Source: Escherichia phage PhaxI
Reading direction: 5' to 3' (one strand)
Sequence record: JN673056
Length of the DNA: 64,000 nt
Shown here: one piece after another, positions 1 through 64,000 of the stretch
How the letters are laid out: every line of letters begins with the position of its first letter
How positions within the stretch are numbered: position 1 is the first letter of the stretch
Made by a program: the position numbers and the translations under genes
Notes under the pieces: generated by a model
The model's input: only the letters and a program-made list of their open reading frames with translations
Database searches by the model: none
Told to the model about the DNA's origin: nothing

Positions 1-1154
1 GCATAGAACGCCATGATGAAGTCTGCAACCTTCGGAATACCGATAGCATCTGCCAGGTCGCTAATATCACCATCAGTCGCCGATTGTTTTTCACGGTTAA
101 ATTGCATACCTGTCCATACAGGGCAATCAAATTCAAATCCAAGCGCACGGAATTCACGCGCCACCGACGTATAATACACGTTGGTGTTCTGCATTAAATG
201 GGCAGGAAGGCGAGAAGACGCTGATTCACCCAAGTAGTCTATAATAATGACGTCCGGCGTAATTCCCGTGGATGTCGCATAATCAAGGATATCGCGGCGA
301 TATAGTCCTGTATGCCCAGCGCCTGAAGGATATTCCTTGATAACAATATCACCCTTCATGGAACCGTCTTGACGAGTTCGCAACTTTTGTATCGTGGCGA
401 CATATTCATGTCGTGAGAGCTTCTCTAAGGACTCGAAGTCCCTGCGCATCATACGGGCATCAAGGCGGTGACGCCAGACGTTCTCAGCCACTTCTAGGGT
501 GAATACGAATACGTTCAACCCTTGCTCGGAGTAACCAGCAGCCAAATCAATCAGAGTTGTTGTCTTACCCGCATTAATTGCACCCGTCACGATGTTCAGC
601 GTTTTCTTACCAACACCACCACGAGTCGCTTTGTTGAATATCTCTACAGCGAAAGGAATCTTCGCTTCATTAGAGTTCATGTGGTCGTATTGTTGTTCAG
701 CCATTTCCCAATAGATATGGCCAAGATAAGAATCAAAACTTATCGCCAACGCCTCTTGTAGGAGAGTTGGAATCGTGTTCATCTCATCTTTACGTTTCTC
801 ATCACCATAGATGTTGACGGCGTGTTTGATCGCATTATGAACAGCTTTCTGCCGCGCCCAACTTTCTGTTTCTTTTACAAGCCATTCCTGATGGAATGTG
901 TTGTCATTGATATTCTCAAGAGCAGAAATAGCTTGTTCAAATACGTGTTCGTTGAGCGAAGTCTTTTCCAGCATAATAGACAACGCTTCAACCGAAGGAC
1001 GAGCATTATATTCGCAAGTGTAATGGTCAATGAGACCGAATATAATTTTCTCGCCTTCGTTATCGAAATAATCGGCTTTCAAATACGGCTGGATCTTTCT
1101 TTGATATTCTTCGTTATAGATTAATTGGGAAAGCACGACAGATTCGAGTAACAT
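1..1154 (-). CDS. 41: Replicative DNA helicase gp41 (DnaB-like); partial, gene runs off the window start
   Basis: Manual minus-strand translation from ATG at 1154: MLLESVVLSQLIYNEEY...WLVKETESWARQKA...; Walker A GAINAGKTT at plus 570-596; frame stays open to position 1; resembles T4 gp41; T4-like uvsX-40-41 order. Confidence 0.75.
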   Translation of the reverse strand, partial: MLLESVVLSQLIYNEEYQRKIQPYLKADYFDNEGEKIIFGLIDHYTCEYNARPSVEALSIMLEKTSLNEHVFEQAISALENINDNTFHQEWLVKETESWARQKAVHNAIKHAVNIYGDEKRKDEMNTIPTLLQEALAISFDSYLGHIYWEMAEQQYDHMNSNEAKIPFAVEIFNKATRGGVGKKTLNIVTGAINAGKTTTLIDLAAGYSEQGLNVFVFTLEVAENVWRHRLDARMMRRDFESLEKLSRHEYVATIQKLRTRQDGSMKGDIVIKEYPSGAGHTGLYRRDILDYATSTGITPDVIIIDYLGESASSRLPAHLMQNTNVYYTSVAREFRALGFEFDCPVWTGMQFNREKQSATDGDISDLADAIGIPKVADFIMAFY

Positions 1155-1160
1155 TGGCAA

Positions 1161-1490
1161 CTACCCCACCAAAATTTTGTTGTAATCCTGAGCATTTTGC
1201 TGTATCAGATCAACTAAGATATCCCCAGACACCACAGTGAACAAGTCATTTTCTTTCAAATTAACAAATAACAAACGCCATGGTTTCTTCAATATATCTG
1301 TTGTAAAGGATAACCGAGGCTCTCCATTGTCTAAATGGACACCCACTTTCCCTATACGAAATTGAACGCCGCGGAATTTGCCTTCCGTTATTTCGATTAT
1401 TGCTAACTGATCAGAACCAGGGTCGATGATTTTGTAATTAACGGGGGAGTCTCCTCCCCCTGCAATATTACTCGGTTGTTTTGATGACAT
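1161..1490 (-). CDS. Hypothetical protein (occupies the T4 gene 40 position between uvsX and 41)
   Basis: 109-aa ORF; ATG lies inside the uvsX 3' end (gat AAT Gtc); no recognisable motif. Confidence 0.45.
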   Translation of the reverse strand: MSSKQPSNIAGGGDSPVNYKIIDPGSDQLAIIEITEGKFRGVQFRIGKVGVHLDNGEPRLSFTTDILKKPWRLLFVNLKENDLFTVVSGDILVDLIQQNAQDYNKILVG

Positions 1491-2553
1491 TATCGAGGCG
1501 CTCCAGCATATCTGCAGGCATAACCGAACTCTGAGAGATACCGAACATGTTGTTCACATCGTCAACAAAGTCTGGGTTTTCCAGCAGCGGATACCAGAAG
1601 TCATCCCCCAGCTCTGCCTTACGATATTTCTTTTCTTTTTCTGGATCAAACCCGCCTTTGGCAGTGCGTTGATACCAAGAACCACTCACCAAATCCACAT
1701 ACCCCAGCATGCGCGCAATTTCTAACATACCGGACCAACGGTCAATACCGCCTTCATACAACACAGTGACAGGGAACTTGGCTTTTTCACGGACAAAGCG
1801 GCCTTTCATAATGTTGACTGTAAACTGCCATCCCAAAAGGTCTTTGTCTTCTTTAACTTGAGAACGCGTGATGAACCACAATTGGTTAGAAGACAGGAAC
1901 CCCTGTTTACCGCCTTTGATGTTCGGCTCGGCGTATTGGTTCCCGATTTCATCATAGTACGAGTTGATCCATACCAAAACGAATTTCTTTTCAGTGACCA
2001 ACGGGGTGATAACACGCCAAAAACTATTGAGAGCGCGAGCGCGGGTCATATCTTGCGTGTCTTTGCCCGCGATGGCATCATCAACTTCTTTGGTAGACGG
2101 CAACTGGCTGATTGAGTCAATGAATACGATGATCTTGTCACCTTTCTGTGCATCGTTCAGAAGCTGTGTCAGCTTGATCTTCGTCTTTTCAACGTTTTCA
2201 ATCGGCAGATACAAGACACGGTCCATGTCAATACCCATAGATGTCCAGTAGTTTTCATTCGCACCGCCTTCTGAATCCGCGAAGATACAAATTGCATCAG
2301 GAAACTTATCCATGTAAGCCTTAACATCCACCAGCCCAAACATGGTTTTGAATGTACGAGAATCCCCCACCAACTGTTTGATGCCTGATATCAGACCACC
2401 ATCAATACGACCGGACCAGGCCAAATTCAGAATAGGAATACCCGTACTGCAAATAATGTCAGGCTTCAGCGCATCGGTCTTTGACAGCACTTCGGCATTC
2501 GGGTCCAGTTTCTTTGCTGTCTTGAGCATGCGAGCCATCAATGAATCGGCCAT
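1468..2553 (-). CDS. uvsX: UvsX RecA-like recombinase
   Basis: 361 aa; RecA-fold core with P-loop-like VGDSRTFKT and C-terminal RecA-like region; synteny with 41. Confidence 0.85.
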   Translation of the reverse strand: MADSLMARMLKTAKKLDPNAEVLSKTDALKPDIICSTGIPILNLAWSGRIDGGLISGIKQLVGDSRTFKTMFGLVDVKAYMDKFPDAICIFADSEGGANENYWTSMGIDMDRVLYLPIENVEKTKIKLTQLLNDAQKGDKIIVFIDSISQLPSTKEVDDAIAGKDTQDMTRARALNSFWRVITPLVTEKKFVLVWINSYYDEIGNQYAEPNIKGGKQGFLSSNQLWFITRSQVKEDKDLLGWQFTVNIMKGRFVREKAKFPVTVLYEGGIDRWSGMLEIARMLGYVDLVSGSWYQRTAKGGFDPEKEKKYRKAELGDDFWYPLLENPDFVDDVNNMFGISQSSVMPADMLERLDNVIKTTE

Positions 2554-3068
2554 TTCGTTTCCTCTTGCTTGTTGATCGTAATTAATAAATCGGTGCCCAA
2601 GACTTTCTTGGACAATATATTGATTGCTTCATGAATCGCCATTATTGACGGGAGTTTTTCATCGTTAATTTCGGAACCCCCGCGTTCTGTTAAATACATA
2701 TTACGCAGACGATTGTGCTGTGCCCTGTTGACACAAGAAACATTCAATGCGATATTCAGGATATACATCATTTGTTCAGTTGTAACATCCTTTGGAATAG
2801 CATGAACATAATATATCGCATCTTCAAAATAGATATGCTGTAATGACTCTGGAATTTCTTCCCCGCCAAAAGCAAAATCTTCAATGCGTTTAAAAAGTGT
2901 TTCCGGCTCTGGTGTTGTAATATGTTGCGTTACAGTAGCCGCACCATCTGGTTCTTTGTTGAATTTGGTCGCGATAACGACATGTCTGCCAGGTTTAATA
3001 AACTCAGCAAAGTTCTGTGCCATTTGCGGGGCGTGTTCCGCGTAATATGATACGACGACTGTAAACAT
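2538..3068 (-). CDS. Hypothetical protein
   Basis: 176-aa ORF tightly packed between uvsX and the pyrophosphatase gene; no motif recognised. Confidence 0.45.
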   Translation of the reverse strand: MFTVVVSYYAEHAPQMAQNFAEFIKPGRHVVIATKFNKEPDGAATVTQHITTPEPETLFKRIEDFAFGGEEIPESLQHIYFEDAIYYVHAIPKDVTTEQMMYILNIALNVSCVNRAQHNRLRNMYLTERGGSEINDEKLPSIMAIHEAINILSKKVLGTDLLITINKQEETKWPIH

Positions 3069-3613
3069 TAGAACTCCAGAGTCAAAGGGGTTTCCGCGGA
3101 CTTATCATAGTTCGCACCGCCAGCAGCACGTAGACGATTGCGATCGTTCTTGCGCTTGTGGGCCAGCATGTAGGTCTCAGCATCCAGCCCCAAATATCCG
3201 CAAGCCGCTGCCAAGAAGGTAGCCAAAACATTCCGAAGAGGGTGTGACATGAAATACGTGAACAGTTCAGTCACTTTCCTGAGGTCGTGAGGGGTTTGAA
3301 TTGGCTGCGCCTGAACGAATCTCACCATTTCGGGAATATCGTGTGGTTTGTCTTCCTCCTGCAGGACAGCACAGAGCATGAAGTGAACAACGTCCACCAA
3401 CTCGTATATGGCATCCACTTGTCGCCAATGCTTACCACCCCCATAGATCTTCCAGTCTATGGTTGTTTCGTCTAGAAACTCTGCCCACTCACGATAGATG
3501 GAGTTTGCTATCGCCACTTCGGTCCAGCGCTTCTTCCACTCTTCCCCAAAATAGGCCACGTTGGTGGCCTTTTGAAGTTCGAGCAGACTTTTAATATGCT
3601 CTGCTGTGATCAT
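3068..3613 (-). CDS. All-alpha NTP pyrophosphatase (dimeric dUTPase/dCTPase-like; possible T4 gp56 analogue)
   Basis: 181 aa; LLELQKATN...EEW...REWAEFLDE...VDVVHFML pattern typical of dimeric dUTPase/dCTPase/MazG-like enzymes; abuts the dNMP kinase gene. Confidence 0.5.
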   Translation of the reverse strand: MITAEHIKSLLELQKATNVAYFGEEWKKRWTEVAIANSIYREWAEFLDETTIDWKIYGGGKHWRQVDAIYELVDVVHFMLCAVLQEEDKPHDIPEMVRFVQAQPIQTPHDLRKVTELFTYFMSHPLRNVLATFLAAACGYLGLDAETYMLAHKRKNDRNRLRAAGGANYDKSAETPLTLEF

Positions 3614-4194
3614 TTCCGATCCCTATAAAATTTGACGAACGGTTGCCAACCTTCAAACGGATTGACAAATTCATAATCAACTTCCATCTTATCAATGAAA
3701 GCCTCAATGTCATCCTCTATGATACCACCGCGATCCGCCTTTGAAATGCGGGTGATGGGACATTTAGTGCTCAGCGCCCATTCATATTCCTGAGGGGTGC
3801 GCAAATCACTCACGATATAATGAACGTGTGGGTTCTGTTCCACCAAAGGAAGTTGATATCGTTTAAAGAATGACAGAAACAGGTCTGGTTGTACGTAACG
3901 CAAGCCCGTATCGCTGCCGAGATGAAGCCAGATCTGCCTTGGGGTTAATCCCTTGGGGTTATCTGGGTGAACATATGGCAAGTCCTTGATGTCGTCCTCC
4001 ACCTCCGCTGGTAGCCATGGGTAGATGAAATTGGCGACACGTCGCAGTTCATCTGAGAAAGACAGACGACGAATATCCTTATCACCCTGAATATGATGAA
4101 ACCTGATCAGGGACTCCAAACAGAAGTCCTTGCCGGAGCGCTTGCGCCCCGTGAAGAATTCAAGGTTCTGGTACATCATTCGCCATACCCCCAC
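3610..4194 (-). CDS. Deoxynucleoside monophosphate kinase (T4 gp1-like)
   Basis: P-loop TGRKRSGKDF near the N-terminus, as in T4 dNMP kinase (VKRSGKD); 194 aa. Confidence 0.6.
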   Translation of the reverse strand: MGVWRMMYQNLEFFTGRKRSGKDFCLESLIRFHHIQGDKDIRRLSFSDELRRVANFIYPWLPAEVEDDIKDLPYVHPDNPKGLTPRQIWLHLGSDTGLRYVQPDLFLSFFKRYQLPLVEQNPHVHYIVSDLRTPQEYEWALSTKCPITRISKADRGGIIEDDIEAFIDKMEVDYEFVNPFEGWQPFVKFYRDRK

Positions 4195-5219
4195 ATAAAT
4201 TTCTGATCAACAGGGGAATGTAGTAATGCAGTACGAAGACCGTCATCAGCGATACGGCGTTTGTCAATTTTGGTATCATTGAGTCGACACCACAGGCAAT
4301 ATGACATATCCATCATCAATCCCGTGTCTGCTTGATATCCTTTCAGATGTTCTCTGATTTTACCAAAATCACTGCCGATGTCACAGTGATGTAACACGCC
4401 GAGGAATAGATTACAAATATCTTTTTGGGACTTCACTTTTTCTGAAGAGAATTCCAGCAAAGAATTATACATCCCAGAAGAAGTTTTGGTCTTCTTAGTG
4501 ATACCCCCGAGTTGTTTCCGACTAACTTCATTGTTGTAATAATGAAGATTGTTAGAAAACAGTTTGTAATACCCAACTTCGACATTCAGCACTTTCGCCA
4601 GAACTTCTTGCAGGATAGAGAATTCAATGAAATTGATTGAACTCATGCCCCACAAGACATCTTGGCTGCGGTTAATGACAGTGATATTCAATCGCCCTTC
4701 TGTTATACTGAACAATAGAGCAAGATTACAGATCATGTCCTTGGTCTTGGCTTCTCCAGTTTCACTATGGGTGGCCAAACCTTCATCTGAGTCCAGCGCC
4801 GGATCATAGATGGTGAGATACGCCTGACGGGTGTTGGGATTATTACGCAGACGGCTGATGACACTATCCAACTGGCCATTATTGTACAGACGTGGGCCAT
4901 ACGCGCCTCGCCAGGTTACACCGTCATCAGAGAAGTTGGCGGCGCGGGGTAAGACTTTCGAAAGGAAACGGATATCATTACGTCCGGACAACACCCAGAA
5001 TGTCTCACCGATGGCAGCAATTGCCGACGAGTTGCGGCCTTCAACGGAAAGCCAACGGTCACGTGGATCTGATACTGTAATTGTTACACCATCAATGAAA
5101 CGAGTGCCGTCAGTGTTAATCTCTGCGTTGCCAGGATCTGACTCAATGCCGTGTTCACGGATGGCCAACACAGCCTTCTTCAGCATATCATTATTGTTTA
5201 AAGCAAAAATTTCCATCAA
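4176..5219 (-). CDS. Thymidylate synthase-family enzyme (deoxypyrimidylate hydroxymethylase/methylase-like) with a C-terminal extension
   Basis: 347 aa; TS-like blocks ETFWVLSGRND, TRQAYLTIYDP, candidate nucleophile Cys in DMICNLALLF followed by RSQDV...SSINF (aligns by eye with TS PPCH...RSCDV...PFN); about 100 extra C-terminal residues. Confidence 0.6.
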   Translation of the reverse strand: MMEIFALNNNDMLKKAVLAIREHGIESDPGNAEINTDGTRFIDGVTITVSDPRDRWLSVEGRNSSAIAAIGETFWVLSGRNDIRFLSKVLPRAANFSDDGVTWRGAYGPRLYNNGQLDSVISRLRNNPNTRQAYLTIYDPALDSDEGLATHSETGEAKTKDMICNLALLFSITEGRLNITVINRSQDVLWGMSSINFIEFSILQEVLAKVLNVEVGYYKLFSNNLHYYNNEVSRKQLGGITKKTKTSSGMYNSLLEFSSEKVKSQKDICNLFLGVLHHCDIGSDFGKIREHLKGYQADTGLMMDMSYCLWCRLNDTKIDKRRIADDGLRTALLHSPVDQKFMWGYGE

Positions 5220-5890
5220 TCAATACTCCCAAAATCACGATTGAGAAACGCAAAAACAGCCTGCTCTATAGTCAGGCCATTGGACTTCATCATACCTGCG
5301 GGAACGGTAGGGAACAAGCCTTTATGCCGTTGGCGGTGGTCATGAACTCTCTCCCACTTCTCGACCACCAGGCTTTCATTGAAGTCTGCGCCGCCGTTGC
5401 GTGATTTCACACGGGAAACACAGGTTTCAAGCGGGGTGTCCATGAAGAGCACGACTAATTCGCGCGGTGGGCGCGTCAGGCGGGGAATCCATGAGCTGAG
5501 CAAAGTTGAAGGGATGATTCCTTCAAACAACACGTCATATTTCAGATATTCCGGCTGATCAGCAATGGACAAGGCGAACAACATCTGCTCGGTATCTTTC
5601 AGGGAATCAACACCTTTAGACTTAGACTTGTCATATTTACCAATACAGATAATGTTATAGGAAGGGCAAACTGTGAGCATGATCTTGCCATTGTAGGTCA
5701 CGACATACGCCTGAGGATCATTCTCCGCCAGATAGGAAGGGACAGTGGACTTGCCGCTACCGTTGGAGCCTTTAACGTAATACAACTCTCCTCGTGCCGG
5801 ATATTCCCCTTCGACAGCAGGTGGTTTTACAAACAGATGTACGGGGCGCTTCAACAACCCTTTGAGCGAATACGACATGGTGTGCTCCAA
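5216..5890 (-). CDS. P-loop kinase (nucleotide or polynucleotide kinase-like)
   Basis: Walker A GSNGSGKST at residues ~42-50; 224 aa; ATGA-type overlap with the TS-family gene. Confidence 0.5.
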   Translation of the reverse strand: MEHTMSYSLKGLLKRPVHLFVKPPAVEGEYPARGELYYVKGSNGSGKSTVPSYLAENDPQAYVVTYNGKIMLTVCPSYNIICIGKYDKSKSKGVDSLKDTEQMLFALSIADQPEYLKYDVLFEGIIPSTLLSSWIPRLTRPPRELVVLFMDTPLETCVSRVKSRNGGADFNESLVVEKWERVHDHRQRHKGLFPTVPAGMMKSNGLTIEQAVFAFLNRDFGSID

Positions 5891-5950
5891 TAAACAAAAG
5901 GAGCTGCTATTATAGCAGCCCCTTCATCTATTGAATGCTTCTGAGTTAAA

Positions 5951-6910
5951 TTACGCAGCAGCTTTCGCTTCGGCCAACGCCTGAGGTAGCCATTCGTTGA
6001 TAGCCTTTACCAGAGATTCAGCGTCAGTTTCTTTGATTTTCTGACGCTTGGTGAATGACTTACCATTCACATACAGACTGAAACCCCAGCCGCCGGAAAC
6101 GATAGGCGCCAGATCAACATAGGTGTTAGTGCGGGCATGCGGATTGGCTTCGTCTGCCAATTCAGTGACAGGGAACTGGAACCAGCGCATATCAGGGTTC
6201 ACATAACTCAAATATACTTCAGGAGTAACCCCTGCTTCAACCGCCGCCAGGATTGGACCATAGTTAGAAGCACGAGCCGCTTCAACCATTTCTTCACGCT
6301 TGTTATGACGACGCTTGCGTTCTTCGGTAGAAGATGCAGGGCGCATTTCAGAAGATTTCTTGGCCAGAACCGCCTTCGCGTTCGCTAAAGCCTGATCATC
6401 CTTCGGATTTTCAACGTCGGCGATTGCTTCAGCAACGGTTGTGCCCAGCATGCGACGGCGAACTTCTTCAGCACGGGCTTGCGCTTCTTCGTCAAGAACT
6501 TCTTCGCCTTCAACTACCAGGGAAATGGAACCGTCTTTGTTGACTTCAAGAGAACCGTCTTCGACGGTCTGGGAATTTTGATCACCGACAGGTTGCCCAA
6601 CCGTTTCTTCGGCGTCAATCACCGGATTTGATTCACCGTCGCCCTGTTTAACCCCCGCATCTTCGGTCGGTTTAACTTTTTCGGCTTCAGCGCGGTCAAG
6701 AGCTTCGAGAGTTTCTTCTTTCTCTTCCTGGCTCAGACCTTCAATGAGTTCAAAGCCGTTGGCTGACTGGAGGACGCCTTCCATCATACGGCGTAATGTT
6801 ACATTGCCAATGATAAGGTCTGCACCTTTGATTTCTGCTTGAAGATCAGCAGCGGTTTTACCATCAATTTCAAATTTCAGGCCGGACTCGATATGAAGAA
6901 TATAGGACAT
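5951..6910 (-). CDS. Hypothetical protein with a strongly acidic central region
   Basis: 319-aa ORF with an E/D-rich low-complexity middle; AAAGGG RBS upstream. Confidence 0.5.
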   Translation of the reverse strand: MSYILHIESGLKFEIDGKTAADLQAEIKGADLIIGNVTLRRMMEGVLQSANGFELIEGLSQEEKEETLEALDRAEAEKVKPTEDAGVKQGDGESNPVIDAEETVGQPVGDQNSQTVEDGSLEVNKDGSISLVVEGEEVLDEEAQARAEEVRRRMLGTTVAEAIADVENPKDDQALANAKAVLAKKSSEMRPASSTEERKRRHNKREEMVEAARASNYGPILAAVEAGVTPEVYLSYVNPDMRWFQFPVTELADEANPHARTNTYVDLAPIVSGGWGFSLYVNGKSFTKRQKIKETDAESLVKAINEWLPQALAEAKAAA

Positions 6911-7083
6911 AATAAAAACCCTTTTGTGTAGTAACCTTCTTTGGCAGTCTAATGTTCAACTGTGCGTCTGGAACATTAATATACTGCCTTTTTAGAAGAT
7001 GTAAACCACTTTTTATTGAAAAGTTGGTTAACACTTCTGTGTTAGACAACGGAACGCTGTATCAGCGCGGACTGGCGTGAATA

Positions 7084-7371
7084 TTAACTTTGTATATCAA
7101 TATTGAAAACTGTTTCAGGTGGCCACATGGCAGACAACTCGATCTGTGTGAACTTTGGTTGAACATACTGATCTAACACTTCATCCCAGAGAGCATGTTC
7201 TATGTTAGCAATCAACAATTCGTCGTCCACTATTTCGACGGAATGAACCACTATCCGGTGGTCATAAGTCAAAGCATCGCTCACATGATCATTTTCTGCT
7301 CTCAGGTGCTGCATTATGAAATATTCGATTACAGATTCCAGTACCGTGTTCAGGCGAACATATTTCTTCAT
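7084..7371 (-). CDS. Hypothetical protein
   Basis: 95-aa ORF in the minus-strand gene series. Confidence 0.4.
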   Translation of the reverse strand: MKKYVRLNTVLESVIEYFIMQHLRAENDHVSDALTYDHRIVVHSVEIVDDELLIANIEHALWDEVLDQYVQPKFTQIELSAMWPPETVFNIDIQS

Positions 7372-7388
7372 ACAGCCCCCTGCTTGTG

Positions 7389-8135
7389 CTACAGATAGAA
7401 ATTAGGAATTTCGCCGGATTCACAACCAAACCCGTTAAAATTCTGCTCAACATGTAAGCGAATTTTGTTCACCACTACCTGACGATGCTCTTCTTCCATA
7501 CAACGTTCAATCAAAGAATACGCTGTATATGACAGACTGTTGAACAATCTGGAAATAACAAGGCAATTCTCTTCATTGTAAACGACTTCAGTATGGATTG
7601 CGAAAGCGTGGTCTTCGTCGGTAAGAATTTTACAGCCTTTGACCACAAATGGTTTTTCAAAGAAATCACGAGCTGAATCAGTGCCAGATTCTGGCATTAA
7701 ACGGAAATCGCCTTCTTCGCCGAAAACCGCTTTCAGATTTTCTTTACTGAATTCCGCTTCCATCTGTATACGTTTGTCGGCAAGATATTTCGCCGCAAAG
7801 TAGAATTTACCCACTGCATCATTAGCAGCGCGGCGGTTCGTAGCGGCCTGGGTATAACCAGAAACGAAGTCTTCAATGAATTCCAATGCTTCTGGTTTGC
7901 CAAAACGAATTTCGTCGCCCAGATCCAAGCTGGCTTCGGAATCAAGTTCAATACCCATAACCTTAAGAAGATCCGTTTCATTCAGCCTGTGCTGATTAAA
8001 CAATTGTTCCTTGGAATATCCCAACTGGCTACCGAGTTCATATCCGGTTTTACCACCCGAATCTTTATGGGTGCGATCATAGCGAACGCAATTAGAACTG
8101 AATTCAATACCAAAAATACGATGTAGCTGTGACAT
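7389..8135 (-). CDS. Hypothetical protein
   Basis: 248-aa ORF; no motif recognised. Confidence 0.5.
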   Translation of the reverse strand: MSQLHRIFGIEFSSNCVRYDRTHKDSGGKTGYELGSQLGYSKEQLFNQHRLNETDLLKVMGIELDSEASLDLGDEIRFGKPEALEFIEDFVSGYTQAATNRRAANDAVGKFYFAAKYLADKRIQMEAEFSKENLKAVFGEEGDFRLMPESGTDSARDFFEKPFVVKGCKILTDEDHAFAIHTEVVYNEENCLVISRLFNSLSYTAYSLIERCMEEEHRQVVVNKIRLHVEQNFNGFGCESGEIPNFYL

Positions 8136-8196
8136 ATCATAACCTCATGTTTATAGAAAGCCGTTCGCGAATTATCACGTAGAACGGCTTTTAGAA

Positions 8197-8901
8197 CTAA
8201 CCATTTTTGTGTTTACGACGTGCGTCCTTCCAAACAGACATCTGACTCTGTTTCTGGAATCGAGCAGTACGCATAAACAAAACGACCTCCCAATATTGCG
8301 GTTCAATTTCATAAAGTTGTGAACGAAATTGATCTGCGCGGTATAATTTGACACAATGATTGTACAAAGGGTGATTCGCAAACCGCTTTAGCGCATCCCA
8401 GGTAAGTCTCAAACGTGTTTTAGAACGATACGCCCGTTCATTTCTCAATTTAATGAGATCTTCAAATACCAACAATCTGAGTTTAGGCGGTAAATAATGG
8501 AGGTTTAGGCCATAAAGATAGGTTACACCACGTTCACCGAATTTCACCCCATCCCCCTTCACAAAATTGAAGAAGAACACCAGAGGATACATATCCCAAT
8601 ACGGGAGTTCATCTTTAGTCAGCGCATCATATTTGAAATAATACATGCGACCAACAATATAACGCACACCCTGAACAGGACGTTTATTTTCAGCGAATGC
8701 TTTCATCATGTGATTCGGAGATAAGTTAGCATCTTTCGACACGCGCTCCATAAACCACACATGAGAACGACGGATATTACGCTTCGCTTCCGGCCCAAAA
8801 TGTTGACGATATTTGCGGATGTAACGCTTGACCAGTTCTGGGGCGTCCATCTCGGCGGGAAGCAACAACGGGTCTTCTTCACCCATAGCGTTCTTAGCCA
8901 T
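8197..8901 (-). CDS. Hypothetical basic protein (possibly a gp2/gp4-like head-completion or DNA-end protein; not verified)
   Basis: 234 aa, K/R/W-rich; transcribed divergently from a late structural gene as T4 genes 4/2 are from 53. Confidence 0.45.
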   Translation of the reverse strand: MAKNAMGEEDPLLLPAEMDAPELVKRYIRKYRQHFGPEAKRNIRRSHVWFMERVSKDANLSPNHMMKAFAENKRPVQGVRYIVGRMYYFKYDALTKDELPYWDMYPLVFFFNFVKGDGVKFGERGVTYLYGLNLHYLPPKLRLLVFEDLIKLRNERAYRSKTRLRLTWDALKRFANHPLYNHCVKLYRADQFRSQLYEIEPQYWEVVLFMRTARFQKQSQMSVWKDARRKHKNG

Positions 8902-8913
8902 TTGTCAACTCCT

Positions 8914-8921
8914 TATAAATA
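8914..8921 (+). promoter_or_regulatory. T4-type late promoter motif TATAAATA
   Basis: Exact TATAAATA about 35 nt upstream of the GTG start at 8956, in a divergent intergenic region. Confidence 0.5.
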
Positions 8922-8955
8922 TCAACAGATATATTATTTAAATGGAGTCCTCATC

Positions 8956-9900
8956 GTGGAAGACTATCGCAATTTTCTAACGCAACTGCTTCAACGGGGT
9001 ATTTCCCGCAAGAACAGATTTCGTGTTACAATTCCGTTGCCGCCTGGGATATTTGATTCCAATGCAACACTAGCAAATGATGGGAACGCGTATCCTTCAT
9101 CTTCATCATTTGGGGATCTGTTCAAACAAAGCGCCCGTATTGTAAACGCATTCTTTGGAGGGACAAACCAAACATCTCGTTCCCTGCAAATGATGTGTAT
9201 GGTCGCATCTTTACCTGGTACAGGGATTGACACTACTCCCATGACCAACAACGGCAACCACATTAAAATGCCGAACAACAAGACGAACATTGATCTGGAG
9301 TTGTCGTTCCTCCTCGCCAACGATTATTATGAAAAGTCGGTCATGGACAAATGGAAGAATCTGATATTCGACCCATACACAACCAAGATGGGTTATTATG
9401 AAGATTTCGTGACCGATATTTGTATAGAACAAATGGATACAGAAGATCAGGTTGTTCATCGCGTTTATGTGACTGAGGCTCACCCCATCAACTTCAGTTC
9501 TATAGACCTGGATAAAAGCGCCGCCGATCAATTTAATCAGTACAACATTTCCTTTTCTTATAACAAAGTATTATCGGAGACTGAATATGAAACGCGCAGC
9601 CTCGCCAGCGATTTTCTTCCTTTGGGTATTACTGATGCTCTTGCTTCCGGAGACTGGGAAACCGCTGCGTCAAAAGCCGGACAGCTGTATAAAAAGATCA
9701 AAGAAGGAAACTTCACAGGTGAAGCCCTGCTGGCTTATAAGCAACTCGATCAGCTTGTAAACAATCTGGCTGGTATCAGCTTGGCTGATTTCGAAAGGAT
9801 CTCTATCGGCATCCAGAGGGATATATTAGGCAATGATAACCTGACGGCGTCTGAGAAGAGTAGTCTGTTGGGATTGTTACAGGATGTTGTCAAAAACTAA
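8956..9900 (+). CDS. Putative virion structural protein (late gene; baseplate/tail-associated?)
   Basis: ORF is open from 8761, but GTG at 8956 is preceded by GGAG (8944-8947) and the late promoter; 314 aa from the GTG; followed by a terminator hairpin. Confidence 0.5.
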   Translation: MEDYRNFLTQLLQRGISRKNRFRVTIPLPPGIFDSNATLANDGNAYPSSSSFGDLFKQSARIVNAFFGGTNQTSRSLQMMCMVASLPGTGIDTTPMTNNGNHIKMPNNKTNIDLELSFLLANDYYEKSVMDKWKNLIFDPYTTKMGYYEDFVTDICIEQMDTEDQVVHRVYVTEAHPINFSSIDLDKSAADQFNQYNISFSYNKVLSETEYETRSLASDFLPLGITDALASGDWETAASKAGQLYKKIKEGNFTGEALLAYKQLDQLVNNLAGISLADFERISIGIQRDILGNDNLTASEKSSLLGLLQDVVKN

Positions 9901-9920
9901 AAAGCCCCCGAAGGGGCTTT
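9901..9920. terminator. Bidirectional rho-independent terminator hairpin
   Basis: aaaGCCCCcgaaGGGGCttt between convergent genes (8956..9900 plus, gp32 minus); T-run on the minus strand. Confidence 0.6.
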
Positions 9921-9927
9921 AGTGAAA

Positions 9928-10959
9928 TTAGTCTTGCTTCAGGAACTGCTCGAACTCATCAATGGAAGCCGTCTGTTTCGCATCGGCACCACCATTATTG
10001 GCTGGAACAGATTGCTGTGCATTAGAAGGCTGAGATTGTTGTTGGTTCAGACTTTCCTGCGCTGTTGGGCGCTGGGGTTCCTGAGACTGGGTAGGCGCAT
10101 GTGCCATAGTAGAAGCACCACCTTCAACCAGAGGCTGATTATCAGGGATGGCCAGAACTTTGCGCAAACGTTTTTCCAGATCTTCATACGATTTGAAGTT
10201 GGCCGGATTAAAGAACTCAAACAAGCTGTGCTCTTTTTCCCAGATCTCTTCAATGTATTCGTCGGTTCCCAGCGGTGCTGGATTATCCCACTTCACGTTG
10301 GTGAAGTTGGCAACCAGGCCTTTCCAGTTTCCGAACTCTTTCTCTTCGCCGTACAGATTCAGAATCAGATTCGCGCCTTCCCACATATCGAACGGGTCGA
10401 ATTTCGGGTCGGTTGAGAACTTAGGATTCTGAGCCGAATCCAGGATTTTCTTGACGGCATTACCGAACTCAAGCAAGAAGACCTTGCCGTTGTTTTCCGG
10501 ATTGTTGCCATCTTTGATCACCAGGATGTTGGCGTAGTATTTGGTGTCCGGCAGACGTTTTTTGAGAACTGTTTTCAGCTTTTCATCATTCGTTTCTTTC
10601 TGTTGTGCCCACAGAGGACGGTCATGGTCACGAACAGGATCATCGTTACCGAAAGTCTGCGGAGAGTTTTCGATATACCAACCACCAGCGCCCTGGAATG
10701 CGTGTTTCATGATCATGGCACACGGAGTTAACACAGCATCTTCAGGGATGGTGCCTTCTTCTTTAGCCTTCATGTCCACCAAAGGGATCGACAGGAAACG
10801 AATGATGTTTTCAGAAGTACCCTTGTCATTCCAGGTCCACTTCCAGATGCGTGGGTCACGACCGCCACCAACACGCTGGCCTTGCTGAGCGAGTCGCTGT
10901 TGCATAGCTTCGGCTTGTTGGCCACGAGATTGTTTAAGACGATCAAATAAATTACCCAT
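9928..10959 (-). CDS. 32: Single-stranded DNA-binding protein gp32
   Basis: YANILVIKDGNNPENNGKVFLLEFG closely resembles the T4 gp32 core ([20 protein letters not shown]); Q/S-rich acidic C-terminus; strong GAGGAA RBS. Confidence 0.9.
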   Translation of the reverse strand: MGNLFDRLKQSRGQQAEAMQQRLAQQGQRVGGGRDPRIWKWTWNDKGTSENIIRFLSIPLVDMKAKEEGTIPEDAVLTPCAMIMKHAFQGAGGWYIENSPQTFGNDDPVRDHDRPLWAQQKETNDEKLKTVLKKRLPDTKYYANILVIKDGNNPENNGKVFLLEFGNAVKKILDSAQNPKFSTDPKFDPFDMWEGANLILNLYGEEKEFGNWKGLVANFTNVKWDNPAPLGTDEYIEEIWEKEHSLFEFFNPANFKSYEDLEKRLRKVLAIPDNQPLVEGGASTMAHAPTQSQEPQRPTAQESLNQQQSQPSNAQQSVPANNGGADAKQTASIDEFEQFLKQD

Positions 10960-11055
10960 TTTAATATTCCTCTATAATCCGCCCCTTCGGGCTATTCTGT
11001 AAATGTATTTGTCAATTATTCCGACGGTGTAATTATACTGCGTTTTGCTATTGAG

Positions 11056-11295
11056 TTAACCCGCAATCATTTGTTTTGCTGGGTCTATTTCAATAATGTC
11101 GTACACATCCGAGAAGGTTTTGTGTCCTTCCAAGAATGTATGGTATTCGATGACATAGGATTTACCTTCCGGCGTCGTGTAACGTACACGATCCATATCA
11201 TCAGCATGTTCATTGAGGCTACCGTGACGCCAGCGGATAGAACCTGGCAGATACTCTTGCGCCTTCAACATTTTATAGATTTGCTCTTTGCTCAT
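11056..11295 (-). CDS. Hypothetical protein
   Basis: 79-aa ORF upstream of gene 32. Confidence 0.45.
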   Translation of the reverse strand: MSKEQIYKMLKAQEYLPGSIRWRHGSLNEHADDMDRVRYTTPEGKSYVIEYHTFLEGHKTFSDVYDIIEIDPAKQMIAG

Positions 11296-11304
11296 GTTAC
11301 AACC

Positions 11305-11548
11305 TTAAATGAGTTTTTTAGATTTCAATTCACCCTTCAACAACCGAGCATCAGAACATTCAGCTGTTAGCCTTGACAGAAGAGGAGGCGTGATCAATTT
11401 TTTGACCTTTGCTTCTTCGATGTCATACTCTTCACAAACACTGGCCATCGTTTCAAGGATTGATTCCTTGCGTTGGCTTGCTCTCATCAACACCAATTCG
11501 GAAAAAGAATCTGGTGTGAGCACTTGTGCTATTTGTTGATCAGACATC
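11305..11548 (-). CDS. Hypothetical protein
   Basis: Start set at MSDQQIAQV (ATG overlaps the stop of the upstream zinc-ribbon gene: GATGTCTGA); the track ORF extends to 11634. Confidence 0.4.
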
Positions 11549-11785
11549 GATTGTATTCCCCTTCCCTGATTGCTTCTTAATATGACGCAAAACGTCTTTG
11601 AAGCCATCAGGCGCGGACTGAGGACCACGAACACCAGATACGATCTTTGGTGCTCCGATAATCATTTTTATTTCGCCGCCACATTCAGAACATGGCTCTA
11701 ATTCAGGCGTGTGACGTTCAGCACAAGATTTTCGAGCACTAAACGAATTTCCACAACCTGTACAGGCATAATCATAAAACGGCAT
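11540..11785 (-). CDS. Zinc-ribbon protein (FmdB-like)
   Basis: MPFYDYACTGCG...CSECGG: two CxxC pairs; start taken at the internal Met to avoid overlap. Confidence 0.5.
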   Translation of the reverse strand: MPFYDYACTGCGNSFSARKSCAERHTPELEPCSECGGEIKMIIGAPKIVSGVRGPQSAPDGFKDVLRHIKKQSGKGNTIDV

Positions 11786-12068
11786 GAATCGCCTCCAATA
11801 CGTGTCGTAGAAATATAATAACTGCTCCCACCAGCGTAGAAAACAGGACAATCCTGCTTGCTTTATCACGCAGCAAAACATATTCGGCCAACATATCAGA
11901 TTGATTTGCAGCTCTTACATTGACGTCACTATGTGGTGAAACCGCATAGAAAGATACCATGGCACTTAATGAATGAAGGAATGTCAAGAATCCCTTAATC
12001 CAAACAAACGCCGTCATCAACAGCAAGGCGAAAAGCAGTATATCTGCCAGCAGCCAGTAGTTAATCAT
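11772..12068 (-). CDS. Small membrane protein
   Basis: 98 aa with hydrophobic helices (LLADILLFALLLMTAFVWI, IVLFSTLVGAVIIFL). Confidence 0.45.
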   Translation of the reverse strand: MINYWLLADILLFALLLMTAFVWIKGFLTFLHSLSAMVSFYAVSPHSDVNVRAANQSDMLAEYVLLRDKASRIVLFSTLVGAVIIFLRHVLEAIHAVL

Positions 12069-12672
12069 TTCTTACACCTCTATTGAAATCAGGATAATTT
12101 TCTATGAAGTAAGGACCAGAAACCATATTTGCAAACGAATCCACGAGGTCATCGATTGGCTTTGGATCCTTCACATCCAACATGTCCATTATACCGCGCA
12201 TCTTAACGTTGAACAGCTTCTCAAAGTGATCTATCATGACCAATTTGTCGGCATTTCCTTTACCACAAAAATGTTTCTTAACAAAAGACGGGGTAACAAT
12301 CTGAAATTCCATATTGTTACGGCGCATCGCTTGTTTCAATAGAGATGTGTTCTCGGCGGTTTGGCATATGTTGTTGGAGTTTTTTGAATTCCCCATAGCA
12401 TAGCCTTCTAGGGTGATGAAATCCGGCTTCTCTGTAAGAAGTACGGCTTCAGCCCATTTGGAAATGTTATAAAACCGTTCTTCGGGGGATTCATATTTGG
12501 GTTGACGTAAAATAAGAATATTGTGTCGCACTTGACGACAGTGCTTCTCAACGGTATGATGTGCATAGAAATGAAGATGATCAAAATCCAGAGGATCTTT
12601 GTCGTCCCAGAAGCACATGGCTGGACAGCCGTAAGAATAGTCGATTCCGCAAAATTTCATAAAAATACCCAT
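12061..12672 (-). CDS. Hypothetical protein (possible RNase H-fold/RuvC-like nuclease; weak)
   Basis: 203 aa; N-terminal FCGIDYSYG and later ITLEGYA recall RuvC-like resolvase motifs; not verified. Confidence 0.4.
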   Translation of the reverse strand: MGIFMKFCGIDYSYGCPAMCFWDDKDPLDFDHLHFYAHHTVEKHCRQVRHNILILRQPKYESPEERFYNISKWAEAVLLTEKPDFITLEGYAMGNSKNSNNICQTAENTSLLKQAMRRNNMEFQIVTPSFVKKHFCGKGNADKLVMIDHFEKLFNVKMRGIMDMLDVKDPKPIDDLVDSFANMVSGPYFIENYPDFNRGVRND

Positions 12673-12709
12673 AACGAAGTTTCATTGTGTTATGGGTATT
12701 TAGACCGGA

Positions 12710-13195
12710 TTATCTGGTGACGATTTTGCTTTCCGGTAAAATCAGGCGAGGTTTGGAGTCCATTTCTTCTTGCATCTGACGTATCTGTTGCAGTAATGCA
12801 GAAGTGTCCACATGACGTTTGATCCCCCGCGCTTCATCACCATATGACACATGGCCGTTGGCGTCCACATAATGCGCGGTGCAAACCATCAAAACATAAC
12901 CCAACTCACCAACGGCAACCGTTAAATCAACCACTTCGGAAGCCAAAGATTCTCCGTCAACACTGAGATTGGGCGAATAATGGATTTTACCATCAGCCAT
13001 AAATTCGCTATTCAGCATAATCATGCCAGCGATCGTTTGTACAACGGGGTTCCCCTGATCATCAGCAACGAAACCGTCGAATGCGCCTTCAAACCCTGGC
13101 GCAATTTCTCCCTTTTCATTTGTGATCACAGCGCGAAGGCGTTGAAGGATGACGTCTTGTACCTGCTGAATATCAGCGCGTTCTACGTTTGGCAT
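12710..13195 (-). CDS. Hypothetical protein
   Basis: Start set at MPNVERADIQ (GGAG 7 nt upstream); the track ORF extends to 13264. Confidence 0.45.
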   Translation of the reverse strand: MPNVERADIQQVQDVILQRLRAVITNEKGEIAPGFEGAFDGFVADDQGNPVVQTIAGMIMLNSEFMADGKIHYSPNLSVDGESLASEVVDLTVAVGELGYVLMVCTAHYVDANGHVSYGDEARGIKRHVDTSALLQQIRQMQEEMDSKPRLILPESKIVTR

Positions 13196-13697
13196 TATTG
13201 TTCTCCAGTTCATAATCCCGTTCTTTAACATATTCATAAAGACGAGAAGTAATTCGGTCGGCATTGCCTGTGGTATTCTTCACAACCCAACCGCTCGTAA
13301 GGACATCCATTTTATATCCACAATCATTATCTTGAAAATAACTTTTAATTGTTTCAAGGCGACGACGTTTATGAAAATACGGTATTAATTCGCCAATGAT
13401 GACACAATCGGGATAATGCTTATCCAGAGTGTTTATGTCTCGTTGAACCCAAACTGGAATAACATCTTCCTCGTCAATTGGGCTGTACGTTGGATCAACG
13501 ATAATCACATTGAATCCATAATTCAATAAATCTTTAACTCCCAGCCACCCGAATTTCATATCGGACACGGTCATGGCGACATTCTTTATCCCCAATTTAT
13601 TTGCAAAATCTGTGAGTAATACAAAAAAGTCCGTGTTTGCATCCGGATAATTAATTGCGAGTTGCTCCCCCACTTTACTGAAACAGAACGCGTGCAT
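13173..13697 (-). CDS. Hypothetical protein
   Basis: 174-aa ORF; no motif recognised. Confidence 0.45.
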   Translation of the reverse strand: MHAFCFSKVGEQLAINYPDANTDFFVLLTDFANKLGIKNVAMTVSDMKFGWLGVKDLLNYGFNVIIVDPTYSPIDEEDVIPVWVQRDINTLDKHYPDCVIIGELIPYFHKRRRLETIKSYFQDNDCGYKMDVLTSGWVVKNTTGNADRITSRLYEYVKERDYELENNNAKRRTR

Positions 13698-13710
13698 TTT
13701 CAGTCCTCGT

Positions 13711-13718
13711 TATAAATA
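13711..13718 (+). promoter_or_regulatory. T4-type late promoter motif TATAAATA
   Basis: Exact TATAAATA 29 nt upstream of ATG 13747; GGAGA RBS at 13736-13740. Confidence 0.5.
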
Positions 13719-13746
13719 CAATTACAATATACCGTGGAGATACATT

Positions 13747-14553
13747 ATGAATTTACCATCATTGCCCAAAACTGAGAGAACACATAAAAGTGATTTCTGG
13801 CCGACTGTGATCAAATACCGCGCCTTTACAGCAGGGCAACAGACCATGTTACTTCAGGTTGCTGATCCGAACACTCCTATGAGTGAGCGCGTGGCAACAT
13901 TGGAGCAACTATTTGACAGTTGTGTTGATGCTGGCGTTCCCTTTAGTAAACTGCCAATCGGTGTTACTGAAGAAGTATTTTTAAAGATGCGCTGTATATC
14001 TATCGGCGAGGTCATGAAGATACGTTACAAATGTAATAACAAAGTTCAAGCCGAAACCAATGAAGGTGGTGAAGAACCAGTTTCTGGCCTTAAAGATTGT
14101 GGTCAAGAGCTTGTGTTACCGATCCCGCTCAATCAAGTAAAATGCGTGTCCCCAGAAGGCTTCAGGGAGACGTTTGATCTACCAGGTGGTTATCATATAA
14201 AGATGCGCCAGCCGTCCTTCTCGGATGCCTCAGTGCTTAATGAAGCATCCTCTGTTGAACAAATGATTGCCACCTTTATCGATTGTCTGTATGACGACGA
14301 TGGTCAGGTTTGGAAGGTGGAAAATCCGGCTGAACCTGGTATCGATCCAGAAGTTGCTAAAGAACGCCAACGCATTAAGGATGAATTTGTCAAATGGGTC
14401 GGGGACAATATTGAATCTGAGATTGTTCAGGACATTTCGAATGATTTCTTTAAAAAGATTCCGCGTATTCGTTACGCGACAAAAATTAAATGCCCTTCGT
14501 GTGGGAAAGAACACGAAGTCAAATTTAACAGTGTCACCGAGATTTTCATTTAA
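13747..14553 (+). CDS. Putative baseplate/hub-associated structural protein (late gene)
   Basis: 268 aa behind a late promoter and upstream of the gp5/gp25 genes; C-terminal CPSCG motif; followed by a terminator. Confidence 0.45.
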   Translation: MNLPSLPKTERTHKSDFWPTVIKYRAFTAGQQTMLLQVADPNTPMSERVATLEQLFDSCVDAGVPFSKLPIGVTEEVFLKMRCISIGEVMKIRYKCNNKVQAETNEGGEEPVSGLKDCGQELVLPIPLNQVKCVSPEGFRETFDLPGGYHIKMRQPSFSDASVLNEASSVEQMIATFIDCLYDDDGQVWKVENPAEPGIDPEVAKERQRIKDEFVKWVGDNIESEIVQDISNDFFKKIPRIRYATKIKCPSCGKEHEVKFNSVTEIFI

Positions 14554-14702
14554 TTTTTGAAATTGATTTACTCTCCTATTTTGTGATGTGTGACGAATTA
14601 AAGGCACACGGCTATAGCATATTTGAAATCAGTGAATCGATGCCGTGGCATCTTGATTTGCTTACCGAGACACTGAAAATTAGATTGTCTAAGAAATCTT
14701 CC

Positions 14703-14730
14703 AACCCCACGTAATGTGGGGTTTTCTTTG
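14703..14730 (+). terminator. Rho-independent terminator
   Basis: AACCCCACgtaatGTGGGGTT followed by TTCTTT, downstream of the 13747..14553 gene. Confidence 0.6.
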
Positions 14731-15059
14731 CTTACATGTTTTATAGGTTAAGACAGGAACGTTTAACCTTAAATTGCTATAACACCGTTGTTGCTGAAGT
14801 AAGTGTTGTGTAATTGGGGTTTGAATTTGTTTTGAAGCAAAAATAATCCTTTTCTACGCATGTTCTGAGGTGTACAGTATTTTCCTCGCCTTTATGCCTC
14901 CATGGCATTGGAATGGGACTGCCTGTCAAGGCGGTGTTACGAGCTTCAGCGAGTAGGAACGAAAAGAATAAAGGTTGAACGGAAGCAGAGCTTCCTATAA
15001 TATATTATTCGACAGATTTCAAATCCCCGCCATAAATATCACATGATTCTAATTGACTA

Positions 15060-16685
15060 ATGGGTTTCAATATGTTAGACAACTTGCGTTGGTTTTACGG
15101 GCGCGTTGAAGACGTGAATGATCCCGATCAAAACGGGCGCGTCGCAGTACGCATCTATGGGGTACAACACGAGGATACCACTCTCCTGCCTACAGAATTA
15201 TTGCCTTGGGGTAAAATGCTTATGCCAGCATCTAACGCCTCCTCGGCAGGTTTAGGCTGGTCTCCGACGGGTATCACTGTCGGCTCTGACGTCATGGGGT
15301 TTGCTTTGGATGAAGCATATCAGAACATCCGTATTGCATGGGTATGGCCAGCAGCAACACCAACAGATGGGTCAGATACAAACCCATTGGCGCTGGGTCA
15401 GGTCGTTCAATCTATAGAAAGGCAGAAGTATAATGCCGTCGAGAATGTTCCTGTTAAGATTGAGGATGAACCGCAACCGGATCCACAACCACCAGTAGAC
15501 GGATATGATCCTGAGAAGTGGATGACCGTGGCTCGTGGGGAATTGGGTGTCAAAGAATATTCTGGTAAGTTCAATAACAACCCAAGGATATTGGAATATC
15601 ATAAGACAACTTCCCTGGGGGCTTCAGAAGATGAAGTTAGTTGGTGTGCGTCGTTTGTTGGATGGGTTCTGATACAGGCCGGATATACATCAACACGTTC
15701 TGCTTTGGCTCGTTCATATTTACAATGGGGGTCTCCTCTGTCAGAACCACGTTACGGCGCTGTTGTAGTGTTCCGGCGCGGGAACAACCCGACATTCGGT
15801 CACGTTGCATTCGTTCAGAAATTTGACGCCAACTACGTTTGGTGTATCGGGGGAAACCAATCCGATTCTGTGAAGGTGAGCCGTTTTAGCCGCTCATCCG
15901 TGTTGGGTTATCGTTGGCCAGGTCCAGCAACTACAGCTTCAGCAGCTCCGGCACAACAAAACGGTAAATGGTCTGAACCTATTCCAGATCGTACCCCGAA
16001 AGTCCAAGAAACACCGCCTCCTTCTGGTCGTGTTCAGGATATTGACAATACAGGAGAGGTATCGGTTCCTTCGGCTGGGGGGTCTCGTTATCCATACAAC
16101 AATGTTATGGCTTCTCGCGCTGGGCATATTATGGAGGTCGATGACACTCCAGGCGGGGAACGTTTGCATTGGATGCACTCTTCTGGGTCTTACAAGCAAA
16201 TGCTTCCTGACGGTGATGTTGTTAATAAATCAGTCAAAGATCATTATGACCTGACGATGTTCGACAAACGTTATTATGTGGGGGGTGATCATAACCTGAC
16301 AATTGGTGGGACTGAAGTACAGCGTAAGAAAGGAGAAGTTTACCACTTACACTCTTCTAACTATTCCAATGTGGTCGCTGGAACAGCGTTGATGAAATTT
16401 TCCCAATTGGCTGAGATACAGGCACAGAACGTGTTGCGTCTCATCTGTGAAATGTTTGAAGTGTCTAACACTTTGAAGGTTCCTAAGATACTGGCAACTG
16501 AAATAATTTGTGATAAATTATCGGTCGCACAGACTATTGAAGGCAACATCAAATATGCTGAAGGCGCTGGTCGCGCCGCCTCACGTGCGGGGGCAACTCC
16601 TGTAACAACTACAGGCCCAGGTCCAATTGATATAAAACCGGAGTTAGAGGATAACGGTGGCAATTTTGGTGGTAAAGGCGCATGA
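15060..16685 (+). CDS. 5: Baseplate central spike / tail-associated lysin (gp5-like) with NlpC/P60- or CHAP-like peptidase domain
   Basis: N-terminus LRWFYGRVEDVNDPDQNGRVAVRIYGV (gp5 OB-fold-like); middle domain with Cys...His pair (SWCASFVGWV...GHVAFV); C-terminal region that may correspond to the gp5 spike. Confidence 0.75.
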   Translation: MGFNMLDNLRWFYGRVEDVNDPDQNGRVAVRIYGVQHEDTTLLPTELLPWGKMLMPASNASSAGLGWSPTGITVGSDVMGFALDEAYQNIRIAWVWPAATPTDGSDTNPLALGQVVQSIERQKYNAVENVPVKIEDEPQPDPQPPVDGYDPEKWMTVARGELGVKEYSGKFNNNPRILEYHKTTSLGASEDEVSWCASFVGWVLIQAGYTSTRSALARSYLQWGSPLSEPRYGAVVVFRRGNNPTFGHVAFVQKFDANYVWCIGGNQSDSVKVSRFSRSSVLGYRWPGPATTASAAPAQQNGKWSEPIPDRTPKVQETPPPSGRVQDIDNTGEVSVPSAGGSRYPYNNVMASRAGHIMEVDDTPGGERLHWMHSSGSYKQMLPDGDVVNKSVKDHYDLTMFDKRYYVGGDHNLTIGGTEVQRKKGEVYHLHSSNYSNVVAGTALMKFSQLAEIQAQNVLRLICEMFEVSNTLKVPKILATEIICDKLSVAQTIEGNIKYAEGAGRAASRAGATPVTTTGPGPIDIKPELEDNGGNFGGKGA

Positions 16686-16746
16686 TTACACTGGTGAGGG
16701 CAGATAATGCCCTCTCGTGCTGGAGAGGCAATATCCAAAGGGGTTT

Positions 16747-17124
16747 AACATGAAAGAGTACAAAGACATTGACCTGAAGTTTGGCATGCATCCGGTCACC
16801 AAAGATGTCACTAAGAAAACAGGCATTTATGCTGTACTACAATCTGTGCGAAATATCGTGATGTCTACAGTAGTGATTGGGCCGACGTATCCGAGTATTG
16901 GGGCGGGGTTGTATACCATGCTGGGAGAAAATACAAATCCCACGATTACAGTCGACGTGAGACAAAGTGAAGATGCCATGCTCTTTGAGCCAAGAGCTGA
17001 ATTGCAATCTGTTGATGTATCATTGTCTGACGATTATCATTCTCTGGGCGTAACCATCACGTTCTATGTGGTCAACAACCCAGAGCCGATAACAGACACC
17101 ATATGGTTAAAACGCACAAACTGA
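16747..17124 (+). CDS. 25: Baseplate wedge protein gp25-like (GPW/gp25 family)
   Basis: Pattern Y.DID...G..S...I..T..G...P..G..L...ENT...TV...DYHSLGVTITFYVVNNPEPI resembles T4 gp25; start set at MKEYKD (AAAGGGG RBS); the track ORF starts at 16717. Confidence 0.65.
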   Translation, partial: NMKEYKDIDLKFGMHPVTKDVTKKTGIYAVLQSVRNIVMSTVVIGPTYPSIGAGLYTMLGENTNPTITVDVRQSEDAMLFEPRAELQSVDVSLSDDYHSLGVTITFYVVNNPEPITDTIWLKRTN

Positions 17125-17463
17125 TTAAGGTGCGTTGGTATTGGAGCGGTTGGTAATTATTTCAAAATGCGTCAGTAAACGGTACAGTAATTTCCCACCT
17201 ATTCTATGGACTATGGTGGTTGGCTTTAGGTTAACCACCACCCCATCTAGTCTCCCCGTCAACACAAATGTTAAACGAATGCGAAGGATATCACTGCCTT
17301 CAGAACGCATTATTTGACAGTCATGGCTGTACCCTATTTCTTTCCCTTTGAGGACAAGAGGAACATGTGCGCTTTCCTTTAACAGGGTATCTAAATTTTC
17401 AAATAAAGGTTCTTCTTTGTTATTGACGGAATACACCGTCTCTAATATCGGGAATTTATACAT
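17125..17463 (-). CDS. Hypothetical protein
   Basis: 112-aa ORF. Confidence 0.4.
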   Translation of the reverse strand: MYKFPILETVYSVNNKEEPLFENLDTLLKESAHVPLVLKGKEIGYSHDCQIMRSEGSDILRIRLTFVLTGRLDGVVVNLKPTTIVHRIGGKLLYRLLTHFEIITNRSNTNAP

Positions 17464-17464
17464 A

Positions 17465-17926
17465 TCATGGCACCAACGTAATCACAATCATGTTGAGTAC
17501 CGTATCAACCGCGACACCAGAATCCTCTTCATGTATGGTTGAGGCGCGCAAGTGGATATCTGAAATATAATTGTCTATATGCATCGACGTCAAATAAGGA
17601 CGGTGTTGATACACAGGACGGTTGACCTGAACATATTCACGCAGAATGCTGAATGAAAAGTCTTCACATTGAGTGGTGTCAATGCGCAAAAATCTTTGAG
17701 CATGGCAGGTCTTTAACTCGGTCACTTTCCCCAAATAATGGAGGTCTCCGGATGAACCGATACGGAACATTACGTCTACTTCAGATTTGAAAATTTCGCG
17801 TTCAATAAGGGTCGCTGGTGCCCAACAAACTTCTTCCTTGTCTTCAGCAAACAACGTATCGATCACTTCTGGTAATTGGATATAACCAAAGTTGTGGCGG
17901 GGGTTGGTGAGTAATTTGTTGGACAT
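17465..17926 (-). CDS. Hypothetical protein
   Basis: 153-aa ORF. Confidence 0.45.
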   Translation of the reverse strand: MSNKLLTNPRHNFGYIQLPEVIDTLFAEDKEEVCWAPATLIEREIFKSEVDVMFRIGSSGDLHYLGKVTELKTCHAQRFLRIDTTQCEDFSFSILREYVQVNRPVYQHRPYLTSMHIDNYISDIHLRASTIHEEDSGVAVDTVLNMIVITLVP

Positions 17927-17927
17927 G

Positions 17928-18161
17928 TTATGCTCCTATTACGTGCTGTTTGGCTTGTTCATAGGCTGTGCGGAGTTCAAGATAAGAATCTGCCAACAAC
18001 GGTGATTTGTCGTTTTTCCGATTCATGATTATTTGGTGGTTAACGACAGCACGGCGTAATCTGAGTTCTGCCACCCAGAATGCTTTTTGTTTTGCGTGTC
18101 CTGGACGGGCGCGTAGGTCGTGATAATGCATAGAAGCATGATATATTTCAGAGTTGGTCAT
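17928..18161 (-). CDS. Hypothetical protein
   Basis: Start set at MTNSE, which carries the conserved CAGGAACTATATCATG initiation region; the track ORF begins at an upstream TTG. Confidence 0.4.
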   Translation of the reverse strand: MTNSEIYHASMHYHDLRARPGHAKQKAFWVAELRLRRAVVNHQIIMNRKNDKSPLLADSYLELRTAYEQAKQHVIGA

Positions 18162-18237
18162 GATATAGTTCCTGCTATTCAATTTGTGGCGTTGGCCAAT
18201 GAATTACTGGGAAGTATAGGTGGGAAGGTTTCAAAAG

Positions 18238-18262
18238 TAAAGCCCCTCATTGAGGGGCTTTG
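18238..18262 (-). terminator. Terminator-like hairpin downstream of the glutaredoxin gene
   Basis: aaAGCCCCTCattgAGGGGCTtt. Confidence 0.5.
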
Positions 18263-18267
18263 AAAGA

Positions 18268-18492
18268 TCAGCGTTTCAAACTTGCGGCGAGTCCAGTAAC
18301 GTCGGTCACGGTTTGGTCAGCCAGAACAATCACGGGCATAGACATGCGTTGCTTACCAGTGATTTTCTGTAATTCTTCCAGCTTGTAGTCTTTGTCTAGC
18401 TTCAGAATTTGGTGTTCAATACCGCGAATGCGACAGATGTTTTCAGCTTGTAAACATTGCGCACAACCTTGTTTGGAATAAATCGTAATCAT
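18268..18492 (-). CDS. nrdC: Glutaredoxin/thioredoxin (NrdC/NrdH-like)
   Basis: 74 aa with CAQC active-site motif near the N-terminus; immediately downstream of nrdB. Confidence 0.75.
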   Translation of the reverse strand: MITIYSKQGCAQCLQAENICRIRGIEHQILKLDKDYKLEELQKITGKQRMSMPVIVLADQTVTDVTGLAASLKR

Positions 18493-18501
18493 TTCTCACC
18501 T

Positions 18502-19605
18502 TTAGGCAAATTTCAGACCGTCGGAGACTGATCCAGTAAGGACACCAGTCAGATAATCAGGGGCTTCCGCTTCCTGTAATGCATATTGCATTGTTTTATT
18601 ATCTAGCCACTCATTTATCCATGGCACTGGATTGTCTTTACGGGCTTGTCCTGGATATGGGTGGCCAATAGCTCCCATACGGTGTGTTGCCAACCAGTCC
18701 ACCATTTGATGAAGGATATTGGCATTCAGTCCCAGCATTGAGCCGTCTTTGAACAGATAATTTGCCCATTCTTTTTCTTGGTTGACAACGTCGACATACA
18801 CCTGGGTCATTTCGCCGCGCAGTTCTTCTCTAATAATGGCAAAATCAGGGTCCATTAGTGGCAGACGGTTCAGGAAAGTCTGGGTCAGGATGAGGTGATC
18901 TTGCTCATCACAAGCAATCTGGCGGATGATTTTAGCGTTCCCTTCCATTTTGTTAAGGAATTGCATGAATGCCCAAGAACACGCAAATGAAACATAGAAA
19001 CGGACGCCTTCGAGGGAGTTAGCAGCAAATAGAGCACGCCAGAATGCACGCTTGGCGTTCATGATGTCTTCACGGGTGAACGCGCGTCCAGCCATACGCA
19101 TCCCGCTGTAACGCACCATGTCGTCGTAGTATACACTGATCTGTCCGGCGCAATCGACGATCTCCTGAACGTCCAGAACATGGTCAAAAACGATACCAGG
19201 ATCATTCACTGTGTTACGAAGGATATGCGTATAAGATAGTGAGTGGATGGCTTCTTGGCGCGTCCACTCCAGAATAGCAAATTGCGCTTCTGGTGTTGAT
19301 GCCCATGGGCCAAACGCTTCGAACGGAGCAGCGCCCTGAATAGAATCCAGCATGGTCTGTCGTTTCAAATTGCTGAAGTAAATGTGTTGTTCTGCTGCGG
19401 AGAGCGTGGCGAAGTCGGCTTTGTCTTTGGTCACGTCTACTTCTTCCGGACGCCAGAATTGACTAAGACCTTTTTCATACCATTTCTGTACAAAAGGCCA
19501 TGCGACTTTGTCATAGCGTTGAATGCTCACAGGGTCGCCAAAGAACGGCAAACCTGTATTATCTGAAGATGGGTCAAATACTGAAAATTGCTTTTGTTCG
19601 TTCAT
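18502..19605 (-). CDS. nrdB: Ribonucleotide reductase small subunit (class Ia)
   Basis: 367 aa; ferritin-like di-iron motifs (e.g. QEAIHS); adjacent to nrdA. Confidence 0.95.
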   Translation of the reverse strand: MNEQKQFSVFDPSSDNTGLPFFGDPVSIQRYDKVAWPFVQKWYEKGLSQFWRPEEVDVTKDKADFATLSAAEQHIYFSNLKRQTMLDSIQGAAPFEAFGPWASTPEAQFAILEWTRQEAIHSLSYTHILRNTVNDPGIVFDHVLDVQEIVDCAGQISVYYDDMVRYSGMRMAGRAFTREDIMNAKRAFWRALFAANSLEGVRFYVSFACSWAFMQFLNKMEGNAKIIRQIACDEQDHLILTQTFLNRLPLMDPDFAIIREELRGEMTQVYVDVVNQEKEWANYLFKDGSMLGLNANILHQMVDWLATHRMGAIGHPYPGQARKDNPVPWINEWLDNKTMQYALQEAEAPDYLTGVLTGSVSDGLKFA

Positions 19606-19675
19606 GTTTCTTTCCTGATGAATAAGGGGTGACGAATCACCCCTGATATTAAACGTTTGTGTTGTATAGACCTAA

Positions 19676-21952
19676 TCAAACAACACAGGTGTCACAAATT
19701 TCTTCAACTTGTTTCAGCTCCTCGTCTTCCTTGGAGTCTTTGTTGGTGTTGTAATACAGAGTTTTACCACCCCACATGTAGAAAGACAGAATATCCTGCA
19801 TCATAAGAGAGCGCGGGATCTTGCCTTCTGGATATTTCTCTGGGTCATACCATGTGTTGGTGCTGATGGATTGATCTACCCAACGTTGTATGACCGCCGC
19901 CGTCTTCAGGTATTCAATACAATCCAGATTCCATTTCAGGTCATATAGAGGACCAAGGGTTTCTACATCCGGAACGATCTGTTTATAGACGCCGTCCTTG
20001 CTGCCTTTGATGCTGATGAGACCTTTTGGTGGCTCTATACCGTTCGTTGCGTTCAGCACCTGAGAGGAGCTTTCAGTTGGTGCTACGGCTAACAACGTGG
20101 CGTTACGGATCCCATACTCGGATAGGTTCTGCTTCAGACCTTCCCAGTCAAGACCATAGGCTTGCCCAACAGGCTTTTTGCCATTGGGTAGGATGTCCAG
20201 CGGGAGAGGCTGAAGGTCGGCTGTCACAAATCCAGAATCATGGATAGTTGACTTCTTACAAGATCCGAAACGCATGGCCAGACGGTTGGACGCTTTGACC
20301 AAGTAGAAATGAAGATGCGCCATCCACTTGTCTAGAAGTTCTAATCCGATAGGCGATCCATAACCCGTGAAATTCTTGGCCAGGAAATGTGCGACGTTGA
20401 CGATACCGATACCCAGAGGACGATATTCTTCTACGGCCAAACGGGCTTGGCGAGCTGGGTAGTCCTGATATTCCAACAACATATCCAAAGCTGAAACCAG
20501 AACGAAAGCAACATCTTCCATTTCTGTTGGATCTTCAAACGCCGTCAGGTTAAATGATGCGAGTGTACATAGGGCAATGCGACCATCTTCATCATCATAC
20601 TGTTGGAACTCACGAGTCGGAAGCGCGATTTCTAAACACAGATTAGAGCTATAAATCGTGTCCAAATTGAACGGACTATACTCGTTCATGTGATCAACGA
20701 ATGCGATGTAGATCCGTCCAGTGTCAGAACGCTGGTCTAGTAGCATTTGGAACACTTCTTCAGCTTGCAGCTTTTTGGAACGACATAACCCGGCGTCGGC
20801 AGCCTTGATCATATTGTCGTACATTTCGCGGAATTTATTGACGTCTGCGAAAAATGCTTCATACATTTCGCGGTTGTCTTTTGGATCAAACAGGTATAGA
20901 GGCTGTTTGTTCACCAGGCGCTCGAACATGACGCGGTTAATCTGAATCCCATAGTCGATACGGCGTTCACGGTTCTCTTCCAATCCACGGTTGTTTTTGA
21001 GAACAACGACATCATCAAATTGATAATGCCAGATGGGAACATAGCATGTTGCCGATCCACCACGGATACCGCCTTGAGAGCAAGACTTCAGGGCACCAGT
21101 CAAATACTTGATGAATGGAACCAGACCTGTATGGACCATTTCCCCTTTACGGATAGGGCTACCGATGCCACGAATTGCCCCAACATCGAATCCAATGCCA
21201 GCACGTTTGGAAACATAATCCACGATGCTTTTCGCAGTGGCATTAATTGAGTCCAATGTATCACCAGTTTTGATCAATACACAAGAGCTGAACTGTCGGG
21301 TCGGGGTGCGGACGCCGGACATAATAGGTGTTGGAAGACTGAATTTGCCTGTACTGGCGTATTCATAGAACTTCTTCACCATTGTCAGTCTGCTTTCTTT
21401 ATCCCACGCTGAGAATAATGCCATAGCGATTGCCATGTACATGACTTGAGGGGTTTCATAATACACTTTGCTGTCAGAAGAACGATCACGCAAAAGATAT
21501 TTTTGAGTCAGCTGGCCCATTGCTGCCCAAGTGAAATTCTTGTCGCGTTTGTGGTTGATGACTGTGTTAAGTTCTTCGAATTCTTCTTTAGAGTAAAGTT
21601 CGAGGAATTCACGATCATAAACGCCCTGCTTGATGTTTTTAGCGAAGATATCAAGCAAATGAGGTGGTTTGTACCGCCCATAGACGACTTTGCGCAGGTC
21701 ATACGATTTCAGGCGGGCAGCAACATATTGGTAGTTGGGTTTTTCTACGGAAATCAATGTAGCCGCCGCTTGGATGATAATATCCTGAATGCGTTCGGTT
21801 TTCATATTGTCTGTGAACTGAATCTTCGATGCTGCTTCTACCTCAGACACTGAAACTCCTTCTAAACCTTCACATGCACGTTCAAGAACAGTGTGGAGTT
21901 TTTCAATGTCAAAGGGGACAGAAGATCCGTCCCGCTTTATGATGTTAATCAT
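19676..21952 (-). CDS. nrdA: Ribonucleotide reductase large subunit (class Ia)
   Basis: 758 aa; N-terminal ATP-cone-like region; active-site SSNLCLEI; C-terminal Cys pair CDTC. Confidence 0.95.
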   Translation of the reverse strand: MINIIKRDGSSVPFDIEKLHTVLERACEGLEGVSVSEVEAASKIQFTDNMKTERIQDIIIQAAATLISVEKPNYQYVAARLKSYDLRKVVYGRYKPPHLLDIFAKNIKQGVYDREFLELYSKEEFEELNTVINHKRDKNFTWAAMGQLTQKYLLRDRSSDSKVYYETPQVMYMAIAMALFSAWDKESRLTMVKKFYEYASTGKFSLPTPIMSGVRTPTRQFSSCVLIKTGDTLDSINATAKSIVDYVSKRAGIGFDVGAIRGIGSPIRKGEMVHTGLVPFIKYLTGALKSCSQGGIRGGSATCYVPIWHYQFDDVVVLKNNRGLEENRERRIDYGIQINRVMFERLVNKQPLYLFDPKDNREMYEAFFADVNKFREMYDNMIKAADAGLCRSKKLQAEEVFQMLLDQRSDTGRIYIAFVDHMNEYSPFNLDTIYSSNLCLEIALPTREFQQYDDEDGRIALCTLASFNLTAFEDPTEMEDVAFVLVSALDMLLEYQDYPARQARLAVEEYRPLGIGIVNVAHFLAKNFTGYGSPIGLELLDKWMAHLHFYLVKASNRLAMRFGSCKKSTIHDSGFVTADLQPLPLDILPNGKKPVGQAYGLDWEGLKQNLSEYGIRNATLLAVAPTESSSQVLNATNGIEPPKGLISIKGSKDGVYKQIVPDVETLGPLYDLKWNLDCIEYLKTAAVIQRWVDQSISTNTWYDPEKYPEGKIPRSLMMQDILSFYMWGGKTLYYNTNKDSKEDEELKQVEEICDTCVV

Positions 21953-22036
21953 AGCGATCCTCGGTTTGTGTTAATGCAGGCTGTTATTATACGTCGCCTC
22001 CATGGATTGAAGGCGACGGGGAAGTTCGTGTGGTAT

Positions 22037-22912
22037 TTAAATGTTGTACAGGTCGTTAATTTCTAACATCAGGCGGGTGAAGTTGCCGCGACCATTACGA
22101 TCAGACTTATCGAATTCGATGATGCTGAATGGTTGAACCCACTCTGGATATTCATCTCCGATTTCTACACCGTCAATTTGCAAGGAACCTGTTTCCAGCT
22201 TGTTGTTGAAGTCTTTAAAGGAATCCACATACGTCTGTAACGCACTATCACGCAGTCGCTTGTTGGACTGTTTGATATCTCCATTCACGAAGATGTACGA
22301 AGAATCTGAAGCGCGAGTCAACAAGTTTTTCAGCTGCTCCATATCGCATTCCTGCGCTTCTTCGATAATCAGGAAACACTCATCGAAAGTCATCCCCTTT
22401 ACAGTTTCAAGGTCTTGAATTTCTATGATGCGTTTCTCCCACAGATAGTTGAAGAAACCGTCGGAACCCGTATCTGTTTTGAGAACCTTTTTGAATGTCT
22501 GTATGAGCGGCATCAAATAAGGCATCAGCTTTTCATATGTGTCACCAGGCCGGAACCCTGCTGTGGTGCCAGTTGGAAGGGGAGAACGCGTGATGATAAT
22601 CTTGTTGATGGTTTTGTCAATCAGATGTTTTGCTGCAGCAGATGCACCACAATAGGATTTGCCTGTACCTGCCGGACCGATAGCGATAGTGAGATGTTCA
22701 TTGAGTGCGGATTGATATGCGAGGTTCTGATTTTCTGAGAGGCCATTGAACGGAGCAATTTTGAAATCGCCTTTGGAAAACTTCATCCAGTCTTCTTCCT
22801 TCTGGATGGTGTCTTTCTTACGAGCAGATTTTGTCTTCGCTGGCTTCATGGATACAACTTTAGACGCAGATTGCATGTTGAACCTTCCTATATCTACAGG
22901 GGTTGTCGACAC
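22037..22912 (-). CDS. phoH: PhoH-like ATPase
   Basis: Walker A GPAGTGKS and overall PhoH-family pattern; 291 aa. Confidence 0.9.
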   Translation of the reverse strand: MSTTPVDIGRFNMQSASKVVSMKPAKTKSARKKDTIQKEEDWMKFSKGDFKIAPFNGLSENQNLAYQSALNEHLTIAIGPAGTGKSYCGASAAAKHLIDKTINKIIITRSPLPTGTTAGFRPGDTYEKLMPYLMPLIQTFKKVLKTDTGSDGFFNYLWEKRIIEIQDLETVKGMTFDECFLIIEEAQECDMEQLKNLLTRASDSSYIFVNGDIKQSNKRLRDSALQTYVDSFKDFNNKLETGSLQIDGVEIGDEYPEWVQPFSIIEFDKSDRNGRGNFTRLMLEINDLYNI

Positions 22913-22960
22913 CTTTAATTAAGCGACACGCCCAGCATACCTGTATATCAGATAAAGAAA

Positions 22961-22978
22961 AAGGCCGTTTCCGGCCTT
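22961..22978 (-). terminator. Rho-independent terminator downstream of the endolysin gene
   Basis: AAGGCCGtttcCGGCCTT, followed on the minus strand by a T-rich tract. Confidence 0.6.
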
Positions 22979-22983
22979 GAGAA

Positions 22984-23778
22984 TTAGCAGAAACTCTTGT
23001 ATGCTGCCGCCAGTTTAGTATCATACTGGTTTTTCGCATATGCCGGACCATTGTACCGACGAGCAAACTCGGCCCAATTCTTATTCTTCAGGGCTTTCCA
23101 CATATTGGCGTCAGCTTTGATGAATTTCACAAATGCCAGAAGATGAGCGCGTTCACCAGTCAGGAAATCAGTGAACATCTCTTTGGCATTTGAATAGCCA
23201 CAGATTTGGCAGTTGAACCCCATGATCTGGAATAGGCCGTAGGAAGCACTCTCGTAAGCGCAGTCCTCGTCAAGGGCGATTGCACCCTGAAGGCGTTCCA
23301 ACTCCGCGTCTCCGCCGATATACCCGCCAGAATTGGGGTTAACCAATGTTGGGTAGAGTTGGTACAGAGCATTGGCTCTTGCTTGCCCGAATTTGGCCGT
23401 CACCTTTTTGTACATGATGTGGCGCTCAAACAGAGTTTTGATCTTGCCAGTTTTGGTAAAACCCGTGCCACGGGATTCTACCTGATTCACAGCTTTCATA
23501 CTGGCCAGTTCAACACCAAGTTCACGTGCTGCGTCAACCAAGTCCGCTTCGGTCAGATGTTCCTGATGAGCGTCTCCAGCGTTGCGGATAGCATAGAAGG
23601 TCTTTGGCCCAGCAATACCATCAATAACCAATCCAGCACCTGCCTGAACGGATTTGACAGCATTCTCTGTTGCCTTACCAAATATGCCATCGGCTGTAAG
23701 GGAGAAACCGATTTTGTTGAGGCTTTGTTGAAGCGCTTTGACTTCAGAACCTCGGTTTCCAAGTTTTAGAATGGCCAT
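22984..23778 (-). CDS. Endolysin: peptidoglycan-binding domain plus lytic transglycosylase/muramidase-like catalytic domain
   Basis: N-terminal PG_binding_1-like repeat (LKLGNRGSEVKALQQSLNKIGF...DGIFGKAT); C-terminal VESRG...YGLFQIMG; start set at MAILKLGN (GGAGG RBS); the track ORF extends to 23796. Confidence 0.8.
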   Translation of the reverse strand: MAILKLGNRGSEVKALQQSLNKIGFSLTADGIFGKATENAVKSVQAGAGLVIDGIAGPKTFYAIRNAGDAHQEHLTEADLVDAARELGVELASMKAVNQVESRGTGFTKTGKIKTLFERHIMYKKVTAKFGQARANALYQLYPTLVNPNSGGYIGGDAELERLQGAIALDEDCAYESASYGLFQIMGFNCQICGYSNAKEMFTDFLTGERAHLLAFVKFIKADANMWKALKNKNWAEFARRYNGPAYAKNQYDTKLAAAYKSFC

Positions 23779-23847
23779 AAGAAAATACCTCCGCAATGTA
23801 TGCGAAGGTATTTAAAGTGAAAGTCGAACTTGAGGATTTAGTGTCGA

Positions 23848-24036
23848 TTATCTGACTACGACGACAGGCATGATTTCTTTGAAGGAAGTCCTAACTTCGG
23901 AATCATACCCATATTTTTCAAATATTTTCAACATCGCTTGTTCCAGTTCCTCTTGGAACTGAGGAAAGTGCGCGTTGGGAATTCGGTCGGCAACCCATAG
24001 AGCGCCAGGAGAGGCTTGGATAATTGCTCTACTCAT
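23848..24036 (-). CDS. Hypothetical small protein
   Basis: 62-aa ORF with AGGAGAA RBS right after a hairpin. Confidence 0.4.
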   Translation of the reverse strand: MSRAIIQASPGALWVADRIPNAHFPQFQEELEQAMLKIFEKYGYDSEVRTSFKEIMPVVVVR

Positions 24037-24064
24037 GTCTCATTCTCCTACCAAAACTTTGAAA

Positions 24065-24080
24065 GGGGGAGGTTTCCCCC
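24065..24080 (-). terminator. Terminator-like hairpin
   Basis: GGGGGAggttTCCCCC just downstream of the 24087..24575 gene. Confidence 0.5.
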
Positions 24081-24086
24081 TTGCGG

Positions 24087-24575
24087 TTAAGCCAATTTGT
24101 TCACCAGAGTTTCTACTGCCTCGGCGCTCAGTTTACCCATTTTGACATACTGGGATTTCGCTTCACCGCCAGCGGCTTTCACGATATCGCTGTTGTCATA
24201 ACCCTTTTTCGGGAATACCATCACGGAGAAGGTTCCGTTGTTCAGCGGGTTCAGCTGAATGCGACCTTTACCGACTACGATGGTGCCGTAAGTTTCGGTG
24301 TTCGCTTCGACAACGTGGATGTCATGGCCCAGGTCTTTCAGCATGCCAACCTTGTCAGCAGTCTTGGCAACCACGGCTTTGTCTACGACAACCTGCTCTA
24401 CCAGGGTGAAGCCGTTGGTCGCTTTCACTTTGCCGTTCAGCAGATTCATGAAGGAAGTTTTGCCACCAGTGAAGCCAGCTGCCTGAGCGATGCGGAACAT
24501 TTCAACTTTTGCAACTTCGGTGTTCAGTTCAAAAGAGATGGTGCCGTTGGTGATCAGAGTTTTGGTAGTAGCCAT
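24087..24575 (-). CDS. Hypothetical protein (likely well expressed)
   Basis: Start set at MATTKT with the conserved GAGGAATTACATCATG initiation region; hairpins on both sides; the track ORF starts at an upstream GTG. Confidence 0.5.
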   Translation of the reverse strand: MATTKTLITNGTISFELNTEVAKVEMFRIAQAAGFTGGKTSFMNLLNGKVKATNGFTLVEQVVVDKAVVAKTADKVGMLKDLGHDIHVVEANTETYGTIVVGKGRIQLNPLNNGTFSVMVFPKKGYDNSDIVKAAGGEAKSQYVKMGKLSAEAVETLVNKLA

Positions 24576-24724
24576 GATGTAATTCCTCATAATGTAGTTG
24601 GGTCGTTTCACTTTTCATTCGGCGGGGTGTTGTGTACCGCCCTATGTGAACTATAATAGTGCATGATTATTGAAGAGTAAAGTCTTTTTCAATAAATTTT
24701 TAAATTATTTTTGAAGTATTTTAA

Positions 24725-24745
24725 AAGGCCTCGTAGAATGAGGCC
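24725..24745 (-). terminator. Terminator-like hairpin
   Basis: AGGCCTCgtagaatGAGGCCT with a T-rich tract on the minus strand. Confidence 0.5.
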
Positions 24746-24774
24746 TAGAGAGAAGGTTTTTGAGTTAAAAAGTT

Positions 24775-24984
24775 TTAGGTCGGCTTCTTTTTCAAATACT
24801 GGCGAGCCAAATCCATTTGTTCTTCAGTGATAGGACAACCGCCGAAGTCCACCATTCCATTCCTCCAACCATGGATGAAACTCTTAGATTCTAAGCCAGA
24901 TAGGACATATCCTTCACGGGCTTGCATATACCCGCGAAGAATCTCTTCATCGTCCATACTATTCAGTTCTTTCAAATCCATCAT
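24775..24984 (-). CDS. Hypothetical protein
   Basis: 69-aa ORF; start overlaps the primase stop. Confidence 0.4.
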   Translation of the reverse strand: MMDLKELNSMDDEEILRGYMQAREGYVLSGLESKSFIHGWRNGMVDFGGCPITEEQMDLARQYLKKKPT

Positions 24985-26045
24985 ATCTTCCTCAAGTCAG
25001 AAAATCGTAAGGACGCCGACAGTCCCTGATATACGTTCTTGGCTATGATCTGAAGCAGATCACGTATCGGGATATTTCCCTTATCGGGGTGAACCATATC
25101 ATTGATATCCTTCCACGGTATTTCCGGTGGAAACAGAACGACTTTGACTCCGCTGTCTATCATCTTCTGTATACCGTCACAAACTTGTTTGTTCCTGTAT
25201 TGGTAATCGGGGATATAGATGTCTCCCTTAGCACTTAATAAGTCGGCATCGGCAGTCGCAAGACAATTGGGTAGAAACAAGCTATCAATTGGACCTTCTA
25301 CTACCAACTTTGTTTTGTTCCAAATGATGCGCTCTTCCCCGTAGATCTTAGTATCTTCGTTCTTAGGCTTGACAGTGGCATACCGTAATACCCCATCAGG
25401 AAGGTTATCGCCGAATGCGCGCCCCTGAACTATCTTCATGCGCCCGTCTTGGGTCCAGAATGGGATTACCAGCCGCTCATCTTCGGGTATCTTCTTCTGC
25501 TTCTCAACATCCGTTTCGAAACTCAGAAGATCTTGACGAAAATTCCTGCTGTAATACAACAAAGATAACGTGCTCTCCGGCATACCCCTGCCTTCAACAT
25601 AACGACGGGCGATATGATCACGGTCAAGAAGATCAAGGCGTATCATATTCCCAAGGTGCTCTTCATCCCGTTTGGCGACCTGAGAACCGATACGTGCTGT
25701 CTGGGTCAGGCGCTGTAGTGGTTTGAGTTTTTGTAACGGGCGGGAACTGGTATCCCCCATGATCCTGAATTTTTCAAGGTTGTATTCATTATACAGACGC
25801 TCGTCAAACTTCTTCAACCAGAATTCAAACGCCCAACCGCTCATTTCATTACAGTTGTGGCACTTGAAACGAAACACATCGTCATCACGATCATAAAAGA
25901 AGTGACCACGACGCTTGTTGGCACTCTTCTTAGAATCCCCACATAATGGGCAACGAAATTTGGCGACAGCGCCAACACGTTCCCAACTGAATTTATCAAG
26001 TCGGGGGGCGAGAAAATTGATGTATTGTTCGTCCAAGAATTTCAT
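24981..26045 (-). CDS. 61: DNA primase gp61
   Basis: N-terminal zinc ribbon FRCPLCGDS...FKCHNCN; TOPRIM-like VVEGPIDSLFLP; 354 aa. Confidence 0.85.
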   Translation of the reverse strand: MKFLDEQYINFLAPRLDKFSWERVGAVAKFRCPLCGDSKKSANKRRGHFFYDRDDDVFRFKCHNCNEMSGWAFEFWLKKFDERLYNEYNLEKFRIMGDTSSRPLQKLKPLQRLTQTARIGSQVAKRDEEHLGNMIRLDLLDRDHIARRYVEGRGMPESTLSLLYYSRNFRQDLLSFETDVEKQKKIPEDERLVIPFWTQDGRMKIVQGRAFGDNLPDGVLRYATVKPKNEDTKIYGEERIIWNKTKLVVEGPIDSLFLPNCLATADADLLSAKGDIYIPDYQYRNKQVCDGIQKMIDSGVKVVLFPPEIPWKDINDMVHPDKGNIPIRDLLQIIAKNVYQGLSASLRFSDLRKI

Positions 26046-26662
26046 TAGATATTTGGCCTCTGGAACACTTCTGTCACATTATAATCCACCCCGCGACTTT
26101 GAGCTATGCAAAGCTGTCGCCAAGCCCCATACAGAATATTTTGTTCCGCAACCTGATTGCGTTCAAAGTTGGCAAATTCTTCCAGCATCTGTTTGTACCC
26201 TAATAGATAAGGAGGGATATCTGTAGGACTCTTGCCAAAGATGGCCAAAGACAAATATGATGCATAATGTTCCGGTGAAGACAAAGAGGAAATATGCATA
26301 TTCGGAACGTGAACGGGCTTCAAAGATTTTCTAGGGGTGAAGTACAACAAACCCCCATTTGGAGGGAGGTCTTCAATTTTAATAACATCTGCTGGGCAAA
26401 CATAGAAACGATATGCTCCCATGCCTATGGAAGGATTCATGCGATGAGGTTTCTTTTTGTCTGTCAGGAAGTCGGCGCGGGAGACTTTAACTTCCATTAA
26501 TATAGAACAACCCCCAGGTCTGAACCCGATGGCGTCAGGGGATTCACGATTATCGAATGAATTTGGTTCTACGAACACAGCACCACAATTCATTTGTTTG
26601 TGTAGAAATTTTGCAGCGATTTGACAACCTTCTGAGTGAGAAGGTATAAAGATTTTGCCCAT
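26045..26662 (-). CDS. PD-(D/E)xK nuclease-family protein (Hjc-like?)
   Basis: PDAIGF...ILMEVKVSRADF matches the PD...(D/E)xK pattern; 205 aa; stop overlaps the primase start. Confidence 0.4.
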   Translation of the reverse strand: MGKIFIPSHSEGCQIAAKFLHKQMNCGAVFVEPNSFDNRESPDAIGFRPGGCSILMEVKVSRADFLTDKKKPHRMNPSIGMGAYRFYVCPADVIKIEDLPPNGGLLYFTPRKSLKPVHVPNMHISSLSSPEHYASYLSLAIFGKSPTDIPPYLLGYKQMLEEFANFERNQVAEQNILYGAWRQLCIAQSRGVDYNVTEVFQRPNI

Positions 26663-26725
26663 TGTTATCTGTATCCTATTGATGACGAATGGGCAAAATT
26701 ATAACCTGACGATGATCCTATTGAG

Positions 26726-27079
26726 TTAGGACAATTGCTTCAGTTTGTAAATCGTTTGATAGCACAAAGTTTTGATTTCATCAAGCGTATTTTGAAGATG
26801 GCTGTCGCATTGACCATAAATTCCGTTTACGTCGATAACAACACTGTTGACATACGATATAGGATCTGGGTTGTACAGTTTAATATTCTCAAACCCTGGG
26901 ACATATACACCACCCGCGCCGATATATGCCTCTGTGAAGGTATCCAGCAAGTCCTCCAGTTCCCCGTAGAACTCCCCGAGTGCCTTGTGCTTGGCATAGG
27001 ACGTTGTAACGAAGTGGAGGGCATGGGAGTGGGCTATAGCAAGCAGTCCACGGTTGATGAATATACTCGCATTGACCAT
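26726..27079 (-). CDS. Hypothetical protein (possible ferritin/Dps-like helical bundle; weak)
   Basis: Start set at MVNASIF; LLAIAHSHALHFVTTSYAKHKALGEFYGELEDLLD; the track ORF extends to 27139. Confidence 0.4.
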   Translation of the reverse strand: MVNASIFINRGLLAIAHSHALHFVTTSYAKHKALGEFYGELEDLLDTFTEAYIGAGGVYVPGFENIKLYNPDPISYVNSVVIDVNGIYGQCDSHLQNTLDEIKTLCYQTIYKLKQLS

Positions 27080-27135
27080 GATATTTACCCCTAAAAAGAA
27101 AATCCCCCTGTATTTAGGGGGATTGTATTTTATAA

Positions 27136-27681
27136 TCACTTTTTACCAAAAAACGATTTTAATAAATTATCAGGAATTTTTGGAAGACCTAATTTTGCCG
27201 CCAGTTCTTCTGGGGAATTACCCAAAATTTTTCTACCGTTGATGAGACCACCAACAAATTTGGTTCGATCTGTTGGACTGCGAAGGATAGTGGAGGCACC
27301 GCCAACTTTTGCGTCATACATCAGAATATGAGCGCCACGGTCACCGACGAAACGCCAGCCTTCCGCTTCAGTAACCTGACCTTTGTCAGCTGACTTGCCG
27401 AAGAAAAATTCAAAACCATCATGGACGGCAACAACTTCTTGGCCTTGGGTAATGCCGTGGGTCTGGTCTGGAGTTAGCTTCACTTTGATGGTGTTGCCAT
27501 TAGTCAATTCCAGATTATAGATGTCGGCCTGATTATCTGGAGTGATCTGGGTCACGGTGGCACCAGTACACCATTGGGTTCCGTCGGCCTGTTTGGTGAT
27601 GGTTACACTTTTGCCTTGTATGCCGCCATGAGTTTGCGGTTGTTGAGCTTGTTCTTTAAAATATTCGATAAACGGTTTCAT
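27136..27681 (-). CDS. Hypothetical protein sharing a C-terminal motif with the adjacent 795-aa protein
   Basis: C-terminus SPEELAAKLGLPKIPDNLLKSFF resembles SPDAIVRQLGLPQIPVNILNDF in 27733..30120. Confidence 0.45.
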   Translation of the reverse strand: MKPFIEYFKEQAQQPQTHGGIQGKSVTITKQADGTQWCTGATVTQITPDNQADIYNLELTNGNTIKVKLTPDQTHGITQGQEVVAVHDGFEFFFGKSADKGQVTEAEGWRFVGDRGAHILMYDAKVGGASTILRSPTDRTKFVGGLINGRKILGNSPEELAAKLGLPKIPDNLLKSFFGKK

Positions 27682-27732
27682 CGTGGATCTCCTAAGGATT
27701 TTGATGTATTTAGCCCCCGAAGGGGCTATGAC

Positions 27733-30120
27733 TTATTTCAGACTAATCTGAAGATTACCACCCAGCGATTGTTCATATTCACTGTATGCACTATCACCAT
27801 TACTCATAGCCCATTCGTCGGATTGGCGAGCGCGTTCAAGAGTCATGAGATTTGGCTCGGTAGGATTATAGCCTTTAGATTTCGCGTCGTTGTATACCGT
27901 TTGCAGGTATTGGTTGGCACGGTTGATCTGATCCTTGAATTCACGATATGCTCCTTCGGTCGTATTGCGACGGAAAGTGATATCCCAGGCAACATTCAGA
28001 ACTGTACCATTACTGGCTGTGTATACCTGCCAATCCAGATCTCGTCCATTAGGAGCGCTATCACGAATGGATCCGGCATAGGTGGCCAGATCGCCTGCAT
28101 TCTTACCACCAGCGACCTGATCTTTCGCCCGAGCCAAAGCATCAATGACTGCCGTGCGGTTTTTGGACTGTGCCAGATCTTTGTCTTGGAACATAATTGC
28201 ACCAAACTTACTGACGGTGATATCATTCAGGAACAGCTTGTTCGGGTTATAGTTTGATGAACCAAGATGGCTCAATTGAGCCGCAGCGTCTTTCAGGCGT
28301 TGTGAAGTCTCATTCAATGCATCTTGCACAGACTTGACAGATAACTGAATGTCATATCCGCTGCTATTGACTACATTTCGGCCATTTTCTGTCAGCATGG
28401 TCGTGATGTTGGCCTTATTACGATCGAAGTCGTAAGTCACGTTCGTAACGAACCGTGCGGCTTGCAGCTGGCTACCCGCAGGGAACTGGAAGTCCCAAGC
28501 CACAGAGAACCCATGAACGGTTTCACCAAATATCTTCGCATTGCTTGGGGCTTTCAGGTTCGCAGTGATGACAGCGTTATCACTGGAATTTGTGTTGATT
28601 TCGCCGAAGATAGTCTTCCCATCAGAAGACTGGACCATCAGAGTATCTTTGCTGCGCCAGTCATAACGAACAATAAACGTCGTTCGAGGGAACTCTTTTA
28701 TCAGATCGAGTTTGACTGCCTTACCCAGAGTAAATCGATTTAACAATGCATCGGCGATCTTCAAAGTAAACGAAATACAATCGACATAAGAATAACCCTG
28801 AGAACGGGAAACCTTTTGAATCGGGTATGGGGCACCGTTGATCGGAACAACACGACATTCCACTTCACCGTTGAACTGAGAATCAGCAGCACGGGATATC
28901 GCACTGACGATTTCAAAAGCAGCGTTTTTCACGTCGCCTTCCAGCATCAGCTGTTCATTGCCAGATAAATCAGAAACCACTTCTACAGAAAGTTTTCCGT
29001 TGACAATTCCCCAGAAATAAACCTGAATGTCCAGACCACCCGAAGTACGATATTTGCCCGCGCCGATTCGTGTTAGTTTCTCACCTGCATACATACCGAC
29101 CTGTTGTGGAGCATATGTGTCTACAATCCCCAGAAGGCGAGCAATATAACCCTGATTTCGTAAGTCATCCACAGATCCTGTTTTTGGCAAAGTCTGCATG
29201 TCTATTTTTCCAGAATCCCCCGTCATCTCTTTCCAGAAGATGGACGACTGCTTGGTGAAATCATTCAGAATATTCACAGGGATCTGCGGTAATCCCAGTT
29301 GGCGTACAATAGCGTCTGGGGATTGAGCGCGGATCCGTTTCTCGTTCATGATACTACCAGCATACACACCAGGTTCATTCGCGTGAGGTGCGATATTGGC
29401 GGTAATAGTCCGCCCACGTTCTTTACCAGACCAGACCAGCATAGGCTGAGTATGATCAGCTTTGGTCAGAATCCAGCGAGAATCGGCATTTATGGATTGG
29501 CTCAAATCATCCATGTCACCTTGTAGTGCGGCGTCACGAGCAGCCTGGTCAGGAACGTCACCGACTTTGTCTGGGTCGTCCCAAGTCACGCCTTTCATTT
29601 TCGGACCATCGAATACCTGAGCAGGATCCTTACCTTTACGCACAACCCATACGAATGCACGATCAGGGATAGGGGTATACGTCAGGTCCATGACATTGAG
29701 CTTCTGCTTCAGGCCGGACTGACGGATGATCTTCGGCAGGAGGGTAACACCACGTTCCAATGCTTTCTTGGAGAAGTTAATTGCAAAGCCGTCAATGGTT
29801 TTCCCCAAAGGCGTCGCCATGAATTGCTTTGTTGCTTCGATCATGGATGCGATGACACGCATTGGGTTTTTGAAACGACCGATTGCGTCTGGATAGGTCG
29901 AACCACGTTTCTGGCCTATGAAGACCTGACGAACGTTCTTGCCCAGCCCCTGCGGGGTATAAAATTGGATGCGGAATTCTTTTTCGTCTTCATCAACAAA
30001 TGTGAAGAAAATGTCACCAGCGTTCTTCTTACCGAATGTCAATTCATACGGGGATGAGTTAAACGCTTCGTCTAATTGTTTAGACTCTTCAAGAAAGTTC
30101 AAGAAAGATGGGATGGCCAT
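27733..30120 (-). CDS. Large hypothetical protein (795 aa)
   Basis: Long uninterrupted ORF; no catalytic motif recognised; shares a ~20-aa motif with the upstream 181-aa protein. Confidence 0.55.
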   Translation of the reverse strand: MAIPSFLNFLEESKQLDEAFNSSPYELTFGKKNAGDIFFTFVDEDEKEFRIQFYTPQGLGKNVRQVFIGQKRGSTYPDAIGRFKNPMRVIASMIEATKQFMATPLGKTIDGFAINFSKKALERGVTLLPKIIRQSGLKQKLNVMDLTYTPIPDRAFVWVVRKGKDPAQVFDGPKMKGVTWDDPDKVGDVPDQAARDAALQGDMDDLSQSINADSRWILTKADHTQPMLVWSGKERGRTITANIAPHANEPGVYAGSIMNEKRIRAQSPDAIVRQLGLPQIPVNILNDFTKQSSIFWKEMTGDSGKIDMQTLPKTGSVDDLRNQGYIARLLGIVDTYAPQQVGMYAGEKLTRIGAGKYRTSGGLDIQVYFWGIVNGKLSVEVVSDLSGNEQLMLEGDVKNAAFEIVSAISRAADSQFNGEVECRVVPINGAPYPIQKVSRSQGYSYVDCISFTLKIADALLNRFTLGKAVKLDLIKEFPRTTFIVRYDWRSKDTLMVQSSDGKTIFGEINTNSSDNAVITANLKAPSNAKIFGETVHGFSVAWDFQFPAGSQLQAARFVTNVTYDFDRNKANITTMLTENGRNVVNSSGYDIQLSVKSVQDALNETSQRLKDAAAQLSHLGSSNYNPNKLFLNDITVSKFGAIMFQDKDLAQSKNRTAVIDALARAKDQVAGGKNAGDLATYAGSIRDSAPNGRDLDWQVYTASNGTVLNVAWDITFRRNTTEGAYREFKDQINRANQYLQTVYNDAKSKGYNPTEPNLMTLERARQSDEWAMSNGDSAYSEYEQSLGGNLQISLK

Positions 30121-30198
30121 TGTAATTCTCCTGATTATAAAATCGGTGCGGTTTCCCTTAATTAGCGAAAAGAAAGGGATGCTAACACCCCTTTATTC

Positions 30199-30474
30199 TT
30201 AACGACGGAACGGGCGAGACGCGTTTTGGCGATTGTTGTAATTCTTATCAAATTGTGCCAACGCCGCCGGACTCCATTCGCGTTCCCATTCTTTGTCAAC
30301 TTCGGTTTGGTTGGCAGGTTCAATCATTTCAGCAGTAGGAAAATCGCGTTTCATAATTTCACGCAATTGTTCAGAAGGGGCGGTTTGGGCGTGGACTAAT
30401 TCTTCACCGTCGTAAACTTTGGCCATCAACCATTTGCTGCCGTAACGGATATATGCGTCGAGGATGATTTTCAT
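30199..30474 (-). CDS. Hypothetical protein
   Basis: Start set at MKIILD with the conserved CAGGAACTACATTATG initiation region. Confidence 0.4.
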   Translation of the reverse strand: MKIILDAYIRYGSKWLMAKVYDGEELVHAQTAPSEQLREIMKRDFPTAEMIEPANQTEVDKEWEREWSPAALAQFDKNYNNRQNASRPFRR

Positions 30475-30547
30475 AATGTAGTTCCTGCTTTTCAAGTTGG
30501 TGTCGTACTGCTTATGTTTAGAATTATACGTGGGTTATTGAAGAAGT

Positions 30548-30568
30548 AAAGGGGCTTTTGCCCCTTTT
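30548..30568 (-). terminator. Terminator hairpin followed by a TATAAT-like element
   Basis: aaaGGGGCttttGCCCCttt; on the minus strand it is followed by TATAATTCT and the RBS of the next gene. Confidence 0.5.
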
Positions 30569-30578
30569 ATTGAATATT

Positions 30579-31217
30579 TTAAGGTGTTGGATTGACAACG
30601 GGAATATGGAACCTGATTCCAGAGACAATGTCCTTCAGCTGAGGCTTCCAGCCGTCCACCAGGCGGGACAACGCGTTAGAACCAGGATAGACAATAATGA
30701 TGTCGCTTCCGGTTACATTATGTTGAGGGAATTGTGACATGTATTGCTCCATCGTCACCCCTGGGTCTATCAACACAGGACCGACATCCGAAGATGCATA
30801 TGTTGCCCCCAAACCGTCGACGCCCCATGCTAGTATTCCATAATCAGGAATATTGGCTTCAGAAGTTATGGTGAATCCGAAGATACGATTCAGCGCAGAA
30901 AAATCATACACGCCGTGAGCACTGTCATATGTCAGATAACCCTTTGACAGCATATCAGCGAATATCGCGTCTGTGTCACCAGTTGCCGGAGTCGGTATGG
31001 TAAACAATAACTCACCAGCAGGAGGGGATGGATACGTGCCGAGCGCATAAAGGCACCAAGCGTCAATGCATTTCTTGATGAATGCTTCAGGCGCGACATA
31101 ATCCGCAAGGCGCATTGTACCGGAATATTCTGAAGTAATGATCCCTTCCTTCGCGCCCTGAATGGCCAGAAATACCATTATGTGTTCATATCCGGTCTGA
31201 GATGGAGTGATATTCAT
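30579..31217 (-). CDS. Hypothetical protein
   Basis: 212-aa ORF. Confidence 0.45.
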   Translation of the reverse strand: MNITPSQTGYEHIMVFLAIQGAKEGIITSEYSGTMRLADYVAPEAFIKKCIDAWCLYALGTYPSPPAGELLFTIPTPATGDTDAIFADMLSKGYLTYDSAHGVYDFSALNRIFGFTITSEANIPDYGILAWGVDGLGATYASSDVGPVLIDPGVTMEQYMSQFPQHNVTGSDIIIVYPGSNALSRLVDGWKPQLKDIVSGIRFHIPVVNPTP

Positions 31218-31834
31218 TATCTGGTCCTCTTGAGTTTCTCAATCGTGCGCTTATTCATGGCGATCACTCCTGGGTCGACCTTTGGGTTTATTGCCATGCC
31301 TTTGAAAGACACACATCGTTGAAGATATTTAGCCTTCTTCACGACGTCGGCTGCATAAGAATTGGATTTCTGGTTACGATTGAACCCAGCATTGTAAGAG
31401 GAAAGGGATTTGCGGATGTTTTGGTTGTGATATTCTAGCCAGAAATTCATTTCATCAAGGGCAGCATTGGCAGCATATTCTTGATTGACCAGTAATTTGA
31501 TCGCGACATTGGCGTAACACTTCTGTGTTTTGCATCCCTCCCGTTTCCCGACGGTTTGGACGCGATTTTGAAATGCCCCCATATTAGCCGATTTGAGGTT
31601 ATTCCGCATGGATACAACATCTTCTCCGGCGCGGCTTTCCCTCCATGATATTGCGGCGAGGGTGAAACCAAGGTCTTGTTGTTTTCCCACGTGATAGGCT
31701 GTGGCCATGGTTGAAAGTTGTTGATCAGAAAACCCATAATCACATTGGGTGGTACTTTGGGAAGCGTGCACACTCCCGCTGGCAATGGTAAAGGTCACGG
31801 ACAAGGCCATGGCCTTCAACGTTGTCATCGTCAT
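31217..31834 (-). CDS. Secreted lytic transglycosylase-like protein (SLT domain)
   Basis: N-terminal signal peptide MTMTTLKAMALSVTFTIASGSVHA; SWRESRAGED...NMGAFQ...SSYNAGFN fits the SLT ES...Q...AYNAG pattern. Confidence 0.55.
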   Translation of the reverse strand: MTMTTLKAMALSVTFTIASGSVHASQSTTQCDYGFSDQQLSTMATAYHVGKQQDLGFTLAAISWRESRAGEDVVSMRNNLKSANMGAFQNRVQTVGKREGCKTQKCYANVAIKLLVNQEYAANAALDEMNFWLEYHNQNIRKSLSSYNAGFNRNQKSNSYAADVVKKAKYLQRCVSFKGMAINPKVDPGVIAMNKRTIEKLKRTR

Positions 31835-31930
31835 GATGGCGTTCCTTATGTGTTTGTCGACTTGCAGCTCGCTGGAGCCTCCTGACAGGGTTAAAAGATA
31901 AAGGGCACGTGATATTTAGTGCCCTTCACC

Positions 31931-32215
31931 TTATTCGTAGATCAGATGGTATGATTCCTCGATGCATTCCAACCAACCGTAGACAAATTCCATAGGATCA
32001 TCCCAAGCTGTATTGGAAGCAATAGTGAAATTCCCGTCCAAGATTTGCATGTCAGTATATTTGTTGAAACCTAACACGGCATCAACGACTATTAAGCCAC
32101 CTTGCTCTAGATAACGCTTTGGGGTCAACGTCACCTGATAATGTTTGTTTCGCTGATTCCATAACTCGACAGCGATATCACAAGCAATCTGAATTTCATC
32201 TTTCTCTTCTGACAT
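31931..32215 (-). CDS. Hypothetical protein
   Basis: 94-aa ORF followed by a terminator hairpin (31902-31925). Confidence 0.4.
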   Translation of the reverse strand: MSEEKDEIQIACDIAVELWNQRNKHYQVTLTPKRYLEQGGLIVVDAVLGFNKYTDMQILDGNFTIASNTAWDDPMEFVYGWLECIEESYHLIYE

Positions 32216-32334
32216 ATGTTTGTCTCAAATATTCAGTAAAAGATTTACCCAACTTACGGAATAGTTTAATACGACCGATCACTTTGACGTAAACATCCCC
32301 GTGGCAGGGGCGTGGTTTACACCAGCACTAACCA

Positions 32335-32649
32335 TCATGTCATGTCCTCATAATTAGATAGATTGATCAGGAAGGACAGATTCCGGTCTTCGACAAGGTC
32401 AATTGCCTTGCGACTGCCCACAGCCTCACATGTCCAATACTTGTAATTCCCTGCGATCTTCATCGCCAAACGGATAACGCGCAGCTTCATCTGGTACTGG
32501 GCGACTTGGTAGCGGACACGCGTCTTCTTGCGCCAGCATTGATTCTCCGCTTTGTACTTGTAGAGGATCATCAGGCGAACGGCTTTGTACAGGCGCTTTT
32601 CAGCGCCCTTGGATTTCTTTGATACACGAATCAGGCTACCCATGATCAA
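32335..32649 (-). CDS. Hypothetical basic protein
   Basis: 104 aa, K/R-rich; ATGA overlap with the gp46 stop. Confidence 0.4.
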   Translation of the reverse strand: MIMGSLIRVSKKSKGAEKRLYKAVRLMILYKYKAENQCWRKKTRVRYQVAQYQMKLRVIRLAMKIAGNYKYWTCEAVGSRKAIDLVEDRNLSFLINLSNYEDMT

Positions 32650-34979
32650 TCCTTCTTAATCACTTCGGTCATGCCATTACGCAGACCATAACGAATGTTA
32701 TGTTGGAAATATTCTTGGAACTCCTGCTCACGCTGACTGATGACAAACAGATTGTTCCCACCAAATTTATGTTTCAGCATCTCGATGGATTCTTGAACCC
32801 CTCGCTCACTCATGTTTTCGAGTATCTCATCCAACACGAAGAGGTTACATTGTACAGACGCCTTCAGGTTAGCGACGTCCCGTAGGGCTAATGTCACAGC
32901 CAGATTGAGTCGGCTGCGTTGTCCTGTAGACAGGGAGAATATGCTTTGCCCTTTACGACCAGCAGCGCTCATGGTGATTTCAAATGTATCATCAACAGCA
33001 ATATCCAAGAACATATTGAGTGCTTCAAGATACTCGTTTATTTTACTATTGAGGAAAGGCAAATACAGACTGATAATTCGAGCCTTGGTCTGATCATCTT
33101 TTAGGAAGAACAGAAGATGGTTCAGTCTTGCAATTTCCTCATCCAACTCTACGCGCCGCGCATTCAGATCTTCCATTAATGCCGTGATGCGAGCGATCTC
33201 TTCTTCCAGGGCGTCAGTTGGTGTCGGCTTAACCGCCAATTTACGCTCTAAATCAGCAATGGATGCCTCCAGAGGGGCACGGCGTGATTTCAGGCTGGTG
33301 AGTTTATCAGCCGTGTCGTTGATACTCTTAGAGAGCTGCTCACGCGCTTGACGGATTGACGTCGTGATATCTTCGTAACGGGTGTCTACGGCCTTGAGGA
33401 CGTCGTTAATTTTGGACTGTTGTTCCCGCTGTAAAGATGTTTTCTCAACAGCAGCGACATCATAGAATCCTTGGATGTCGCGTTTTAATGTAGCGATCGC
33501 CGATTCCGCTTCTCGAATTTCATTGCGCAAAGCATCCAGTTCTTTGTCAACAACCGAAATCTGAGAAGATAATTCTGAATCTCTGACATTGTAATTCTCA
33601 ATCAGGGAATTCACTTCTTCTAGGGCTGTATCAACCTGAAGAATCTTGTCAGTCAGTTCACTGATTTGTGGATAATATTGACTTTCAATGCGTGATTTGG
33701 TATCGTCCGACACTAATTGCGTACACGTAGGGCAAGTGCCCATATCGTGGAAACGTTTGATGGCAGATTCATGGCCTTCCATTTCTGTGACGAATTTGAA
33801 ACGGAAGTTCTCTCCCTGTTGACGCCGCGCCAACGCTTTATTCAGTTCGTCGAGATTAGCATTCCTCTGACCGACTAGTTCGTTTTTGCGTTCTGCGACC
33901 ACCGCCATTCTTTCGCGGATTTCTTGTAACGACCTTTCGCCGTCGGATACTTCTATGTGTTCATAATCTTCAGCCTTGGTATCGGCTTCATCCTGAACTG
34001 CTTGGATTTTGGCCGCATACTCTTCATTGATGGCATCGATATCCCCTTTCATTTCGGCATTCAGGCGATTACGGACTTCTGATAATTCTGATTCCAATTT
34101 AGAGTCTTGAGCACGGGACTCTGTCAGTTGTTCCTGCACTGCGCCGATATCTGAATTCAGGCTATTCAGACGTTCCTTCTCTTGGACAAGGATATCCGCA
34201 GATTGTTGCTGGATCATCGCATTGGAATTATTGATCTGTTCCAACTGCGCTTGCTGGCCTTTTAAATTTACATCATGAAAGGCGTAATCATTGGTGACCG
34301 TCGTGAGTTCATTCGTTACTGTCTTGATAGATGCTTTTACATCTTCATTCATCAGACTGAAGAACCCCAAATCCCAGATTGTCTCTACCATAGCGCGACG
34401 GTCGGCAGTGTACATTTCCGTGAATGGGATGAACTTCTCTTTGCCTAGAACCAGGGAGTTCTCAAACATCTTCTGGTCTACGCCAATCAGGTTCACAATA
34501 TATTTGTTCATGTCGGCTTTGGCCGCATCATTCACGACCTGCTTCCACTCACCGTCTACCATCTGATAGACTTCTACGAAATCAGGTTTGATATCACGAC
34601 GGACTTTCCATTCACTTCCTCGAGTGGAGAACTCAACTTCACCCACGCATTCCTTTTTGTTTTGGGAATTGACTAATCCGGCTTTCTTTTCTTTCTTGCT
34701 ATATGTGTCATTATACAGAACGAAGAACAGCAGCCAGACAAGCATGGTGGATTTACCAGCGCCATTGTCATCGGATGTAACCAAGGTTGCCGAATTGCGT
34801 TGGTAATCAATTTCCATGAATTCATTACCGATGGAACGGAAGTTTTTAGCGCGACCGCGATGGAATGTCAGTTTGTGGGTAATTTCCCCACGGATTTCAA
34901 ATGGTGCTTCAACAGAAACAGGAGTGTCCGCTTCTTTCAGAAGGGAACCGAATTTAGACAGTAGATCTACATTGCTCAT
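32646..34979 (-). CDS. 46: Recombination endonuclease subunit gp46 (Rad50/SbcC-like ATPase)
   Basis: Walker A GAGKST, zinc hook CPTC, ABC signature LSTGQRSRLNLAV, Walker B LFVLDE, long coiled-coil middle. Confidence 0.9.
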   Translation of the reverse strand: MSNVDLLSKFGSLLKEADTPVSVEAPFEIRGEITHKLTFHRGRAKNFRSIGNEFMEIDYQRNSATLVTSDDNGAGKSTMLVWLLFFVLYNDTYSKKEKKAGLVNSQNKKECVGEVEFSTRGSEWKVRRDIKPDFVEVYQMVDGEWKQVVNDAAKADMNKYIVNLIGVDQKMFENSLVLGKEKFIPFTEMYTADRRAMVETIWDLGFFSLMNEDVKASIKTVTNELTTVTNDYAFHDVNLKGQQAQLEQINNSNAMIQQQSADILVQEKERLNSLNSDIGAVQEQLTESRAQDSKLESELSEVRNRLNAEMKGDIDAINEEYAAKIQAVQDEADTKAEDYEHIEVSDGERSLQEIRERMAVVAERKNELVGQRNANLDELNKALARRQQGENFRFKFVTEMEGHESAIKRFHDMGTCPTCTQLVSDDTKSRIESQYYPQISELTDKILQVDTALEEVNSLIENYNVRDSELSSQISVVDKELDALRNEIREAESAIATLKRDIQGFYDVAAVEKTSLQREQQSKINDVLKAVDTRYEDITTSIRQAREQLSKSINDTADKLTSLKSRRAPLEASIADLERKLAVKPTPTDALEEEIARITALMEDLNARRVELDEEIARLNHLLFFLKDDQTKARIISLYLPFLNSKINEYLEALNMFLDIAVDDTFEITMSAAGRKGQSIFSLSTGQRSRLNLAVTLALRDVANLKASVQCNLFVLDEILENMSERGVQESIEMLKHKFGGNNLFVISQREQEFQEYFQHNIRYGLRNGMTEVIKKD

Positions 34980-34981
34980 TA

Positions 34982-36097
34982 TTATGCATCCAATGTGTTC
35001 AGGCGTTGTTGGGCAGCATTATAGAATTGTTCTGCTAATTTGCAAACATTTTCAGGGCGCTGGATATTATTGGCGGCGCGGATATCTTTCTTCAAGACTT
35101 CCACCGCATCAGTAGCCACCATCTCTTCAGTGACTTCTACCTTCTCGGAAGCAACAGTAATCGTCCGATCGATGAAGTTGTAATCGATGCATTTACAGCG
35201 CTTCAATGCGTCACAGAACTTTTCATAATGCTTGGCATTGTCACGGTTCTGTACAATCACCTTAACGATTTGCCCTTCAATACCCAAAACATTGTTTAAC
35301 CAATCGGGGTCGATCCAATTACCTTCAGTATCAGAAGACATTTGGGTGTAGTCGTATTCCACGAACCGGAACAACGTTTGTTGTTCGTTGTTGGGGATAA
35401 ACAATTCCCCGCCATTCATGTCGTCTACATAGAATCCTCGGTTCGTCCCGTCTTTGTGGTCTTCCCAGGTAAGGTGATAAGGAGTCCCAATATACTGAAT
35501 GTTACCTTCCATCGAACGGGTATGGAAATGTCCGGTATCCACGCGCTCGAATTTCGAAAGGAGCGCCAAGTCGATCTGACCTTTATCACATACAGAGGAC
35601 TGGTACATTTTGAACCCTGCCAACTCCAGATGCGCAAAACAGTACTTGGCGTCTGTATCTTGTATCGCTTTAATGGACGCATCATAGTTCTCTTTGTTAA
35701 TCCACGGCAGTAGGAGGGTCTTGACACCTTCAATCATTACTTCAGTTGGTTCGCTGTAATAATGATAAACCTCCGGTGCCAATTCATTAAGATAAGAAGG
35801 CCAGTTAATACGATTGGACTCTTCTAACGTGATATCATGGTTGCCGACGATGCCATTCCATTTAATACCTGCTTTGCGCAGCGCTGGCGTCAATTCATCT
35901 TTCAACCAATCTTTATCGCGACCATACATGAATTTGCGAACATCAAACGTATCACCAAATTGCCACACTTCTTTAATATCGGCGTCAACCAATTCTGGAA
36001 TAAAATAATTGATGAGATAATTCTTTATGAATTCTCGAACGTAACGGGAACCATTACGGCTCCCGATATGTAAATCGCCAATTTTAGCAATCGCCAT
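34982..36097 (-). CDS. 47: Recombination endonuclease subunit gp47 (Mre11/SbcD-like phosphoesterase)
   Basis: Phosphoesterase motifs IGDLHIG, GNHD, GHFH; immediately upstream of gp46. Confidence 0.9.
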   Translation of the reverse strand: MAIAKIGDLHIGSRNGSRYVREFIKNYLINYFIPELVDADIKEVWQFGDTFDVRKFMYGRDKDWLKDELTPALRKAGIKWNGIVGNHDITLEESNRINWPSYLNELAPEVYHYYSEPTEVMIEGVKTLLLPWINKENYDASIKAIQDTDAKYCFAHLELAGFKMYQSSVCDKGQIDLALLSKFERVDTGHFHTRSMEGNIQYIGTPYHLTWEDHKDGTNRGFYVDDMNGGELFIPNNEQQTLFRFVEYDYTQMSSDTEGNWIDPDWLNNVLGIEGQIVKVIVQNRDNAKHYEKFCDALKRCKCIDYNFIDRTITVASEKVEVTEEMVATDAVEVLKKDIRAANNIQRPENVCKLAEQFYNAAQQRLNTLDA

Positions 36098-36890
36098 TAT
36101 TTTGTTGCTCCCGTTCTAATGCTCGTTTCTTTGCTTCTTCCCAATCTGGTTCCATAGAACATATTTCGTCTTCCAGATTGAATTGAGTAGAGCCGAAGTC
36201 ATAGTCTGAATTATCTTCGGCGTCGGCGGTAATGGTATTTTCACTCTTTGTGAGACATTGAAGTATACCGCGAGGAATTTTCTTATTCTTTTCCTCTTCT
36301 TTGATGGCGATTTGCTTTTGGCGTTCCTTTTCGCGCTGGGCTTCTTTCTTAGTTTCAAAATTTCCGATACGCTCACGAAAGTCCATTGTTATACCAGTGC
36401 TGTCTACGAATGTCTGTTGCTGGAAGTCTGGGTCATCTGATAATGCAGCGAAACCACCTGCTTCTTCAAATGAACGCAACTTGATATAATTGTGTTCTTC
36501 TTCACTGGTGAGTTTCTTGGCGAATGAACGATCGGCGCACATCGTTACCCAAGAGAAGAAATTGATTTTTCCTTTCTTGCCGATATGACTGACGTCAAAT
36601 GTATGGAGGTAACGAAGGATGTTGACAACGGCCTCACTGACCATGTCTTCGCGGTATGGATAATCACGATAGTTGTAGCGCATACTCATGTTCTTAATAA
36701 TCATCTGAACATTCATGGCCACATAATTGGGGATTCTTGGTAGGGGTGTTCCTTCGGCCAAAGCCTTTTTGCGAGCCGGAATCCAATCTCTCAATATTCC
36801 AACAACACGGTCATTATCTTCGTCTGTGAAATATTTGGTGACGTTATCACCCCTGTCTACAAAATTCATACCCATCGTGATAATCCTCAA
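36084..36890 (-). CDS. 55: Late-transcription sigma factor gp55-like, with C-terminal extension
   Basis: Region NVQMIIKNMSMRYNYRDYPYREDMVSEAVVNILRYLHTFD resembles the T4 gp55 core (..LSKRFNFSGY...EMIADGIEASIKGLHNFD); 268 aa with a Lys/Glu-rich tail. Confidence 0.55.
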   Translation of the reverse strand: MRIITMGMNFVDRGDNVTKYFTDEDNDRVVGILRDWIPARKKALAEGTPLPRIPNYVAMNVQMIIKNMSMRYNYRDYPYREDMVSEAVVNILRYLHTFDVSHIGKKGKINFFSWVTMCADRSFAKKLTSEEEHNYIKLRSFEEAGGFAALSDDPDFQQQTFVDSTGITMDFRERIGNFETKKEAQREKERQKQIAIKEEEKNKKIPRGILQCLTKSENTITADAEDNSDYDFGSTQFNLEDEICSMEPDWEEAKKRALEREQQNNGDC

Positions 36891-37429
36891 ATACCAATGA
36901 ATTCATTGAAAGAACCAACGACTTTCTTGACCGAGAAACGGTTATTTTCAAGAACCATTGAACTATCTTCTTTGGCTCTAACGCTCCACTGATCCGCAAT
37001 TTCGTTGCCCATCGTTCCTGCATGACCTTTCACCCATTTTAATTCAAGTTCACAAATTGAACAAACTTTGTCATAATAATCGAACAACTCGAGCAGAAGT
37101 TCTGTGTTCTTAGGCGGCATTCCTTCATATTCCCATTTACGACGCCACTCCAAAACGCTATTGATAACATATTGGCTGTCGGATATAATGCGGGCTGGGG
37201 GAATGCAGCGTTCACCGCAATTAGAGAATTTCCATAGGATCTTCATCGCGTTTATAACCCCGAGTAACTCAGCTATATTGTTCGTTGACGGCGGGGGTAA
37301 ATACCCATAAAACACTTTCCATTGCTCTCCAGTGATTGGACTGATGGCAAATGCCCAACCAGCGGCTCGTGTCTTCTGAGGGGATGATGCCCCGTCAGTG
37401 TATATTTCAATCATGTATAAGTATCCCAA
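36887..37429 (-). CDS. Ribonuclease HI
   Basis: MIEIYTDGAS...NIAELLGVINAM...ISDSQYVI: canonical RNase HI motifs. Confidence 0.8.
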   Translation of the reverse strand: MGYLYMIEIYTDGASSPQKTRAAGWAFAISPITGEQWKVFYGYLPPPSTNNIAELLGVINAMKILWKFSNCGERCIPPARIISDSQYVINSVLEWRRKWEYEGMPPKNTELLLELFDYYDKVCSICELELKWVKGHAGTMGNEIADQWSVRAKEDSSMVLENNRFSVKKVVGSFNEFIGI

Positions 37430-37456
37430 ACTGGTTTTATCGATGAGGAACGAATC

Positions 37457-38224
37457 ATGTCAGAACGCGCATATCGTTTCAGTCTGACCGCCCCAGAAAT
37501 TGAGCGTTTGCTCTTGTCTATAAATGATTCCATACAAAAGCTGGACATCATTTATGACTACACGGCGGGTGGGACTGAAGGTCAAGTCGCAGCTGCGTCA
37601 GCTGTCAAAAACATGTGGCTAAAACTTAATGAGATGGTCACAGGTGAAGGTCTTAAAGACGCAATCAATGCAGCTAACGACAGCAACGTATTCACCGATT
37701 ATTATAAGTCTATTTTAGATCGCGAAACTTGGAAATTTATTGGTTCTCCGGCAGATTTATTAGCAAGGGACGATATAGACACTTCCAATTTTGAAGGCGG
37801 TGAAGTAATCCTCCTACAAAAGAACGCTTCGGGCAACCCAGAATTCCAATACTGGAAAAGAACTCCTGTGGCAGGAGGTGATCCAATATTTGGTTGGGAA
37901 TCTGTTTATGAAGGAAACTCCAACGACTCTTCTATTGATATTCCGGTTGTTGGGACCAGCATACTGAAGACAATCCCAAAAGCATTGTTTCATATGGTCG
38001 AATTCCGAGTACACGCTCGAGAGTCTACCCTCGGTCATTGGCAGGACACTGATGGCAAAATCGGTTATCGTGGTGAAGATCTGATTTATAGCCTGTATAA
38101 TCATGTTCAAACCAAACCGATCGCAAATATATCTTTCAGCCAAGATGTGGACAATATGATTATCACGATAACGACACTTGAACCAAATATCAAGTGCCAT
38201 TTATCGTTTATTGCGGGTTATTAA
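37457..38224 (+). CDS. Hypothetical protein (plus strand; possibly late)
   Basis: 255-aa ORF filling the gap between the RNase H start and DinG end; TATAAGTA (one mismatch to the late motif) upstream. Confidence 0.45.
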   Translation: MSERAYRFSLTAPEIERLLLSINDSIQKLDIIYDYTAGGTEGQVAAASAVKNMWLKLNEMVTGEGLKDAINAANDSNVFTDYYKSILDRETWKFIGSPADLLARDDIDTSNFEGGEVILLQKNASGNPEFQYWKRTPVAGGDPIFGWESVYEGNSNDSSIDIPVVGTSILKTIPKALFHMVEFRVHARESTLGHWQDTDGKIGYRGEDLIYSLYNHVQTKPIANISFSQDVDNMIITITTLEPNIKCHLSFIAGY

Positions 38225-39927
38225 ACCTCAAACACTGCATCGGTGAACCAGGTTGGGAAGAATTCTGGGTTGCGCATCATAAGAGATTCAAAGGATGAAT
38301 CAATGATGTATGTCGCAGCCCAGTCATCAACACCCCTGACCGAACGCCCACACATTTGAACAATGCGCAGTACTGCATTGCGGAAATATGCCGACGGATC
38401 CACTGAATTGATATGTGCTATCAGTGGATCGCCCAGATAATCATAAGGGACTTTGATCAGTATTTGGAAACGGCTGTAATCCCCTTTGAAATCATAACCT
38501 TCTTCCATAGCCGGACTGGCAATGACGCATGGGGACTTTGTTCTAAAAGCATTTTCCATAATATCCATCAACGCCTTTCGGGTACGCGGAACATGGATAA
38601 AATTCTGATATTTGCTGAATTTTTGTATTGCCAAGGCGCGATCATAACTCACTGTATGGATAATGCCGGACTGACCTGGGTGGAACGCGATTATTTCATC
38701 AATATATTCCGTCAACCTTTTCATTTCATAGTCACCCATATTGTTAGTCATCTTCACTATGGGCATATAGTTGACTTTTCTGTTTTCAATCGGGATAGGG
38801 TTGCCGATCTGAATGGAATGATAATCCCCCTGTCGAATACCCAATGAACGAGCATACAGATCGTGCTGACATATGAACGTGGATATCGCTTTTCGGAATA
38901 ACCCGAATTCGCTTACATCAGAAGGCATTACAGGTTTAAACCGGATAAAATCCTCCCCCTTTTCTTGCACAATAAATGTACTTGCTTGGGTTTGTGACAT
39001 AATACCGCAATAATCACTCAAGTTATGCAAGACATCTATAATGTCGGCGAGTTTCATCACTTGGCTTTCACTCAAGCGATCATCTTCGACCAATTCTTCA
39101 AGAACTTCCAACAAATTTTCTACTTTGAGATGGAGGGCTTCAAACATTGAATGCAGTTCACCAGACAAAGAATATAACTTGCCCAGGACATAGTCCTTGG
39201 TGCGTTCTACGATATCACCAATGGTAGAGACGATCTCCTTGCCCTCAGGGATAGAACGCAGCCCCTCCACGGCCTTTGTATTGTATTCCATGATCGTGTG
39301 CTCTAGGAGCGTAGAGGGCATTTTATGGCACTCGTCAAGGATCAGCATATCGGAACGGTTTTCGGGCTTCATGCAGATGGTTGTACACATTTCGATCATC
39401 ATGGCAGCATTAGTACAACGCAATGATGAAATATCCGTCCACAAATTACGCGCCTGTACATAAGGACAGCGGCGTTTGCTACAATGCCCGTCACGGCATG
39501 CTATACGGCATTGGACAGCATTGTAATACACATCTGGATGTACGTGGCAACGATAGTTCTTCTTGCCTTTTAGGATGTCTATCGCCACCGCCTTTTCAGC
39601 AGCATACTGATCTTGCAGACCTTTGGTCGGGGTGCTGATAGAAGTGCGAAATTGCCCATAAGGATCAGCCTGTAAAACTAGATGGCGAATCACTTTATGA
39701 ATGGTAGTGCCAATCAAAGATTTACCGACACCTGTCGGAGCTTCAATGATGACATGTTTAACCTTTTTGTTGATAAGCGCATCTATGGCTTCGACGATGC
39801 ATTCCATCTGGCCTGGGTTCGCTTTGTCATATGGGAATTCATCTTTGGTAAGGCGTTGTATTTCTTCCACAGGAACCTTACGGCCTATGGCGTCAATCGC
39901 CTTTCGGTGTTGATTAAATGCTGTCAC
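38221..39927 (-). CDS. DinG/XPD-family ATP-dependent DNA helicase (Fe-S type)
   Basis: Walker A EAPTGVGKS, DEAH-like LILDECH, four-Cys cluster in CHVHPDVYYNAVQCRIACRDGHCSKRRC. Confidence 0.8.
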   Translation of the reverse strand: MTAFNQHRKAIDAIGRKVPVEEIQRLTKDEFPYDKANPGQMECIVEAIDALINKKVKHVIIEAPTGVGKSLIGTTIHKVIRHLVLQADPYGQFRTSISTPTKGLQDQYAAEKAVAIDILKGKKNYRCHVHPDVYYNAVQCRIACRDGHCSKRRCPYVQARNLWTDISSLRCTNAAMMIEMCTTICMKPENRSDMLILDECHKMPSTLLEHTIMEYNTKAVEGLRSIPEGKEIVSTIGDIVERTKDYVLGKLYSLSGELHSMFEALHLKVENLLEVLEELVEDDRLSESQVMKLADIIDVLHNLSDYCGIMSQTQASTFIVQEKGEDFIRFKPVMPSDVSEFGLFRKAISTFICQHDLYARSLGIRQGDYHSIQIGNPIPIENRKVNYMPIVKMTNNMGDYEMKRLTEYIDEIIAFHPGQSGIIHTVSYDRALAIQKFSKYQNFIHVPRTRKALMDIMENAFRTKSPCVIASPAMEEGYDFKGDYSRFQILIKVPYDYLGDPLIAHINSVDPSAYFRNAVLRIVQMCGRSVRGVDDWAATYIIDSSFESLMMRNPEFFPTWFTDAVFEV

Positions 39928-39976
39928 GTTGTTCCTCCTTTGGATTCTGTTATAGTTTACCCGAATCCCAACAACG

Positions 39977-40005
39977 AAAAAGCCGAGGCATTAACCTCGG
40001 CTTCT
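39977..40005 (-). terminator. Rho-independent terminator downstream of the HU gene
   Basis: AGCCGAGGcattaaCCTCGGCT with a T-run on the minus strand. Confidence 0.6.
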
Positions 40006-40062
40006 CCTTTTAGCCTTGCGCCGCTGCACTGCAGACATGCGCTGGGCCGACGCCTGGTGTGA

Positions 40063-40341
40063 TTACTGGCCGTTGGCAGCAGCTTTCAGACCTTCACCGA
40101 CTTTGAATTTAACTACATTTTTCGCTTCGATCTGGATCTGTTGTCCGTTCAGCGGGTTGCGGCCAGTGCGCGCTTCCTGATGTTTAACTTCGAACGCGCC
40201 GAAGCCTACGAATTGGACAGATTGGCCAGCCGCGACTGCAGTTTTCACGCCATTGATAAAAGATGCAACGATTTTCTCAGCTTCGCCTTTGGTCATACCC
40301 TGGGTTTGAGCGATGTGAGCGATAAAATCAGTACGGTTCAT
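40063..40341 (-). CDS. HU/IHF-family DNA-binding protein
   Basis: MNRTDFIAHIAQ...VGFGAFEVKHQEARTGRNPLNGQQI: HU signature; start set at MNRTDF (the track ORF extends to 40377). Confidence 0.85.
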   Translation of the reverse strand: MNRTDFIAHIAQTQGMTKGEAEKIVASFINGVKTAVAAGQSVQFVGFGAFEVKHQEARTGRNPLNGQQIQIEAKNVVKFKVGEGLKAAANGQ

Positions 40342-40428
40342 TCGGATTACTCCAGTTGGTTGTTTACGATGTTTCACTACAAGAGGACTACAGCTTACCT
40401 AACAAATATTATTGAATAAAGCGTTTAT

Positions 40429-41220
40429 TTACCGGGCATTTAGCATGTTACTTGAGCCTGAACCATCAACAGTCAGAGTACATTTCCCGGTGTTTGGGCA
40501 AGATTGCAACACCATGTTATATTCGTGGTGTAAATATTCAGGTGTCAGAGATGTCGTCAGTTTCTGATTCGCCCTGGCTTCTTGATCTGGAATTTCAACG
40601 TTCTTTCTTGCTGTATCCAAACGTTTGTCGGCCAGGACATTATCGCGGATAGATTGCTCAATCGAAGGATCTGTCAGCGCCTTTTTCACCAACACACGTG
40701 TGATTGTGAACATGCCAGGCGCAGCAGTTTCCAATTGCTGCTGGGTGCGTTCCTTGATCATCTTTTCTAACTCAGCCCGTTGGGTGTGAATTGTCATAGA
40801 ATCCAAAGAGGAAACGGCGTCCATCGTTGAGGATGCTGCGGCGGTTTTAACCAGGTTGAATCCCACCGCTATCGTGCCGTCACCGAGTTCAGCGCTCTGA
40901 CCTGCAAATTTGGTATGGAACCAAGGAACCTTCGCGACGTTCGGTGTGTAATAAACGTCCACATCCAGATCTTCCAAGGTCAGGTTGTCTTTGGCCTTTG
41001 GCGTCATTTTGGTCAGACTCACAACGGCTTCTTTGGTCGTGTAAACATCCACGCTTGAAACAAAGCTGGTGTAGATCCCCGCTGTTACAGGGTTCATGTC
41101 TACTTCACCCCATTGGGTGTGAACGCCGACATTACCTTCATCGATAACGCCACCACAACCAGAAAGTAGACTTGCAGCCAGAACCATAATTGCACCAAAC
41201 ACCAATTTCTTGAACATCAA
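40429..41220 (-). CDS. Lipoprotein with SPFH/band-7-like domain
   Basis: Signal peptide plus lipobox LLSGC; downstream region resembles SPFH-domain proteins (by eye). Confidence 0.5.
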   Translation of the reverse strand: MMFKKLVFGAIMVLAASLLSGCGGVIDEGNVGVHTQWGEVDMNPVTAGIYTSFVSSVDVYTTKEAVVSLTKMTPKAKDNLTLEDLDVDVYYTPNVAKVPWFHTKFAGQSAELGDGTIAVGFNLVKTAAASSTMDAVSSLDSMTIHTQRAELEKMIKERTQQQLETAAPGMFTITRVLVKKALTDPSIEQSIRDNVLADKRLDTARKNVEIPDQEARANQKLTTSLTPEYLHHEYNMVLQSCPNTGKCTLTVDGSGSSNMLNAR

Positions 41221-41435
41221 TGTACCCCTTCAAAAATGTAGATATATGCACCCAATGTGAGTGCGGTTATTGTAACCGAAGAAATCAGCAGCAGGAAAGT
41301 TACCCTCACCCGTTTACGCCAACGTTTACTTCGGTAGATTTTAGTCTCTTTCAAGTATTTGAAAAAGAAAAATAAAATGAATGTTGAAATTACGAATATG
41401 AACAGATAACGGATTAACCCGATCATATTTCCCAC
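41217..41435 (-). CDS. Small membrane protein
   Basis: 72 aa; two hydrophobic segments (LIRYLFIFVISTFILFFFF; FLLLISSVTITALTLGAYIYIF). Confidence 0.4.
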   Translation of the reverse strand: MGNMIGLIRYLFIFVISTFILFFFFKYLKETKIYRSKRWRKRVRVTFLLLISSVTITALTLGAYIYIFEGVH

Positions 41436-41743
41436 CCTGTGCTACGCAGATGATCAAAATAATCGTTGAGTTCGTCAATATCTTCGATATCAACCCAACG
41501 ATCATCCAGACCCATATCATTTAGATCTTCTTCAGTCAGATCATGTTGGTATATTTGAACGCCGGAAGCATTACAATAATCCGGCTTGATGTTATTGTTA
41601 TACTGAAACAGGTCGTAATCAGCCAGAGTATTCTTCAGGCGCTGCGCTTCTTCAAATGTTGGAACCTCAACATGAAAAGCGATCCCAGGAACCTGGGGAA
41701 TATGCCAAACGCGAAATTTAAGTTCAAACGGTTTATTCGACAT
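41423..41743 (-). CDS. Hypothetical acidic protein
   Basis: 106-aa ORF. Confidence 0.4.
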   Translation of the reverse strand: MSNKPFELKFRVWHIPQVPGIAFHVEVPTFEEAQRLKNTLADYDLFQYNNNIKPDYCNASGVQIYQHDLTEEDLNDMGLDDRWVDIEDIDELNDYFDHLRSTGWEI

Positions 41744-42062
41744 GGGGTTCTCCCTGAGACAGTATGGTTTTCATCTGTTCACGCGTGATAATTGTTTCAA
41801 CAAGATTCTCGTCAATCATCATTTCGTTTAACAGTTCACAACCCAGCACGTGTGGTCGCGCCATATACGGCATCGTGTTGAGTTTTTCTTCTATGTCAAG
41901 AACGCGCTTGACAGTCAGACCCATAGAAGAAAAGGGAACAGGATAAAAGAATGAAATGATCTGATTATCCATCCCGTTTGAAAATCTTACCAACAATACA
42001 TCACACCATACGCCGGACATATTACACCTCCAGACGGTTACAATGAGAAAGCGCGTTATCAA
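41733..42062 (-). CDS. Hypothetical protein
   Basis: 109-aa ORF; overlaps neighbours at both ends. Confidence 0.35.
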   Translation of the reverse strand: MITRFLIVTVWRCNMSGVWCDVLLVRFSNGMDNQIISFFYPVPFSSMGLTVKRVLDIEEKLNTMPYMARPHVLGCELLNEMMIDENLVETIITREQMKTILSQGEPHVE

Positions 42063-42690
42063 TCTGTTCCCGAGACAGATATTCCCAACGGGTTGCGAGA
42101 AATACGCGTCTAACAGCAGCAGTTGAGCACAGCGCGATTACGAGTTTCCTCTCCATCATGATACCGTTCATATGTGGTGAACGGGCTGTCCATACAACAT
42201 ACTGACCTAAATCGTCGTTGGCAGTCAGGCTAATGCGAAACTGATTACACAATTTGTCGATTAACGCATAATCATATGTGAACGTCCCTTCAGTTTTCCA
42301 GCTTGATTTCTTCACCTGAAGAGCTTCACCACGAGTTCTGAATTCTAACGTCACTCCATGAGTTTCATTGTCGAAATGAACAACTCTCTGAGTTTCATTT
42401 TTCAGAGTCCGGTTCATATTATGTACGAAGAAACGGGCGTCGATCTCCCTATTGCTCATGGAATTAAAATCGATCGGCCAAAAACGAGCGCGCATAATCG
42501 CGCCTTCTGGCAATACAATTAGTCCATTTTCACGGGAGACATAGCAAAGACGTTTAACTACAGGGTCAGGATGTTCCACACAATAAACGGAAATTCCAGT
42601 GGGAAGGATAGCGTGGGCGACAACACCAGATCTTTCAAAATATAAATTACCCTGGTCAGCCCCGATGATAATACGGCTCTTGTTGTTCAT
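42022..42690 (-). CDS. Hypothetical protein
   Basis: 222-aa ORF. Confidence 0.45.
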   Translation of the reverse strand: MNNKSRIIIGADQGNLYFERSGVVAHAILPTGISVYCVEHPDPVVKRLCYVSRENGLIVLPEGAIMRARFWPIDFNSMSNREIDARFFVHNMNRTLKNETQRVVHFDNETHGVTLEFRTRGEALQVKKSSWKTEGTFTYDYALIDKLCNQFRISLTANDDLGQYVVWTARSPHMNGIMMERKLVIALCSTAAVRRVFLATRWEYLSREQIDNALSHCNRLEV

Positions 42691-42747
42691 AATATAGATC
42701 TCTCAAATAAAAGGCGGTTTAATAATAACCGCCCTAATGTTATTGAA

Positions 42748-43542
42748 TTATTTTATATCACCGACATACATGTTCAAACTTTCATCCCATTCTAAACGAA
42801 CACGAATAGTGCCAGAATCGTTTGGGAAAGACAATTTGTCGCACATATGACGATTTGCATATGTTCCGCTCTTATTAACAGGATAATCTTTACCTTCACC
42901 GATTGCGAATCGTTTGAAGTTCCGACTCACCATCATATTGATGTTAGGCCACTGCAATTGTTCCCGTAGGGTTTTGCACAATATAATCTTCCCATTAGAC
43001 CGGAAAGACACGAATAAATCATTTGGTGAAGAAAATCGCCTTTCTTGCGGGCATAATTGCCTGATTGAAATAAACTCAGATTCTTCTTTATTCTCAACTG
43101 GAGACTTCACGGGTTCTTCTTTTCGTTTTTCTGCATATTGCTCAACAGCCTTTTGGCTGATAGGCGGCAGATCAATAGAAGGGGAGATGACTGCGGGCTT
43201 AACGACTGGTGAAGTACGAGCAGCAACAAGTTTTTCCTGAGCTTCCAGAATTCTCTCTTGGCGAGATTTTGGTCGAGTATCAACCTTGGAGCTGAAATCA
43301 CAAACCGTAACCCAATCACCCTGATCATTGCGCTTGGCAACCAGAGTCAGTTTATAGATGATGCCCTGCAGCTTGCTTTCGCGCATAGTGTCTGCGAACC
43401 AGAAAGCACAACCCTGCTCGAACTTTTCAGCGAAGATGACGCGTCCGTCTTCGTGAATCAGAATGACCTTTGCTTTGTTGGGCGCGAACATCTTATTCTT
43501 TTCAATGATCGATTCGGCGATCTTTTTGGTAATAATCATCAC
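42748..43542 (-). CDS. Hypothetical protein
   Basis: 264-aa ORF. Confidence 0.45.
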   Translation of the reverse strand: MMIITKKIAESIIEKNKMFAPNKAKVILIHEDGRVIFAEKFEQGCAFWFADTMRESKLQGIIYKLTLVAKRNDQGDWVTVCDFSSKVDTRPKSRQERILEAQEKLVAARTSPVVKPAVISPSIDLPPISQKAVEQYAEKRKEEPVKSPVENKEESEFISIRQLCPQERRFSSPNDLFVSFRSNGKIILCKTLREQLQWPNINMMVSRNFKRFAIGEGKDYPVNKSGTYANRHMCDKLSFPNDSGTIRVRLEWDESLNMYVGDIK

Positions 43543-43589
43543 GAAGTATTTCCTTTCAGTTCAATGGAAGTTAAATTTTAACCTGAAAA

Positions 43590-43910
43590 TTATCTTTGAT
43601 TTCCAACGAAATTAGTCGCTATTTCCCGACACATAGTCAGATCTTTGATCGTCTGTTTGCTATTGTCGGCAGCGGACTCCATCATTGACAAATCCAAAGC
43701 ATTCTCTATTTGATCCACGCTGTAGAGATCAAGGCGTTTCAACTCACCTTCATAATCTGATAAAAGGATGGATGTATCTTTATCATCAGGGTGAAATTGT
43801 TGATAAGTAGACAACCAGGCCGCACACATATTCAATTTGCTAGCCGGAGTTGCCACAACTTGGAATGATGCCAACATAGAAAAGAATAACAAGAATATTA
43901 TGTTTCTCAT
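43590..43910 (-). CDS. Small secreted protein
   Basis: N-terminal signal peptide MRNIIFLLFFSMLASFQVVA. Confidence 0.4.
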   Translation of the reverse strand: MRNIIFLLFFSMLASFQVVATPASKLNMCAAWLSTYQQFHPDDKDTSILLSDYEGELKRLDLYSVDQIENALDLSMMESAADNSKQTIKDLTMCREIATNFVGNQR

Positions 43911-44596
43911 CTTTCGTTCTCCTTCATCATATTATCACAGTCAATTCTTGTTTGCTTGAGTTCACGGGCAAGCCTGGGATCATCAAGATTGACAGACAAA
44001 TTAGTGGAAAGATCTTTCAAACCATTCTGAACACGGTCTTCATAATAATGATCATTTTCCACCAGCCATGCTCTCAGGCCAAGGGCGCGAGTCCGCCATT
44101 CCTTTTTCAAACGTCGATCTGATTCTTGATCAGCACTGTATTCAAATACTCGGATACATTGGTTGCCATCATTGATGAGATCCAGCTGACGTCGGCCAAC
44201 CTGCACACCTTTTTGTAATGCTGGAGAAGGAAGAGAACGGCACTGTCTTACGGTCATTCGTCCTTGTGTGCCCATACGACCAGTCATGATGAGATCGCCA
44301 GCCTCCATGCCTCCTCGATTAAATTCTTTGTCGTTCATATATCCTTTCAGGTTGAACGCGCCTTGCTTATATCGATTAAACTCAATACCAGCATTTACAA
44401 CGGCATCTGTGACATTACCTGTGGCCCAGAGTTCAGCAAAGTTCTCTATGGAACCAGTTTTGTCTATAGCGACGGCTTGGGAGAACCCAGCACAGTAGGA
44501 AAGATCAGACCACAGTTTTTCACCTGTGGAGTTCAGCTTGGCGGTGGCAGGAAGTGCCAGACCAGCCAGCACAACCCCGATGATTAAACGTTTCAT
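43907..44596 (-). CDS. Secreted protein
   Basis: Start set at MKRLIIGVVLAGLALPATA (signal peptide) with TAAGGAG RBS; the track ORF extends to 44761. Confidence 0.45.
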   Translation of the reverse strand: MKRLIIGVVLAGLALPATAKLNSTGEKLWSDLSYCAGFSQAVAIDKTGSIENFAELWATGNVTDAVVNAGIEFNRYKQGAFNLKGYMNDKEFNRGGMEAGDLIMTGRMGTQGRMTVRQCRSLPSPALQKGVQVGRRQLDLINDGNQCIRVFEYSADQESDRRLKKEWRTRALGLRAWLVENDHYYEDRVQNGLKDLSTNLSVNLDDPRLARELKQTRIDCDNMMKENER

Positions 44597-44675
44597 GGTG
44601 ATTCTCCTTATTTCATTGGATAAAATGATAGGGCTGTCACCATGTTGAGTAAAGGGTTTCAATAAACTATCGTAT

Positions 44676-45125
44676 TCAGAAACGGGTATCGCTGACCGTT
44701 CTGTATCGCACACCCTGAAACTGTTTAGCGAGTTTAACAAATTCCATCGCTGGCAAATCAACTTTGTAGACCTTCATGCGCTGTTTGCCGTCCATGTTCA
44801 ACGCAGCGACAAATCGGTGAGACCCGTCAACAACGTAATTGTCAGAAGACACCCAAACTCGACCCATGGGCTTCTTATTTCTGATCTGCTTCATAATCTT
44901 CCAGACCTTCATTTTATTGATTTCGTTCTGGGTAAGACGAAGCATTTTGATGGGCACTTGCGCAGCATCTATGGACACGCCGTTGTCTTCAAGATATTTG
45001 TGAAAATCTTCTTGTTTGTCGGCATCGATTTGCGGCATAGAAGAACGAGAAAGCCCGAGGTTCCCAACAGGAATCCTCAGGCCATTTATGATATTCATCC
45101 AGTCAATAAAGGATGTAAGGAACAT
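44676..45125 (-). CDS. ParB-like nuclease domain protein
   Basis: YVVDGSHRFVAA matches the ParB/Srx-fold GxHR motif; 149 aa. Confidence 0.5.
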   Translation of the reverse strand: MFLTSFIDWMNIINGLRIPVGNLGLSRSSMPQIDADKQEDFHKYLEDNGVSIDAAQVPIKMLRLTQNEINKMKVWKIMKQIRNKKPMGRVWVSSDNYVVDGSHRFVAALNMDGKQRMKVYKVDLPAMEFVKLAKQFQGVRYRTVSDTRF

Positions 45126-45162
45126 GACACACCTCGGGATATAGGGTTATCCCTTAGTTAGT

Positions 45163-45441
45163 TCATTCGGACTTAAACAGCAATTCGCGAACAGAAGTCC
45201 CAACGATATTTTGGGCGTTCAACAAACGAGTTAAATCATCCATGTCGTATGCTGAATTGGTGACATGGCCCAAGATAATCGCCAACATTCCCTCCAGCGC
45301 TCTCCGATTGTTATTCTCTTCAATGTCAAACTTAATTTCAACAAATCGAGATAGCATTCTGGATTGAGCATGAGTTTCGTTGGTTTTGCTCTGTATAATA
45401 TCTTTGATTTCCGAACGAGCAATACTTCTTTGATCTGTCAT
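45163..45441 (-). CDS. Hypothetical protein
   Basis: 92 aa; preceded by a promoter/stem-loop/RBS cassette (AAGGAACTATATCATG). Confidence 0.4.
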   Translation of the reverse strand: MTDQRSIARSEIKDIIQSKTNETHAQSRMLSRFVEIKFDIEENNNRRALEGMLAIILGHVTNSAYDMDDLTRLLNAQNIVGTSVRELLFKSE

Positions 45442-45464
45442 GATATAGTTCCTTCATTTCAAAT

Positions 45465-45487
45465 GGGCGGGGCAAAGATACCCCGCC
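45465..45487 (-). promoter_or_regulatory. Intergenic stem-loop cassette (PeSL-like), copy 1
   Basis: GGGCGGGGcaaagataCCCCGCC flanked by TATAAAC and CATTTGAAATGAAGGAA-ATG. Confidence 0.5.
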
Positions 45488-45493
45488 GTGGGT

Positions 45494-46000
45494 TTATAGG
45501 GTAACAAGTGATACGGTAAAAACCATCGTCCCATCTGTTGTCATTTTTCTTGAAACTGGGAAGACGCGAGGCTGACAGAATATCCATTCTTTCTCCATGG
45601 ACGCCAAGTCCAGCATATCCATTTCTGATTCATCGCCTTTGTTCACAAATTTTTCTAGAGAACCAAAGACATTAAGCCCCTCTGGGAGTCCGTTTCGATG
45701 TTTATAACAAATGCGGGCAACAGCTTTGGTTCCATACGATTTAGAAAATTGTTTGGCCACATGCTTCAGTTCGCTGAAACTAAGACAAGAATCCCATGTC
45801 TGAAACATGTCTCCTCGTTCAAACATCATCTCCAAACGCGCAACGTCCTCTTTAGGCAACCCGCGATAAAGTGTGGTCATCTGCGGTTCGCGTAATTCTT
45901 GCACCAGACCACGGATGGCAGGGGAAACAGTGCCAGGGCGCATGATGTGGGACTTATCATGGACGAGGTAAAATAAATCTTGAATTTGTTGATCGGTCAT
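45494..46000 (-). CDS. Hypothetical protein
   Basis: 168 aa; preceded by a second copy of the same cassette. Confidence 0.45.
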   Translation of the reverse strand: MTDQQIQDLFYLVHDKSHIMRPGTVSPAIRGLVQELREPQMTTLYRGLPKEDVARLEMMFERGDMFQTWDSCLSFSELKHVAKQFSKSYGTKAVARICYKHRNGLPEGLNVFGSLEKFVNKGDESEMDMLDLASMEKEWIFCQPRVFPVSRKMTTDGTMVFTVSLVTL

Positions 46001-46024
46001 GATGTATTTCCTTCATTTCAAATA

Positions 46025-46047
46025 GGCGGGGTAATCATACCCCACCC
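46025..46047 (-). promoter_or_regulatory. Intergenic stem-loop cassette (PeSL-like), copy 2
   Basis: GGCGGGGtaatcataCCCCACC flanked by TATAAC and TATTTGAAATGAAGGAA-ATG; near-identical to copy 1. Confidence 0.5.
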
Positions 46048-46059
46048 TAAGTTATAGAA

Positions 46060-46293
46060 TTAACTGATGTGCTTCAGAAGAGCGAAGAGGATCGCGGCCT
46101 TGGCTTTCACCTTTCCGACGACGCCTGTTTCGACATCGACTTCTTCGGCAACCCAATCTTTTCCCTTCTTGCTGATGATAACATCGCGGCGCTGGGCATA
46201 TACTTCTTTGGTCGCATACACACGACGGAACCCTTTAGCGCGGAGCAAGCCCCAATTACGATCATCTCCACTGAGTTCTACCATTTGTCTCAT
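46060..46293 (-). CDS. Hypothetical basic protein
   Basis: Start set at MRQMVELSG (AAAGGTAGATATATCATG); the track ORF extends to 46350. Confidence 0.4.
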   Translation of the reverse strand: MRQMVELSGDDRNWGLLRAKGFRRVYATKEVYAQRRDVIISKKGKDWVAEEVDVETGVVGKVKAKAAILFALLKHIS

Positions 46294-46412
46294 GATATAT
46301 CTACCTTTCACCTGTGAACCCATCGTTCGCCAGTTATTGAATATACGCATTTGCCTTATAGAAGTAAACCCCTAAAAGTAAAAATCCCCCAACGTTTGTT
46401 GGGGATCTTCAG

Positions 46413-46745
46413 TTACTTGCGCAGGGCAACCACGTATTCGGCAAGTTCACCCATGGTCGGGTCGTCGCCTTTACCGCCCAGCCAGCCATCAGAGATCTCG
46501 ACATTGAACTCTTCTTCTAGTTCCATGACGATTTCGATGGCATCAAGATCGTCGCCGCCGAGGTCTTTCTTGGTGCGGAGGCCAGCCAGTTTATCCAGGG
46601 CGTCATTCATAATCACTTCCGCGTCGACGATGCCTTTGATGCTGCTCTTGTCTTCGTCACTGACTTCCAGGTTCAGATTGTCAGTGGCGTACTGAGCCAG
46701 GTGACGCATTACTTCAACATAAGTTGGTTTGTTTGACATAAGCAT
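46413..46745 (-). CDS. Acyl-carrier-protein-like acidic protein with Asp in place of the phosphopantetheine-attachment Ser
   Basis: DLGGDDLDAIEIVMELEEEFNVEISD versus canonical ACP [26 protein letters not shown]. Confidence 0.5.
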   Translation of the reverse strand: MLMSNKPTYVEVMRHLAQYATDNLNLEVSDEDKSSIKGIVDAEVIMNDALDKLAGLRTKKDLGGDDLDAIEIVMELEEEFNVEISDGWLGGKGDDPTMGELAEYVVALRK

Positions 46746-46758
46746 ATCTCAAAATGAA

Positions 46759-46774
46759 GGCGGGTTTCCCCGCC
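46759..46774 (-). terminator. Stem-loop between the vWA gene and the ACP-like gene
   Basis: GGCGGGtttcCCCGCC. Confidence 0.45.
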
Positions 46775-46782
46775 AGTTGAAT

Positions 46783-48999
46783 TTAGATTTTGACTTCTTT
46801 TTCAGCCAGTTCGGCAGTGACGGTGTATTTCACCCCATCAACGTCCACATCCATAGTGGATTCTTCCAAATCCAGGTCGGTAAACCAACCATGGCCTGCA
46901 ACAATCCCATAAACTACCTTGGACAGCGTTTTGTTCAGAGATCGAACTTCGTTGATAGCTGCTTTTGCTGCATCACCAATCCAACTTTCGATCAGCTTTT
47001 TCTGAGTCTCTTCCGGTACGCTGGTGATCATCGGCGATTTAACAAACGCATTGTATTCGGCCAGGGCATTAGCGATCAGCTGATCAGCGACATTCAGTTT
47101 TTTACCGTCCGTCTGTTTTTTGATAACAGACGCGATGCTCGGCAGTGAAGATGCGCCTTTGATTTTCACATTCAATTCACGACTCATATAGACATCGGTT
47201 GATTCTACAGAAGAAGTCTTCGGTGAAAATCCATAGTCGCGAATGCCGTTTGCTGACAGGAAATCAGCCGCTTCTTTGCCATATTTTGAAGCCAGACCCG
47301 TAGCGTTGCCTTTTCCAACCAGTTCATCACGGTAGAATTTCAGAACTTTCTGTTTTGCCTTCAATGCTTCACGGCGCACATTGTCTGCAAAGAATTCAGC
47401 AGCACTGATATTCTTTGTCATGGCGCGGTTAACCATTGGGACACTTTCCAGATTTACAATGAAGACTTCCGGCCCACCAAACACATGAACACCCATGGCA
47501 GTCAAATCCTGTGCCACCTTAGCCCGAACAATCGGAGAATCTGCAGTGATAGGCATTGTTTTCAGGTTGATGATACCATCCTTGACAATGGTGTAATTGC
47601 GATAACGCCATGTATCCAGCTCTTCAGGAAGTTCATATTTCTTCTGTACAAACTCGGGCACAACAACCGTCCCGTGTTGAACTGTCTGCACACTGATGTT
47701 AGGACGTTCTGAATTATAGACCAAATTGCTGATCGGGACAATCCCTTTATCATCTGCTGGATTGAATTCCGGCGTCCAATCTTCGTGCTCGGCCAGTTTG
47801 AGCGCCAGGGCTTTACGCTCTTCTTTAGAAGTCGCATTCGCAATCTCTTCGGCCAACTTGTCTTCGGTGTCGTCAACTTTTTGTATAGTACCGCGCCCAA
47901 TGCTCTTGTAAGAGAATAGCGGATGCTTGGTGACGATAGAGACATCTGCTTCAGCCAAATACGTCAGAACATCAACAATGGTGGTGGCGTCTTCAGCCGG
48001 AACCATATTATAATCGATGCCATCAACTCCTCGCAGAGATTCGTCTACGATAGCCTGAGTCAGATCGACTTTGATGTTGGAGTAATCCTGCTTGGTGAAA
48101 CAGTTGCTGTATTGTTTGATGAAGCGGACGTCACCCGTTTTCTTCAGCGCAGCCCAAACCAAATCTGCGTCCATGGTATACACGCCGTAAAATGCCAGCA
48201 CGTATGCCGCTTGGATGTCTGCCAGATTATCCAGCTGGTCGATCATGTTGGGGTTTACAACCCACAGCTGAGAAACGCTTTCAGGGATGCTGACGTGGCC
48301 AATAGGGTGCTCTTCATCAGGATGCACAGCTAAAACAGTCGCCACGCCATTTTCAACATAAATGGCATGGGTGTAAACCAGGGGAACATCGACCACCACT
48401 TTCGGTGAAGAAGTTTTTAGCACGTTTTCCAATTCGGTCTGATATTCATTCTGGCCTTCGGCGAATACGTGGGTCGCACCAGAACGTTCTGCCATTAGCG
48501 CCAGCAGTTCGCGATTACAATACCAACCGTATTCGATGAAGGTAATGTTATCAAACGCTTTGGGCAGTACTTCAGCGGCATCCAGGATTTCATTAGAGCG
48601 CCAGCAGTTGTCATATCCGTCGGTCATGAACGCCAGGTTATTGACATAACCAGGTTTGTTCAGGCTCATCGCGGTTTCAGCAGCCAACTTCAGAGGTTCT
48701 ACAAATCCCGTACAACCTGACGGTTGCAGGAAGCGGTCAATCAGTTTATTGATTTCACTGAGATCGGTCGCGCTATTGATCTGACGGCCAGCGAATACCG
48801 TACCGAAATCACCACGGGATGAAAAGTAAAGAATGCTGACGGTATCTTCTGGTTTAACCAGAGACGGGAGATTTTCCTTCAGATGCTTACGGACTTCTGG
48901 AAGTGAAAGATACATGGACCGGGAGATATCCACAACGATTACATGGTTAGACGGTGCGACGGTCGCAACCGCATTCTTAAATGTTAATGATTCAATCAT
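46783..48999 (-). CDS. von Willebrand factor A (vWA) domain protein, ~740 aa
   Basis: N-terminal MIDAS-like HVIVVDISRSMY (DxSxS) plus downstream T and D positions; rest unassigned; start set at MIESLTF (GAAGGT RBS; the track ORF starts at 49035). Confidence 0.6.
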   Translation of the reverse strand: MIESLTFKNAVATVAPSNHVIVVDISRSMYLSLPEVRKHLKENLPSLVKPEDTVSILYFSSRGDFGTVFAGRQINSATDLSEINKLIDRFLQPSGCTGFVEPLKLAAETAMSLNKPGYVNNLAFMTDGYDNCWRSNEILDAAEVLPKAFDNITFIEYGWYCNRELLALMAERSGATHVFAEGQNEYQTELENVLKTSSPKVVVDVPLVYTHAIYVENGVATVLAVHPDEEHPIGHVSIPESVSQLWVVNPNMIDQLDNLADIQAAYVLAFYGVYTMDADLVWAALKKTGDVRFIKQYSNCFTKQDYSNIKVDLTQAIVDESLRGVDGIDYNMVPAEDATTIVDVLTYLAEADVSIVTKHPLFSYKSIGRGTIQKVDDTEDKLAEEIANATSKEERKALALKLAEHEDWTPEFNPADDKGIVPISNLVYNSERPNISVQTVQHGTVVVPEFVQKKYELPEELDTWRYRNYTIVKDGIINLKTMPITADSPIVRAKVAQDLTAMGVHVFGGPEVFIVNLESVPMVNRAMTKNISAAEFFADNVRREALKAKQKVLKFYRDELVGKGNATGLASKYGKEAADFLSANGIRDYGFSPKTSSVESTDVYMSRELNVKIKGASSLPSIASVIKKQTDGKKLNVADQLIANALAEYNAFVKSPMITSVPEETQKKLIESWIGDAAKAAINEVRSLNKTLSKVVYGIVAGHGWFTDLDLEESTMDVDVDGVKYTVTAELAEKEVKI

Positions 49000-49266
49000 C
49001 GTTATTACCTTCTTTGGTGGTTTGAGCGGCTTCACCTTCCGGCTTTGCCAGCATGTGTTCTATGAATTCGCGATTAGTTTCAATCTGTTGGATTAAAACT
49101 TCGCTGGGTTTAAACTGTGAGTCAAGAGAGTCAACTCTTGAACGCAAAAATGGTTTGGGCAAAGTAATTTCCCTCGCTTTACAATTGGGCCATTATACCT
49201 TGGCTTGTTAATTGAAACGCCCAGCAATTTGCCGGACGTTATTGATTTTGAAAGACTTTTGAAGAA

Positions 49267-49992
49267 TTACAAGTATGACACCACGATGGCTCTATACAGC
49301 GCCCCCACGGAATCACCAGGTTGGGCTTTCGGATCTAACAAGAATTTCTTAACACGATCACAAGCTGCTTGGCGTTTGTCTTCTGACAGGTCACACCACG
49401 GATAATCCCCTGAAGCAGCATTACACGTTTTCGCCAAACGCAGGACAAGTTCAGAATTTAGATCTTCAGAAGTCATAAACGAGCGAAGATACGCTTCCAC
49501 CAAAGATCTTGCTTCACCATTACGCCGTTCGTTATAACGTTCATTATCGGTGCGAACAAATTCAACTCGACATCCCCGACTTGGATCCTTGGGATGACGA
49601 AACACGACGGATTGTCCTTTACCCTCAAGGAATTCAGAACCACCCATCTCATGTATCGCTTCCCTTTCTGACACATATTCATCAATGTTGATCTTAGCAT
49701 CTTTGGCGGACACATCGATGATCTGCTTTTCTACTATCGCGCGATATGCTTCCAGTTCCCATAGTTGAGAAAGGGTCTTTTCATAGGCCAGCTGCTTGCC
49801 TATTTCTTCATCGAAGTGGCAGGGGTCTACCGATGTGGAACTATTCTTACCCCACACAATGAACCCATTGTCCATCTTGAAATGGCATGTAATGACGCGG
49901 TGACCACCAACTTCACGGTCTTCATAAATCACTTCGGCGATGTGGGACTTTAGAAGTTCTGGAGTGAGTTTAATCCCTTCACGATTACCCAT
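49267..49992 (-). CDS. Hypothetical protein
   Basis: 241-aa ORF. Confidence 0.45.
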   Translation of the reverse strand: MGNREGIKLTPELLKSHIAEVIYEDREVGGHRVITCHFKMDNGFIVWGKNSSTSVDPCHFDEEIGKQLAYEKTLSQLWELEAYRAIVEKQIIDVSAKDAKINIDEYVSEREAIHEMGGSEFLEGKGQSVVFRHPKDPSRGCRVEFVRTDNERYNERRNGEARSLVEAYLRSFMTSEDLNSELVLRLAKTCNAASGDYPWCDLSEDKRQAACDRVKKFLLDPKAQPGDSVGALYRAIVVSYL

Positions 49993-50236
49993 TATCCACC
50001 CCCACTTTCACTAAACGGTCTAGTAATTGGCGGATATTACGGGGGCAATGTTCTAGATCTTCATCAGACAAATACAGCACGTTGGTCTGAATATCTTTAA
50101 AAGTTGAAAGGTTATTCAACTCAGATTCGACGACGGTTTTCAATTGCGTATACGCTTCATCGCAATAATTTCGGCGGTTGCAGTCGGTCATTACCTGAGA
50201 TAACTTTTCAAAAGATTCTTGTATTTCCTTTGACAT
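49985..50236 (-). CDS. Hypothetical protein
   Basis: 83-aa ORF. Confidence 0.4.
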   Translation of the reverse strand: MSKEIQESFEKLSQVMTDCNRRNYCDEAYTQLKTVVESELNNLSTFKDIQTNVLYLSDEDLEHCPRNIRQLLDRLVKVGVDNG

Positions 50237-50246
50237 CGTTTGACAC

Positions 50247-50618
50247 CTATAGTTGGTTACACACAGATATTACTTTACGGCACGTGTCGATATCGAACAA
50301 GCCGATATGGCAATCGCGCTTCTTGATCCCCAGATTATGAGCCAGCCAGTTGTAAGCATCACTCCTGCTCCTCTGCCCACTTTTCCAGATAGGGTCAAAC
50401 GACCTATGAGCTTCCTGCTTAGCAGCACGGAGAGCGGCATTCGCCATCCTTCCCATAGGGGTCTTTCCATCACCATGTTTATGGCAACCGACTCGGGCGT
50501 CACATGGAGTGCACACCCAGAACTTCAGATTGCGGAGTTCAGGGCGGTGGGGGTATACAGCATCACCACTGACGTATTTGGCAGGAAGGCCGCAATAATC
50601 ACAGATGACAGGTTTCAT
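50247..50618 (-). CDS. Zinc-finger protein
   Basis: CDYCG...CTPCDARVGCH; start set at MKPVICDYCG because the upstream in-frame ATG lies inside a terminator hairpin. Confidence 0.45.
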   Translation of the reverse strand: MKPVICDYCGLPAKYVSGDAVYPHRPELRNLKFWVCTPCDARVGCHKHGDGKTPMGRMANAALRAAKQEAHRSFDPIWKSGQRSRSDAYNWLAHNLGIKKRDCHIGLFDIDTCRKVISVCNQL

Positions 50619-50635
50619 ATTCTTTGTCCAAAAGA

Positions 50636-50656
50636 AACCCCGCACACGGCGGGGTT
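50636..50656 (-). terminator. Rho-independent terminator
   Basis: aaCCCCGCacacgGCGGGGtt with a T-run on the minus strand. Confidence 0.5.
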
Positions 50657-50677
50657 GCTTAGGCCGAGGCCGACAGA

Positions 50678-51049
50678 TTATTTCAGGAGTTTTTCCAGTT
50701 CTTCAACAGAGAGACCTTCCAGTTCCTGCTGTTTCTTACGCTGGATCAGTTCCATGATCGCCTGGTTATTCGCTTTGCGTTCGGCGGCGGTTGCGCTTTC
50801 GTCACGTTCTTTCAATTTGACACCGATGATCGCTTTCACGATATCGAAACGCAGTTGTAACTGAGAGTCGACTGCGCTTTTCACGCCGATGAAATCTTCT
50901 TCATCGCTGGCGGCTTCCTTCACCTGACGGCTGAGGTCTTTCGCCAGTTCGTTTAGGGCATTCAGGTTCAGATCCCAAACCTGCTCAACAGATAGCAGAC
51001 CTTTGTTAGAGTTGAAACGCAGTTTTAAACGGGTTGCTTGATCAAACAT
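50678..51049 (-). CDS. Hypothetical protein
   Basis: 123-aa ORF, predicted helical. Confidence 0.45.
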   Translation of the reverse strand: MFDQATRLKLRFNSNKGLLSVEQVWDLNLNALNELAKDLSRQVKEAASDEEDFIGVKSAVDSQLQLRFDIVKAIIGVKLKERDESATAAERKANNQAIMELIQRKKQQELEGLSVEELEKLLK

Positions 51050-51086
51050 TTCATTGTTCCTTATTACGAATTTGTGGTCAAATCAA

Positions 51087-53105
51087 TTAGAAAATGACTT
51101 TTACAGTACGGTTAAACGCGCCGGACACTTTGACGAACACGTGGTTGCGTTGCGTCGTCGAGAATCCCAGACCGGACAGTTGGTTTTCATTCGGCTGGAC
51201 TTTCATTTTACTACCCAACATTTCAAAAACCTTACGATGTTTATCCAGTTCCGGCTTCAGATATTCGTTGTAGAAACCACGAGTACCTTCAGGATTAGCA
51301 CAGCCTTCCAGGATGAAGAACACGTGCTTGTTGCCTGTCTGCTCGCCATCCCAATGGTTTGGTGAGTTCAGGACCAGCTGTACTTTCTGGAAGGTCGCAG
51401 TCTTGATACCCCAAACTTCTTTAGACTTATCAACATTAGCCAGTTCGGACTTAATGCCAACAACTTGTTTGTCTTTAACAGTCAAGATGACTGCGGTGAT
51501 ACGTCCCTGATCTTTCAGGCCAGGATGGCTGAAACGATGCGTTGCGCCTTTGTATTCTACTTCGACTTCAAACCCTTCGTCGATTTTTTCACGTTGATTG
51601 TAGTTGTGGATTTCGAAACGGTATTCACCATCGCGCAGCTTGCTTTCATCTGTAAAGATGATATTTTCCACCGGAGCGCGGTTTGGATCAATACCATCCA
51701 TACCGTTCATATCGATATCCAGATGGGCACCTGTCATAGAGCGGCGATCGCGGAAGTAAACGTGCTCCATGTTGTTGAACATATGCAGATCGAGGTCGTC
51801 GTTATTGTGCCACGCCAAGGAAACGCGCAGATACCCGTCAACTTTACCGCCAGCAGCCTTTACACGTTCTTTAATGGAATCGGTCACTTCACCGTTGTAA
51901 GACCAGGAGAACCCGTTGTTCCACTTGAACAGGTTAGGCGCATCTGGGTTCGCCGGAGCAACCAGGGACATCAGGTTGCTAGTATGAGAATTCTCTACAA
52001 GCACTTCCATTGAATGCGCTTTTGGCAGAACATTGCTCAGGAAATCATCAACGCTGATCTCTTCAACTTTTTCCAGGGACTTGGTCGGAGTTTTCACTTC
52101 GGCGGCCAGCTGTGCAAACGGATCCATCGCTTTCTGAGCAGCCAGATCTGCGAACAGAACGTTGTTGATTGTCAGATCATCGTAAACCGCATAACGACGC
52201 GCCAGTGAGTCTTCCAAACCCAGAGCAATAACTTCTTTCTGAGCGTTTTCGATCATGGATTTTGAAACCAGCGCTGTCGGACGTTTGTAGTTCGCCGGAG
52301 CAACTTTGGATTCAAACGATTTAACAGCCTTTTCCAGTTCCACGCCTTCACTGATATCTGTCAGCAGAGTGCCGATAACTGTGTTGCGGATGCCGTGTGG
52401 AACATGATTGTTTGAACGGTATCCAGTATGCCATGCCCAAAGAGAACGGGCTGATTCGGGGACTTGTTCATATGCCTTTTTGGTTTCAACAAATCCCTTC
52501 ACTGCTGCTTTGTGTTCTGCGCCGCGATACAGAGAATTCTGGTCAATCAGTTCCAGAACGATTTCAGCTGATTCCAGAGTAATTTCACGCAGACCGCGTT
52601 CAAACAATTCAATAGCCTGGCGGATTTCACCTTTTTTCGAAGCGATTGCGTCCGGACGCAGAACATAGCTACCAAGTAATTGGGTATGGAAATGATTGTA
52701 AGTACGGATTTTGCCATCTTCACCAGATTCGTGATTGTGAGACAGGCCGACTTTGGCAGAATCGTTAAAATAAACATCGACGATTGCGTGTTGTTTGACA
52801 TACGCGGAAAGAGCCGCAGCCACCACGTCATATTCATTACCCAGATCAATGTTGTCCCAGATAGAAATTACGTTCAGTTCTGAATCGATGGTGACAACAC
52901 CGCCGATGTTACGGATGAATTGTTTACAGCAGGTGCAATCGTGTTCAGTACGTTCGCGGTACAGCGGGTTAGTACCAGCAGGGAAAGATGCCAGATACAG
53001 ATCCCAAAGAGCATCTTTATCGATATTGGTCATGAACAGACCAGTTGCGGACATCGCCAGCACGTTGTTATTAACTGCCGTTGCGAAGGGTTTGAATTCT
53101 GCCAT
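51087..53105 (-). CDS. Large hypothetical protein (672 aa)
   Basis: Long ORF; N-terminal HDCTCC; a KVDGYLR tract noted but not assignable to a family. Confidence 0.55.
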   Translation of the reverse strand: MAEFKPFATAVNNNVLAMSATGLFMTNIDKDALWDLYLASFPAGTNPLYRERTEHDCTCCKQFIRNIGGVVTIDSELNVISIWDNIDLGNEYDVVAAALSAYVKQHAIVDVYFNDSAKVGLSHNHESGEDGKIRTYNHFHTQLLGSYVLRPDAIASKKGEIRQAIELFERGLREITLESAEIVLELIDQNSLYRGAEHKAAVKGFVETKKAYEQVPESARSLWAWHTGYRSNNHVPHGIRNTVIGTLLTDISEGVELEKAVKSFESKVAPANYKRPTALVSKSMIENAQKEVIALGLEDSLARRYAVYDDLTINNVLFADLAAQKAMDPFAQLAAEVKTPTKSLEKVEEISVDDFLSNVLPKAHSMEVLVENSHTSNLMSLVAPANPDAPNLFKWNNGFSWSYNGEVTDSIKERVKAAGGKVDGYLRVSLAWHNNDDLDLHMFNNMEHVYFRDRRSMTGAHLDIDMNGMDGIDPNRAPVENIIFTDESKLRDGEYRFEIHNYNQREKIDEGFEVEVEYKGATHRFSHPGLKDQGRITAVILTVKDKQVVGIKSELANVDKSKEVWGIKTATFQKVQLVLNSPNHWDGEQTGNKHVFFILEGCANPEGTRGFYNEYLKPELDKHRKVFEMLGSKMKVQPNENQLSGLGFSTTQRNHVFVKVSGAFNRTVKVIF

Positions 53106-53201
53106 GGTATAGTCTTCCTGTTTCAGTTCAAAGTGAGCGCCCTTATCGGGGCGCGTCGTTAAAGTGAGGTCAATATACGCTGAAAAGATTTATTGAAAAG
53201 T

Positions 53202-53609
53202 TTAAACGGGAATCATGTTTACTCGAATACTTCTGAACTGTTTCCCGTCATAACTGGTGTAACCAACAACCGTAACTGATCTTGTTCCCTTTGGATAACC
53301 CTTTGGAGTACTCACAACGCGCACAGGGCGCTTGCTTTCTTTATCGTATTTCGAAATCAATTTCAAAAGATGTTTATCGATCTGGCTTAAACTATCACCA
53401 TACACGGTATATTGATATTGCTCGCAATTACCCAACAAAATGATAAATTTATAAATTTTGTCGACCAAAGATCGACATTTTGGATCATCATAATGATGCC
53501 GACAGACTTGACATTCATATTTCCCAGTATTCATGTTGAACAATTTTGTCGCCCGACTTGAACACGCTGGGCATACTTTCCATGAACGATGATGTTTTAC
53601 GGGTTTCAT
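53202..53609 (-). CDS. Zinc-ribbon protein
   Basis: CPACSS...CQVCRH (two CxxC pairs); 135 aa. Confidence 0.45.
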   Translation of the reverse strand: MKPVKHHRSWKVCPACSSRATKLFNMNTGKYECQVCRHHYDDPKCRSLVDKIYKFIILLGNCEQYQYTVYGDSLSQIDKHLLKLISKYDKESKRPVRVVSTPKGYPKGTRSVTVVGYTSYDGKQFRSIRVNMIPV

Positions 53610-54832
53610 TTTTTCATCTTCTCTAACAGATTAATAGAACGAACGGGAGTCTTCTGTAATGGCTGATTAACTTCACCACCATTATACCCCACCTTTCCTC
53701 GAGGTTTCTCCCCGCGCATCACCGCCTCAACGCAGCGGGTATATTTCTGAAGTTCACAGAACATGTTCTCCAACTGCATAACATTCATGCAACGGTCTTC
53801 CGGTTCTTCTGCCGACCAAAATTCATTACGTTTATACCCGTACTGAGCGAACAATTGATCTTGATGATCACGAACCCAGAATATGCATTCTTCATGCGTC
53901 ATGCCGTCCTTGTCCAAAAATAACAGATCGATACCAGCACGGCAACCTGGACCAGCGATAGTGAAGTGGTTTTCACTGAATGGATATTCATCGATGTATG
54001 TAAAATCAACCCAAATCTGGTATGCCAAGAATGGTCCAAGCCCCTCAATGTCGTCATACATCGCCTGGTAAACAGAGTCGGGACGGCTAAATTCCCTGAG
54101 GCGATCAAAGTAATGAGGGTGTTTGTTGACGAATGCCTTCAAAGAGCGGATGACTCGCATCGGCATGTATGGTTCCCAGCCTTCTATTTTGTATTCACCA
54201 GGATTATCTTCGGCCAGCTTCTTGGCAACCTTGTAATCCATTTCATCTATAACACCGCCAACCCGATGGACTTTTACCTTCATGCCGCCAAAGCGTTGCT
54301 CCTTGTGGTTGACAACTAGTTCAGGGAAAGCCAGGCATTGTTTCAGACCGCCTGTATTAAACGCATTGGTGAAAACTTTGCCACCTTTAGATTCGAATTC
54401 CTGAAGAACATCTCGACACCATTCAAGATTTATGTTTCCGAATTCTTCGATCGTCCATGGACCACCCAAAGCCTGTATAGGTTCCCACATGTTGTACATG
54501 CGGAACAATACACAGTTGAACATTTTGTCAGATAGCGTGAGATCCTGATCGAGGATGATATTATTGATCAAATTTCGAGACTGCCTATCGTGCTCTCTCC
54601 GGACGTTACAGAACTTGACCTGCCGTAGTATGGGATTATCCGTCCAAGGAGCAGGAAGACGCTGGACGTCCTTTCTCACGTGGATCTTATAACGCTCGCT
54701 CATCCATTCGTATGCGAGTTGTTTATGGAATGGGCTTAACATGGGATGTGCAGATTTAATTTTAACTTCCCGAACACCGCAATAAGGAATGTCACACGGT
54801 TTATCTTTCATGGTATCCTCTCTAGAATACAA
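53606..54832 (-). CDS. Hypothetical protein (408 aa)
   Basis: Long ORF with no recognised motif. Confidence 0.5.
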   Translation of the reverse strand: MYSREDTMKDKPCDIPYCGVREVKIKSAHPMLSPFHKQLAYEWMSERYKIHVRKDVQRLPAPWTDNPILRQVKFCNVRREHDRQSRNLINNIILDQDLTLSDKMFNCVLFRMYNMWEPIQALGGPWTIEEFGNINLEWCRDVLQEFESKGGKVFTNAFNTGGLKQCLAFPELVVNHKEQRFGGMKVKVHRVGGVIDEMDYKVAKKLAEDNPGEYKIEGWEPYMPMRVIRSLKAFVNKHPHYFDRLREFSRPDSVYQAMYDDIEGLGPFLAYQIWVDFTYIDEYPFSENHFTIAGPGCRAGIDLLFLDKDGMTHEECIFWVRDHQDQLFAQYGYKRNEFWSAEEPEDRCMNVMQLENMFCELQKYTRCVEAVMRGEKPRGKVGYNGGEVNQPLQKTPVRSINLLEKMKK

Positions 54833-54881
54833 AAAACAGAGGCCATTATAGCCTCTGTTGTTTAGTGAATAACGGATTATA

Positions 54882-55754
54882 TTAATCGAAGCGAGAGAGG
54901 TGTGTCACAGTGTTTTGAACAGGTGCGCACGCGTATACACGAACATTAGCACCCCACACCCCACACAGCTTAGGCATATTGGTATCGTTAATGATATACG
55001 CTGGCACATAACTTTCAATTTGGCCGTTAACATCTACGGGTCGAGAAGATTTTTCAACTGCCATAGAAAGAATTATTTCCAACGTTTTTGGAGATACCAA
55101 ACGCCACGCCGTCAAATCATCAACAAATACCTGACCTTCTTCAATTGCCATGCTGGCAACGATGTCATTGATCTGACGGGAAGGGGTATTCGTCAGCATA
55201 TCAGAGAAATCAGGCTCTTTGAACACAGCCATGTTTTTCAGGAATTTTCCTTTCGGATATTCTTTGCCATTCCACATCACAGTCTCATTCACTTTGATGC
55301 ATGCCTGAGGGAATTCACCTTCAACGCGTAACTGGCCAACTGGGAAACCGCGTGAATAATAATATTCCAGTGCCGGACCGACTTCATCTTCTGAGCGAAT
55401 AAATTTGCTCATGTTGGAGGCATAAACACGCTGCAAGCACTCATCGCCGTTGAAACCAGCAATGTGTGCCACGCCGTCATTGACTGTTGTGATGTCGCCC
55501 TGAGCGTCCAAAATCTGGCGCATAATGTCTTTGATGTCGACAACAGCAGGTTCTTTCAGGACTCGCGGAGATGCAGTGAACTCAATTTTCACCTCGTGGT
55601 CGAAATAAGCCGCTTCCAGTAATTCGCGGGTCTCTTCCAGAACCAGTTTGGCCTGATTGCGAATTTTACCGAAGTCAGGGGCTGTAATATCTCCAGCCGC
55701 ATTACCAAAAGCCAAATTCAGTCTCACGTTTTTATTAAATGTAGTTGTCATAAT
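54882..55754 (-). CDS. Hypothetical protein (N-terminal MazG-like helical motif; weak)
   Basis: Start set at MTTTFNK; KLVLEETRELLEAAYF; the track ORF extends to 55838, overlapping regA. Confidence 0.45.
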   Translation of the reverse strand: MMTTTFNKNVRLNLAFGNAAGDITAPDFGKIRNQAKLVLEETRELLEAAYFDHEVKIEFTASPRVLKEPAVVDIKDIMRQILDAQGDITTVNDGVAHIAGFNGDECLQRVYASNMSKFIRSEDEVGPALEYYYSRGFPVGQLRVEGEFPQACIKVNETVMWNGKEYPKGKFLKNMAVFKEPDFSDMLTNTPSRQINDIVASMAIEEGQVFVDDLTAWRLVSPKTLEIILSMAVEKSSRPVDVNGQIESYVPAYIINDTNMPKLCGVWGANVRVYACAPVQNTVTHLSRFD

Positions 55755-55767
55755 ATAGCGACTCCAG

Positions 55768-56163
55768 TTATTCAATTTTTGCCCGACTTGGGCGAATGGT
55801 GTATTTTGGAACCAGTTTCCACTCTGAAACTTGGTCATGTTTTACAACTTTGATCCGAGACATGTCAGCCACTTCGGTTATTTGTTCCGGATGCAAGATC
55901 TTAACCATATTCCATTGCTCCAGAAGCCGTATAATCCGATTCATACGCAGGACATCTTCACGCGTAAAGCCGTTATAGTGCCCATCTAGCATGAACAAAT
56001 GCTTGAAATGCACGATGTGATATCTGCCAAATTTATGCAGGATATGGCACGTTTGATACAAGGTGTTAGGCTCTTGACGAGTGTTAACCCCTATCCGACT
56101 CAGCGTTTCCTTGATACCCAGGAAAATCCCTGGTTTGTCTTGGTTCAATTGAACTTCAACCAT
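55768..56163 (-). CDS. regA: Translational repressor RegA
   Basis: IKETLSRIGVN...LYQTCHILHKFGRYHIVHFKHLFMLDG...EWKLVPKYTI resembles T4 RegA; start set at MVEVQLNQ (the track ORF extends to 56232). Confidence 0.85.
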   Translation of the reverse strand: MVEVQLNQDKPGIFLGIKETLSRIGVNTRQEPNTLYQTCHILHKFGRYHIVHFKHLFMLDGHYNGFTREDVLRMNRIIRLLEQWNMVKILHPEQITEVADMSRIKVVKHDQVSEWKLVPKYTIRPSRAKIE

Positions 56164-56261
56164 ACAGTCAACAATGCTGGCCTCATCGTTGACAGCTGAA
56201 AGTTTTAAGATGTCCAGCGTATTACGCGCCATGACTCATACCCCTTTAACAATTATTTGAA

Positions 56262-56684
56262 TTACTTAGCCTTGCGCGGTTTGGCTTTTTCGTTGCTGTT
56301 GGAACGTTCGACCTTCGCCTTGATTTCAGCCAGGACTTCTTTCGGCAGGAATCGAACATATTCTGAAGCCTTTTCAGGACTGATGTAATAATACTCAGAA
56401 ATCAATTTCACATCAGGATCCATAGCTCCCTTCTTAGACCACTTGCCATAGCGACGTTTTGCCGGAATGCTATGAAACGCCAGGTTCCATTGCATCCAAG
56501 GAGTAATGGCATGAAAGCGGTTCATTTGTTCAGCAACCACAAGCGTGTCTTTACTCTGGGCAAGGCCGCGCCGAGTCATGAAAGGATCAAAAGCCTTTCT
56601 GATTTCGGGGTCTTCGGTCATCAACAGATTCTCTTTGGTGCTATTCAACGCACCGAGGTAATCGAACAGTGACGGAGCGGCCAT
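56262..56684 (-). CDS. 62: Clamp-loader small subunit gp62
   Basis: PAKRRYGKWSKK resembles T4 gp62 PRGKRYGKWAK; sits between gp44 and regA. Confidence 0.65.
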   Translation of the reverse strand: MAAPSLFDYLGALNSTKENLLMTEDPEIRKAFDPFMTRRGLAQSKDTLVVAEQMNRFHAITPWMQWNLAFHSIPAKRRYGKWSKKGAMDPDVKLISEYYYISPEKASEYVRFLPKEVLAEIKAKVERSNSNEKAKPRKAK

Positions 56685-56688
56685 AATA

Positions 56689-57678
56689 TTACTTCCATTT
56701 GATGTTGAGCATGACGTTAGTCAAGAAGTAAACGCCGTGTAACCAGACGTCGCCGACGGAACGATGTTCAATCTGAGACTGACCACAGACGCATACCAGA
56801 TCAGGGATTGACTCGTTTTGAATCAAAGGAGTCTTTTCCTTGTTCTGGGGAACGCAGAAATGGAAGAAACGGGAATAAAAATCTTCAGTGATGTAGTTTT
56901 GGTTGTCGGTCACCCACTGCTTCATCCCAGCCCAATCATTGGTTTTTAGGAAATCCACCAACGCTTGGAATTCCCCTGCTTTAACCTGTGCCAGAGCGCG
57001 TTCATCGATTTTACCAAACGTGGTGGCATTATCCTGAAGAGTTCCCATAATTTTGCGATTATCTGGGAAATATGATTTCACAATGGAAGCAATTACACCA
57101 GCTTCATACGGAATGCCTTCCTCTGTCAGGATAGTTGCGCAACGACGCATGAATTGAAGTTTAACTTCATCTGCTTCCTTTTCAGACCAGATAAAATCAA
57201 TTTCACGACAGCGGGAACGCAGAGGTTCGTTAACGCGCTGTTTCGCATTAGTCGTCAGGATGAAGGAGCAGTTTTTGGAGACTTTCTCTACGATGCCTTT
57301 CAGGGATTCCTGCGCCGCCATGGAAAGTCGCTCAACTTCATCGAGGATAACGACTTTGCGGCCACCGAAAACACTGACGCCAGTTGCGTATTGAATAACA
57401 CGGTCACGGATGACATCAATGCTGTTATCCAGTGACGCATTGATCATCAACGGTTTGATACAACCGATTTCGTTGCAAACAGCCAGAGCAGAAGTAGTCT
57501 TGCCCGTACCAGGCTGAGGGGAATAGAACAGCATTGAGGGGATGTTTCCATTGCCTGATGTAACATAGCCATGGATTTTTGCACGGACGTCTGAAGGGAG
57601 GACGATCTCATCCAGATTGTCAGGGCGATATTTGTTTTCCCACGCGTATTGATCTGTGACGATAGTGATGTTAGACAT
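56689..57678 (-). CDS. 44: Clamp-loader large subunit gp44 (RFC-like AAA+ ATPase)
   Basis: Walker A PQPGTGKTT, Walker B ILDEVE, sensor SRC; 329 aa. Confidence 0.9.
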   Translation of the reverse strand: MSNITIVTDQYAWENKYRPDNLDEIVLPSDVRAKIHGYVTSGNGNIPSMLFYSPQPGTGKTTSALAVCNEIGCIKPLMINASLDNSIDVIRDRVIQYATGVSVFGGRKVVILDEVERLSMAAQESLKGIVEKVSKNCSFILTTNAKQRVNEPLRSRCREIDFIWSEKEADEVKLQFMRRCATILTEEGIPYEAGVIASIVKSYFPDNRKIMGTLQDNATTFGKIDERALAQVKAGEFQALVDFLKTNDWAGMKQWVTDNQNYITEDFYSRFFHFCVPQNKEKTPLIQNESIPDLVCVCGQSQIEHRSVGDVWLHGVYFLTNVMLNIKWK

Positions 57679-57707
57679 TGCAGCCTCTTTAGATAAAACG
57701 TTTCAAA

Positions 57708-57725
57708 GGGCGGGGAAACCCCGCC
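57708..57725 (-). promoter_or_regulatory. Intergenic stem-loop cassette (PeSL-like), copy 3
   Basis: GGGCGGGGaaaCCCCGCC followed by CTTTGAAA and the gp44 RBS; same core as copies 1 and 2. Confidence 0.5.
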
Positions 57726-57755
57726 ACCGATAATAAAGCGCTGAATCGTTATTGA

Positions 57756-58424
57756 TTAATCCAGCTGCATGCCGACGTAATAGTTGATGGTGCCGTCTGC
57801 GGATTGGAAGTTAACCAGTTGCATTTCGGCACAGGCGCGGATCACGTAGTTTCCTTCGATCATTTTCAGGTTGACCACATCAACAGGCATAGCAAAATCG
57901 CCCAGAGTTGTTTCGCCCAATTCAACAGTGTAATCGTTGGAATTATCGATAGTAGTGGTCGTGCCTACCAGACGAGTTTTACCGCCGCTGGCAACCAGAC
58001 GTACAGTTTTGTGGCCCAGAGTAGAACAGGCGCGGGTCAGCTCTTTCATTTTTTCAGGAGTGACCGTTGCTTCGAATTCTACAGACGGGAGATCGATGCT
58101 GTCTGCTGGAACGACCGTCAATTCTTTAGCGGAACGCCAGAATTGCAGTTGGGAGTTTTCACCTTTCAGCAAAATGTGGTCTTCTGACATTTCAATTTTA
58201 CCGCCTTTGAAACTCGGAAGACGCTGGATTGCCAGCAGTTTGGTGAGATCTAGAATCGGGAATTCGAACGGGAAGTCTTCGTCGATATCAGCGATAGCGA
58301 TAACTGTACTGGAATCGTTAACGGTGCGCAGCTTTTTACCAGGTGCCAGAACGATAGAGGGGCAGATGGTTTCAAAGTTAGCCAGCAGTTGTAAAGTGCG
58401 TTCGGAGAGAGTGATCTCTTGCAT
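57756..58424 (-). CDS. 45: Sliding clamp gp45
   Basis: 222 aa directly upstream of 44/62/regA (T4 synteny); size and composition fit gp45. Confidence 0.75.
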   Translation of the reverse strand: MQEITLSERTLQLLANFETICPSIVLAPGKKLRTVNDSSTVIAIADIDEDFPFEFPILDLTKLLAIQRLPSFKGGKIEMSEDHILLKGENSQLQFWRSAKELTVVPADSIDLPSVEFEATVTPEKMKELTRACSTLGHKTVRLVASGGKTRLVGTTTTIDNSNDYTVELGETTLGDFAMPVDVVNLKMIEGNYVIRACAEMQLVNFQSADGTINYYVGMQLD

Positions 58425-58761
58425 TGTTTATATCCTCAAAATATAGTGGGGTTCAAGTCATGTTTGACGCAAATTAGTATCGCGTGTTTGCAGTTATAGA
58501 ACAAGTGTTAAAATGCCCTACGCGCGATAAATAAATGCCTGACGGCATTTATAGTATTCTGTTTTAATAAAAACCTTTCTTTATCAGTCTACTCGCTTCG
58601 CTCGTGATAATACTCGTTGCTCGCAAAGCTCACAACTCGTATATTACGCACGGATTGTTCAACAAGAAAGCGATTTTTATTCAACTAGCAAAATAATTTA
58701 TTTGGTCTAAACACAGCATGAGATTATTATGTAGTTATGTTTACTAACAAGAGAGTGATAT

Positions 58762-59139
58762 ATGAAACAATTCGTGGGTTTATATGCAGTGGGGGAAGTT
58801 CAAGAATCCAACCTTTCAATGTCTTCAATGTTGGCAGAAGCACAACCGACATTGAAAGGTGTTTACTTACACAGCCTCTATCGCACTTCTAAGTTTGTTG
58901 TGACACCAATGATGGTGATTCCGTTACTGCCAGACACCAAAGGTCTGTATATCGGCATTATCCAACAAGGACAGGCGCGGGAAGTGAAAGTCATCCCGCT
59001 GATGGAATCTAATGAAGAACTGATGAGTCAGATTCTTGAGCCGGAAGTTCTACAACAATGCGTCAACACGATGGGTTGTTTGTTCGGTTCTAACAAAGAC
59101 GGCGAGGCAACCCCCGCCTATGTGAATCAAGATAAATGA
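58762..59139 (+). CDS. Hypothetical protein (plus strand)
   Basis: 125-aa ORF filling the gap between gp45 and uvsW; GAGAG RBS. Confidence 0.4.
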   Translation: MKQFVGLYAVGEVQESNLSMSSMLAEAQPTLKGVYLHSLYRTSKFVVTPMMVIPLLPDTKGLYIGIIQQGQAREVKVIPLMESNEELMSQILEPEVLQQCVNTMGCLFGSNKDGEATPAYVNQDK

Positions 59140-59141
59140 AT

Positions 59142-60647
59142 TTATTGGAGCGATACTTTCTTCATTTGTACAGGGTGTCGCTCCATAAGATAAAATTTAT
59201 ATCTCTCATGTGAATGTCTAAGGGCATGGTTGTACGAAAATCCTTTGTAACGCAAGTTGTCTACTAAATCCCAGATCTTGGCAACATCCTTTGAAGAGTG
59301 CTGGCGCATGAGACGCCCTAAAGTCTGTATGACACGGATATAGGATTTACTCGGGTGTGCCAATATCAGATGATGAAGTTTTTTGATCGACACGCCTTGC
59401 TGCATGGTTCCATATGACGCCAACAGTGTTATATCTTCACCCTCTTCCATCGCTGCCTGAATTTGTTTACGAACTTCTGTCTTAACTTCGCCGTTGATGA
59501 CAAATACGTTTTTCTTAACGGCTGAAAGCATTTCATAAACAATCATCATATGGGCGTCAATGCGTTCGAACATGACGGCCACGTTACCTTTCAAAGACAA
59601 TGCCATTCTGGCTATTAACTCGTTTCGACGTTCATTCGCTATGAGGAATTCTATTTCCTTTTGATACTCAGCACCATGCATTTCTATACAATCCGCCATG
59701 GGATGTATGACTTCAATCATGTTGACATGGATATCTGTGGCATAACCAAGATTGATCAAATCACGCGCTGTAATAATTTTATGATATGCACCAAAGTGAG
59801 CAACGACTTGTAACCCTGCGACCTTTGTATTCGCCAGAGTTCCAGTTACACCCAAACGTTGGTCAGCGTTAATACAGTTGTTCAGGATATAAGATAGCTT
59901 TTCAGATTTAGATGTGTGTACTTCGTCGACAACAATATCCCCAAATTGATGGAACCATTCTTTGGGCTGATTCTGAATTCCCTGCCAAGTGGAAATGACT
60001 ATGGGCTTGAATATATCCTTTGTTGCACCTTCACATATCATCTGGACATTCATCATCGGATTCCAATCTGTCCCGTGGCTGTATTCCTCAAAGTTGTCAT
60101 ACAACTGAGTCACCAAGTGAATGGAAGGTACAACGATCAACGTCTTGAGATTGCTTTCCAGTGCCTCTCTGCGTTGCCTGTAGTAACGCGCCATGATGTA
60201 CAAAATAAACGATTTACCCGCGCTCGTAGCCGCTTCTAGCACGCATCTGGATTGGCGTATTGCTGTGGCCACTGAGTCGAATTGATAGTCACGCACTGTT
60301 GCGATTTGGTATTGCTTGTTTTCATCACGGTAAACAGCGTCAGGAATGATAAATGTATGTATCTCTTCGTCTGGTATATCTTGGATATATTTTAAGGCGG
60401 GATCTAATTTGATGGTGTAACCATTCATCTTACAGAACTTAAACACCTCAAACAACAGACCGATGTCTATAAGGCCAGAACTCTTTGTGAACAAGCGTAC
60501 CACGCCGTCCCATTTACTGAATGGATTTGGTTGGAAATTAGGATCTTCAAATTTGAAGTAATCGTTGAGTTCTTCACGGATATAGTCCTCGGCAAGGATC
60601 CGCATTCTAACTTCGTTCACTTTGACTATTTGGATCTCAGACATCAC
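59142..60647 (-). CDS. uvsW: UvsW SF2 DNA helicase
   Basis: Walker A AATSAGKS, Walker B VVDEVH, helicase C-terminal motifs; 501 aa. Confidence 0.85.
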   Translation of the reverse strand: MMSEIQIVKVNEVRMRILAEDYIREELNDYFKFEDPNFQPNPFSKWDGVVRLFTKSSGLIDIGLLFEVFKFCKMNGYTIKLDPALKYIQDIPDEEIHTFIIPDAVYRDENKQYQIATVRDYQFDSVATAIRQSRCVLEAATSAGKSFILYIMARYYRQRREALESNLKTLIVVPSIHLVTQLYDNFEEYSHGTDWNPMMNVQMICEGATKDIFKPIVISTWQGIQNQPKEWFHQFGDIVVDEVHTSKSEKLSYILNNCINADQRLGVTGTLANTKVAGLQVVAHFGAYHKIITARDLINLGYATDIHVNMIEVIHPMADCIEMHGAEYQKEIEFLIANERRNELIARMALSLKGNVAVMFERIDAHMMIVYEMLSAVKKNVFVINGEVKTEVRKQIQAAMEEGEDITLLASYGTMQQGVSIKKLHHLILAHPSKSYIRVIQTLGRLMRQHSSKDVAKIWDLVDNLRYKGFSYNHALRHSHERYKFYLMERHPVQMKKVSLQ

Positions 60648-60673
60648 TAATTTCCCCCAATATTATGGAGTAT

Positions 60674-61447
60674 TTAGCGATCCGCCCAGATTCCTTTCTG
60701 TTCTTTATCCATTTTGTGATACAGGCGAACACGATCAAACATTTTAGAAATAACGTCTTTGCGATCGAATTCGATTATGGTGGGAACAAGGGCATTTTCG
60801 TTGGATATAATATTGATTAAACGCTCTATCTTAACATTAAACATCTGTTGAAACATGACTGAGTATAGGCACAATTGAATACTATAATCTTCTATCATGC
60901 TTCGAGTTTTCAGGGTGTTGGATGTTTTGAAATCGATTATGCTAGGGATTCCCTCGTAAACGCCGATGAGGTCAACACGACCAGCAAGACCCAGGACTTC
61001 GCTATATAACGGAATCTCCTGTGCGTATATCTTGCTCATTTTGTTCAGGTAGGGGAAGACCTGTTTAAACATAAACACGTATTCCCCTGCGGCTTCTAAC
61101 ACTTCCTTCATCGGCCTGTTTTTGAGATACAACTCACAAGCCAAATGAAGTTTTTCCCCACGGTCTGCGCAACGATGTGTTTCTATATCAGCAGCTTCAT
61201 GTCCCAACTTGTCCCGCCAGGCTTCTAACCATGTGTGGTCACCAGTACGCCCTAACATGGTCGTCACTGAAGTCAGTTTGACTCCAGTGGGAGAAACATA
61301 GTGACGACCATTTTCGGTAGTTACGCAAGTCAGTTCCTTAAACGGCAAGGAATATTGCTGAAATGTATGATGACGATTTTCAAAGTCATTAAGTTTGCGC
61401 AAAGCCTGTAGAGAAACCATTACATCCCATCCAAATATTTTCGCCAA
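60674..61447 (-). CDS. Hypothetical protein (possible PD-(D/E)xK nuclease)
   Basis: RVDLIG...IIDFKTS tract; start uncertain (track start overlaps the upstream gene by 28 nt; internal Met at 61420). Confidence 0.4.
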   Translation of the reverse strand: MAKIFGWDVMVSLQALRKLNDFENRHHTFQQYSLPFKELTCVTTENGRHYVSPTGVKLTSVTTMLGRTGDHTWLEAWRDKLGHEAADIETHRCADRGEKLHLACELYLKNRPMKEVLEAAGEYVFMFKQVFPYLNKMSKIYAQEIPLYSEVLGLAGRVDLIGVYEGIPSIIDFKTSNTLKTRSMIEDYSIQLCLYSVMFQQMFNVKIERLINIISNENALVPTIIEFDRKDVISKMFDRVRLYHKMDKEQKGIWADR

Positions 61448-61875
61448 TCAATAGCATTCTTCACTTCATATCCGAGTTTGTTCAAACGATCTAAGCAACT
61501 TTCGATAAACTTGACTTTGGCTTTCTGCTCCTGAAGCATGCTAGACAATTCGATATAATCATTATCTGCCTTTACCCATACGTCTATATCAGATTTCAGG
61601 GGTTTAACTTTTAATGGGCGTTCAACATAAACATTGGGCGGCAATTCCCCTGCATAAAATCGGCGTAAATAAAGATCTATTCGGCGGAATTTGCCAGTTA
61701 GATACTCAAGATATCTTCCTTCCCGAATATAATGGCGTTGCACAGTCATCCACGAACGACCAATTTTCAATGACATTTGGTCTAAGTTCATGTCTTCAGG
61801 ATTTACCGAAATAAGAGGATCCAATTCTGCCATTATATCTTCGGTTTTCATCGTTTCAAGTTTTGTTTCGCTCAT
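61420..61875 (-). CDS. uvsY: UvsY-like recombination mediator (tentative)
   Basis: Small helical protein directly upstream of uvsW-adjacent genes; call rests on synteny and weak pattern similarity. Confidence 0.4.
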   Translation of the reverse strand: MSETKLETMKTEDIMAELDPLISVNPEDMNLDQMSLKIGRSWMTVQRHYIREGRYLEYLTGKFRRIDLYLRRFYAGELPPNVYVERPLKVKPLKSDIDVWVKADNDYIELSSMLQEQKAKVKFIESCLDRLNKLGYEVKNAIDWRKYLDGM

Positions 61876-61913
61876 GATTTATTCCCTGCTGTTTCAACTC
61901 TCTGTATTATAAC

Positions 61914-62411
61914 TTATTGTTTATCAATTTCGCGGGTGACGCGAGTCGGAGTCAGTTTCAAATATTTGAACGTAACAGTCGTGACCAGTTGGGGAACCGC
62001 AGCATCCACATCCACCAATACGTTGTCCAAAGCTGTGGGACGGGCTTCTTCCAACAACAATTGTAGACCAATAGGTCGATTCATGTTATCAAGAAGGTCG
62101 ATGGTGATGTCGCGGCTGACAGCTAAATCAGATCCAGCATTGGACGCAATCCAATTGTAAATCTGTTCCCAGTTGTACCAACTCTCATCGATAACGAACG
62201 TAAATACGATGGGGTCATACGTGAGACGTTCTGAAGGTATAGAGTTTAGGACATCGCCAGGGGATGGGCCTTCGATACCTTCAGAATACACGCCAGGGAT
62301 ACTGAAGTCATGTATCGAACGGGTTAACAGCACCAGGTCTCCGATAGTTAAGCGCCATTTATCGGAAGCCGCGAAATTAGGATTTTCGTTTTTGAATTGT
62401 ACACCTGTCAT
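61914..62411 (-). CDS. Hypothetical protein
   Basis: 165-aa ORF. Confidence 0.4.
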   Translation of the reverse strand: MTGVQFKNENPNFAASDKWRLTIGDLVLLTRSIHDFSIPGVYSEGIEGPSPGDVLNSIPSERLTYDPIVFTFVIDESWYNWEQIYNWIASNAGSDLAVSRDITIDLLDNMNRPIGLQLLLEEARPTALDNVLVDVDAAVPQLVTTVTFKYLKLTPTRVTREIDKQ

Positions 62412-62471
62412 GTTAGCACCTTTGCTGTGGAGAACGTTTTAGTGTTCCTGATACGTGGATTCAGAAAATGG

Positions 62472-63095
62472 ATCATGACGATGATAATGGTTCTTGTACT
62501 TACAAGCTGCCGTATCTTTGTCACGTCCGTCATTTCTGTCACCGATCTTTGGGATCCTGAAATCAGAACTATACCAGTCAATATTTCTGCTGATGTCGAC
62601 AAATGTAATAAAAAGTTACTGAATCAAGTTGTGGCAGACTTCCAGAATTTCCAAACCATACAAGTCGTCGGTTGTTTTTATGATAACAACCAGGCGTTGA
62701 GACCGTACTGGAAAACCACGATCCCTCTATTGAGGAAAGGTGATGAGGGAAAAATCCCTTATCTGTCTGCCAGTATTTACTACTCACAAAACAACAGCAT
62801 CATAGCCACATTCAATCCATCTTTCTTTGAAAAATTGAGGAGATATACAACAGCAAGAAATGTGGAATTGACAATGGATATCACGATATCTTTTCAGATA
62901 ATTAACAACACAAAAACGCCTATTCGGATTGCTACTCAAGGCGTTTTTGTGAATGGGTCTGCTGTTGGAAACGAGATGAACATCTATGAGATAAGGCCAG
63001 GGGGTAAGGTTTGGATTCGCCTGAGCGATGTTGGAGTGGACTCCCTGATGATCGAAGGCATCGAACCAGTGGGAGTCCTCCCTGCTCGTCATTGA
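62472..63095 (+). CDS. Putative lipoprotein (plus strand)
   Basis: Internal start giving MTMIMVLVLTSC with lipobox-like LTSC; the track ORF starts at 62397; start uncertain. Confidence 0.35.
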   Translation: MMTMIMVLVLTSCRIFVTSVISVTDLWDPEIRTIPVNISADVDKCNKKLLNQVVADFQNFQTIQVVGCFYDNNQALRPYWKTTIPLLRKGDEGKIPYLSASIYYSQNNSIIATFNPSFFEKLRRYTTARNVELTMDITISFQIINNTKTPIRIATQGVFVNGSAVGNEMNIYEIRPGGKVWIRLSDVGVDSLMIEGIEPVGVLPARH

Positions 63096-63096
63096 T

Positions 63097-63825
63097 TTAT
63101 TTCAGGGATTCTTTTAATGCTGGAGTCCCTATTTTGTCAATAACACCTCCGGCGCACAGATCTTTAGCCCATTCCGCGAGCACGTTAGCAAAAGAGAAAT
63201 TCAAGCACTCTTTGATCATACTTTCAATATGAGCAAGTTCTGCAGCTATCCCATCGGTGATATCGTTTATAACTCCATTGACGGCGGTTATTGCCTCATT
63301 GATATGTCCTGTTACTTCAGCAGCCAATTGCTGTAGTTTTGCCATCCCTTCTGAGGCACCTTCCATAATCATGTCATACAATTCCGATATCTTGTTAGTC
63401 ACAGTCTGGAGAGCGCCTTCCATAGCATTCAGCCATTGGCGTCCTAAATCCTGAACAACACCAAAAGCCTTGTTGATCAGATCACAATTGTTTGGTTCCC
63501 GTGATATACTTTTCAAACCTGATTTATATGAAACGGAAGTCCCAATTCTTGAATACGCTTCATTTACACTCTGGTCGCCATATGTGTTCAGTGTCGTTAT
63601 CCCCGTGTTGGCAGAGCTATACATGTTTGTGGCTGCTGTAAGTTTATCTGGTGTTAATCCACCTGCTGACATAGCCACCTGCATCTCCGGAGTCGCGTTG
63701 GCAGTTATCAATGGTATATTGGTACTACCACTGGTGATTAAATCCTGTGAGGGACCGGAGAGGGACGGAAGCGGGTTGCTAAATGCATTACCAGAGGAAA
63801 GGACATCGTAGATTTGTGCGTTCAT
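63097..63825 (-). CDS. Hypothetical protein
   Basis: 242-aa ORF, Ser/Thr/Ala-rich N-terminal half. Confidence 0.45.
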   Translation of the reverse strand: MNAQIYDVLSSGNAFSNPLPSLSGPSQDLITSGSTNIPLITANATPEMQVAMSAGGLTPDKLTAATNMYSSANTGITTLNTYGDQSVNEAYSRIGTSVSYKSGLKSISREPNNCDLINKAFGVVQDLGRQWLNAMEGALQTVTNKISELYDMIMEGASEGMAKLQQLAAEVTGHINEAITAVNGVINDITDGIAAELAHIESMIKECLNFSFANVLAEWAKDLCAGGVIDKIGTPALKESLK

Positions 63826-63831
63826 AAAAAT

Positions 63832-63849
63832 ACCCCCAATTTTGGGGGT
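63832..63849 (-). terminator. Terminator-like hairpin immediately upstream of the 63097..63825 start
   Basis: ACCCCCaattttGGGGGT followed by TTTTT-ATG on the minus strand. Confidence 0.5.
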
Positions 63850-63855
63850 ATTTAA

Positions 63856-64000
63856 TCATGGTAGATGATAAATAAAGTTTTCCGAGAACTTTTTGGCAAA
63901 CTTCTTCAGAAAGATGAATTTGGGGTCACGTGGGATACCCTTCATGTCATCTAAAGTAATAAAACAGATGCGCGCCATGAAGTACATGGTAAATGCGACA
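63856..64000 (-). CDS. Hypothetical protein, 3' end only (gene begins beyond the window end)
   Basis: Open minus-strand frame ...MARICFITLDDMKGIPRDPKFIFLKKFAKKFSENFIYHLP ending at TGA 63856-63858. Confidence 0.4.
   Translation of the reverse strand, partial: VAFTMYFMARICFITLDDMKGIPRDPKFIFLKKFAKKFSENFIYHLP

Follow-up and report, generated by a model that had tools for sequence, protein, structure and literature searches.

Thymidine Hypermodification in ViI-Like Phages

The closest described system is the pathway of Salmonella phage ViI (Vi01), which yields 5-(2-aminoethoxy)methyl-dU, or 5-NeOmdU (Lee et al., 2018, PNAS, PMC5889632; Lee et al., 2021, NAR, PMC8989533). In ViI and CBA120, about 40% of T is replaced by 5-NeOmdU, and the same 301-Da nucleoside is present in ViI, CBA6, CBA120 and the distant Vibrio phage 1.255.O (PMC5889632); in ViI-like phages this base blocks many restriction enzymes. 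Phosphorylation of 5-hmdU within DNA by ViI gp67 has been shown biochemically, serine transfer by gp247 and decarboxylation by gp226 have also been shown for ViI (PMC8989533), and gp160 was among the five ViI lysates used in reconstituting 5-NeOmdU (PMC5889632). The thymidylate synthase (TS) homolog of the ViI type is named dUMP hydroxymethyltransferase by association in the ViI pathway literature, where we found no direct demonstration of hydroxymethylase over methylase activity. The gene block analyzed here is an already known, published module (Lee et al., 2018, 2021), and very probably represents the pre-replicative arm, together with the first post-replicative enzyme, of ViI-type thymidine hypermodification in a Kuttervirus phage.

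Gene Order and Organization of the Locus

The window, that is, the entire stretch of 64,000 nucleotides of Escherichia phage PhaxI (JN673056) that was analyzed, is part of a Kuttervirus (Ackermannviridae, ViI-like) genome, with 93–98% nucleotide identity to many Kuttervirus genomes and 97–100% identity to ViI across positions 3600–7200. The features relevant to the pathway are the following:

1468..2553, minus strand: UvsX recombinase (PF00154, PF21134, phrog_97), downstream neighbor of the block
2538..3068, minus strand: phage ACT-like protein, 176 aa (PF24021, E = 2.5e-86)
3068..3613, minus strand: all-alpha (dimeric dUTPase / T4 gp56-like) dNTP pyrophosphatase, 181 aa (PF08761)
3610..4179, minus strand: predicted gp1-like dNMP kinase, 189 aa (phrog_139; P-loop GRKRSGKD)
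4176..5216, minus strand: predicted TS-superfamily dUMP 5-hydroxymethyltransferase, 346 aa (PF00303; ViI ortholog)
5216..5878, minus strand: predicted 5-hydroxymethyl-dU DNA kinase (5-HMUDK, "P-loop kinase 1"), 220 aa (PF18748)
5897..5925, minus strand: terminator-like hairpin with a stem of 13 bp and a T run after it, at the upstream edge of the block
53606..54832, minus strand: clade-1 aGPT-Pplase / "HMUDK helical domain" protein, ViI gp160 ortholog (PF18723, E = 6.1e-85)

All five co-oriented, coupled ORFs (2538–5890) that a first-pass annotation had placed directly 5′ of uvsX on the minus strand were confirmed; they overlap, with junctions that read, in order, TGATG, ATGA, ATGA and TAATG, and the gene for the 176-aa protein overlaps uvsX by 16 nt. 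In three of these genes the start codon lies a few codons inside the start in the ORF list: the kinase ORF (5216–5890) would encode 224 aa from a TTG, the better start being the ATG at 5878 (220 aa) with a GGAG 7 nt upstream; the dNMP kinase ORF (3610–4194) is better started at ATG 4179 (189 aa), its gene overlapping that of the TS homolog via ATGA; and the TS homolog ORF (4176–5219) at ATG 5216 (346 aa). Between the block and the gene upstream of it lies the strong hairpin at 5925–5897.

The gene order in the window, 41-x-uvsX-ACT-PPase-dNMPK-TS homolog-kinase, matches the T4 order 41-40-uvsX-segA-beta-gt-42 in the same orientation, so that the block indeed occupies the site of beta-gt and 42 in T4, as had been proposed. 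A Vibrio ViI-like phage keeps the order kinase-TS-dNMPK-PPase-x-UvsX despite only ~40% protein identity, and in that genome the remaining pathway genes (HMUD2, ADDT, HMUDK_hel) adjoin the kinase-TS-dNMPK-PPase block. The uvsX gene is a neighbor that lies outside the modification chemistry, and UvsX of the window is just 72% identical to that of ViI. The 176-aa protein, left as an unknown in the first-pass annotation, is present as described and can now be assigned to the phage ACT-like family, as a full-length match with a beta-alpha-beta-beta-alpha-beta fold; it is found in Ackermannviridae only, is 92.6% identical to its ViI counterpart and occupies a position in the module that is accessory and variable.

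Enzymes Encoded in the Block

The additional P-loop kinase carries the Walker A motif GSNGSGKST, as previously noted, and matches the Pfam family HMUDK_HMUD1 (PF18748) over the complete profile (positions 1–196 of 196; E = 1.7e-116, 387 bits, cut-off 27). It is 99.5% identical over 220 aa to ViI gp67 (Vi01_061c, YP_004327432) and is the gp67 ortholog, hence a predicted 5-hmdU DNA kinase. The predicted substrate is a nucleobase in polymerized DNA and not a nucleotide, which refines the earlier description of the protein.

The TS homolog, 99.7% identical to ViI "thyA" (Vi01_060c), matches the thymidylate synthase family PF00303 over residues 67–234 only (E = 1.3e-14, 54.4 bits, cut-off 24.3) and scores ~52 bits against the six NCBIfam ThyA equivalog models, with cut-offs of 108–405 bits (best score 52.8 bits, cut-off 327). 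Its best match among solved structures is the CMP hydroxymethylase MilA (1e-17, vs. 3e-6 for TS); it is 33.6% identical (E = 7e-27) to the "deoxyuridylate hydroxymethyltransferase" of Goe9, an SPO1-type gp29, whereas the similarity to T4-like td is weaker (E about 1e-6 to 1e-7). The catalytic Cys163, the phosphate-binding Arg183/Ser184 and Asp186 are invariant in the TS-family alignment, and SPO1-type gp29 has the same residues at these positions as well as at those of His225/Tyr227 and Asn194; a "CN" motif is common to the TS homolog, SPO1-type gp29 and the enzyme of the M6 group. The non-TS segment at the C-terminus spans ~110 aa, slightly more than the ~100-aa extension reported in the first-pass annotation, and takes the place of the C-terminus that in TS closes the active site; long C-termini are also present in gp29 (383 aa) and in the Ab19 enzyme (348 aa), so this feature, previously read as peculiar, is typical of dUMP hydroxymethylases. 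Taken together, the TS homolog is closer to the hydroxymethylases than to canonical ThyA.

The position that is informative for base specificity is Asn194, which aligns with N177 of E. coli ThyA and with Asn in Goe9 gp29 and the Ab19 enzyme, whereas T4 gp42 and MilA have Asp at this position; the HMMER alignment to a solved TS gives the same pairing. Given that Asn194 aligns with N177 of the E. coli enzyme and that T4 gp42 has Asp there, the modified base most likely derives from uracil/thymine rather than from cytosine.

The pyrophosphatase was correctly recognized as dimeric dUTPase-like: it exceeds the cut-off of PF08761 (36.7 vs. 22.9 bits; E = 6.4e-9; profile positions 2–159 of 162), matches phrog_173 (E = 2.4e-42) and the Campylobacter jejuni dUTPase 1w2y (2e-4), shares the ELVDxxHF motif with T4 gp56 and is 89.5% identical to ViI Vi01_058c. 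The score against the NCBIfam dUTPase equivalog is 25 bits, compared to a cut-off of 300. The enzyme is predicted to make dUMP from dUTP and might also remove dTTP.

The predicted dNMP kinase matches phrog_139 (E = 7.8e-48), is 97% identical to ViI Vi01_059c ("dnk") and contains the P-loop LEFFTGRKRSGKD, which corresponds to LIFLSGVKRSGKD of T4 gp1 (pattern G-x-K-R-S-G-K-D). In a Pfam scan at E 0.01 the sole match was sub-threshold, to phosphomevalonate kinase (PF04275; 19.5 vs. 33.8 bits), and the Vibrio ortholog is sub-threshold on PF21448. The predicted reaction is the conversion of 5-hmdUMP to 5-hmdUDP.

Proposed Pathway

The dUTPase-family pyrophosphatase would supply dUMP and may also deplete competing dNTPs. 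The TS-family enzyme is expected to transfer a hydroxymethyl group from methylene-THF onto dUMP; that the product would be 5-hmdUMP, formed by hydrating the exocyclic methylene, and not dTMP follows from the sequence features combined with the hmU-derived nature of the base in ViI DNA. By analogy with SPO1, SP10 and PhiW-14, the gp1-like kinase would then form 5-hmdUDP, the host NDP kinase 5-hmdUTP, and the phage polymerase would insert 5-hmdUTP instead of T. In the DNA, the 5-hmdU DNA kinase would phosphorylate the 5-hydroxymethyl group of hmU, as gp67 does in ViI, after which the amino-acid:DNA transferase gp247 would swap the phosphate for serine to give O-SerT, and the PLP decarboxylase gp226 would convert O-SerT to 5-NeOmdU, both enzymes presumably being encoded elsewhere.

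The ortholog of gp160 is encoded within the window and is 80% identical to Vi01_130c. Counterparts of gp226, gp243 and gp247 were not found within the 64 kb and are likely to be located elsewhere in the genome. The group-transfer enzymes of such pathways are amino-acid:DNA transferases of the aGPT-Pplase family and not glucosyltransferases, and the ViI annotation contains no glucosyltransferase in the equivalent region (33–97 kb).

The proposal of the first-pass annotation that T4-like enzyme logic feeds a non-canonical, possibly further-modified pyrimidine into virion DNA matches the published ViI pathway, where the kinase and the TS homolog are near-identical, and its view that the additional kinase and the larger TS protein point to further modification agrees with that pathway as well. 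The parallel with hm-dC of T4 holds for the enzyme logic but not for the base. None of these interpretations is new.

Alternative Interpretations

Among the alternatives, the one that fares best, although it is improbable, is that the same front end (incorporation and phosphorylation of 5-hmdU) leads to a final hypermodified base unlike that of ViI. The window does not contain the downstream genes, the genome differs from that of ViI in a mosaic fashion (see the identities of UvsX and gp160 above), and related phage groups swap tailoring enzymes and thereby make other bases (PMC8989533). However, essentially every Ackermannviridae record contains a gp247 homolog, with 80–100% identity across those of Salmonella, Escherichia, Klebsiella and Dickeya, and phages as distant as ViI and Vibrio phage 1.255.O share the 301-Da base (PMC5889632), all of which argues for the ViI-type product.

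Ordinary nucleotide salvage, in which a standard thymidylate synthase would work together with a dUTPase and two nucleotide kinases to raise dTTP with no modification of DNA, is somewhat less probable still. Most GenBank records do use the names "thymidylate synthase", "dUTPase" and "dNMP kinase", and ViI DNA keeps ~60% of its T in canonical form, but the ThyA equivalog scores far below the cut-offs, the replaced TS C-terminus, the assignment of the second kinase to a DNA nucleobase kinase family with 99.5% identity to a characterized enzyme, and the demonstrated modification of ViI-like virion DNA (PMC5889632) are all at odds with it.

We consider a T4-style cytosine pathway, with the TS homolog as dCMP hydroxymethylase, the pyrophosphatase as dCTPase and hm-dC or a derivative in the DNA, to be very unlikely. 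It would account for the position beside uvsX, for the all-alpha superfamily shared with gp56 and for the top structural match, MilA being a cytosine-nucleotide hydroxymethylase; against it stand Asn194, the adjoining kinase of the 5-hmdU DNA kinase family, and the DNA of ViI and CBA120, which contains normal dC and modified dU (PMC5889632).

Finally, the reading of the 220-aa P-loop protein as a small subunit of the terminase, a name used in many RefSeq records and one that the match to phrog_800 ("terminase small subunit", E = 1.5e-68) would suggest, has a negligible probability, because the protein spans only positions 2–220 of that 511-position profile while the gp160-type helical domain matches positions 376–472, so that phrog_800 looks like a fusion of a kinase with a helical domain comparable to SP10 gp186, the small terminase of ViI is a separate gene (Vi01_162c) beside that of the large terminase, and the biochemical activity shown for gp67 is that of a 5-hmdU DNA kinase.

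Comparison with Known Systems

The hm-dC system of T4 (gp56 dCTPase, gp42 dCMP hydroxymethylase, gp1 dNMP kinase and alpha/beta-glucosyltransferases) employs the same three enzyme superfamilies, with the hydroxymethylase gene upstream of uvsX-40-41, and the same two-stage design, in which modification starts in the nucleotide pool and decoration follows on the finished DNA polymer. The similarity of gp1, gp56 and gp42 to the proteins of the window is at the level of motifs only; the substrate in T4 is cytosine, whereas the Asn in place of Asp at the specificity position of the TS homolog points to uracil and sets it apart from enzymes of the glucosyl-hm-dC type; and T4 DNA is glucosylated, whereas ViI-type DNA is decorated by phosphorylation, serine transfer and decarboxylation.

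The Pseudomonas M6 / PaMx11 group, with 5-NedU and 5-NmdU, has a homologous and likewise clustered hydroxymethylase (~35% identity) and 5-HMUDK (~31%), but tailoring proceeds by glycine transfer and radical SAM or FAD enzymes to other final bases. The hmU phages of Bacillus (SPO1 group), with the dUMP hydroxymethylase gp29, a dNMP kinase and a dTTPase/dUTPase, follow the same logic of replacing dTTP with 5-hmdUTP, and gp29 resembles the TS homolog in the Cys, the Asn, the "CN" motif and the long C-terminus. In these phages the pathway ends at 5-hmdU (PMC8989533), and the annotation of Goe9 shows no 5-hmdU DNA kinase next to gp29, whereas in ViI-type phages 5-hmdU is an intermediate processed in the DNA. 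In phage ViI itself the orthologous genes, Vi01_057c to Vi01_061c, are arranged in the same way with uvsX next to them, and the gp160 ortholog is also located inside the window; the differences are allelic and mosaic only (UvsX 72% and gp160 80% identical).

A published modification pathway upstream of uvsX

The block of five minus-strand ORFs at 2538-5890, located 5' of uvsX (1468-2553), had been interpreted in the first-pass annotation as a T4-like pyrimidine-modification module. This interpretation was well reasoned and essentially correct, and it rediscovers a published pathway: the reactions, the intermediates and the kinase activity were all reported between 2018 and 2021, and the module is already known and holds no new biology. 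In the Salmonella phage ViI (Vi01), in CBA6, in CBA120 and in Vibrio phage 1.255.O, 5-(2-aminoethoxy)methyl-dU (5-NeOmdU, 301 Da) replaces ~40% of T, and a putative 5-hmdU DNA kinase (5-HMUDK) co-associates with a 'dUMP hydroxymethyltransferase' of the thymidylate synthase (TS) family (Lee et al., 2018, PMC5889632). Lysates expressing gp67, gp160, gp226, gp243 and gp247 rebuilt 5-NeOmdU on hmU DNA (PMC5889632). ViI gp67 and gp243 phosphorylate 5-hmdU in DNA, gp247 transfers serine to yield O-serinyl-T, and the PLP enzyme gp226 decarboxylates the latter to 5-NeOmdU, with the pre-replicative logic consisting of a dUMP hydroxymethylase, a dNMP kinase, a dTTPase/dTMPase and a dCMP deaminase (Lee et al., 2021, PMC8989533). 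In later Ackermannviridae genome papers, the TS homologue and 'P-loop kinase-1' are already counted among the modification genes, a 2024 review treats the pathway genes as conserved across the family, and Pfam has families named for each pathway step.

Features of the block, with ViI counterparts found by tblastn of ViI (Vi01) proteins against the window
5925-5897, minus strand: strong terminator-like hairpin (stem of 13 bp, then a run of T)
5216-5878, minus strand: 5-hmdU DNA kinase, PF18748 over the whole profile (E 1.7e-116), GSNGSGKST; Vi01_061c = gp67 (YP_004327432), 99.5% identity
minus strand, 346 aa: TS homologue, PF00303 (thymidylate synthase) over residues 67-234 only; Vi01_060c 'thyA', 99.7% identity
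minus strand, 189 aa: putative dNMP kinase, phrog_139 (E 7.8e-48); Vi01_059c, 97% identity
minus strand, 181 aa: pyrophosphatase, dimeric dUTPase family PF08761 (E 6.4e-9); Vi01_058c, 89.5% identity
2538-3068, minus strand, 176 aa: ACT-like protein, PF24021 'phage ACT-like domain'; Vi01_057c, 92.6% identity
1468-2553: UvsX; Vi01_056c, 72% identity

The arrangement as five co-oriented, overlapping genes was borne out, with true starts slightly shorter in three of them; the kinase ORF, for instance, spans 224 aa, or 220 aa from the ATG at 5878. The successive junctions are TGATG, ATGA, ATGA and TAATG, after which uvsX is entered by a 16-nt overlap. The hairpin lies between the ribosome-binding site of the kinase gene and a 319-aa gene (5951-6910, minus strand), parting the block from this upstream neighbor. 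A TATAAT sequence is present within the loop and stem, and the hairpin may be terminator and promoter element at once. The product of the 319-aa gene is acidic and Ala/Glu-rich, is 100% identical to ViI Vi01_062c and matches phrog_3905 (unknown function), with no match in Pfam or NCBIfam.

Nucleotide identity between this region and ~160 Kuttervirus genomes (Ackermannviridae, ViI-like; from Salmonella and E. coli O157) is 93-98%, and the window corresponds to ~33-97 kb of ViI. When positions 1-9000 are compared with 33-42 kb of ViI, identity is 97-100% over 3600-7200 but drops to ~71% over uvsX (1500-2400) and to 70-76% over 7500-8100. The genome is thus mosaic relative to ViI, and such a profile points to recombination breakpoints both within the module and next to it. 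Elsewhere in the window, a 672-aa ORF of unknown function (51087-53105, minus strand; phrog_1735, no match in Pfam) is intact; the ViI annotation gives its counterpart as two CDS (Vi01_128c, Vi01_129c).

The thymidylate synthase homologue

Identity as a plain ThyA is rejected by the six NCBIfam ThyA equivalogs, which score ~32-53 bits against cut-offs of 108-405. The closest solved structure is the CMP hydroxymethylase MilA (1e-17; the best TS, 3e-6), and the nearest relatives in the phage collection outside Ackermannviridae are enzymes of Aeromonas, Vibrio and Maribacter phages. Phages known for hmU or hypermodified T also provide strong matches, namely the M6 group (~35% identity) and the SPO1-type gp29, annotated as deoxyuridylate hydroxymethyltransferase (33.6% identity, E 7e-27), compared with ~1e-6 to 1e-7 for T4-like td.

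The protein was aligned with Goe9 gp29 (SPO1-type), the Ab19 enzyme (M6 group), E. coli ThyA and T4 gp42. The catalytic Cys163, Arg183/Ser184/Asp186, His225/Tyr227, Glu71 and Tyr106 are conserved. Asn194 aligns with N177 of E. coli ThyA and with the Asn of both dUMP hydroxymethylases, where T4 gp42 has Asp; the same pairing is obtained in a HMMER alignment to a solved TS. Because of this residue, the alignment argues for dUMP, rather than dCMP, as the substrate. A T4-style modification of cytosine is rejected on the basis of the Asn at this Asn/Asp specificity position and of the family of the kinase. The first-pass annotation had drawn attention to the larger TS homologue; the size is real but is normal for the subfamily, because the 'CN' motif that follows the Cys and the non-TS C-terminus of ~110 aa both recur in gp29 (383 aa) as well as in the Ab19 enzyme (348 aa).

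Other proteins of the block

The dNMP kinase has the G-x-KRSGKD P-loop in common with T4 gp1 and little else; the pyrophosphatase carries the ELVDxxHF motif of T4 gp56 and gives a match to the dimeric dUTPase of C. jejuni. Direct BLASTP comparisons with T4 gp1, gp56 and gp42 produced motif-level matches only, so the designations 'gp1-like' and 'gp56-like' are valid only at the superfamily level. From the pathway, the kinase would be expected to act on 5-hmdUMP and the pyrophosphatase on dUTP and perhaps dTTP. Sequence searches against solved structures gave nothing useful for either kinase of the block, nor for the gp160 homologue or its MazG-like neighbor.

The name 'terminase small subunit', carried by the DNA kinase in many RefSeq/GenBank records of Ackermannviridae, Vibrio and Pseudomonas phages, is wrong: it stems from phrog_800, a profile that looks like a fusion of kinase and helical domain, and the true small terminase of ViI, Vi01_162c, is encoded elsewhere.

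The ACT-like protein is restricted to Ackermannviridae (268 phage records; 8 protein clusters), and its gene invariably sits between those of the pyrophosphatase and UvsX. In the AF2 model, an N-terminal domain with the order beta-alpha-beta-beta-alpha-beta is predicted with confidence (block-mean pLDDT 63-93; >80 for residues 1-80), and the helical C-terminal half is unreliable. Profile comparison found no relationship to the 204-aa protein that occupies the same slot in a Vibrio ViI-like phage; given this replacement by an unrelated protein, the ACT-like protein is an accessory and not part of the core chemistry.

The remainder of the pathway

Two further genes of interest are located far from the block:
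53606-54832, minus strand: gp160 (Vi01_130c) orthologue, a clade-1 aGPT-Pplase with the 'HMUDK helical domain' (PF18723, E 6e-85)
54882-55751, minus strand: adjoining MazG-like pyrophosphatase (phrog_2144)

No match to gp226, gp243 or gp247 was detected in the window by tblastn, as expected, because in ViI these genes lie at 140-152 kb, near the DNA polymerase. Homologues of gp247 occur in essentially all Ackermannviridae records, and it is safe to infer another in the rest of the PhaxI genome. It is almost certain that 5-NeOmdU makes up a large fraction of T in packaged PhaxI DNA. This base affects restriction digestion, sequencing, cloning and phage resistance to host nucleases. For this window, the value of the analysis lies mainly in correct annotation: widely copied database names mislead, the TS homologue being entered as 'thymidylate synthase' and the kinase either as 'hypothetical protein' or as 'terminase small subunit'.

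In ViI-type phages, the ~60% of incorporated 5-hmdU that does not become 5-NeOmdU is, according to published work, converted back into plain thymine. ViI encodes two kinase/aGPT-Pplase pairs; gp247 is the one aGPT-Pplase that the serine branch requires, and either kinase will serve. The other pair, made up of the gp67-type kinase (5216-5878) and the gp160-type aGPT-Pplase (53606-54832), is encoded entirely within the window. This pair might conceivably form the branch from 5-hmdU to thymine, with the ACT-like protein as a ligand-sensing regulator of the module, although we consider this improbable. Such a branch would begin with phosphorylation, pass through an exocyclic methylene and end in reduction to thymine. 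Its support consists of three points, with none beyond them: no biochemical role is assigned to gp160 in the papers covered, the two kinases are redundant, and the aGPT-Pplase intermediate, when chemically reduced, gives thymidine (PMC8989533).

Comparison with T4 and with a Vibrio phage

The proposed synteny with T4 holds: T4 has 41-40-uvsX-segA-beta-gt-42, and the window has 41-x-uvsX-ACT-PPase-dNMPK-hydroxymethylase-kinase. At the second locus, the gp160 orthologue and the MazG-like gene are followed by regA-62-44-45 and occupy the place before regA that gene 43 has in T4. As in T4, the hydroxymethylpyrimidine is made at the pool level and decorated at the polymer level. Unlike the T4 system, the module uses uracil as the base and decorates it by phospho-activation, serine transfer and decarboxylation; these differences place it outside that system.

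In the Vibrio ViI-like phage K471 (OZ195914.1, 112221-124850), the order kinase-TS-dNMPK-PPase-x-UvsX-x-helicase is conserved at ~40% identity, and the HMUD2 kinase (PF18747), the amino-acid:DNA transferase (PF18724) and HMUDK_hel (PF18723) are encoded immediately upstream. The pathway in K471 forms one ~12-kb block beside uvsX (HMUD2, ADDT, x, x, HMUDK_hel, x, x, HMUDK, TS, dNMPK, dUTPase_2, x), whereas in enterobacterial Ackermannviridae its genes are scattered over three loci.

Follow-up and report, generated by a model that had tools for sequence, protein, structure and literature searches.

We asked which reaction is catalysed by a thymidylate synthase (TS) superfamily protein encoded in DNA of Escherichia phage PhaxI (sequence record JN673056), and what its long C-terminal region does. 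The gene was located in a 64-kb stretch of this DNA, referred to here as the window. The phage is a ViI-like Kuttervirus, and the gene very probably encodes its dUMP 5-hydroxymethylase (deoxyuridylate hydroxymethyltransferase). The same assignment for the ViI-type gene, as the enzyme that feeds 5-NeOmdU hypermodification, is already known (Kutter 2011; Lee 2018, 2021), and both the enzyme and its MilA-type extra domain have been described before.

The gene, its relatives and its neighbours

The mechanical limits of the open reading frame are 4176..5219 (−), where the TTG at 5219 is a limit only. The likely start codon is the ATG at 5216, which forms an ATGA overlap with the TGA of the upstream gene and is preceded by a GGGAG ribosome-binding site. 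The gene defined in this way from the open reading frame and homology (4176..5216, −; stop codon at 4176–4178) encodes a TS-superfamily enzyme of 346 residues, a predicted dUMP 5-hydroxymethylase. It has the same length as its orthologue Vi01_060c ('thyA') and is 99.7% identical to it. Most GenBank and RefSeq records annotate the 346-residue protein as 'thymidylate synthase'. It was matched by PF00303 over residues 67–234 (E = 1.3e-14; 54.4 bits against a gathering cut-off of 24.3) and by phrog_3676 (E = 8.7e-183). The TS-fold catalytic core comprises residues 1–234 (4515..5216, −), and residues 235–346 (4179..4514, −) form the C-terminal region, in which a linker leads into a five-helix domain. 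At the DNA level the hydroxymethylase locus is 96% identical to phages Vi01 and ECML-4, and the rest of the window is about 86–93% identical to Vi01. The source phage is a Kuttervirus (ViI-like phage).

The start and stop codons of the gene overlap those of its neighbours on both flanks, and both neighbours are kinases that link it to the 5-hmdU pathway. The translationally coupled upstream gene (5216..5878, −) encodes a 5-hmdU DNA kinase (5-HMUDK), which covers the full profile of PF18748 (HMUDK_HMUD1; E = 1.7e-116) and is the orthologue of Vi01_061c; RefSeq and PHROGs name it 'terminase small subunit'. In Fig. 2 of Lee 2018, 5-HMUDK likewise adjoins dUMP hydroxymethyltransferase (PMC5889632). 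Downstream, an ATGA overlap at 4176–4179 joins the gene to a translationally coupled dNMP kinase gene (3610..4179, −; phrog_139 deoxynucleoside monophosphate kinase, E = 7.8e-48; Vi01_059c 'dnk'). A role for the dNMP kinase was proposed by Kutter 2011 (PMC3184105), and 5-hmdUMP is presumably the substrate that it phosphorylates. The next gene (3068..3613, −) encodes an all-α dUTPase/NTP pyrophosphohydrolase (PF08761 dUTPase_2, E = 6.4e-9; phrog_173, E = 2.4e-42), for which supply of dUMP and removal of dTTP have been proposed, the dTTPase role being a suggestion in Kutter 2011 (PMC3184105).

Active-site residues and choice of substrate

Alignments were obtained in three ways: with phmmer against the TS chains of the PDB, with a 75-sequence family profile against the PDB, and in MAFFT together with E. 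coli ThyA and T4 gp42, using query sequences identical to PDB 1AOB and 1B49. In all three, Cys163 (codon tgt, 4728..4730, −) falls on EcTS Cys146, which corresponds to Cys148 of T4 dCMP hydroxymethylase (dCH), and is the predicted catalytic nucleophile. Asn195 (codon aat, 4632..4634, −), at the base-specificity position, falls in all three on EcTS Asn177, T4 gp42 Asp179 and MilA Asp186. A one-residue insertion lies just before Asn195 and is also present in SPO1 gp29 and phage CN2. The strings DMIC, RSQDV and SSINF were found in the protein, and the key residues in them are Cys163, Arg183-Ser184-Gln185-Asp186 and Asn195. The initial annotation had recognized a TS-family protein with a nucleophilic cysteine and had placed an asparagine at the TS specificity position, where it gave T4 dCMP hydroxymethylase an aspartate; all of this was borne out (PF00303; Cys163 on EcTS Cys146; Asn195, not Asp, on EcTS Asn177; Asp179 in T4), and its alignment by eye was upheld by phmmer, the family profile and MAFFT with no shift.

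The protein thus has the TS fold with the catalytic cysteine and the Arg-Ser-x-Asp and His-x-Tyr motifs. Cys163, Glu71, Tyr106, Arg130, Arg183, Ser184, Asp186, His225, Tyr227 and Asp160 are invariant (75/75 homologues), and the base-specificity position is Asn in 71 of the 75 and Asp in the other four. Among distant homologues, the Asn and Asp types were not separated by gene context, P0114 (Asp) and P0052 (Asn) lying in the same kind of cluster; this result has no bearing on the Kuttervirus enzyme. By the published rule, Asn accompanies uracil substrates (TS and dUMP hydroxymethylase) and Asp accompanies cytosine substrates (T4 dCH, MilA and BcmA) (PMC5175136). With Asn195, this rule favours a dUMP-directed enzyme over a dCMP hydroxymethylase, as had been suggested in the initial annotation. 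For the sugar, Arg and Ser mark the deoxyribose type, in contrast to Lys133' and Ala176 of the ribose-using MilA (PMC5175136); Arg130 and Ser184 are the deoxyribose-type determinants here, both invariant in the 75 homologues.

A signature of hydroxymethylases is an Asp at the third position ahead of the catalytic Cys, a position held by Leu in TS (PMC6400193). Asp160 (codon gac, 4737..4739, −), equivalent to T4 dCH Asp145 and TS Leu143, gives Asp160-Met-Ile-Cys163, which conforms to this Asp-x-x-Cys signature, and Asp occupies the position in 75/75 homologues; the aligned segments are 'SDFMC' in T4 gp42 and 'LAPC' in EcTS. The protein does not show the second part of the signature, a Ser (or Thr) two residues before a conserved Tyr (T4 Ser94-x-Tyr96), but has Gly104-Ala105-Tyr106. 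The position two before this Tyr is Gly in 56/75 family members and Ala in 16/75, and SPO1 gp29 (Ala) and CN2 (Gly) similarly have no Ser there. The Ser-x-Tyr part was derived from dCMP enzymes and may apply to those enzymes alone. By alignment, the Ackermannviridae clade does not conserve two of the four arginines with which TS binds phosphate: Gly29, next to a five-residue insertion, stands opposite EcTS Arg21, and Gln131 stands opposite Arg127'. Their loss could hint at an altered mode of nucleotide binding.

With phmmer against the PDB, the CMP hydroxymethylase MilA was found with E = 1e-17 and the best TS with E = 3e-6; with the family profile the values were 6e-49 and 2e-23. SPO1 gp29 shares 34.6% identity over the core (E = 3e-27) and the T4-type td proteins about 23% (E = 1e-4 to 1e-5). 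According to Wilhelm & Ruger (1992), as cited in PMC8989533, SPO1 gp29 is a dUMP hydroxymethylase.

A genuine TS, converting dUMP to dTMP and supplying the unmodified T of the phage DNA, is very unlikely. The protein belongs to the TS superfamily, keeps the uracil-type Asn with all core catalytic residues and carries the TS label in the records, and ViI DNA does contain unmodified T, at about 60% of thymine positions; some dTMP-forming activity of the enzyme is thus conceivable. Against these points, Asp160 stands where TS has Leu143 and a helical domain replaces the folate-sealing C-terminal tail, this tail and the Leu three before the Cys being TS features set out in PMC6400193. The scores lie 3- to 12-fold under every TS equivalog cut-off: among the NCBIfam models (also NF00249x) the best score was 52.8 bits where 327 are required, and TIGR03284 gave 33.9 where 108.35 are required. 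Nor is any TS nearly as similar to the protein as SPO1 gp29 and MilA are. When the window (~40% of the genome) was searched by tblastn for a second TS or a dihydrofolate reductase (DHFR), with a FolA query for the latter, this gene alone was returned and no FolA-like ORF was seen; the gene inventory of CBA120 likewise lists no DHFR (PMC3184105). Moreover, 3H-thymidine is not incorporated by CBA120, whose 'TS' groups with the dUMP hydroxymethylases (PMC3184105). The T of related phages is formed from 5-hmdU after replication (PMC5889632, PMC3184105).

A dCMP or CMP hydroxymethylase resembling T4 gp42 or MilA is more improbable still. It would fit the Asp-x-x-Cys signature and the best PDB match, MilA, whose C-terminal domain the protein shares, but the base-specificity residue is Asn195 rather than an Asp equivalent to Asp179 of T4 gp42, and the sugar determinants are Arg130 and Ser184 (the deoxy type) rather than Lys and Ala. 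Nor does CBA120 substitute hmdC for cytosine (Kutter 2011; PMC3184105), and ViI carries a derivative of thymine as its modified base (PMC5889632). A dUMP hydroxymethylase is favoured over TS because of Asp160-x-x-Cys163, the nearness to SPO1 gp29 and MilA, the sub-cut-off TS scores and the linkage to the 5-hmdU DNA kinase. The literature on ViI and CBA120 agrees with this assignment. Both contain 5-NeOmdU in their DNA (PMC5889632); that of ViI is made from 5-hmdU, and the TS homologue beside 5-HMUDK has been labelled dUMP hydroxymethyltransferase (PMC5889632, PMC8989533). A search of the literature turned up neither an enzymatic assay nor a structure for any phage dUMP hydroxymethylase, so the product of the Kuttervirus enzyme is one that we infer.

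The C-terminal domain

The Pfam TS match stops at residue 234, which corresponds to profile position 217 of 266, and 112 more residues follow. In the MAFFT alignment the C-terminal regions of E. coli TS and T4 gp42 are much shorter than this. The region was confidently predicted as a five-helix domain (helices 264–279, 284–292, 299–312, 325–333 and 335–338), and the predicted domain superposes on α9–α13 of MilA. The domain is common across the clade, including SPO1 gp29, and is absent from TS and T4 dCH. Among its residues, Ser334 is conserved. The tail had been described as an unusual extension with no counterpart in TS or gp42; the lack of a counterpart stands, but the tail is not unusual, being a MilA-type five-helix domain found throughout the clade. 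A Pfam scan of the isolated tail, with E values up to 1, matched no family, and a weak PHROG match (phrog_29844, unknown function, E = 7.5e-4) was uninformative.

By analogy with MilA, the domain is most likely to be structural, serving folding or solubility, and not catalytic. This role is based on a truncation of MilA whose outcome was given as 'data not shown', and the MilA paper (PMC5175136) is also the source for where the tail lies with respect to the active site. It is unlikely that the domain is instead a functional module, either one that docks the dNMP kinase or the 5-hmdU DNA kinase to channel 5-hmdUMP or a substrate-ordered element that keeps the folate site open to water.

The tail contains four cysteines (268, 278, 307 and 310), including a CxxC (Cys307 and Cys310), and could on that account be read as a Cys4 module, metal-binding (zinc) or redox in nature, with a new function of its own. 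This reading is extremely improbable. All four positions vary, even within the Ackermannviridae: among 20 Ackermannviridae-like homologues, Cys268 was found in 1/20, Cys278 in 10/20, Cys307 in 9/20 and Cys310 in 15/20, with replacement by Ile, Leu, Val, Ala, Arg or Gln. The cysteines sit within predicted α-helices of a well packed bundle, no Pfam domain was matched in the tail, and the published description of the homologous domain in MilA is of helices only and mentions no metal (PMC5175136). A zinc or redox site in the tail was rejected, since the four cysteines are unconserved and lie in helices. The 'two Cys pairs' that had been singled out as a feature of the tail are real as residues, but are an accident of the lineage and not a motif.

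Proposed reaction and comparison with known systems

Homology, residue identities, fold and gene linkage are established here, and the chemistry, the product and what the tail does are inferred. A mechanism is proposed by analogy with TS and T4 dCMP hydroxymethylase. Cys163 would attack C6 of dUMP, and the methylene group of 5,10-methylene-tetrahydrofolate would pass to C5, Glu71 and Tyr106 being the putative general acid/base residues. The exocyclic methylene intermediate would then be captured by a water molecule activated by Asp160, and not reduced by the folate hydride, to yield 5-hmdUMP and tetrahydrofolate. Asn195 would select uracil over cytosine; Arg130 and Ser184, typical of deoxyribose-preferring enzymes, would suit the deoxynucleotide, and the 112-residue C-terminal region takes the place of the folate-sealing C-terminal tail of TS. 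The 5-hmdUMP would be converted to 5-hmdUTP by the co-transcribed dNMP kinase and the host NDP kinase and incorporated by the phage polymerase, after which the adjacent 5-hmdU DNA kinase would start the post-replicative turning of part of the 5-hmdU into 5-(2-aminoethoxy)methyl-dU.

As a dUMP hydroxymethylase, the enzyme would be the entry point of the thymine hypermodification by which ViI-like (Ackermannviridae) phages resist many restriction enzymes. ViI-like phages find use both in typing Salmonella and E. coli O157 and in their biocontrol. No new biology follows from the finding; its practical value lies in annotation, where the evidence favours dUMP hydroxymethylase over 'thymidylate synthase' and 5-hmdU DNA kinase over 'terminase small subunit'.

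The protein was compared with five known systems. Its orthologue in ViI-like phages (Vi01_060c/CBA120 orf073, annotated as 'thymidylate synthase' and shown as dUMP hydroxymethyltransferase in Fig. 2 of Lee et al. 2018) has the same neighbours, and Vi01_060c differs from it in nothing of substance. SPO1 gp29 belongs to the same clade and shares the Asn with the one-residue insertion, the Asp-x-x-Cys, an FSDDG motif and, at a total length of 383 residues, a long extension at the C-terminus, although the two C-terminal regions cannot be aligned at the sequence level; in SPO1 all T is replaced by 5-hmdU, without 5-HMUDK-based hypermodification. MilA, the CMP 5-hydroxymethylase of Streptomyces rimofaciens (PDB entries 5JNH and 5B6D), is about 22% identical overall and about 7% identical in the tail, and has Asp186 with Lys133'/Ala176 where the phage protein has Asn195 with Arg130/Ser184. 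T4 gp42 (PDB entries 1B5D, 6A9A and 6L18) resembles it in the TS fold, the catalytic Cys, the Asp three before the Cys and the lack of a TS-type tail, and the two have the same predicted water-capture chemistry. E. coli ThyA (PDB entry 1AOB and others) shares the fold, and its Cys146, Glu58, Tyr94, Arg126', Arg166, Ser167, Asp169, Asn177, His207 and Tyr209 all have counterparts; the phage protein differs from it in Asp160 for Leu143, Gly29 for Arg21, Gln131 for Arg127', the missing folate-sealing tail and the sub-cut-off equivalog scores.

Gene limits and neighbourhood

The gene studied here occupies window positions 4176–5216 on the minus strand and encodes a 346-residue member of the thymidylate synthase (TS) superfamily, a predicted dUMP hydroxymethylase. 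The gene of the initial annotation is covered by the minus-strand ORF at 4176..5219, in which the TTG at 5219 is a mechanical ORF limit only. A GGGAG ribosome-binding site precedes the ATG at 5216, which shares bases with the TGA that ends the upstream gene (start region GGGAGTATTGATTGATGG); the product equals the annotated orthologue Vi01_060c in length. At the other end, the stop codon runs into the ATG of the following gene (GAATGATG). Given these overlaps at both ends, the gene is translationally coupled on both sides. Megablast with window 3000–7000 matched 268 phage records, the top matches being Escherichia phage ECML-4 and Salmonella phage Vi01 (Kuttervirus, Ackermannviridae), each aligning across the entire query at 96% identity. 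Collinearity between the window and Vi01 extends over 33–95 kb of the latter (86–93% nucleotide identity), and the encoded protein shares 99.7% identity with its Vi01 counterpart.

Immediately upstream lies a 5-hydroxymethyl-dU (5-hmdU) DNA kinase gene (5216–5878, minus strand; PF18748, full profile, E = 1.7e-116; P-loop GSNGSGKST). RefSeq and PHROGs (phrog_800) label it 'terminase small subunit', apparently a misannotation carried over from record to record. A 319-residue ORF a little further upstream (5951–6910, minus strand), with a long, acidic, low-complexity middle region, matched phrog_3905, which carries no functional annotation, over its full length and had no match in Pfam. Downstream are genes for a dNMP kinase (phrog_139, E = 7.8e-48) and an all-α dUTPase-type NTP pyrophosphohydrolase (3068–3613; PF08761). 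The co-directional block ends with a 'Phage ACT-like domain' gene (2538–3068, minus strand; PF24021 full-length, E = 2.5e-86), which directly adjoins the dUTPase-type gene; the start codon of the former, at 3068, has one base in common with the stop codon of the latter.

Core alignment and active-site residues

Residues 67–234 matched the Pfam thymidylate synthase family PF00303 (profile positions 53–217 of 266, E = 1.3e-14). Three independent alignments were made: phmmer against PDB TS chains, a 75-homologue profile against the PDB, and MAFFT with Escherichia coli ThyA (EcTS) and T4 gp42, the dCMP hydroxymethylase (T4 dCH). The latter two sequences were those of PDB entries 1AOB and 1B49, confirmed residue by residue. 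All three bore out the by-eye alignment of the initial annotation, with no shift. The nucleophile is retained, Cys163 (DMIC) being aligned with the nucleophilic Cys146 of EcTS, and Arg183-Ser-Gln-Asp186 with EcTS Arg166-Ser-Cys-Asp169. The specificity position is, as proposed, Asn and not Asp: Asn195 (SSIN) corresponds to EcTS Asn177, and the equivalent residues are Asp179 in T4 gp42 and Asp186 in the CMP hydroxymethylase MilA. In the MAFFT alignment, a one-residue insertion ahead of Asn195 is common to the query, SPO1 gp29 and Bordetella phage CN2.

Asp occupies the base-specificity position in only four of 120 homologues. Distant homologues (about 30% identity; P0114 at loci L006/L007 and P0052 at L008/L009) lie in a conserved non-Kuttervirus cluster with genes for thymidylate kinase, the TS-like protein, HMUDK_hel (PF18723), ACPS, HTH, Peptidase_M78/Inhibitor_I42 and Peptidase_C1; this residue is Asn in some members of the cluster type and Asp in others.

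In the Ackermannviridae enzymes, P-G-N-A stands in place of the family motif S-R-N-G, the counterpart by alignment of the phosphate-binding Arg21 loop in TS (window 5096–5132, minus strand; residues 29–40, including a five-residue insertion in the EINTD region). In this clade EcTS Arg21 is replaced by Gly29, which the insertion follows, and Arg127' by Gln131, whereas Arg130 (EcTS Arg126') and Arg183 (EcTS Arg166) are invariant. By alignment, two of the four phosphate-binding arginines of TS are therefore missing. Arg39, conserved and lying just downstream, might substitute for a missing arginine.

Thymidylate synthase or hydroxymethylase

The initial annotation had left the choice between a thymidylate synthase and a dUMP hydroxymethylase. 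MilA is the best solved relative (E = 1e-17 versus 3e-6 for the best TS; 6e-49 and 2e-23, respectively, with the family profile). SPO1 gp29, annotated as a dUMP hydroxymethylase, matched at E = 3e-27 (34.6% identity) and M6-like and YuA-like Pseudomonas phage proteins at about 1e-29; T4-type td proteins gave only 1e-4 to 1e-5 (about 23% identity). The hydroxymethylase signature includes an Asp three residues before the catalytic Cys, where TS has Leu143 (PMC6400193); the query reads Asp160-Met-Ile-Cys163, and this Asp is invariant (75/75 homologues). The second half of the signature, Ser-x-Tyr, is absent from the query (Gly104-Ala-Tyr106); since SPO1 gp29 and CN2 also lack it, this half may be confined to dCMP enzymes. 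The folate-sealing C-terminal tail of TS is absent in the alignment with ThyA and gp42, and all of the NCBIfam TS equivalog models scored far below cut-off (52.8 versus 327 bits; 33.9 versus 108 bits). Ribose-preferring enzymes carry Lys133' and Ala176, and deoxyribose-preferring enzymes Arg and Ser (PMC5175136); at these positions the query carries Arg130 and Ser184, neither of which varies within the family. Similarity, the signature residue, the tail, curated models, gene context and sugar determinants all point to a hydroxymethylase rather than a TS, sharpening the proposed dUMP-directed enzyme to a dUMP hydroxymethylase.

C-terminal domain and comparison with known systems

The C-terminal extension noted initially is real: the TS core ends at about residue 234, and a further 112 residues follow. 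Its four cysteines (268, 278, 307 and 310) exist but are not conserved, and the pairs are incidental: among 20 Ackermannviridae-like homologues they are retained in 1, 10, 9 and 15, respectively, and outside this group mostly hydrophobic residues stand in their place, position 268 often being Arg or Lys as well. The tail is poorly conserved in sequence, and what conservation there is centres on hydrophobic positions, Gln235 and Ser334. Distant members are 10% identical to the query in the tail and 44% in the core. No Pfam family covering the tail was found. The extension is the rule in the clade, with homologues mostly of 320–385 residues (SPO1 gp29, 383; CN2, 354). Some clade members (P0048, P0079 and P0106; 490–594 residues) carry an additional domain of about 200 residues beyond the helical tail; it contains a conserved AYGDSWKRRGE motif and has no Pfam match.

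The AlphaFold2 model, built from the 75-sequence alignment, was very confident (mean pLDDT 94.8, pTM 0.94; tail pLDDT 97–98), with predicted tail helices at 264–279, 284–292, 299–312, 325–333 and 335–338. Structure comparison gave a score of 33.2 over 302 residues at 2.4 Å for MilA (5jnh_A, chain of 318 residues), 20–22 over 232–241 residues at about 2.5 Å for bacterial TS chains and 18.1 over 211 residues at 2.3 Å for T4 dCH; in Foldseek, the query TM-score was 0.73 with MilA, against about 0.52 with TS. MilA has an extra domain of five α-helices (α9–α13) away from the active site, not found in TS or T4 dCH, for which a folding role was proposed as truncations were insoluble (PMC5175136). The predicted five-helix tail is a feature of just this kind. 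Because the MilA-type domain was described before and the extension is the rule in the clade, the tail is a known accessory domain and not a novelty.

The dUMP hydroxymethylase assignment is likewise established in the field; the product is still inferred, as our literature search turned up no phage dUMP hydroxymethylase that had been assayed directly or solved structurally. Kutter et al. found that the 'TS' of CBA120 clusters with the phiW-14, SPO1 and YuA dUMP hydroxymethylases, and reported that 3H-thymidine was not incorporated by CBA120 (PMC3184105). The ViI base is 5-(2-aminoethoxy)methyl-dU, formed post-replicatively from 5-hmdU, and the TS homologue adjoining the 5-hmdU DNA kinase is given as the dUMP hydroxymethyltransferase (Lee et al., 2018, Fig. 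2; PMC5889632), a pathway given again by Lee et al. (2021; PMC8989533). The gene, its role and its kind of C-terminal domain have all been described before.

Follow-up and report, generated by a model that had tools for sequence, protein, structure and literature searches.

A predicted 5-hydroxymethyl-2'-deoxyuridine DNA kinase of Escherichia phage PhaxI, orthologous to ViI gp67, adjoins a thymidylate synthase family gene

The protein gp67 of Salmonella phage ViI was described as a predicted kinase of thymidine-hypermodifying phages by Lee et al. (2018, PMC5889632). In the same study combined lysates expressing ViI gp67, gp160, gp226, gp243 and gp247 converted 5-hydroxymethyl-2'-deoxyuridine (5-hmdU) DNA to 5-(2-aminoethoxy)methyl-dU (5-NeOmdU), the native base of ViI, and a co-association of the kinase acting on 5-hmdU DNA (5-HMUDK) with a dUMP hydroxymethyltransferase was reported. 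Lee et al. (2021, PMC8989533) identified gp67, which corresponds to YP_004327432, as a 5-hmdU DNA kinase; in vitro it yielded the same 418-u product, 5-PmdUMP, as gp54 of phage M6. According to both studies gp67 uses ATP to add one phosphate to DNA-borne 5-hmdU at its 5-hydroxymethyl group, and the resulting 5-phosphomethyl-dU (5-PmdU) is an intermediate toward 5-NeOmdU.

The biochemically best characterised 5-HMUDK is M6 gp54. Its gene is one of five, gp51-gp55, that form a compact hypermodification cluster, and the enzyme feeds a glycine/rSAM pathway to 5-NedU (PMC5889632, PMC8989533). Incubation of M6 gp54 with [gamma-32P]ATP led to label in the DNA, with ADP as the sole other main product, and about 23% of the 5-hmdU in SP8 DNA was converted to 5-PmdU (PMC8989533). 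The same in vitro activity was found for ViI gp243, a second enzyme from the same phage group as gp67 (PMC8989533). The 5-hmdU DNA kinase family is still in use and being extended in 2026 (PMC13458397).

We analysed a stretch of 64,000 nucleotides from Escherichia phage PhaxI (sequence record JN673056), referred to as the window. An ORF on the minus strand runs unbroken from 5216 to 5890 and comprises 224 aa if counted from a TTG codon (ORF listing). Direct reading of the sequence identified a Walker A motif or P-loop, GSNGSGKST, at 5744-5770 on the minus strand (residues 37-45 of the protein as defined below). The initial annotation had placed a Walker A kinase with this motif directly upstream of a thymidylate synthase (TS) family gene. 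Both the ORF and the motif were confirmed, and the match to the Pfam family PF18748 (E = 1.6e-116) is far beyond chance.

The reading frame proposed in the initial annotation is real, whereas its start had to be revised. Translation almost certainly begins with the ATG at 5878 and not with the TTG at 5890, because a GGAG Shine-Dalgarno sequence (5885-5888, minus strand) is located 6 nt before the ATG, the TTG overlaps this GGAG and the annotation of ViI uses the same ATG. The minus-strand letters around the GGAG and the ATG are TTGGAGCACACCATG. In phage Mutine a ribosome_binding_site is annotated under the match to the kinase gene. The coding sequence of the presumed 5-hmdU DNA kinase, as defined by the ORF, the PF18748 match and the orthology to ViI, thus extends from 5216 to 5878 on the minus strand and encodes 220 aa. 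Between this gene and the preceding gene at 5951-6910 a consensus scan detected a terminator-like hairpin with 13 pairs and a T-rich tail (5897-5925, minus strand). It looks like the terminator of the gene preceding the kinase, a sign that is weak on its own, and in the same scan terminator-like sites in the region showed no excess over shuffled sequence. In the phages Maynard, Mooltan, Matapan and Mutine a terminator is annotated somewhere inside the 4-kb stretch matching 3000-7000 of the window.

A profile search intended to distinguish polynucleotide kinase (PNK)-like, dNK and 5-hmdU DNA kinase families had been proposed with the initial annotation. Using Pfam, we found that the protein belongs to the last of these: PF18748 (HMUDK_HMUD1, 5-hmdU DNA kinase) was matched with 387.2 bits against a gathering score of 27, and the alignment runs end to end, with residues 15-210 of the kinase on positions 1-196 of the 196 profile positions. 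Every other kinase or ATPase family stayed under its Pfam cutoff. The dNK family (PF01712) reached 11.9 bits compared to a cutoff of 27 (E = 0.19), Zeta_toxin reached 15.7 bits compared to 22.3, and DNMK (PF21448), the family of T4 gp1, gave no match to the ORF. AAA_33 (PF13671), which we take to cover PNK-type kinase domains, scored 19.8 bits compared to 27 and aligned with the P-loop only (residues 35-61). The PNK-like reading was rejected on this basis. A search of NCBIfam revealed no model matching the protein. A clear place in one of the ordinary families of nucleotide kinases would have spoken against a DNA-level enzyme, and with Pfam no such place was found.

The closest characterised protein is ViI gp67 itself (Vi01_061c, orf00067), which is located at the syntenic position in the ViI genome. 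Both proteins have the same length, start codon, neighbours and orientation, and 219 of 220 residues are identical; the exchange S182R is the sole difference. We regard them as the same gene in sister Kuttervirus genomes. Proteins with 100% identity to the kinase of the window had already been deposited for the phages S118, 4HA11, Mutine and FSL SP-029. A copy that differs by one residue from an assayed protein and is identical to deposited sequences is an already known and characterised enzyme. Together with the full-length PF18748 match, the identity to the assayed gp67 bears out the leading idea of the initial annotation, a kinase that acts on modified bases at the DNA level. Since the protein shows the full-length family match, an intact P-loop with the family motifs, and orthology to a characterised member, we assign it with high confidence to the 5-hmdU DNA kinases of type 1, as the predicted orthologue of ViI gp67. 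ATP-dependent phosphorylation of 5-hmdU in DNA would be its activity, as judged from homologues and from gp67.

With megablast the segment 3000-7000 matched 268 phage records; apart from a few, their hosts are enterobacterial (Salmonella, Klebsiella, Escherichia, Dickeya), and the match to Salmonella phage Vi01 (ViI; Ackermannviridae, Kuttervirus) was 96.3%. The window is collinear with 33-93 kb of ViI, with a nucleotide identity of 77-94% per aligned block, and its region 20-44 kb is 98.4% identical to phage CBA120 (24 kb compared). Within the otherwise collinear region the compared ViI segments gave no nucleotide match for the stretches 42033-42682, 43026-43227 and 45449-46318. The ORFs in these stretches include 42022-42690 (222 aa) and 45494-46000 (168 aa), and the stretches probably represent accessory genes of the variable kind.

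Four consecutive minus-strand genes with overlapping stop and start codons form a compact row (3068-5878), and the kinase gene is the first of them. It is located directly upstream of the TS-superfamily gene (4176-5216, minus strand; PF00303 Thymidylat_synt E = 1.3e-14, phrog_3676 E = 8.7e-183) in the direction of transcription, and in the sequence TGATG one base belongs both to the TGA stop codon of the kinase and to the ATG that follows. An association with the gene of a TS-superfamily dUMP hydroxymethylase is expected of a 5-hmdU DNA kinase of type 1 and was observed here. With 52.8 bits compared to 327 the neighbour lies far under every thymidylate synthase equivalog cutoff of NCBIfam, which fits the role of a dUMP hydroxymethylase described for this phage group (PMC5889632); the presumed product is 5-hmdUMP. 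Next comes a gp1-like dNMP kinase, whose ATG overlaps the stop codon of the TS-family gene (ATGA); it is located at 3610-4179 on the minus strand with an ORF to 4194 (phrog_139 E = 7.8e-48; annotated as 'dnk' in ViI). This gene in turn overlaps by 4 nt, 3610-3613, with the gene of a dUTPase_2 or MazG-type NTP pyrophosphohydrolase (3068-3613, minus strand; PF08761 E = 6.4e-9, phrog_173 E = 2.4e-42). Beyond the pyrophosphohydrolase follow a phage ACT-like gene (PF24021, 2538-3068) and uvsX (1468-2553). The initial annotation had framed the locus by comparison with T4. The gp1-like kinase that it placed at 3610-4194 was found, whereas the genome is that of a Kuttervirus of the Ackermannviridae and not of a T4-type phage.

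The run 3068-5878 is apparently one translationally coupled nucleotide and modification module, which apparently combines 5-hmdUMP synthesis, the phosphorylation of this nucleotide, a presumed clean-up of the pool and the first post-replicative step. The kinase adjoins the TS-family hydroxymethylase for a functional reason. The neighbourhood recurs in other phages: in Serratia phage 3M a gene annotated as thymidylate synthase again lies next to the kinase, and the kinase match in Vibrio K-series phages falls on top of a thymidylate synthase annotation.

A location within a nucleotide-metabolism operon would also be expected of a small P-loop kinase for free nucleosides or dNMPs, for example a dedicated 5-hmdUMP kinase, and the initial annotation had named a nucleoside or dNMP kinase as its alternative. 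Weak sub-threshold similarities point in the same direction, namely the dNK match mentioned above, a match to the thymidylate kinase cluster phrog_761 (E = 3e-4) and one to a guanylate kinase in the PDB (E = 0.17). However, all of these matches lie under curated cutoffs while PF18748 is matched from end to end, the gp1-like dNMP kinase two genes downstream makes such an enzyme unnecessary, and ViI gp67, a nearly identical protein, phosphorylates 5-hmdU that is part of a DNA polymer (PMC8989533). We consider a free-nucleotide kinase very improbable, and prefer the assignment as a 5-hmdU DNA kinase.

A different label is found in the databases. The PHROG cluster phrog_800, which the protein matches with E = 4.4e-68, is named terminase small subunit, and the same product name is used in RefSeq for Vi01_061c, ECML-4, Maynard, Mutine, S118 and others. 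The match to phrog_800, however, covers only positions 3-220 of a profile with 511 positions, which suggests a mixed or fusion-containing cluster. No terminase family of Pfam or NCBIfam was matched, the protein carries the Walker A kinase motif in addition to the full PF18748 domain, and its gene is located among genes for nucleotide metabolism and replication and not among packaging genes. Kinase activity was shown for the orthologue ViI gp67 (PMC8989533). The family assignment in Pfam, the surrounding genes and the biochemistry of the orthologue effectively refute the reading as a terminase subunit, and we give it hardly any credence; the label looks like an annotation error that originated from a mixed cluster. 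It is attached to this gene in the records NC_015296.1 (Vi01_061c), NC_025446.1, NC_022768.1, NC_049428.1, NC_049437.1 and others, and is spreading with new phage submissions.

Equally negligible is the chance that the enzyme is a pyrophosphotransferase making 5-pyrophosphoryloxymethyl-dU (5-PPmdU), as once proposed for phiW-14 and SP10: a pyrophosphorylated intermediate was inferred in early labelling work (summarised in PMC5889632), but M6 gp54 and its homologues including ViI gp67 gave only the monophosphorylated base, with no pyrophosphorylated base seen even at 5 mM ATP, and ADP accompanied the M6 gp54 reaction as the only other major product (PMC8989533).

The assignment as a 5-hmdU DNA kinase is also reflected in the conserved residues. 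M6 gp54 belongs to PF18748 as well and shares the motifs GxNGxGK[ST]T, G..Y, GxD, FEG, P.E and the LID-like motif R...RNGG with the PhaxI protein, but both are only about 28-31% identical, and the M6 enzyme lacks an N-terminal extension of roughly 35 residues that is present in the Kuttervirus protein. For a family alignment we used seven sequences, reaching as far as M6 gp54, with a lowest identity of 28%. The homologues aligned included proteins of Serratia phage 3M (58% identity), Vibrio phage 207E48.1 (47%), Bacillus phage YungSlug (31%), Pseudomonas phage M6 (gp54, 28%) and Bordetella phage FP1 (28%). Invariant in all seven sequences are G37, N39, G40, G42, K43 and T45 of the P-loop and, beyond the P-loop, G80, Y82, G89, D91, G120, P149, E151, R156, R160, N161, G163 and K174. 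At the acidic position of the FEG motif every aligned sequence has E or D, and the position of the S182R exchange is not conserved. K43, S44 and T45 are predicted to bind phosphate and Mg, D91 and E119 would be acidic catalytic, Mg-binding or Walker B residues, and R156 and R160 are putative LID arginines.

A PDB search with the single kinase protein gave nothing significant (best E = 0.057). Using the family profile, the best match among solved structures was gluconate kinase GntK (1knq, E = 7.9e-6), over the P-loop and an R...R-x-G segment, and the other matches were generic P-loop proteins. Neither the single protein nor the profile revealed a solved 5-HMUDK structure in the PDB. GntK is a small-molecule sugar kinase with partial similarity and not a member of the family, but the match of the profile suggests the same basic kinase architecture, and it leads us to expect a small kinase of the P-loop class that has an arginine motif of the LID type. 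An AlphaFold2 model built from the single sequence was of no use (mean pLDDT 35, pTM 0.30). Other phage P-loop phosphotransferases differ in their targets: the dNMP kinase gp1 and the polynucleotide kinase of T4 act on a nucleotide phosphate or on the 5'-OH end of DNA, whereas the gp67 type acts on the hydroxymethyl group of a base inside DNA (PMC8989533).

One further gene of the ViI pathway was identified in the window. An orthologue of ViI gp160, a DNA-glycosylase-like protein of the aGPT-Pplase1 type, is encoded at 53606-54811 on the minus strand (PF18723 HMUDK_hel, E = 6.1e-85). It is 80% identical to ViI gp160 (tblastn), and its ATG at 54811 was confirmed. Lee et al. (2018, PMC5889632) give gp160 the name aG/PT-PPlase1 in their Table 3. 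The main text of the 2021 pathway paper mentions it once, as a component of the five-lysate mix, and the part of the enzyme table consulted does not contain it. Directly downstream of the gp160 orthologue, with an overlap of 4 nt, is an ORF of 135 aa (53202-53609, minus strand) with weak zinc-ribbon matches. ViI has no nucleotide match over 53198-53675 of the window. This zinc-ribbon-like ORF is shared by 79 Ackermannviridae records, CBA120 (99.3%) among them, and by phages of Klebsiella and Serratia (67-76%).

The genes of the remaining enzymes of the lysate mix, gp226 (PALP), gp243 (PF18747 HMUD2) and gp247 (the amino acid:DNA transferase, PF18724), map to 140-152 kb of ViI, and tblastn matches to them were absent within the 64-kb window. 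Likewise, tblastn revealed no paralogue of the kinase in the window. On the basis of the close similarity to ViI and CBA120, the PhaxI genome is predicted to contain the full pathway, with the rest of it carried outside the window.

In such a pathway the adjacent TS-family hydroxymethylase would convert dUMP to 5-hmdUMP. The dNMP kinase and the NTP pyrophosphohydrolase would then presumably channel 5-hmdUTP into DNA and keep dTTP and dUTP out, and the polymerase would place 5-hmdU instead of T in the DNA. The kinase is expected to bind ATP via the Walker A loop and to pass its gamma-phosphate on to 5-hmdU within polymeric DNA, at the oxygen of the hydroxymethyl group, with 5-PmdU and ADP as products. 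The phosphate of 5-PmdU would serve as leaving group, so that a serine:DNA transferase of the gp247 type could swap in serine, and a PLP decarboxylase of the gp226 type would complete the formation of 5-NeOmdU, a base that protects the DNA from host nucleases.

The second kinase of ViI differs clearly from the gp67 type. The protein gp243 (304 aa) belongs to another Pfam family, PF18747 (5-hmdU DNA kinase 2), and is barely alignable with the kinase of the window (21% identity over 145 aa, E = 0.44, BLASTP). The gene of gp243 (Vi01_196; 34620-35534 of a ViI segment) is located near the DNA polymerase gene and gp247. It matches PF18747 with E = 5.6e-169, yet its RefSeq name is 'guanylate kinase', a misleading product name for this hypermodification enzyme. 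The gp67 type is apparently translationally coupled to the hydroxymethylase in a nucleotide-metabolism operon, and the gp243 type adjoins polymerase and transferase genes. A division of work between the two kinases of Kutterviruses, by timing, by DNA form (fork or single-stranded compared to duplex) or by sequence context, is conceivable but in our opinion rather unlikely. If it were true, the gp67-type enzyme would help to set what fraction of the 5-hmdU is turned into 5-NeOmdU and what fraction goes back to T, and the N-terminal extension absent from M6 gp54 could be the element for specificity or recruitment.

For annotation the consequence is that the names "hypothetical protein" and "terminase small subunit" should give way to 5-hmdU DNA kinase for this gene. 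The enzyme type also serves as a tool for labelling 5-hmU. The presence of the kinase predicts 5-NeOmdU in the DNA of the phage and a resistance to many restriction enzymes, and the step catalysed by gp67-type kinases opens the way to at least five hypermodifications of thymidine, which shield the DNA of phages against restriction.

Follow-up and report, generated by a model that had tools for sequence, protein, structure and literature searches.

What does Escherichia phage PhaxI (sequence record JN673056) keep in the 506 nt (14554–15059) between the end of its gp26 gene at 14553 and the next long open reading frame (ORF), which runs from 15060? We studied this gap within a 64,000-nt stretch of the genome (the window; coordinates refer to its plus strand unless marked (−)). 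The baseplate hub gene gp26 occupies 13747–14553, as assigned by its ORF, a match to PHROG 150 ‘baseplate hub’ (E = 1e-63) and its CBA120 counterpart, orf090. By length the gap ranks in the top four of the window’s ORF-free stretches, and an earlier note on this DNA, which had described some 500 bp without an ORF of at least 60 aa, was right: the ORF list for both strands contains none inside it. The only longer frame that touches the gap, a 125-aa antisense frame (14230–14607 (−)), lies almost wholly inside gp26 and was dismissed as spurious.

The comparative alignment for which that note had called found the gap conserved across genera, far beyond chance, with at least 80% of it aligned in 265 phage records, about 100 of them from other genera at 70–74% identity. 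PhaxI is a Vi1-like member of Kuttervirus (Ackermannviridae) whose gap is 99.8% identical to that of CBA120/SFP10; about 90% of the gap length is retained at 70–74% identity in Taipeivirus, Limestonevirus, Agtrevirus and unclassified Aglimvirinae, and conservation stands at ~73% over four or five genera. The gap is a packed regulatory junction rather than an empty spacer. A small RNA, a leader with a degenerate late promoter, or a tiny protein had been proposed for it, and something of each is supported, in the form of a mini-gene, a conserved late-promoter motif and, between them, a fold supported by covariation that may be a small RNA or a leader. Biocontrol and therapy make wide use of Kuttervirus and its relatives (CBA120, Det7, SFP10, Vi01, LIMEstone, the Klebsiella Taipeiviruses), and most of the several hundred deposited records with the spacer leave it blank.

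A conserved mini-gene overlaps the gp26 stop codon

The gap is real but not wholly non-coding, as had been thought: it holds a 53-codon gene, (I/M)FEIDLLSYFVMCDELKAHGYSIFEISESMPWHLDLLTETLKIRLSKKSSNPT, at 14553–14714 (+), recognized by its codon-position bias and a match to PHROG 9633. Its conserved start, ATT at 14553–14555, has one base in common with the gp26 stop codon (TAA, 14551–14553), and its own stop codon (TAA, 14712–14714) falls inside the loop of the terminator described below. The substitution pattern is strong evidence that the mini-gene is under purifying selection: across nine genomes, the three codon positions have 15, 10 and 32 variable sites, and differing codons are synonymous in 441 cases versus non-synonymous in 240. 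PHROG 9633 is a family of 49-aa phage proteins, matched by a 43-aa version of the product with E = 4e-29 (profile positions 11–49) and at full length by the 49-aa protein of phage JA15 (profile positions 1–49; E = 3e-39). A 49-aa CDS is annotated for it in JA15, SKML-39, CRW-SP2, PC3 and CAU_YEP3.

The start codon is ATG in Aglimvirinae, ATT in Kuttervirus and Taipeivirus, and ATC in Miltonvirus, and the N-terminal codons are conserved despite the ATT and ATC starts. Because Kuttervirus has no ATG at the conserved start, the mini-gene is unannotated in most records, and a conserved protein of the baseplate cluster that starts with ATT has thus been missed in most Kuttervirus records. GTG at 14583 and ATG at 14586 are candidate internal starts. 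As the ten codons preceding the first AUG are still under purifying selection, translation would begin from AUU at 14553, coupled to gp26 termination. A −1 frameshift from gp26 into the mini-gene is unlikely: a canonical slippery heptamer is lacking, and the start codon in Aglimvirinae is an ATG.

T4 itself offers a precedent for an ATT start codon around gene 26, since its RefSeq annotation has an internal 26′ product in gene 26 that begins with ATT; 26′, though, is the in-frame C-terminal part of gp26, whereas the PhaxI mini-gene follows the gp26 stop as a gene of its own in the −1 frame. The mini-protein also weakly matched the gp51 family, PHROG 634 (E = 4.4e-4 for the JA15 version and 0.033 for the PhaxI version), and residues 211–237 of T4 gp51 at a marginal level (hhalign E = 0.02, probability 2%). 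T4 gp51 is a hub assembly catalyst whose gene neighbours gene 26, but it has 249 aa against the 53 of the mini-protein, and the similarity is marginal.

A conserved terminator at the mini-gene stop codon

The strong terminator placed by the earlier note at 14703–14730 was confirmed by a terminator scan and by compensatory stem changes in six genera. It is an intrinsic terminator on the plus strand, with a stem-loop at 14703–14723 (9-bp stem with five G-C pairs, 3-nt loop) and a T-rich tail, TTCTTTGCTT, reaching 14733. The stem varies among the six genera as CCCCAC/GTGGGG, CCCCGC/GCGGGG, TCCCGC/GCGGGA and GGTCGC/GCGGCC, and the records of phages Menlow, Maynard and Matapan annotate the same site as ‘terminator’. 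It is strongly supported that this element (14703–14733) ends the late transcript of gp26 and the mini-gene.

gp5 has a predicted late promoter of the family’s own form

At the other end of the gap, the octamer CATAAATA (15031–15038 (+)) is identical in six genera while its flanks diverge. At least eight genes in the window have the motif nnTAAATA 21–31 nt ahead of their ATG, with TA, CA, AT, GC, CC, TT or TC as its first two bases; gp26 has its own predicted late promoter, TATAAATA, at 13711–13718. Together with the ATCTTCAAC-like leader that follows it, CATAAATA is homologous to the late promoter of gp6, GCTAAATATCTTCAAC, and CBA120 annotation places gp33, a late-transcription accessory protein, nearby. 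Invariance, motif census and gp6 alignment strongly support CATAAATA as the predicted late promoter of gp5, a Kuttervirus-type sequence of the T4-type (gp55-dependent) kind.

The two near-matches mentioned in the earlier note were located as CATAAATA and as TATAAT(ATA) at 14996–15004. Its statement that the gap has no exact late promoter arose from a T4-centred expectation; the octamer fits the family’s own nnTAAATA. Late promoters of this family are best searched for as nnTAAATA instead of TATAAATA. The gene served by this promoter, gp5 (baseplate hub/tail lysozyme, ‘tail-spike/lysozyme’), spans 15072–16685 (+): its conserved start is ATG 15072, as annotated for CBA120 orf092 and aligned in six genera, and not ATG 15060, which makes the gap about 12 nt longer.

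A folded core lies between terminator and promoter

Between the terminator and the late promoter at gp5 lies a cassette of about 250 nt, within which the core (14894–14954) is predicted to fold as an H-type pseudoknot followed by two hairpins, H2 and H3. Pairing statistics were taken over 21 distinct core sequences from both full paralogues, the gp5 copy and a gp6 copy described below.

In the predicted pseudoknot (14894–14916 (+)), helix S1 pairs 14894–14898 (AUGCC) with 14904–14908 (GGCAU), and helix S2 pairs loop bases 14900–14903 (CCAU) with 14913–14916 (AUGG). S1 has 5–6 bp, is paired in 21/21 sequences and carries double changes at two to three positions (A-U/U-A in the gp5 copy versus C-G/A-U in the gp6 copy); it was also predicted by minimum free energy (MFE) folding and by RNAalifold. 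The 4-bp S2 has an A-U pair in 13 sequences, C-G in eight and a broken pair in none. With covariation in both helices and sterically possible loops of 1, 0 and 4 nt, the element appears to be an H-type pseudoknot. The S1 loop bears an anti-Shine–Dalgarno-like CCUCC.

Hairpin H2 (14918–14935 (+), ACUGCCU-GUCA-AGGCGGU) is paired in 100% of cells, has double changes at two positions (C-G to U-A and U-A to C-G) and a conserved U·G, and is found by MFE folding and RNAalifold alike. Hairpin H3 (14939–14954 (+), ACGAGC-UUCA-GCGAGU) contains a tandem G·A/A·G (C-GA-G over C-GA-G) that is kept in 41/42 cells and is never replaced by Watson–Crick pairs; a C-G to U-A double change lies beside it. Its apical loop varies: most copies have GAA there, and the gp6 copy of Kuttervirus carries a long G+C hairpin.

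Over the 21 core sequences, standard pairs make up 94.1% of paired cells versus 32–48% in slid controls. Seven core pairs have changes on both sides, and the covariation score of 0.277 (0.126 in shuffles) was reached by 0/500 shuffles, figures that reflect few independent events and that gene conversion may have inflated, because paralogues of the same genome sometimes share variants. G·U cells number 40 versus 2 for A·C, which marks the sense strand as the folding strand, and tandem G·A pairs are kept in 77/78 cells. RNAalifold and MFE folding independently recovered S1, H2, H3 and H0, a further hairpin of the gp6 and gp45 copies. In single-sequence folding the gp5 core was no better than shuffles (z = −0.87), and only the gp6 copy stood out from them (z = −3.2). 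Taken together, covariation strongly supports the core as a conserved fold.

Other pairings did not hold up. No conserved covarying pairing was found that would join the cassette to the gp5 or gp6 ribosome-binding site; for the CCUCC loop and the gp6 Shine–Dalgarno sequence, the Taipeivirus changes are not compensatory. A closing helix, CCUUUUC-UAC/GUA...GAAAAG, occurs in Kuttervirus only. A long-range 5-bp helix (14832–14836/15008–15012), predicted by RNAalifold with two covarying positions, is too short and missing from several gp6 copies, and we retain it as a weak lead only.

Motifs flanking the core

Upstream of the core, the hairpin AGGTTAA...TTAACCT (14745–14751/14763–14769 (+)) and an extended −10-like box, TGcTATAAC (14775–14783 (+)), keep AGGT and TATA, respectively, invariant in six genera amid divergent flanks. 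We infer that TGcTATAAC is a putative sigma-70-type, pre-late promoter with a start near 14790; a promoter scan did not call it, and it has no recognizable −35. Alignments further delimit a 5′ motif, AAAAATAATCCTTTTCTAC (14839–14857 (+)), with counterparts AAAAACTACTTTTCTAC in the gp6 copy and AAAAATCGCTTTCTTG in the gp45 copy. RNAalifold adds a weak small hairpin, CUG-AGGUGUA-CAG (14865–14877 (+)), which reads CUGU-GCUGU-AUGG in Taipeivirus and whose pairs are kept by one-sided changes only.

Downstream of the core, the hairpin GGAAGC-AGA-GCUUCC (14981–14995 (+)) is followed by TATAAT (14996–15001) and an A+T-rich stretch. Its fold energy is −8.1 kcal/mol (z = −2.4), and in Taipeivirus the stem changes from GGAAGC/GCUUCC to GGAUGC/GCAUCC, a compensatory change. 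The terminator scan did not call it because its U-tract is interrupted. Hairpin and box form either a weak terminator or attenuator, or a stem-loop-plus-promoter unit.

Sister copies stand before gp6 and gp45

A covariance-model search of the whole CBA120-type genome found exactly two full copies and one partial copy of the cassette; every genus examined has them at conserved sites ahead of gp5, gp6 and gp45. The second full copy is upstream of gp6, at the head of the late structural operon and outside the window; a BLAST search within the window turned up no further copy of the gap, and the paralogue was noticed from two alignment places per phage record. The earlier note has no mention of these paralogues.

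The partial third copy (58425–58761 (−)), supported by the covariance-model match, a six-genus alignment and promoter and terminator scans, precedes the sliding clamp gene gp45 (57756–58424 (−); PHROG 223, E = 1.5e-65). It has a sigma-70-like promoter (58750–58723), the 5′ motif, the long hairpin H0 with two tandem G·A motifs (58642–58610 (−)), H3 as ACGAGCGAAGCGAGU (58605–58591 (−)) and a hairpin AUAAAUGCC-GUCA-GGCAUUUAU (58552–58531 (−)), but neither pseudoknot nor H2; the H3 module alone was matched by the covariance model, at 58587–58619 (−). Where H0 occurs, in the gp6 and gp45 copies, 100% of its cells are paired and 5/11 pairs carry double changes.

The common layout is a promoter-like box, the 5′ motif, the structured core, a hairpin, an A+T-rich −10-like box and the late promoter or gene, and each copy is oriented like its downstream gene. 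The gp5 and gp6 copies also have the late promoter and the start of the leader in common. In the gp6 copy H3 is followed by TATATT/TATAAT and the post-core hairpin is AAACGC...GCGUUU; the post-core hairpins of all three copies have no clean U-tract. Genes neighbouring the gp6 and gp45 copies belong to PHROGs of unassigned function and are not paralogous to each other. A fold in three copies, before gp5, a 38-kb late structural operon and the clamp gene, offers an entry into the timing of structural gene expression.

The core matches no catalogued RNA family

The covariance-model scan that the earlier note had suggested for a possible RNA in the gap gave no Rfam family. At gathering thresholds no Rfam 15 family matched anywhere in the window, and a search of 14400–15200 at E ≤ 10 returned only six sub-threshold snoRNA/sRNA chance matches, of which the strongest scored 22 bits where 34 is the threshold. 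ARAGORN found no tRNA or tmRNA in 14400–15200.

Two known motifs were considered for the core and rejected. Aglimvirinae gp5 copies have CUGAUGAGCGAAGCGAAU, as in a hammerhead ribozyme, but Kuttervirus and Taipeivirus have UUACGAGC...GCGAGU, in which G5 and A14 are not conserved; moreover, the covarying pair joins N7 with position 14, a stem III partner is absent and the Rfam hammerhead models do not match. Tandem G·A pairs are also found in kink-turns, but here Watson–Crick pairs stand on both sides and the 3-nt bulge is absent.

How the cassette may act

Tentatively, and at rather less than an even chance, we favour a role in cis for the folded cassette, as a leader of pre-late transcripts that would be bypassed by transcription from the late promoter. 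The cassette would be transcribed before the late period from a host-type promoter ~60–110 nt upstream of the core, which for the gp5 copy would be TGcTATAAC. The folded RNA and the hairpin after it would then serve as a leader or attenuator that stops, stabilizes or silences pre-late transcripts running into the downstream gene, and late transcripts would bypass the structure because their promoter lies downstream of it. T4 follows the same logic where early transcripts also run across late genes: at genes e, soc and 49, early read-through is silenced by structure, and the late promoters start inside or after the inhibitory hairpin. The proposed PhaxI order of pre-late promoter, RNA structure, late promoter and gene, with a late transcript free of the structure, is alike, although the T4 hairpin sequesters the ribosome-binding site and no such conserved pairing was found for gp5 or gp6. 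The mRNA of T4 gene 32 carries a 5′ pseudoknot as a translational operator, which the predicted PhaxI element resembles: both are compact H-type pseudoknots whose first loop has a single nucleotide, and both stand upstream of an unstructured A/U-rich stretch running towards a gene start. The two have no sequence similarity, however; the PhaxI element is not beside gene 32, and the gp5 and gp6 copies have a late promoter between pseudoknot and gene.

The same fold and covariation could instead belong to a trans-acting, stand-alone small RNA of ~150–220 nt, running from the promoter to the post-core hairpin, which would act on phage or host targets by base pairing or as a protein sponge or decoy and would merely sit between transcription units. 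We regard this as possible but on balance doubtful. Behind each core stands a hairpin whose tail is U/A-rich (14981–14995; 58552–58531; AAACGC...GCGUUU in the gp6 copy), the downstream genes have promoters of their own, and the CCUCC of the S1 loop could suit such a role; but the terminators are weak, and the scans called them only in antisense. All three cassettes also point the same way as their downstream genes, and in the gp5 and gp6 copies the late promoter and leader were duplicated as well, which suggests a link in cis. No target complementarity was identified.

We consider it unlikely that the three cassettes form an undescribed class of phage regulatory RNA, a pseudoknot with tandem-G·A hairpins, read by a phage or host factor or by a small ligand and acting as an RNA-based antiterminator or attenuator that would gate pre-late transcription and time the passage from early to late in Ackermannviridae; its targets would be gp5, gp6 through gp23 (baseplate/structural) and the gp45 clamp operon. 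If the element is RNA, it would constitute a new structured family, unusual in how far it relies on invariant tandem G·A. In a bolder variant still, the same hairpins would form in DNA and serve as sequence-specific clamp-loading enhancers for the adjacent late promoters. The HK022 put RNAs and riboswitch-type attenuators are two- or three-hairpin RNAs ahead of operons. PhaxI likewise has several copies per genome, placed between a promoter and a terminator-like hairpin, and a conserved fold followed by a hairpin is present; however, the element matches no Rfam family, and mutually exclusive terminator/antiterminator pairing is not conserved, the alternative pairings of the H3 loop (GCUUC/GAAGC with the hairpin strands) being inconsistent across genera.

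Rather unlikely, too, is that the copies are ordinary terminator–promoter modules without further RNA function, in which the hairpins would be terminators or transcript stabilizers, the A+T boxes promoters, and the likeness between copies a product of duplication and gene conversion. T4-type phages carry repeated cassettes of this sort, PeSL/PmSL (Arbiol et al. 2010, PMC2839356; Comeau et al. 2014, PMC4122927), with a simple stem-loop, then a −35/−10 early promoter, a Shine–Dalgarno sequence and ATG, in many copies that lie mostly in hyperplastic regions, where they mediate gene shuffling. The PhaxI cassettes resemble them as repeated, mutually homologous intergenic units of stem-loop and sigma-70-like box in a T4-related myovirus. 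Their hairpins are directly followed by −10-like boxes (14745–14783; 14981–15001; TATATT/TATAAT after H3 of the gp6 copy), in some genomes the copies have variants in common, and the 15-mer of H3 is a common intergenic hairpin in unrelated phages, with 57% of occurrences outside long open frames versus an 18% background and 7/110 preceded by TATAAT. But PeSLs come in dozens, whereas each genome here has only three copies, two full and one partial, in set places ahead of core genes across genera. A −35 does not fit between the hairpins and the −10-like boxes after them, and the gene begins at least 70 nt further on, behind the late promoter (the cassettes end 30–110 nt before the gene). The fold has several helices; for termination, a pseudoknot loop that covaries with a downstream strand and G·A pairs for which Watson–Crick pairs are never substituted would be superfluous.

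The element might also work as single-stranded DNA, with hairpins and pseudoknot formed in the sense strand once unwound or displaced, as an origin or priming signal for replication or recombination, or as a gp45 loading site, where a loaded clamp would activate the adjacent late promoter. This we hold to be improbable. A 5′-YGAR-3′ tandem G·A and GCGAAGC are hallmarks of very stable DNA hairpins. H3 resembles these in both respects, and its preferred cap, GCGAAGC, which we take to be the classic extra-stable DNA mini-hairpin, fits a single-stranded DNA role at least as well as RNA. Behind the structured cores come A+T-rich stretches that look like an unwinding element, the copies adjoin late promoters and the clamp gene itself, and T4 oriF is beside genes 25 and 26 (RefSeq annotation). 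Yet the compact pseudoknot and 40 conserved wobbles of the G·U(T) type look more like RNA, the origin analogy is positional only, and the T4 late enhancer is not known to need a specific sequence.

That the core encodes a micro-peptide is hardly credible: small frames exist (21 aa, 14913–14978 (+); 32 aa, 14902–15000 (+); 50 aa, 14777–14929 (−)), and the gp6 copy has MGLPVKAVLRA and TGSPIP.PWR stretches in common, but 1- and 2-nt indels in the H2 loop and linkers, together with loss of AUG to AGG in Taipeivirus and CRW-SP2, break every small frame, and substitutions track base pairing rather than codon positions.

Occurrence beyond the family

Among viral contigs, a pattern scan located the core in those of the Ackermannviridae type and in no others, apart from G+C-rich chance matches. 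None of at least 120 loci from a metagenome scan was genuine, and no homologue was found in 5,426 E. coli genomes. A literature search found no transcriptome or ncRNA study of Ackermannviridae and nothing informative on CTAAATA or GCGAAGC. The H3 hairpin (ACGAGC-GAA-GCGAGU) recurs widely in unrelated phage contigs, which hints that H3 may be a more general, generic module.

A conserved spacer between gp26 and gp5

The 506-nt spacer between the genes for gp26 (baseplate hub) and gp5 (hub/tail lysozyme), at 14554–15059, ranks among the window's four longest ORF-free stretches in a rough ORF map, which also upheld the earlier note's statement that it holds no ORF of 60 aa or more. Two further long ORF-free stretches in that map are 175–821 (647 nt) and 8355–8760 (406 nt). 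By BLAST, CBA120, SFP10 and numerous further Kuttervirus phages (Ackermannviridae) of Salmonella and E. coli match the spacer at 99.8% identity, and 265 phage records cover 80% or more of its length. Other genera (Taipeivirus of Klebsiella and Serratia, Limestonevirus of Dickeya, Agtrevirus and unclassified Aglimvirinae) account for about 100 of them, with 70–74% identity across ~90% of its length; in Miltonvirus (phiMAM1), BLAST detects the first 125 nt only. The alignment across related phages that had been proposed as a check thus finds conservation in several genera and, judged from these comparisons, the gap is conserved as a gene would be. Strongly and weakly conserved blocks alternate in the six-genus alignment. 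The CBA120 counterpart, between orf090 (gp26 baseplate hub) and orf092 (gp5 hub/tail lysozyme), is unannotated, and the CBA120 numbering skips orf091.

Identity of this spacer to ECML-4 is 95.7%, and the spacer upstream of gp45 has other closest relatives (~94% to SFP10, 100% to BRM 13313 and 99.4% to ECML-4), so that the make-up of the window phage looks mosaic. Near-identical Kuttervirus sequence also occurs in OR844942 and OR844944 (‘Enterococcus phage Efm 3-10’, UNVERIFIED_ORG) and MN871475 (‘Pseudomonas phage Pa-sanjiao’), which are probably mislabelled or contaminated assemblies.

A small protein gene and terminator

The very small protein gene that the earlier note had offered as one possibility was borne out at 14553–14714 (plus strand), in the −1 frame right after the gp26 stop. 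Its product, (I/M)FEIDLLSYFVMCDELKAHGYSIFEISESMPWHLDLLTETLKIRLSKKSSNPT, matches PHROG 9633, a 49-aa family of unknown function (E = 4e-29; E = 3e-39 for the JA15 orthologue against that family); hypothetical-protein annotations exist in JA15, SKML-39, CRW-SP2, PC3 and CAU_YEP3. Across nine genomes, variable sites at codon positions 1/2/3 number 15/10/32, and differing codons are synonymous in 441 cases versus 240 non-synonymous. At the conserved first codon, Aglimvirinae have ATG, which overlaps the gp26 stop as TAATG; Kuttervirus and Taipeivirus have ATT there, and Miltonvirus has ATC. Initiation may occur instead at an internal AUG, from which SJ3-type records annotate a 42-aa protein; we infer a start at AUU/AUC, coupled to gp26 termination, because synonymous changes preserve the encoded residues in the ten codons 5′ of an internal Val-Met (GTG 14583, ATG 14586). 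T4 gene 26′, from the same gene neighbourhood, is also ATT-initiated in RefSeq and provides a precedent. A relationship to the gp51 hub-assembly family is suggested, only tentatively, by weak matches to PHROG 634 (E = 4e-4) and, with hhalign, to T4 gp51 residues 211–237 (E = 0.02). Homologues among the matches found were confined to Ackermannviridae phages.

The terminator noted earlier was recovered by a terminator scan at 14703–14723, with a T-rich tail. Its loop contains the small gene's stop codon, and its stem is held by compensatory changes in all six genera.

A structured core duplicated upstream of gp6

BLAST placed the gap sequence at two sites per genome, the second being a divergent intergenic spacer 5′ of gp6, the first gene of a ~38-kb late structural operon (gp6, tailspikes, neck, terminase, sheath, tube and portal, to gp23). 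This full paralogue (CBA120 JN593240 133100–133455, minus strand; 1417–1768 of retrieved locus L008) is 72–83% identical across genera and carries H0 (a long hairpin), the pseudoknot, H2, and an H3 that includes an extra G+C hairpin. Common to the gp5 and gp6 copies are a 5′ motif (A5–6...CTTTTCTAC), a ~65-nt core in which the two copies of one genome agree at 94% of positions, the A+T-rich block TATA(A/T)T...TTCGA, and the late promoter together with its leader start (TAAATATCTTCAAC).

On the plus strand of the window, the predicted core fold comprises S1 (AUGCC 14894–14898 with GGCAU 14904–14908), the pseudoknot S2 (loop bases CCAU 14900–14903 with AUGG 14913–14916), H2 (ACUGCCU-GUCA-AGGCGGU, 14918–14935) and H3 (ACGAGC-loop-GCGAGU, 14939–14954), the last with symmetric tandem G·A/A·G. 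In a set of 21 distinct sequences, drawn from both copies and every genus, 94.1% of core cells form standard pairs, versus 32–48% in controls with partners slid by 1–3 columns; 7 of 21 pairs change on both sides, and the covariation score of 0.277 (0.126 in shuffles) was reached by none of 500 shuffles. Informative changes are U-A/A-U (gp5 copy) versus A-U/C-G (gp6 copy) in S1, A-U versus C-G in S2 (C-G in both copies of Taipeivirus and CRW-SP2), C-G versus U-A and U-A versus C-G in H2, and C-G versus U-A adjoining the G·A pairs of H3. The H3 loop is variable: it reads GAA, UUCA, AAC or GUA, and in the gp6 copy of Kuttervirus it is an 18-nt G+C hairpin. Unprompted, RNAalifold (run on eight sequences of the gp5 copy) and minimum-free-energy folding recovered S1, H2, H3 and the flanking hairpins. 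Small coding frames across the core were rejected owing to 1–2-nt indels and AUG loss.

The CUGCC 5′ strand and overall shape of H2 recall the type I-F CRISPR repeat hairpin (CUGCC...GGCAG), from which its flanks differ. In IMGVR_UViG_3300045988_107072 (loci L034 and L044), the gp5 and gp6 copies carry the same H2 variant (GGTGCTGCCCGCATAGGGCGG) within flanks like those of different genera, which suggests gene conversion between paralogues.

A partial copy upstream of gp45

A covariance model of the core, built without the pseudoknot and run on a complete CBA120-type genome, found exactly two full copies (gp5, 78.9 bits; gp6, 76.8 bits) and an isolated H3 module at 58587–58619 (minus). The latter sits in the spacer (337 nt) that precedes gp45, the gene for the sliding clamp (PHROG 223, E = 1.5e-65), where a third, partial cassette (58425–58761, minus) has the 5′ motif, H0, H3 and an extra hairpin, without pseudoknot and H2. 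Its H0 (58642–58610), like that of the gp6 copy, bears two more tandem G·A motifs; H3 (ACGAGCGAAGCGAGU) lies at 58605–58591 and the hairpin AUAAAUGCC-GUCA-GGCAUUUAU at 58552–58531. Identity across genera is 74–81%. H0 is 100% paired in nine sequences (slid controls, 23–61%), with 5 of 11 pairs changed on both sides.

Candidate transcription signals

Putative transcription signals surround the cassettes, each of which has a sigma-70-like element 60–110 nt upstream, directed towards it: TTGATA-18-TATTAT for gp6 (10/12 matches) and TTGTTA-16-AATAAT for gp45, both from a promoter scan, and for gp5 an extended −10, TGcTATAAC (14775–14783, plus), whose TATA is invariant in six genera; this last has no −35 and was uncalled by the scan. 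Beyond every core comes a hairpin whose tail is rich in U/A but contains no clean U-tract; the hairpin of the gp5 copy, GGAAGC-AGA-GCUUCC (z = −2.4), is compensated to GGAUGC/GCAUCC in Taipeivirus.

CATAAATA (15031–15038) and TATAAT (14996–15001) are both present as the earlier note had it. A late-promoter sequence does lie in the gap, but not the degenerate one envisaged: nnTAAATA stands 21–31 nt upstream of the ATG of gp26 (TATAAATA), gp5 and at least six further genes in a window census, its first two bases varying between genes, so CATAAATA has the form usual for late promoters in this family. Six genera share CATAAATA(T/C)C unchanged amid divergent flanking sequence. The gp5 start assumed previously, ATG 15060, gives way to ATG 15072 (MLDNLRWFYG...), conserved in all genera and annotated in CBA120. 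GCTAAATATCTTCAAC, the 16-mer of the gp6 late promoter and leader start, recurs at 31318–31333 (minus) inside an ORF (31217–31834, 205 aa); this may be a chance occurrence or an internal late promoter serving the 212-aa gene that follows.

Possible roles of the cassette

The anatomy of the gap and cassettes is well supported. All helices together contain 40 G·U(T) cells versus 2 A·C cells (two misaligned rows account for both), an asymmetry which assigns the fold to the sense strand and excludes a double-stranded palindrome or protein site. The tandem G·A is retained in 77 of 78 cells and never replaced by Watson–Crick pairs, pointing to a specific structural or recognition role.

Tentatively, we favour a role for the cassette in cis, as a leader or attenuator of pre-late transcripts; late transcripts, starting at the downstream late promoter, would bypass it. 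This reading is favoured by the orientation of all three cassettes, which is that of their respective downstream genes, by the late promoter and leader having been duplicated along with the cassette, and by the promoter–fold–hairpin–gene layout; a discrete family of trans-acting sRNAs is only somewhat less likely. Plain terminator–promoter modules resembling the PeSLs (promoter-early stem-loop cassettes) of T4-type phages (PMC2839356, PMC4122927) are improbable, as PeSLs differ from the cassettes in complexity, copy number and location. About as improbable is a single-stranded DNA element for replication or clamp loading: a GCGAAGC cap and YGAR context are typical of very stable DNA hairpins and the element's preference for both would allow such a role, but conserved wobble pairs and the compact pseudoknot favour action as RNA.

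Resemblance to a hammerhead (CUGAUGAG...CGAA) is limited to Aglimvirinae and unconserved elsewhere, and the element has no kink-turn bulge. Rfam searches of the window and gap region gave no family match to it, E. coli genomes yielded no host homologue, a literature search found nothing on it, and viral contig and metagenome scans placed it, among the matches listed, in Ackermannviridae-type contigs only.

H3 in other phages

The exact H3 15-mer, ACGAGCGAAGCGAGT, turns up in over 120 viral contigs, diverse and from unrelated phages (L075–L190). By rough estimate this raw count is near chance for the collection size, but the contexts are non-random. Of 110 distinct occurrences, 57% fall outside open frames of 100 codons or more (18% of background bases do), 15 extend the stem by at least three Watson–Crick pairs (~2 expected), and 7 of 110 have a TATAAT-like box directly 5′ (~0.1 expected). 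On this evidence, H3 could be a generic hairpin module of phages that the cassette has recruited. One contig, L130, carries three copies in 3.5 kb, each 3′ of an A+T-rich promoter-like repeat.
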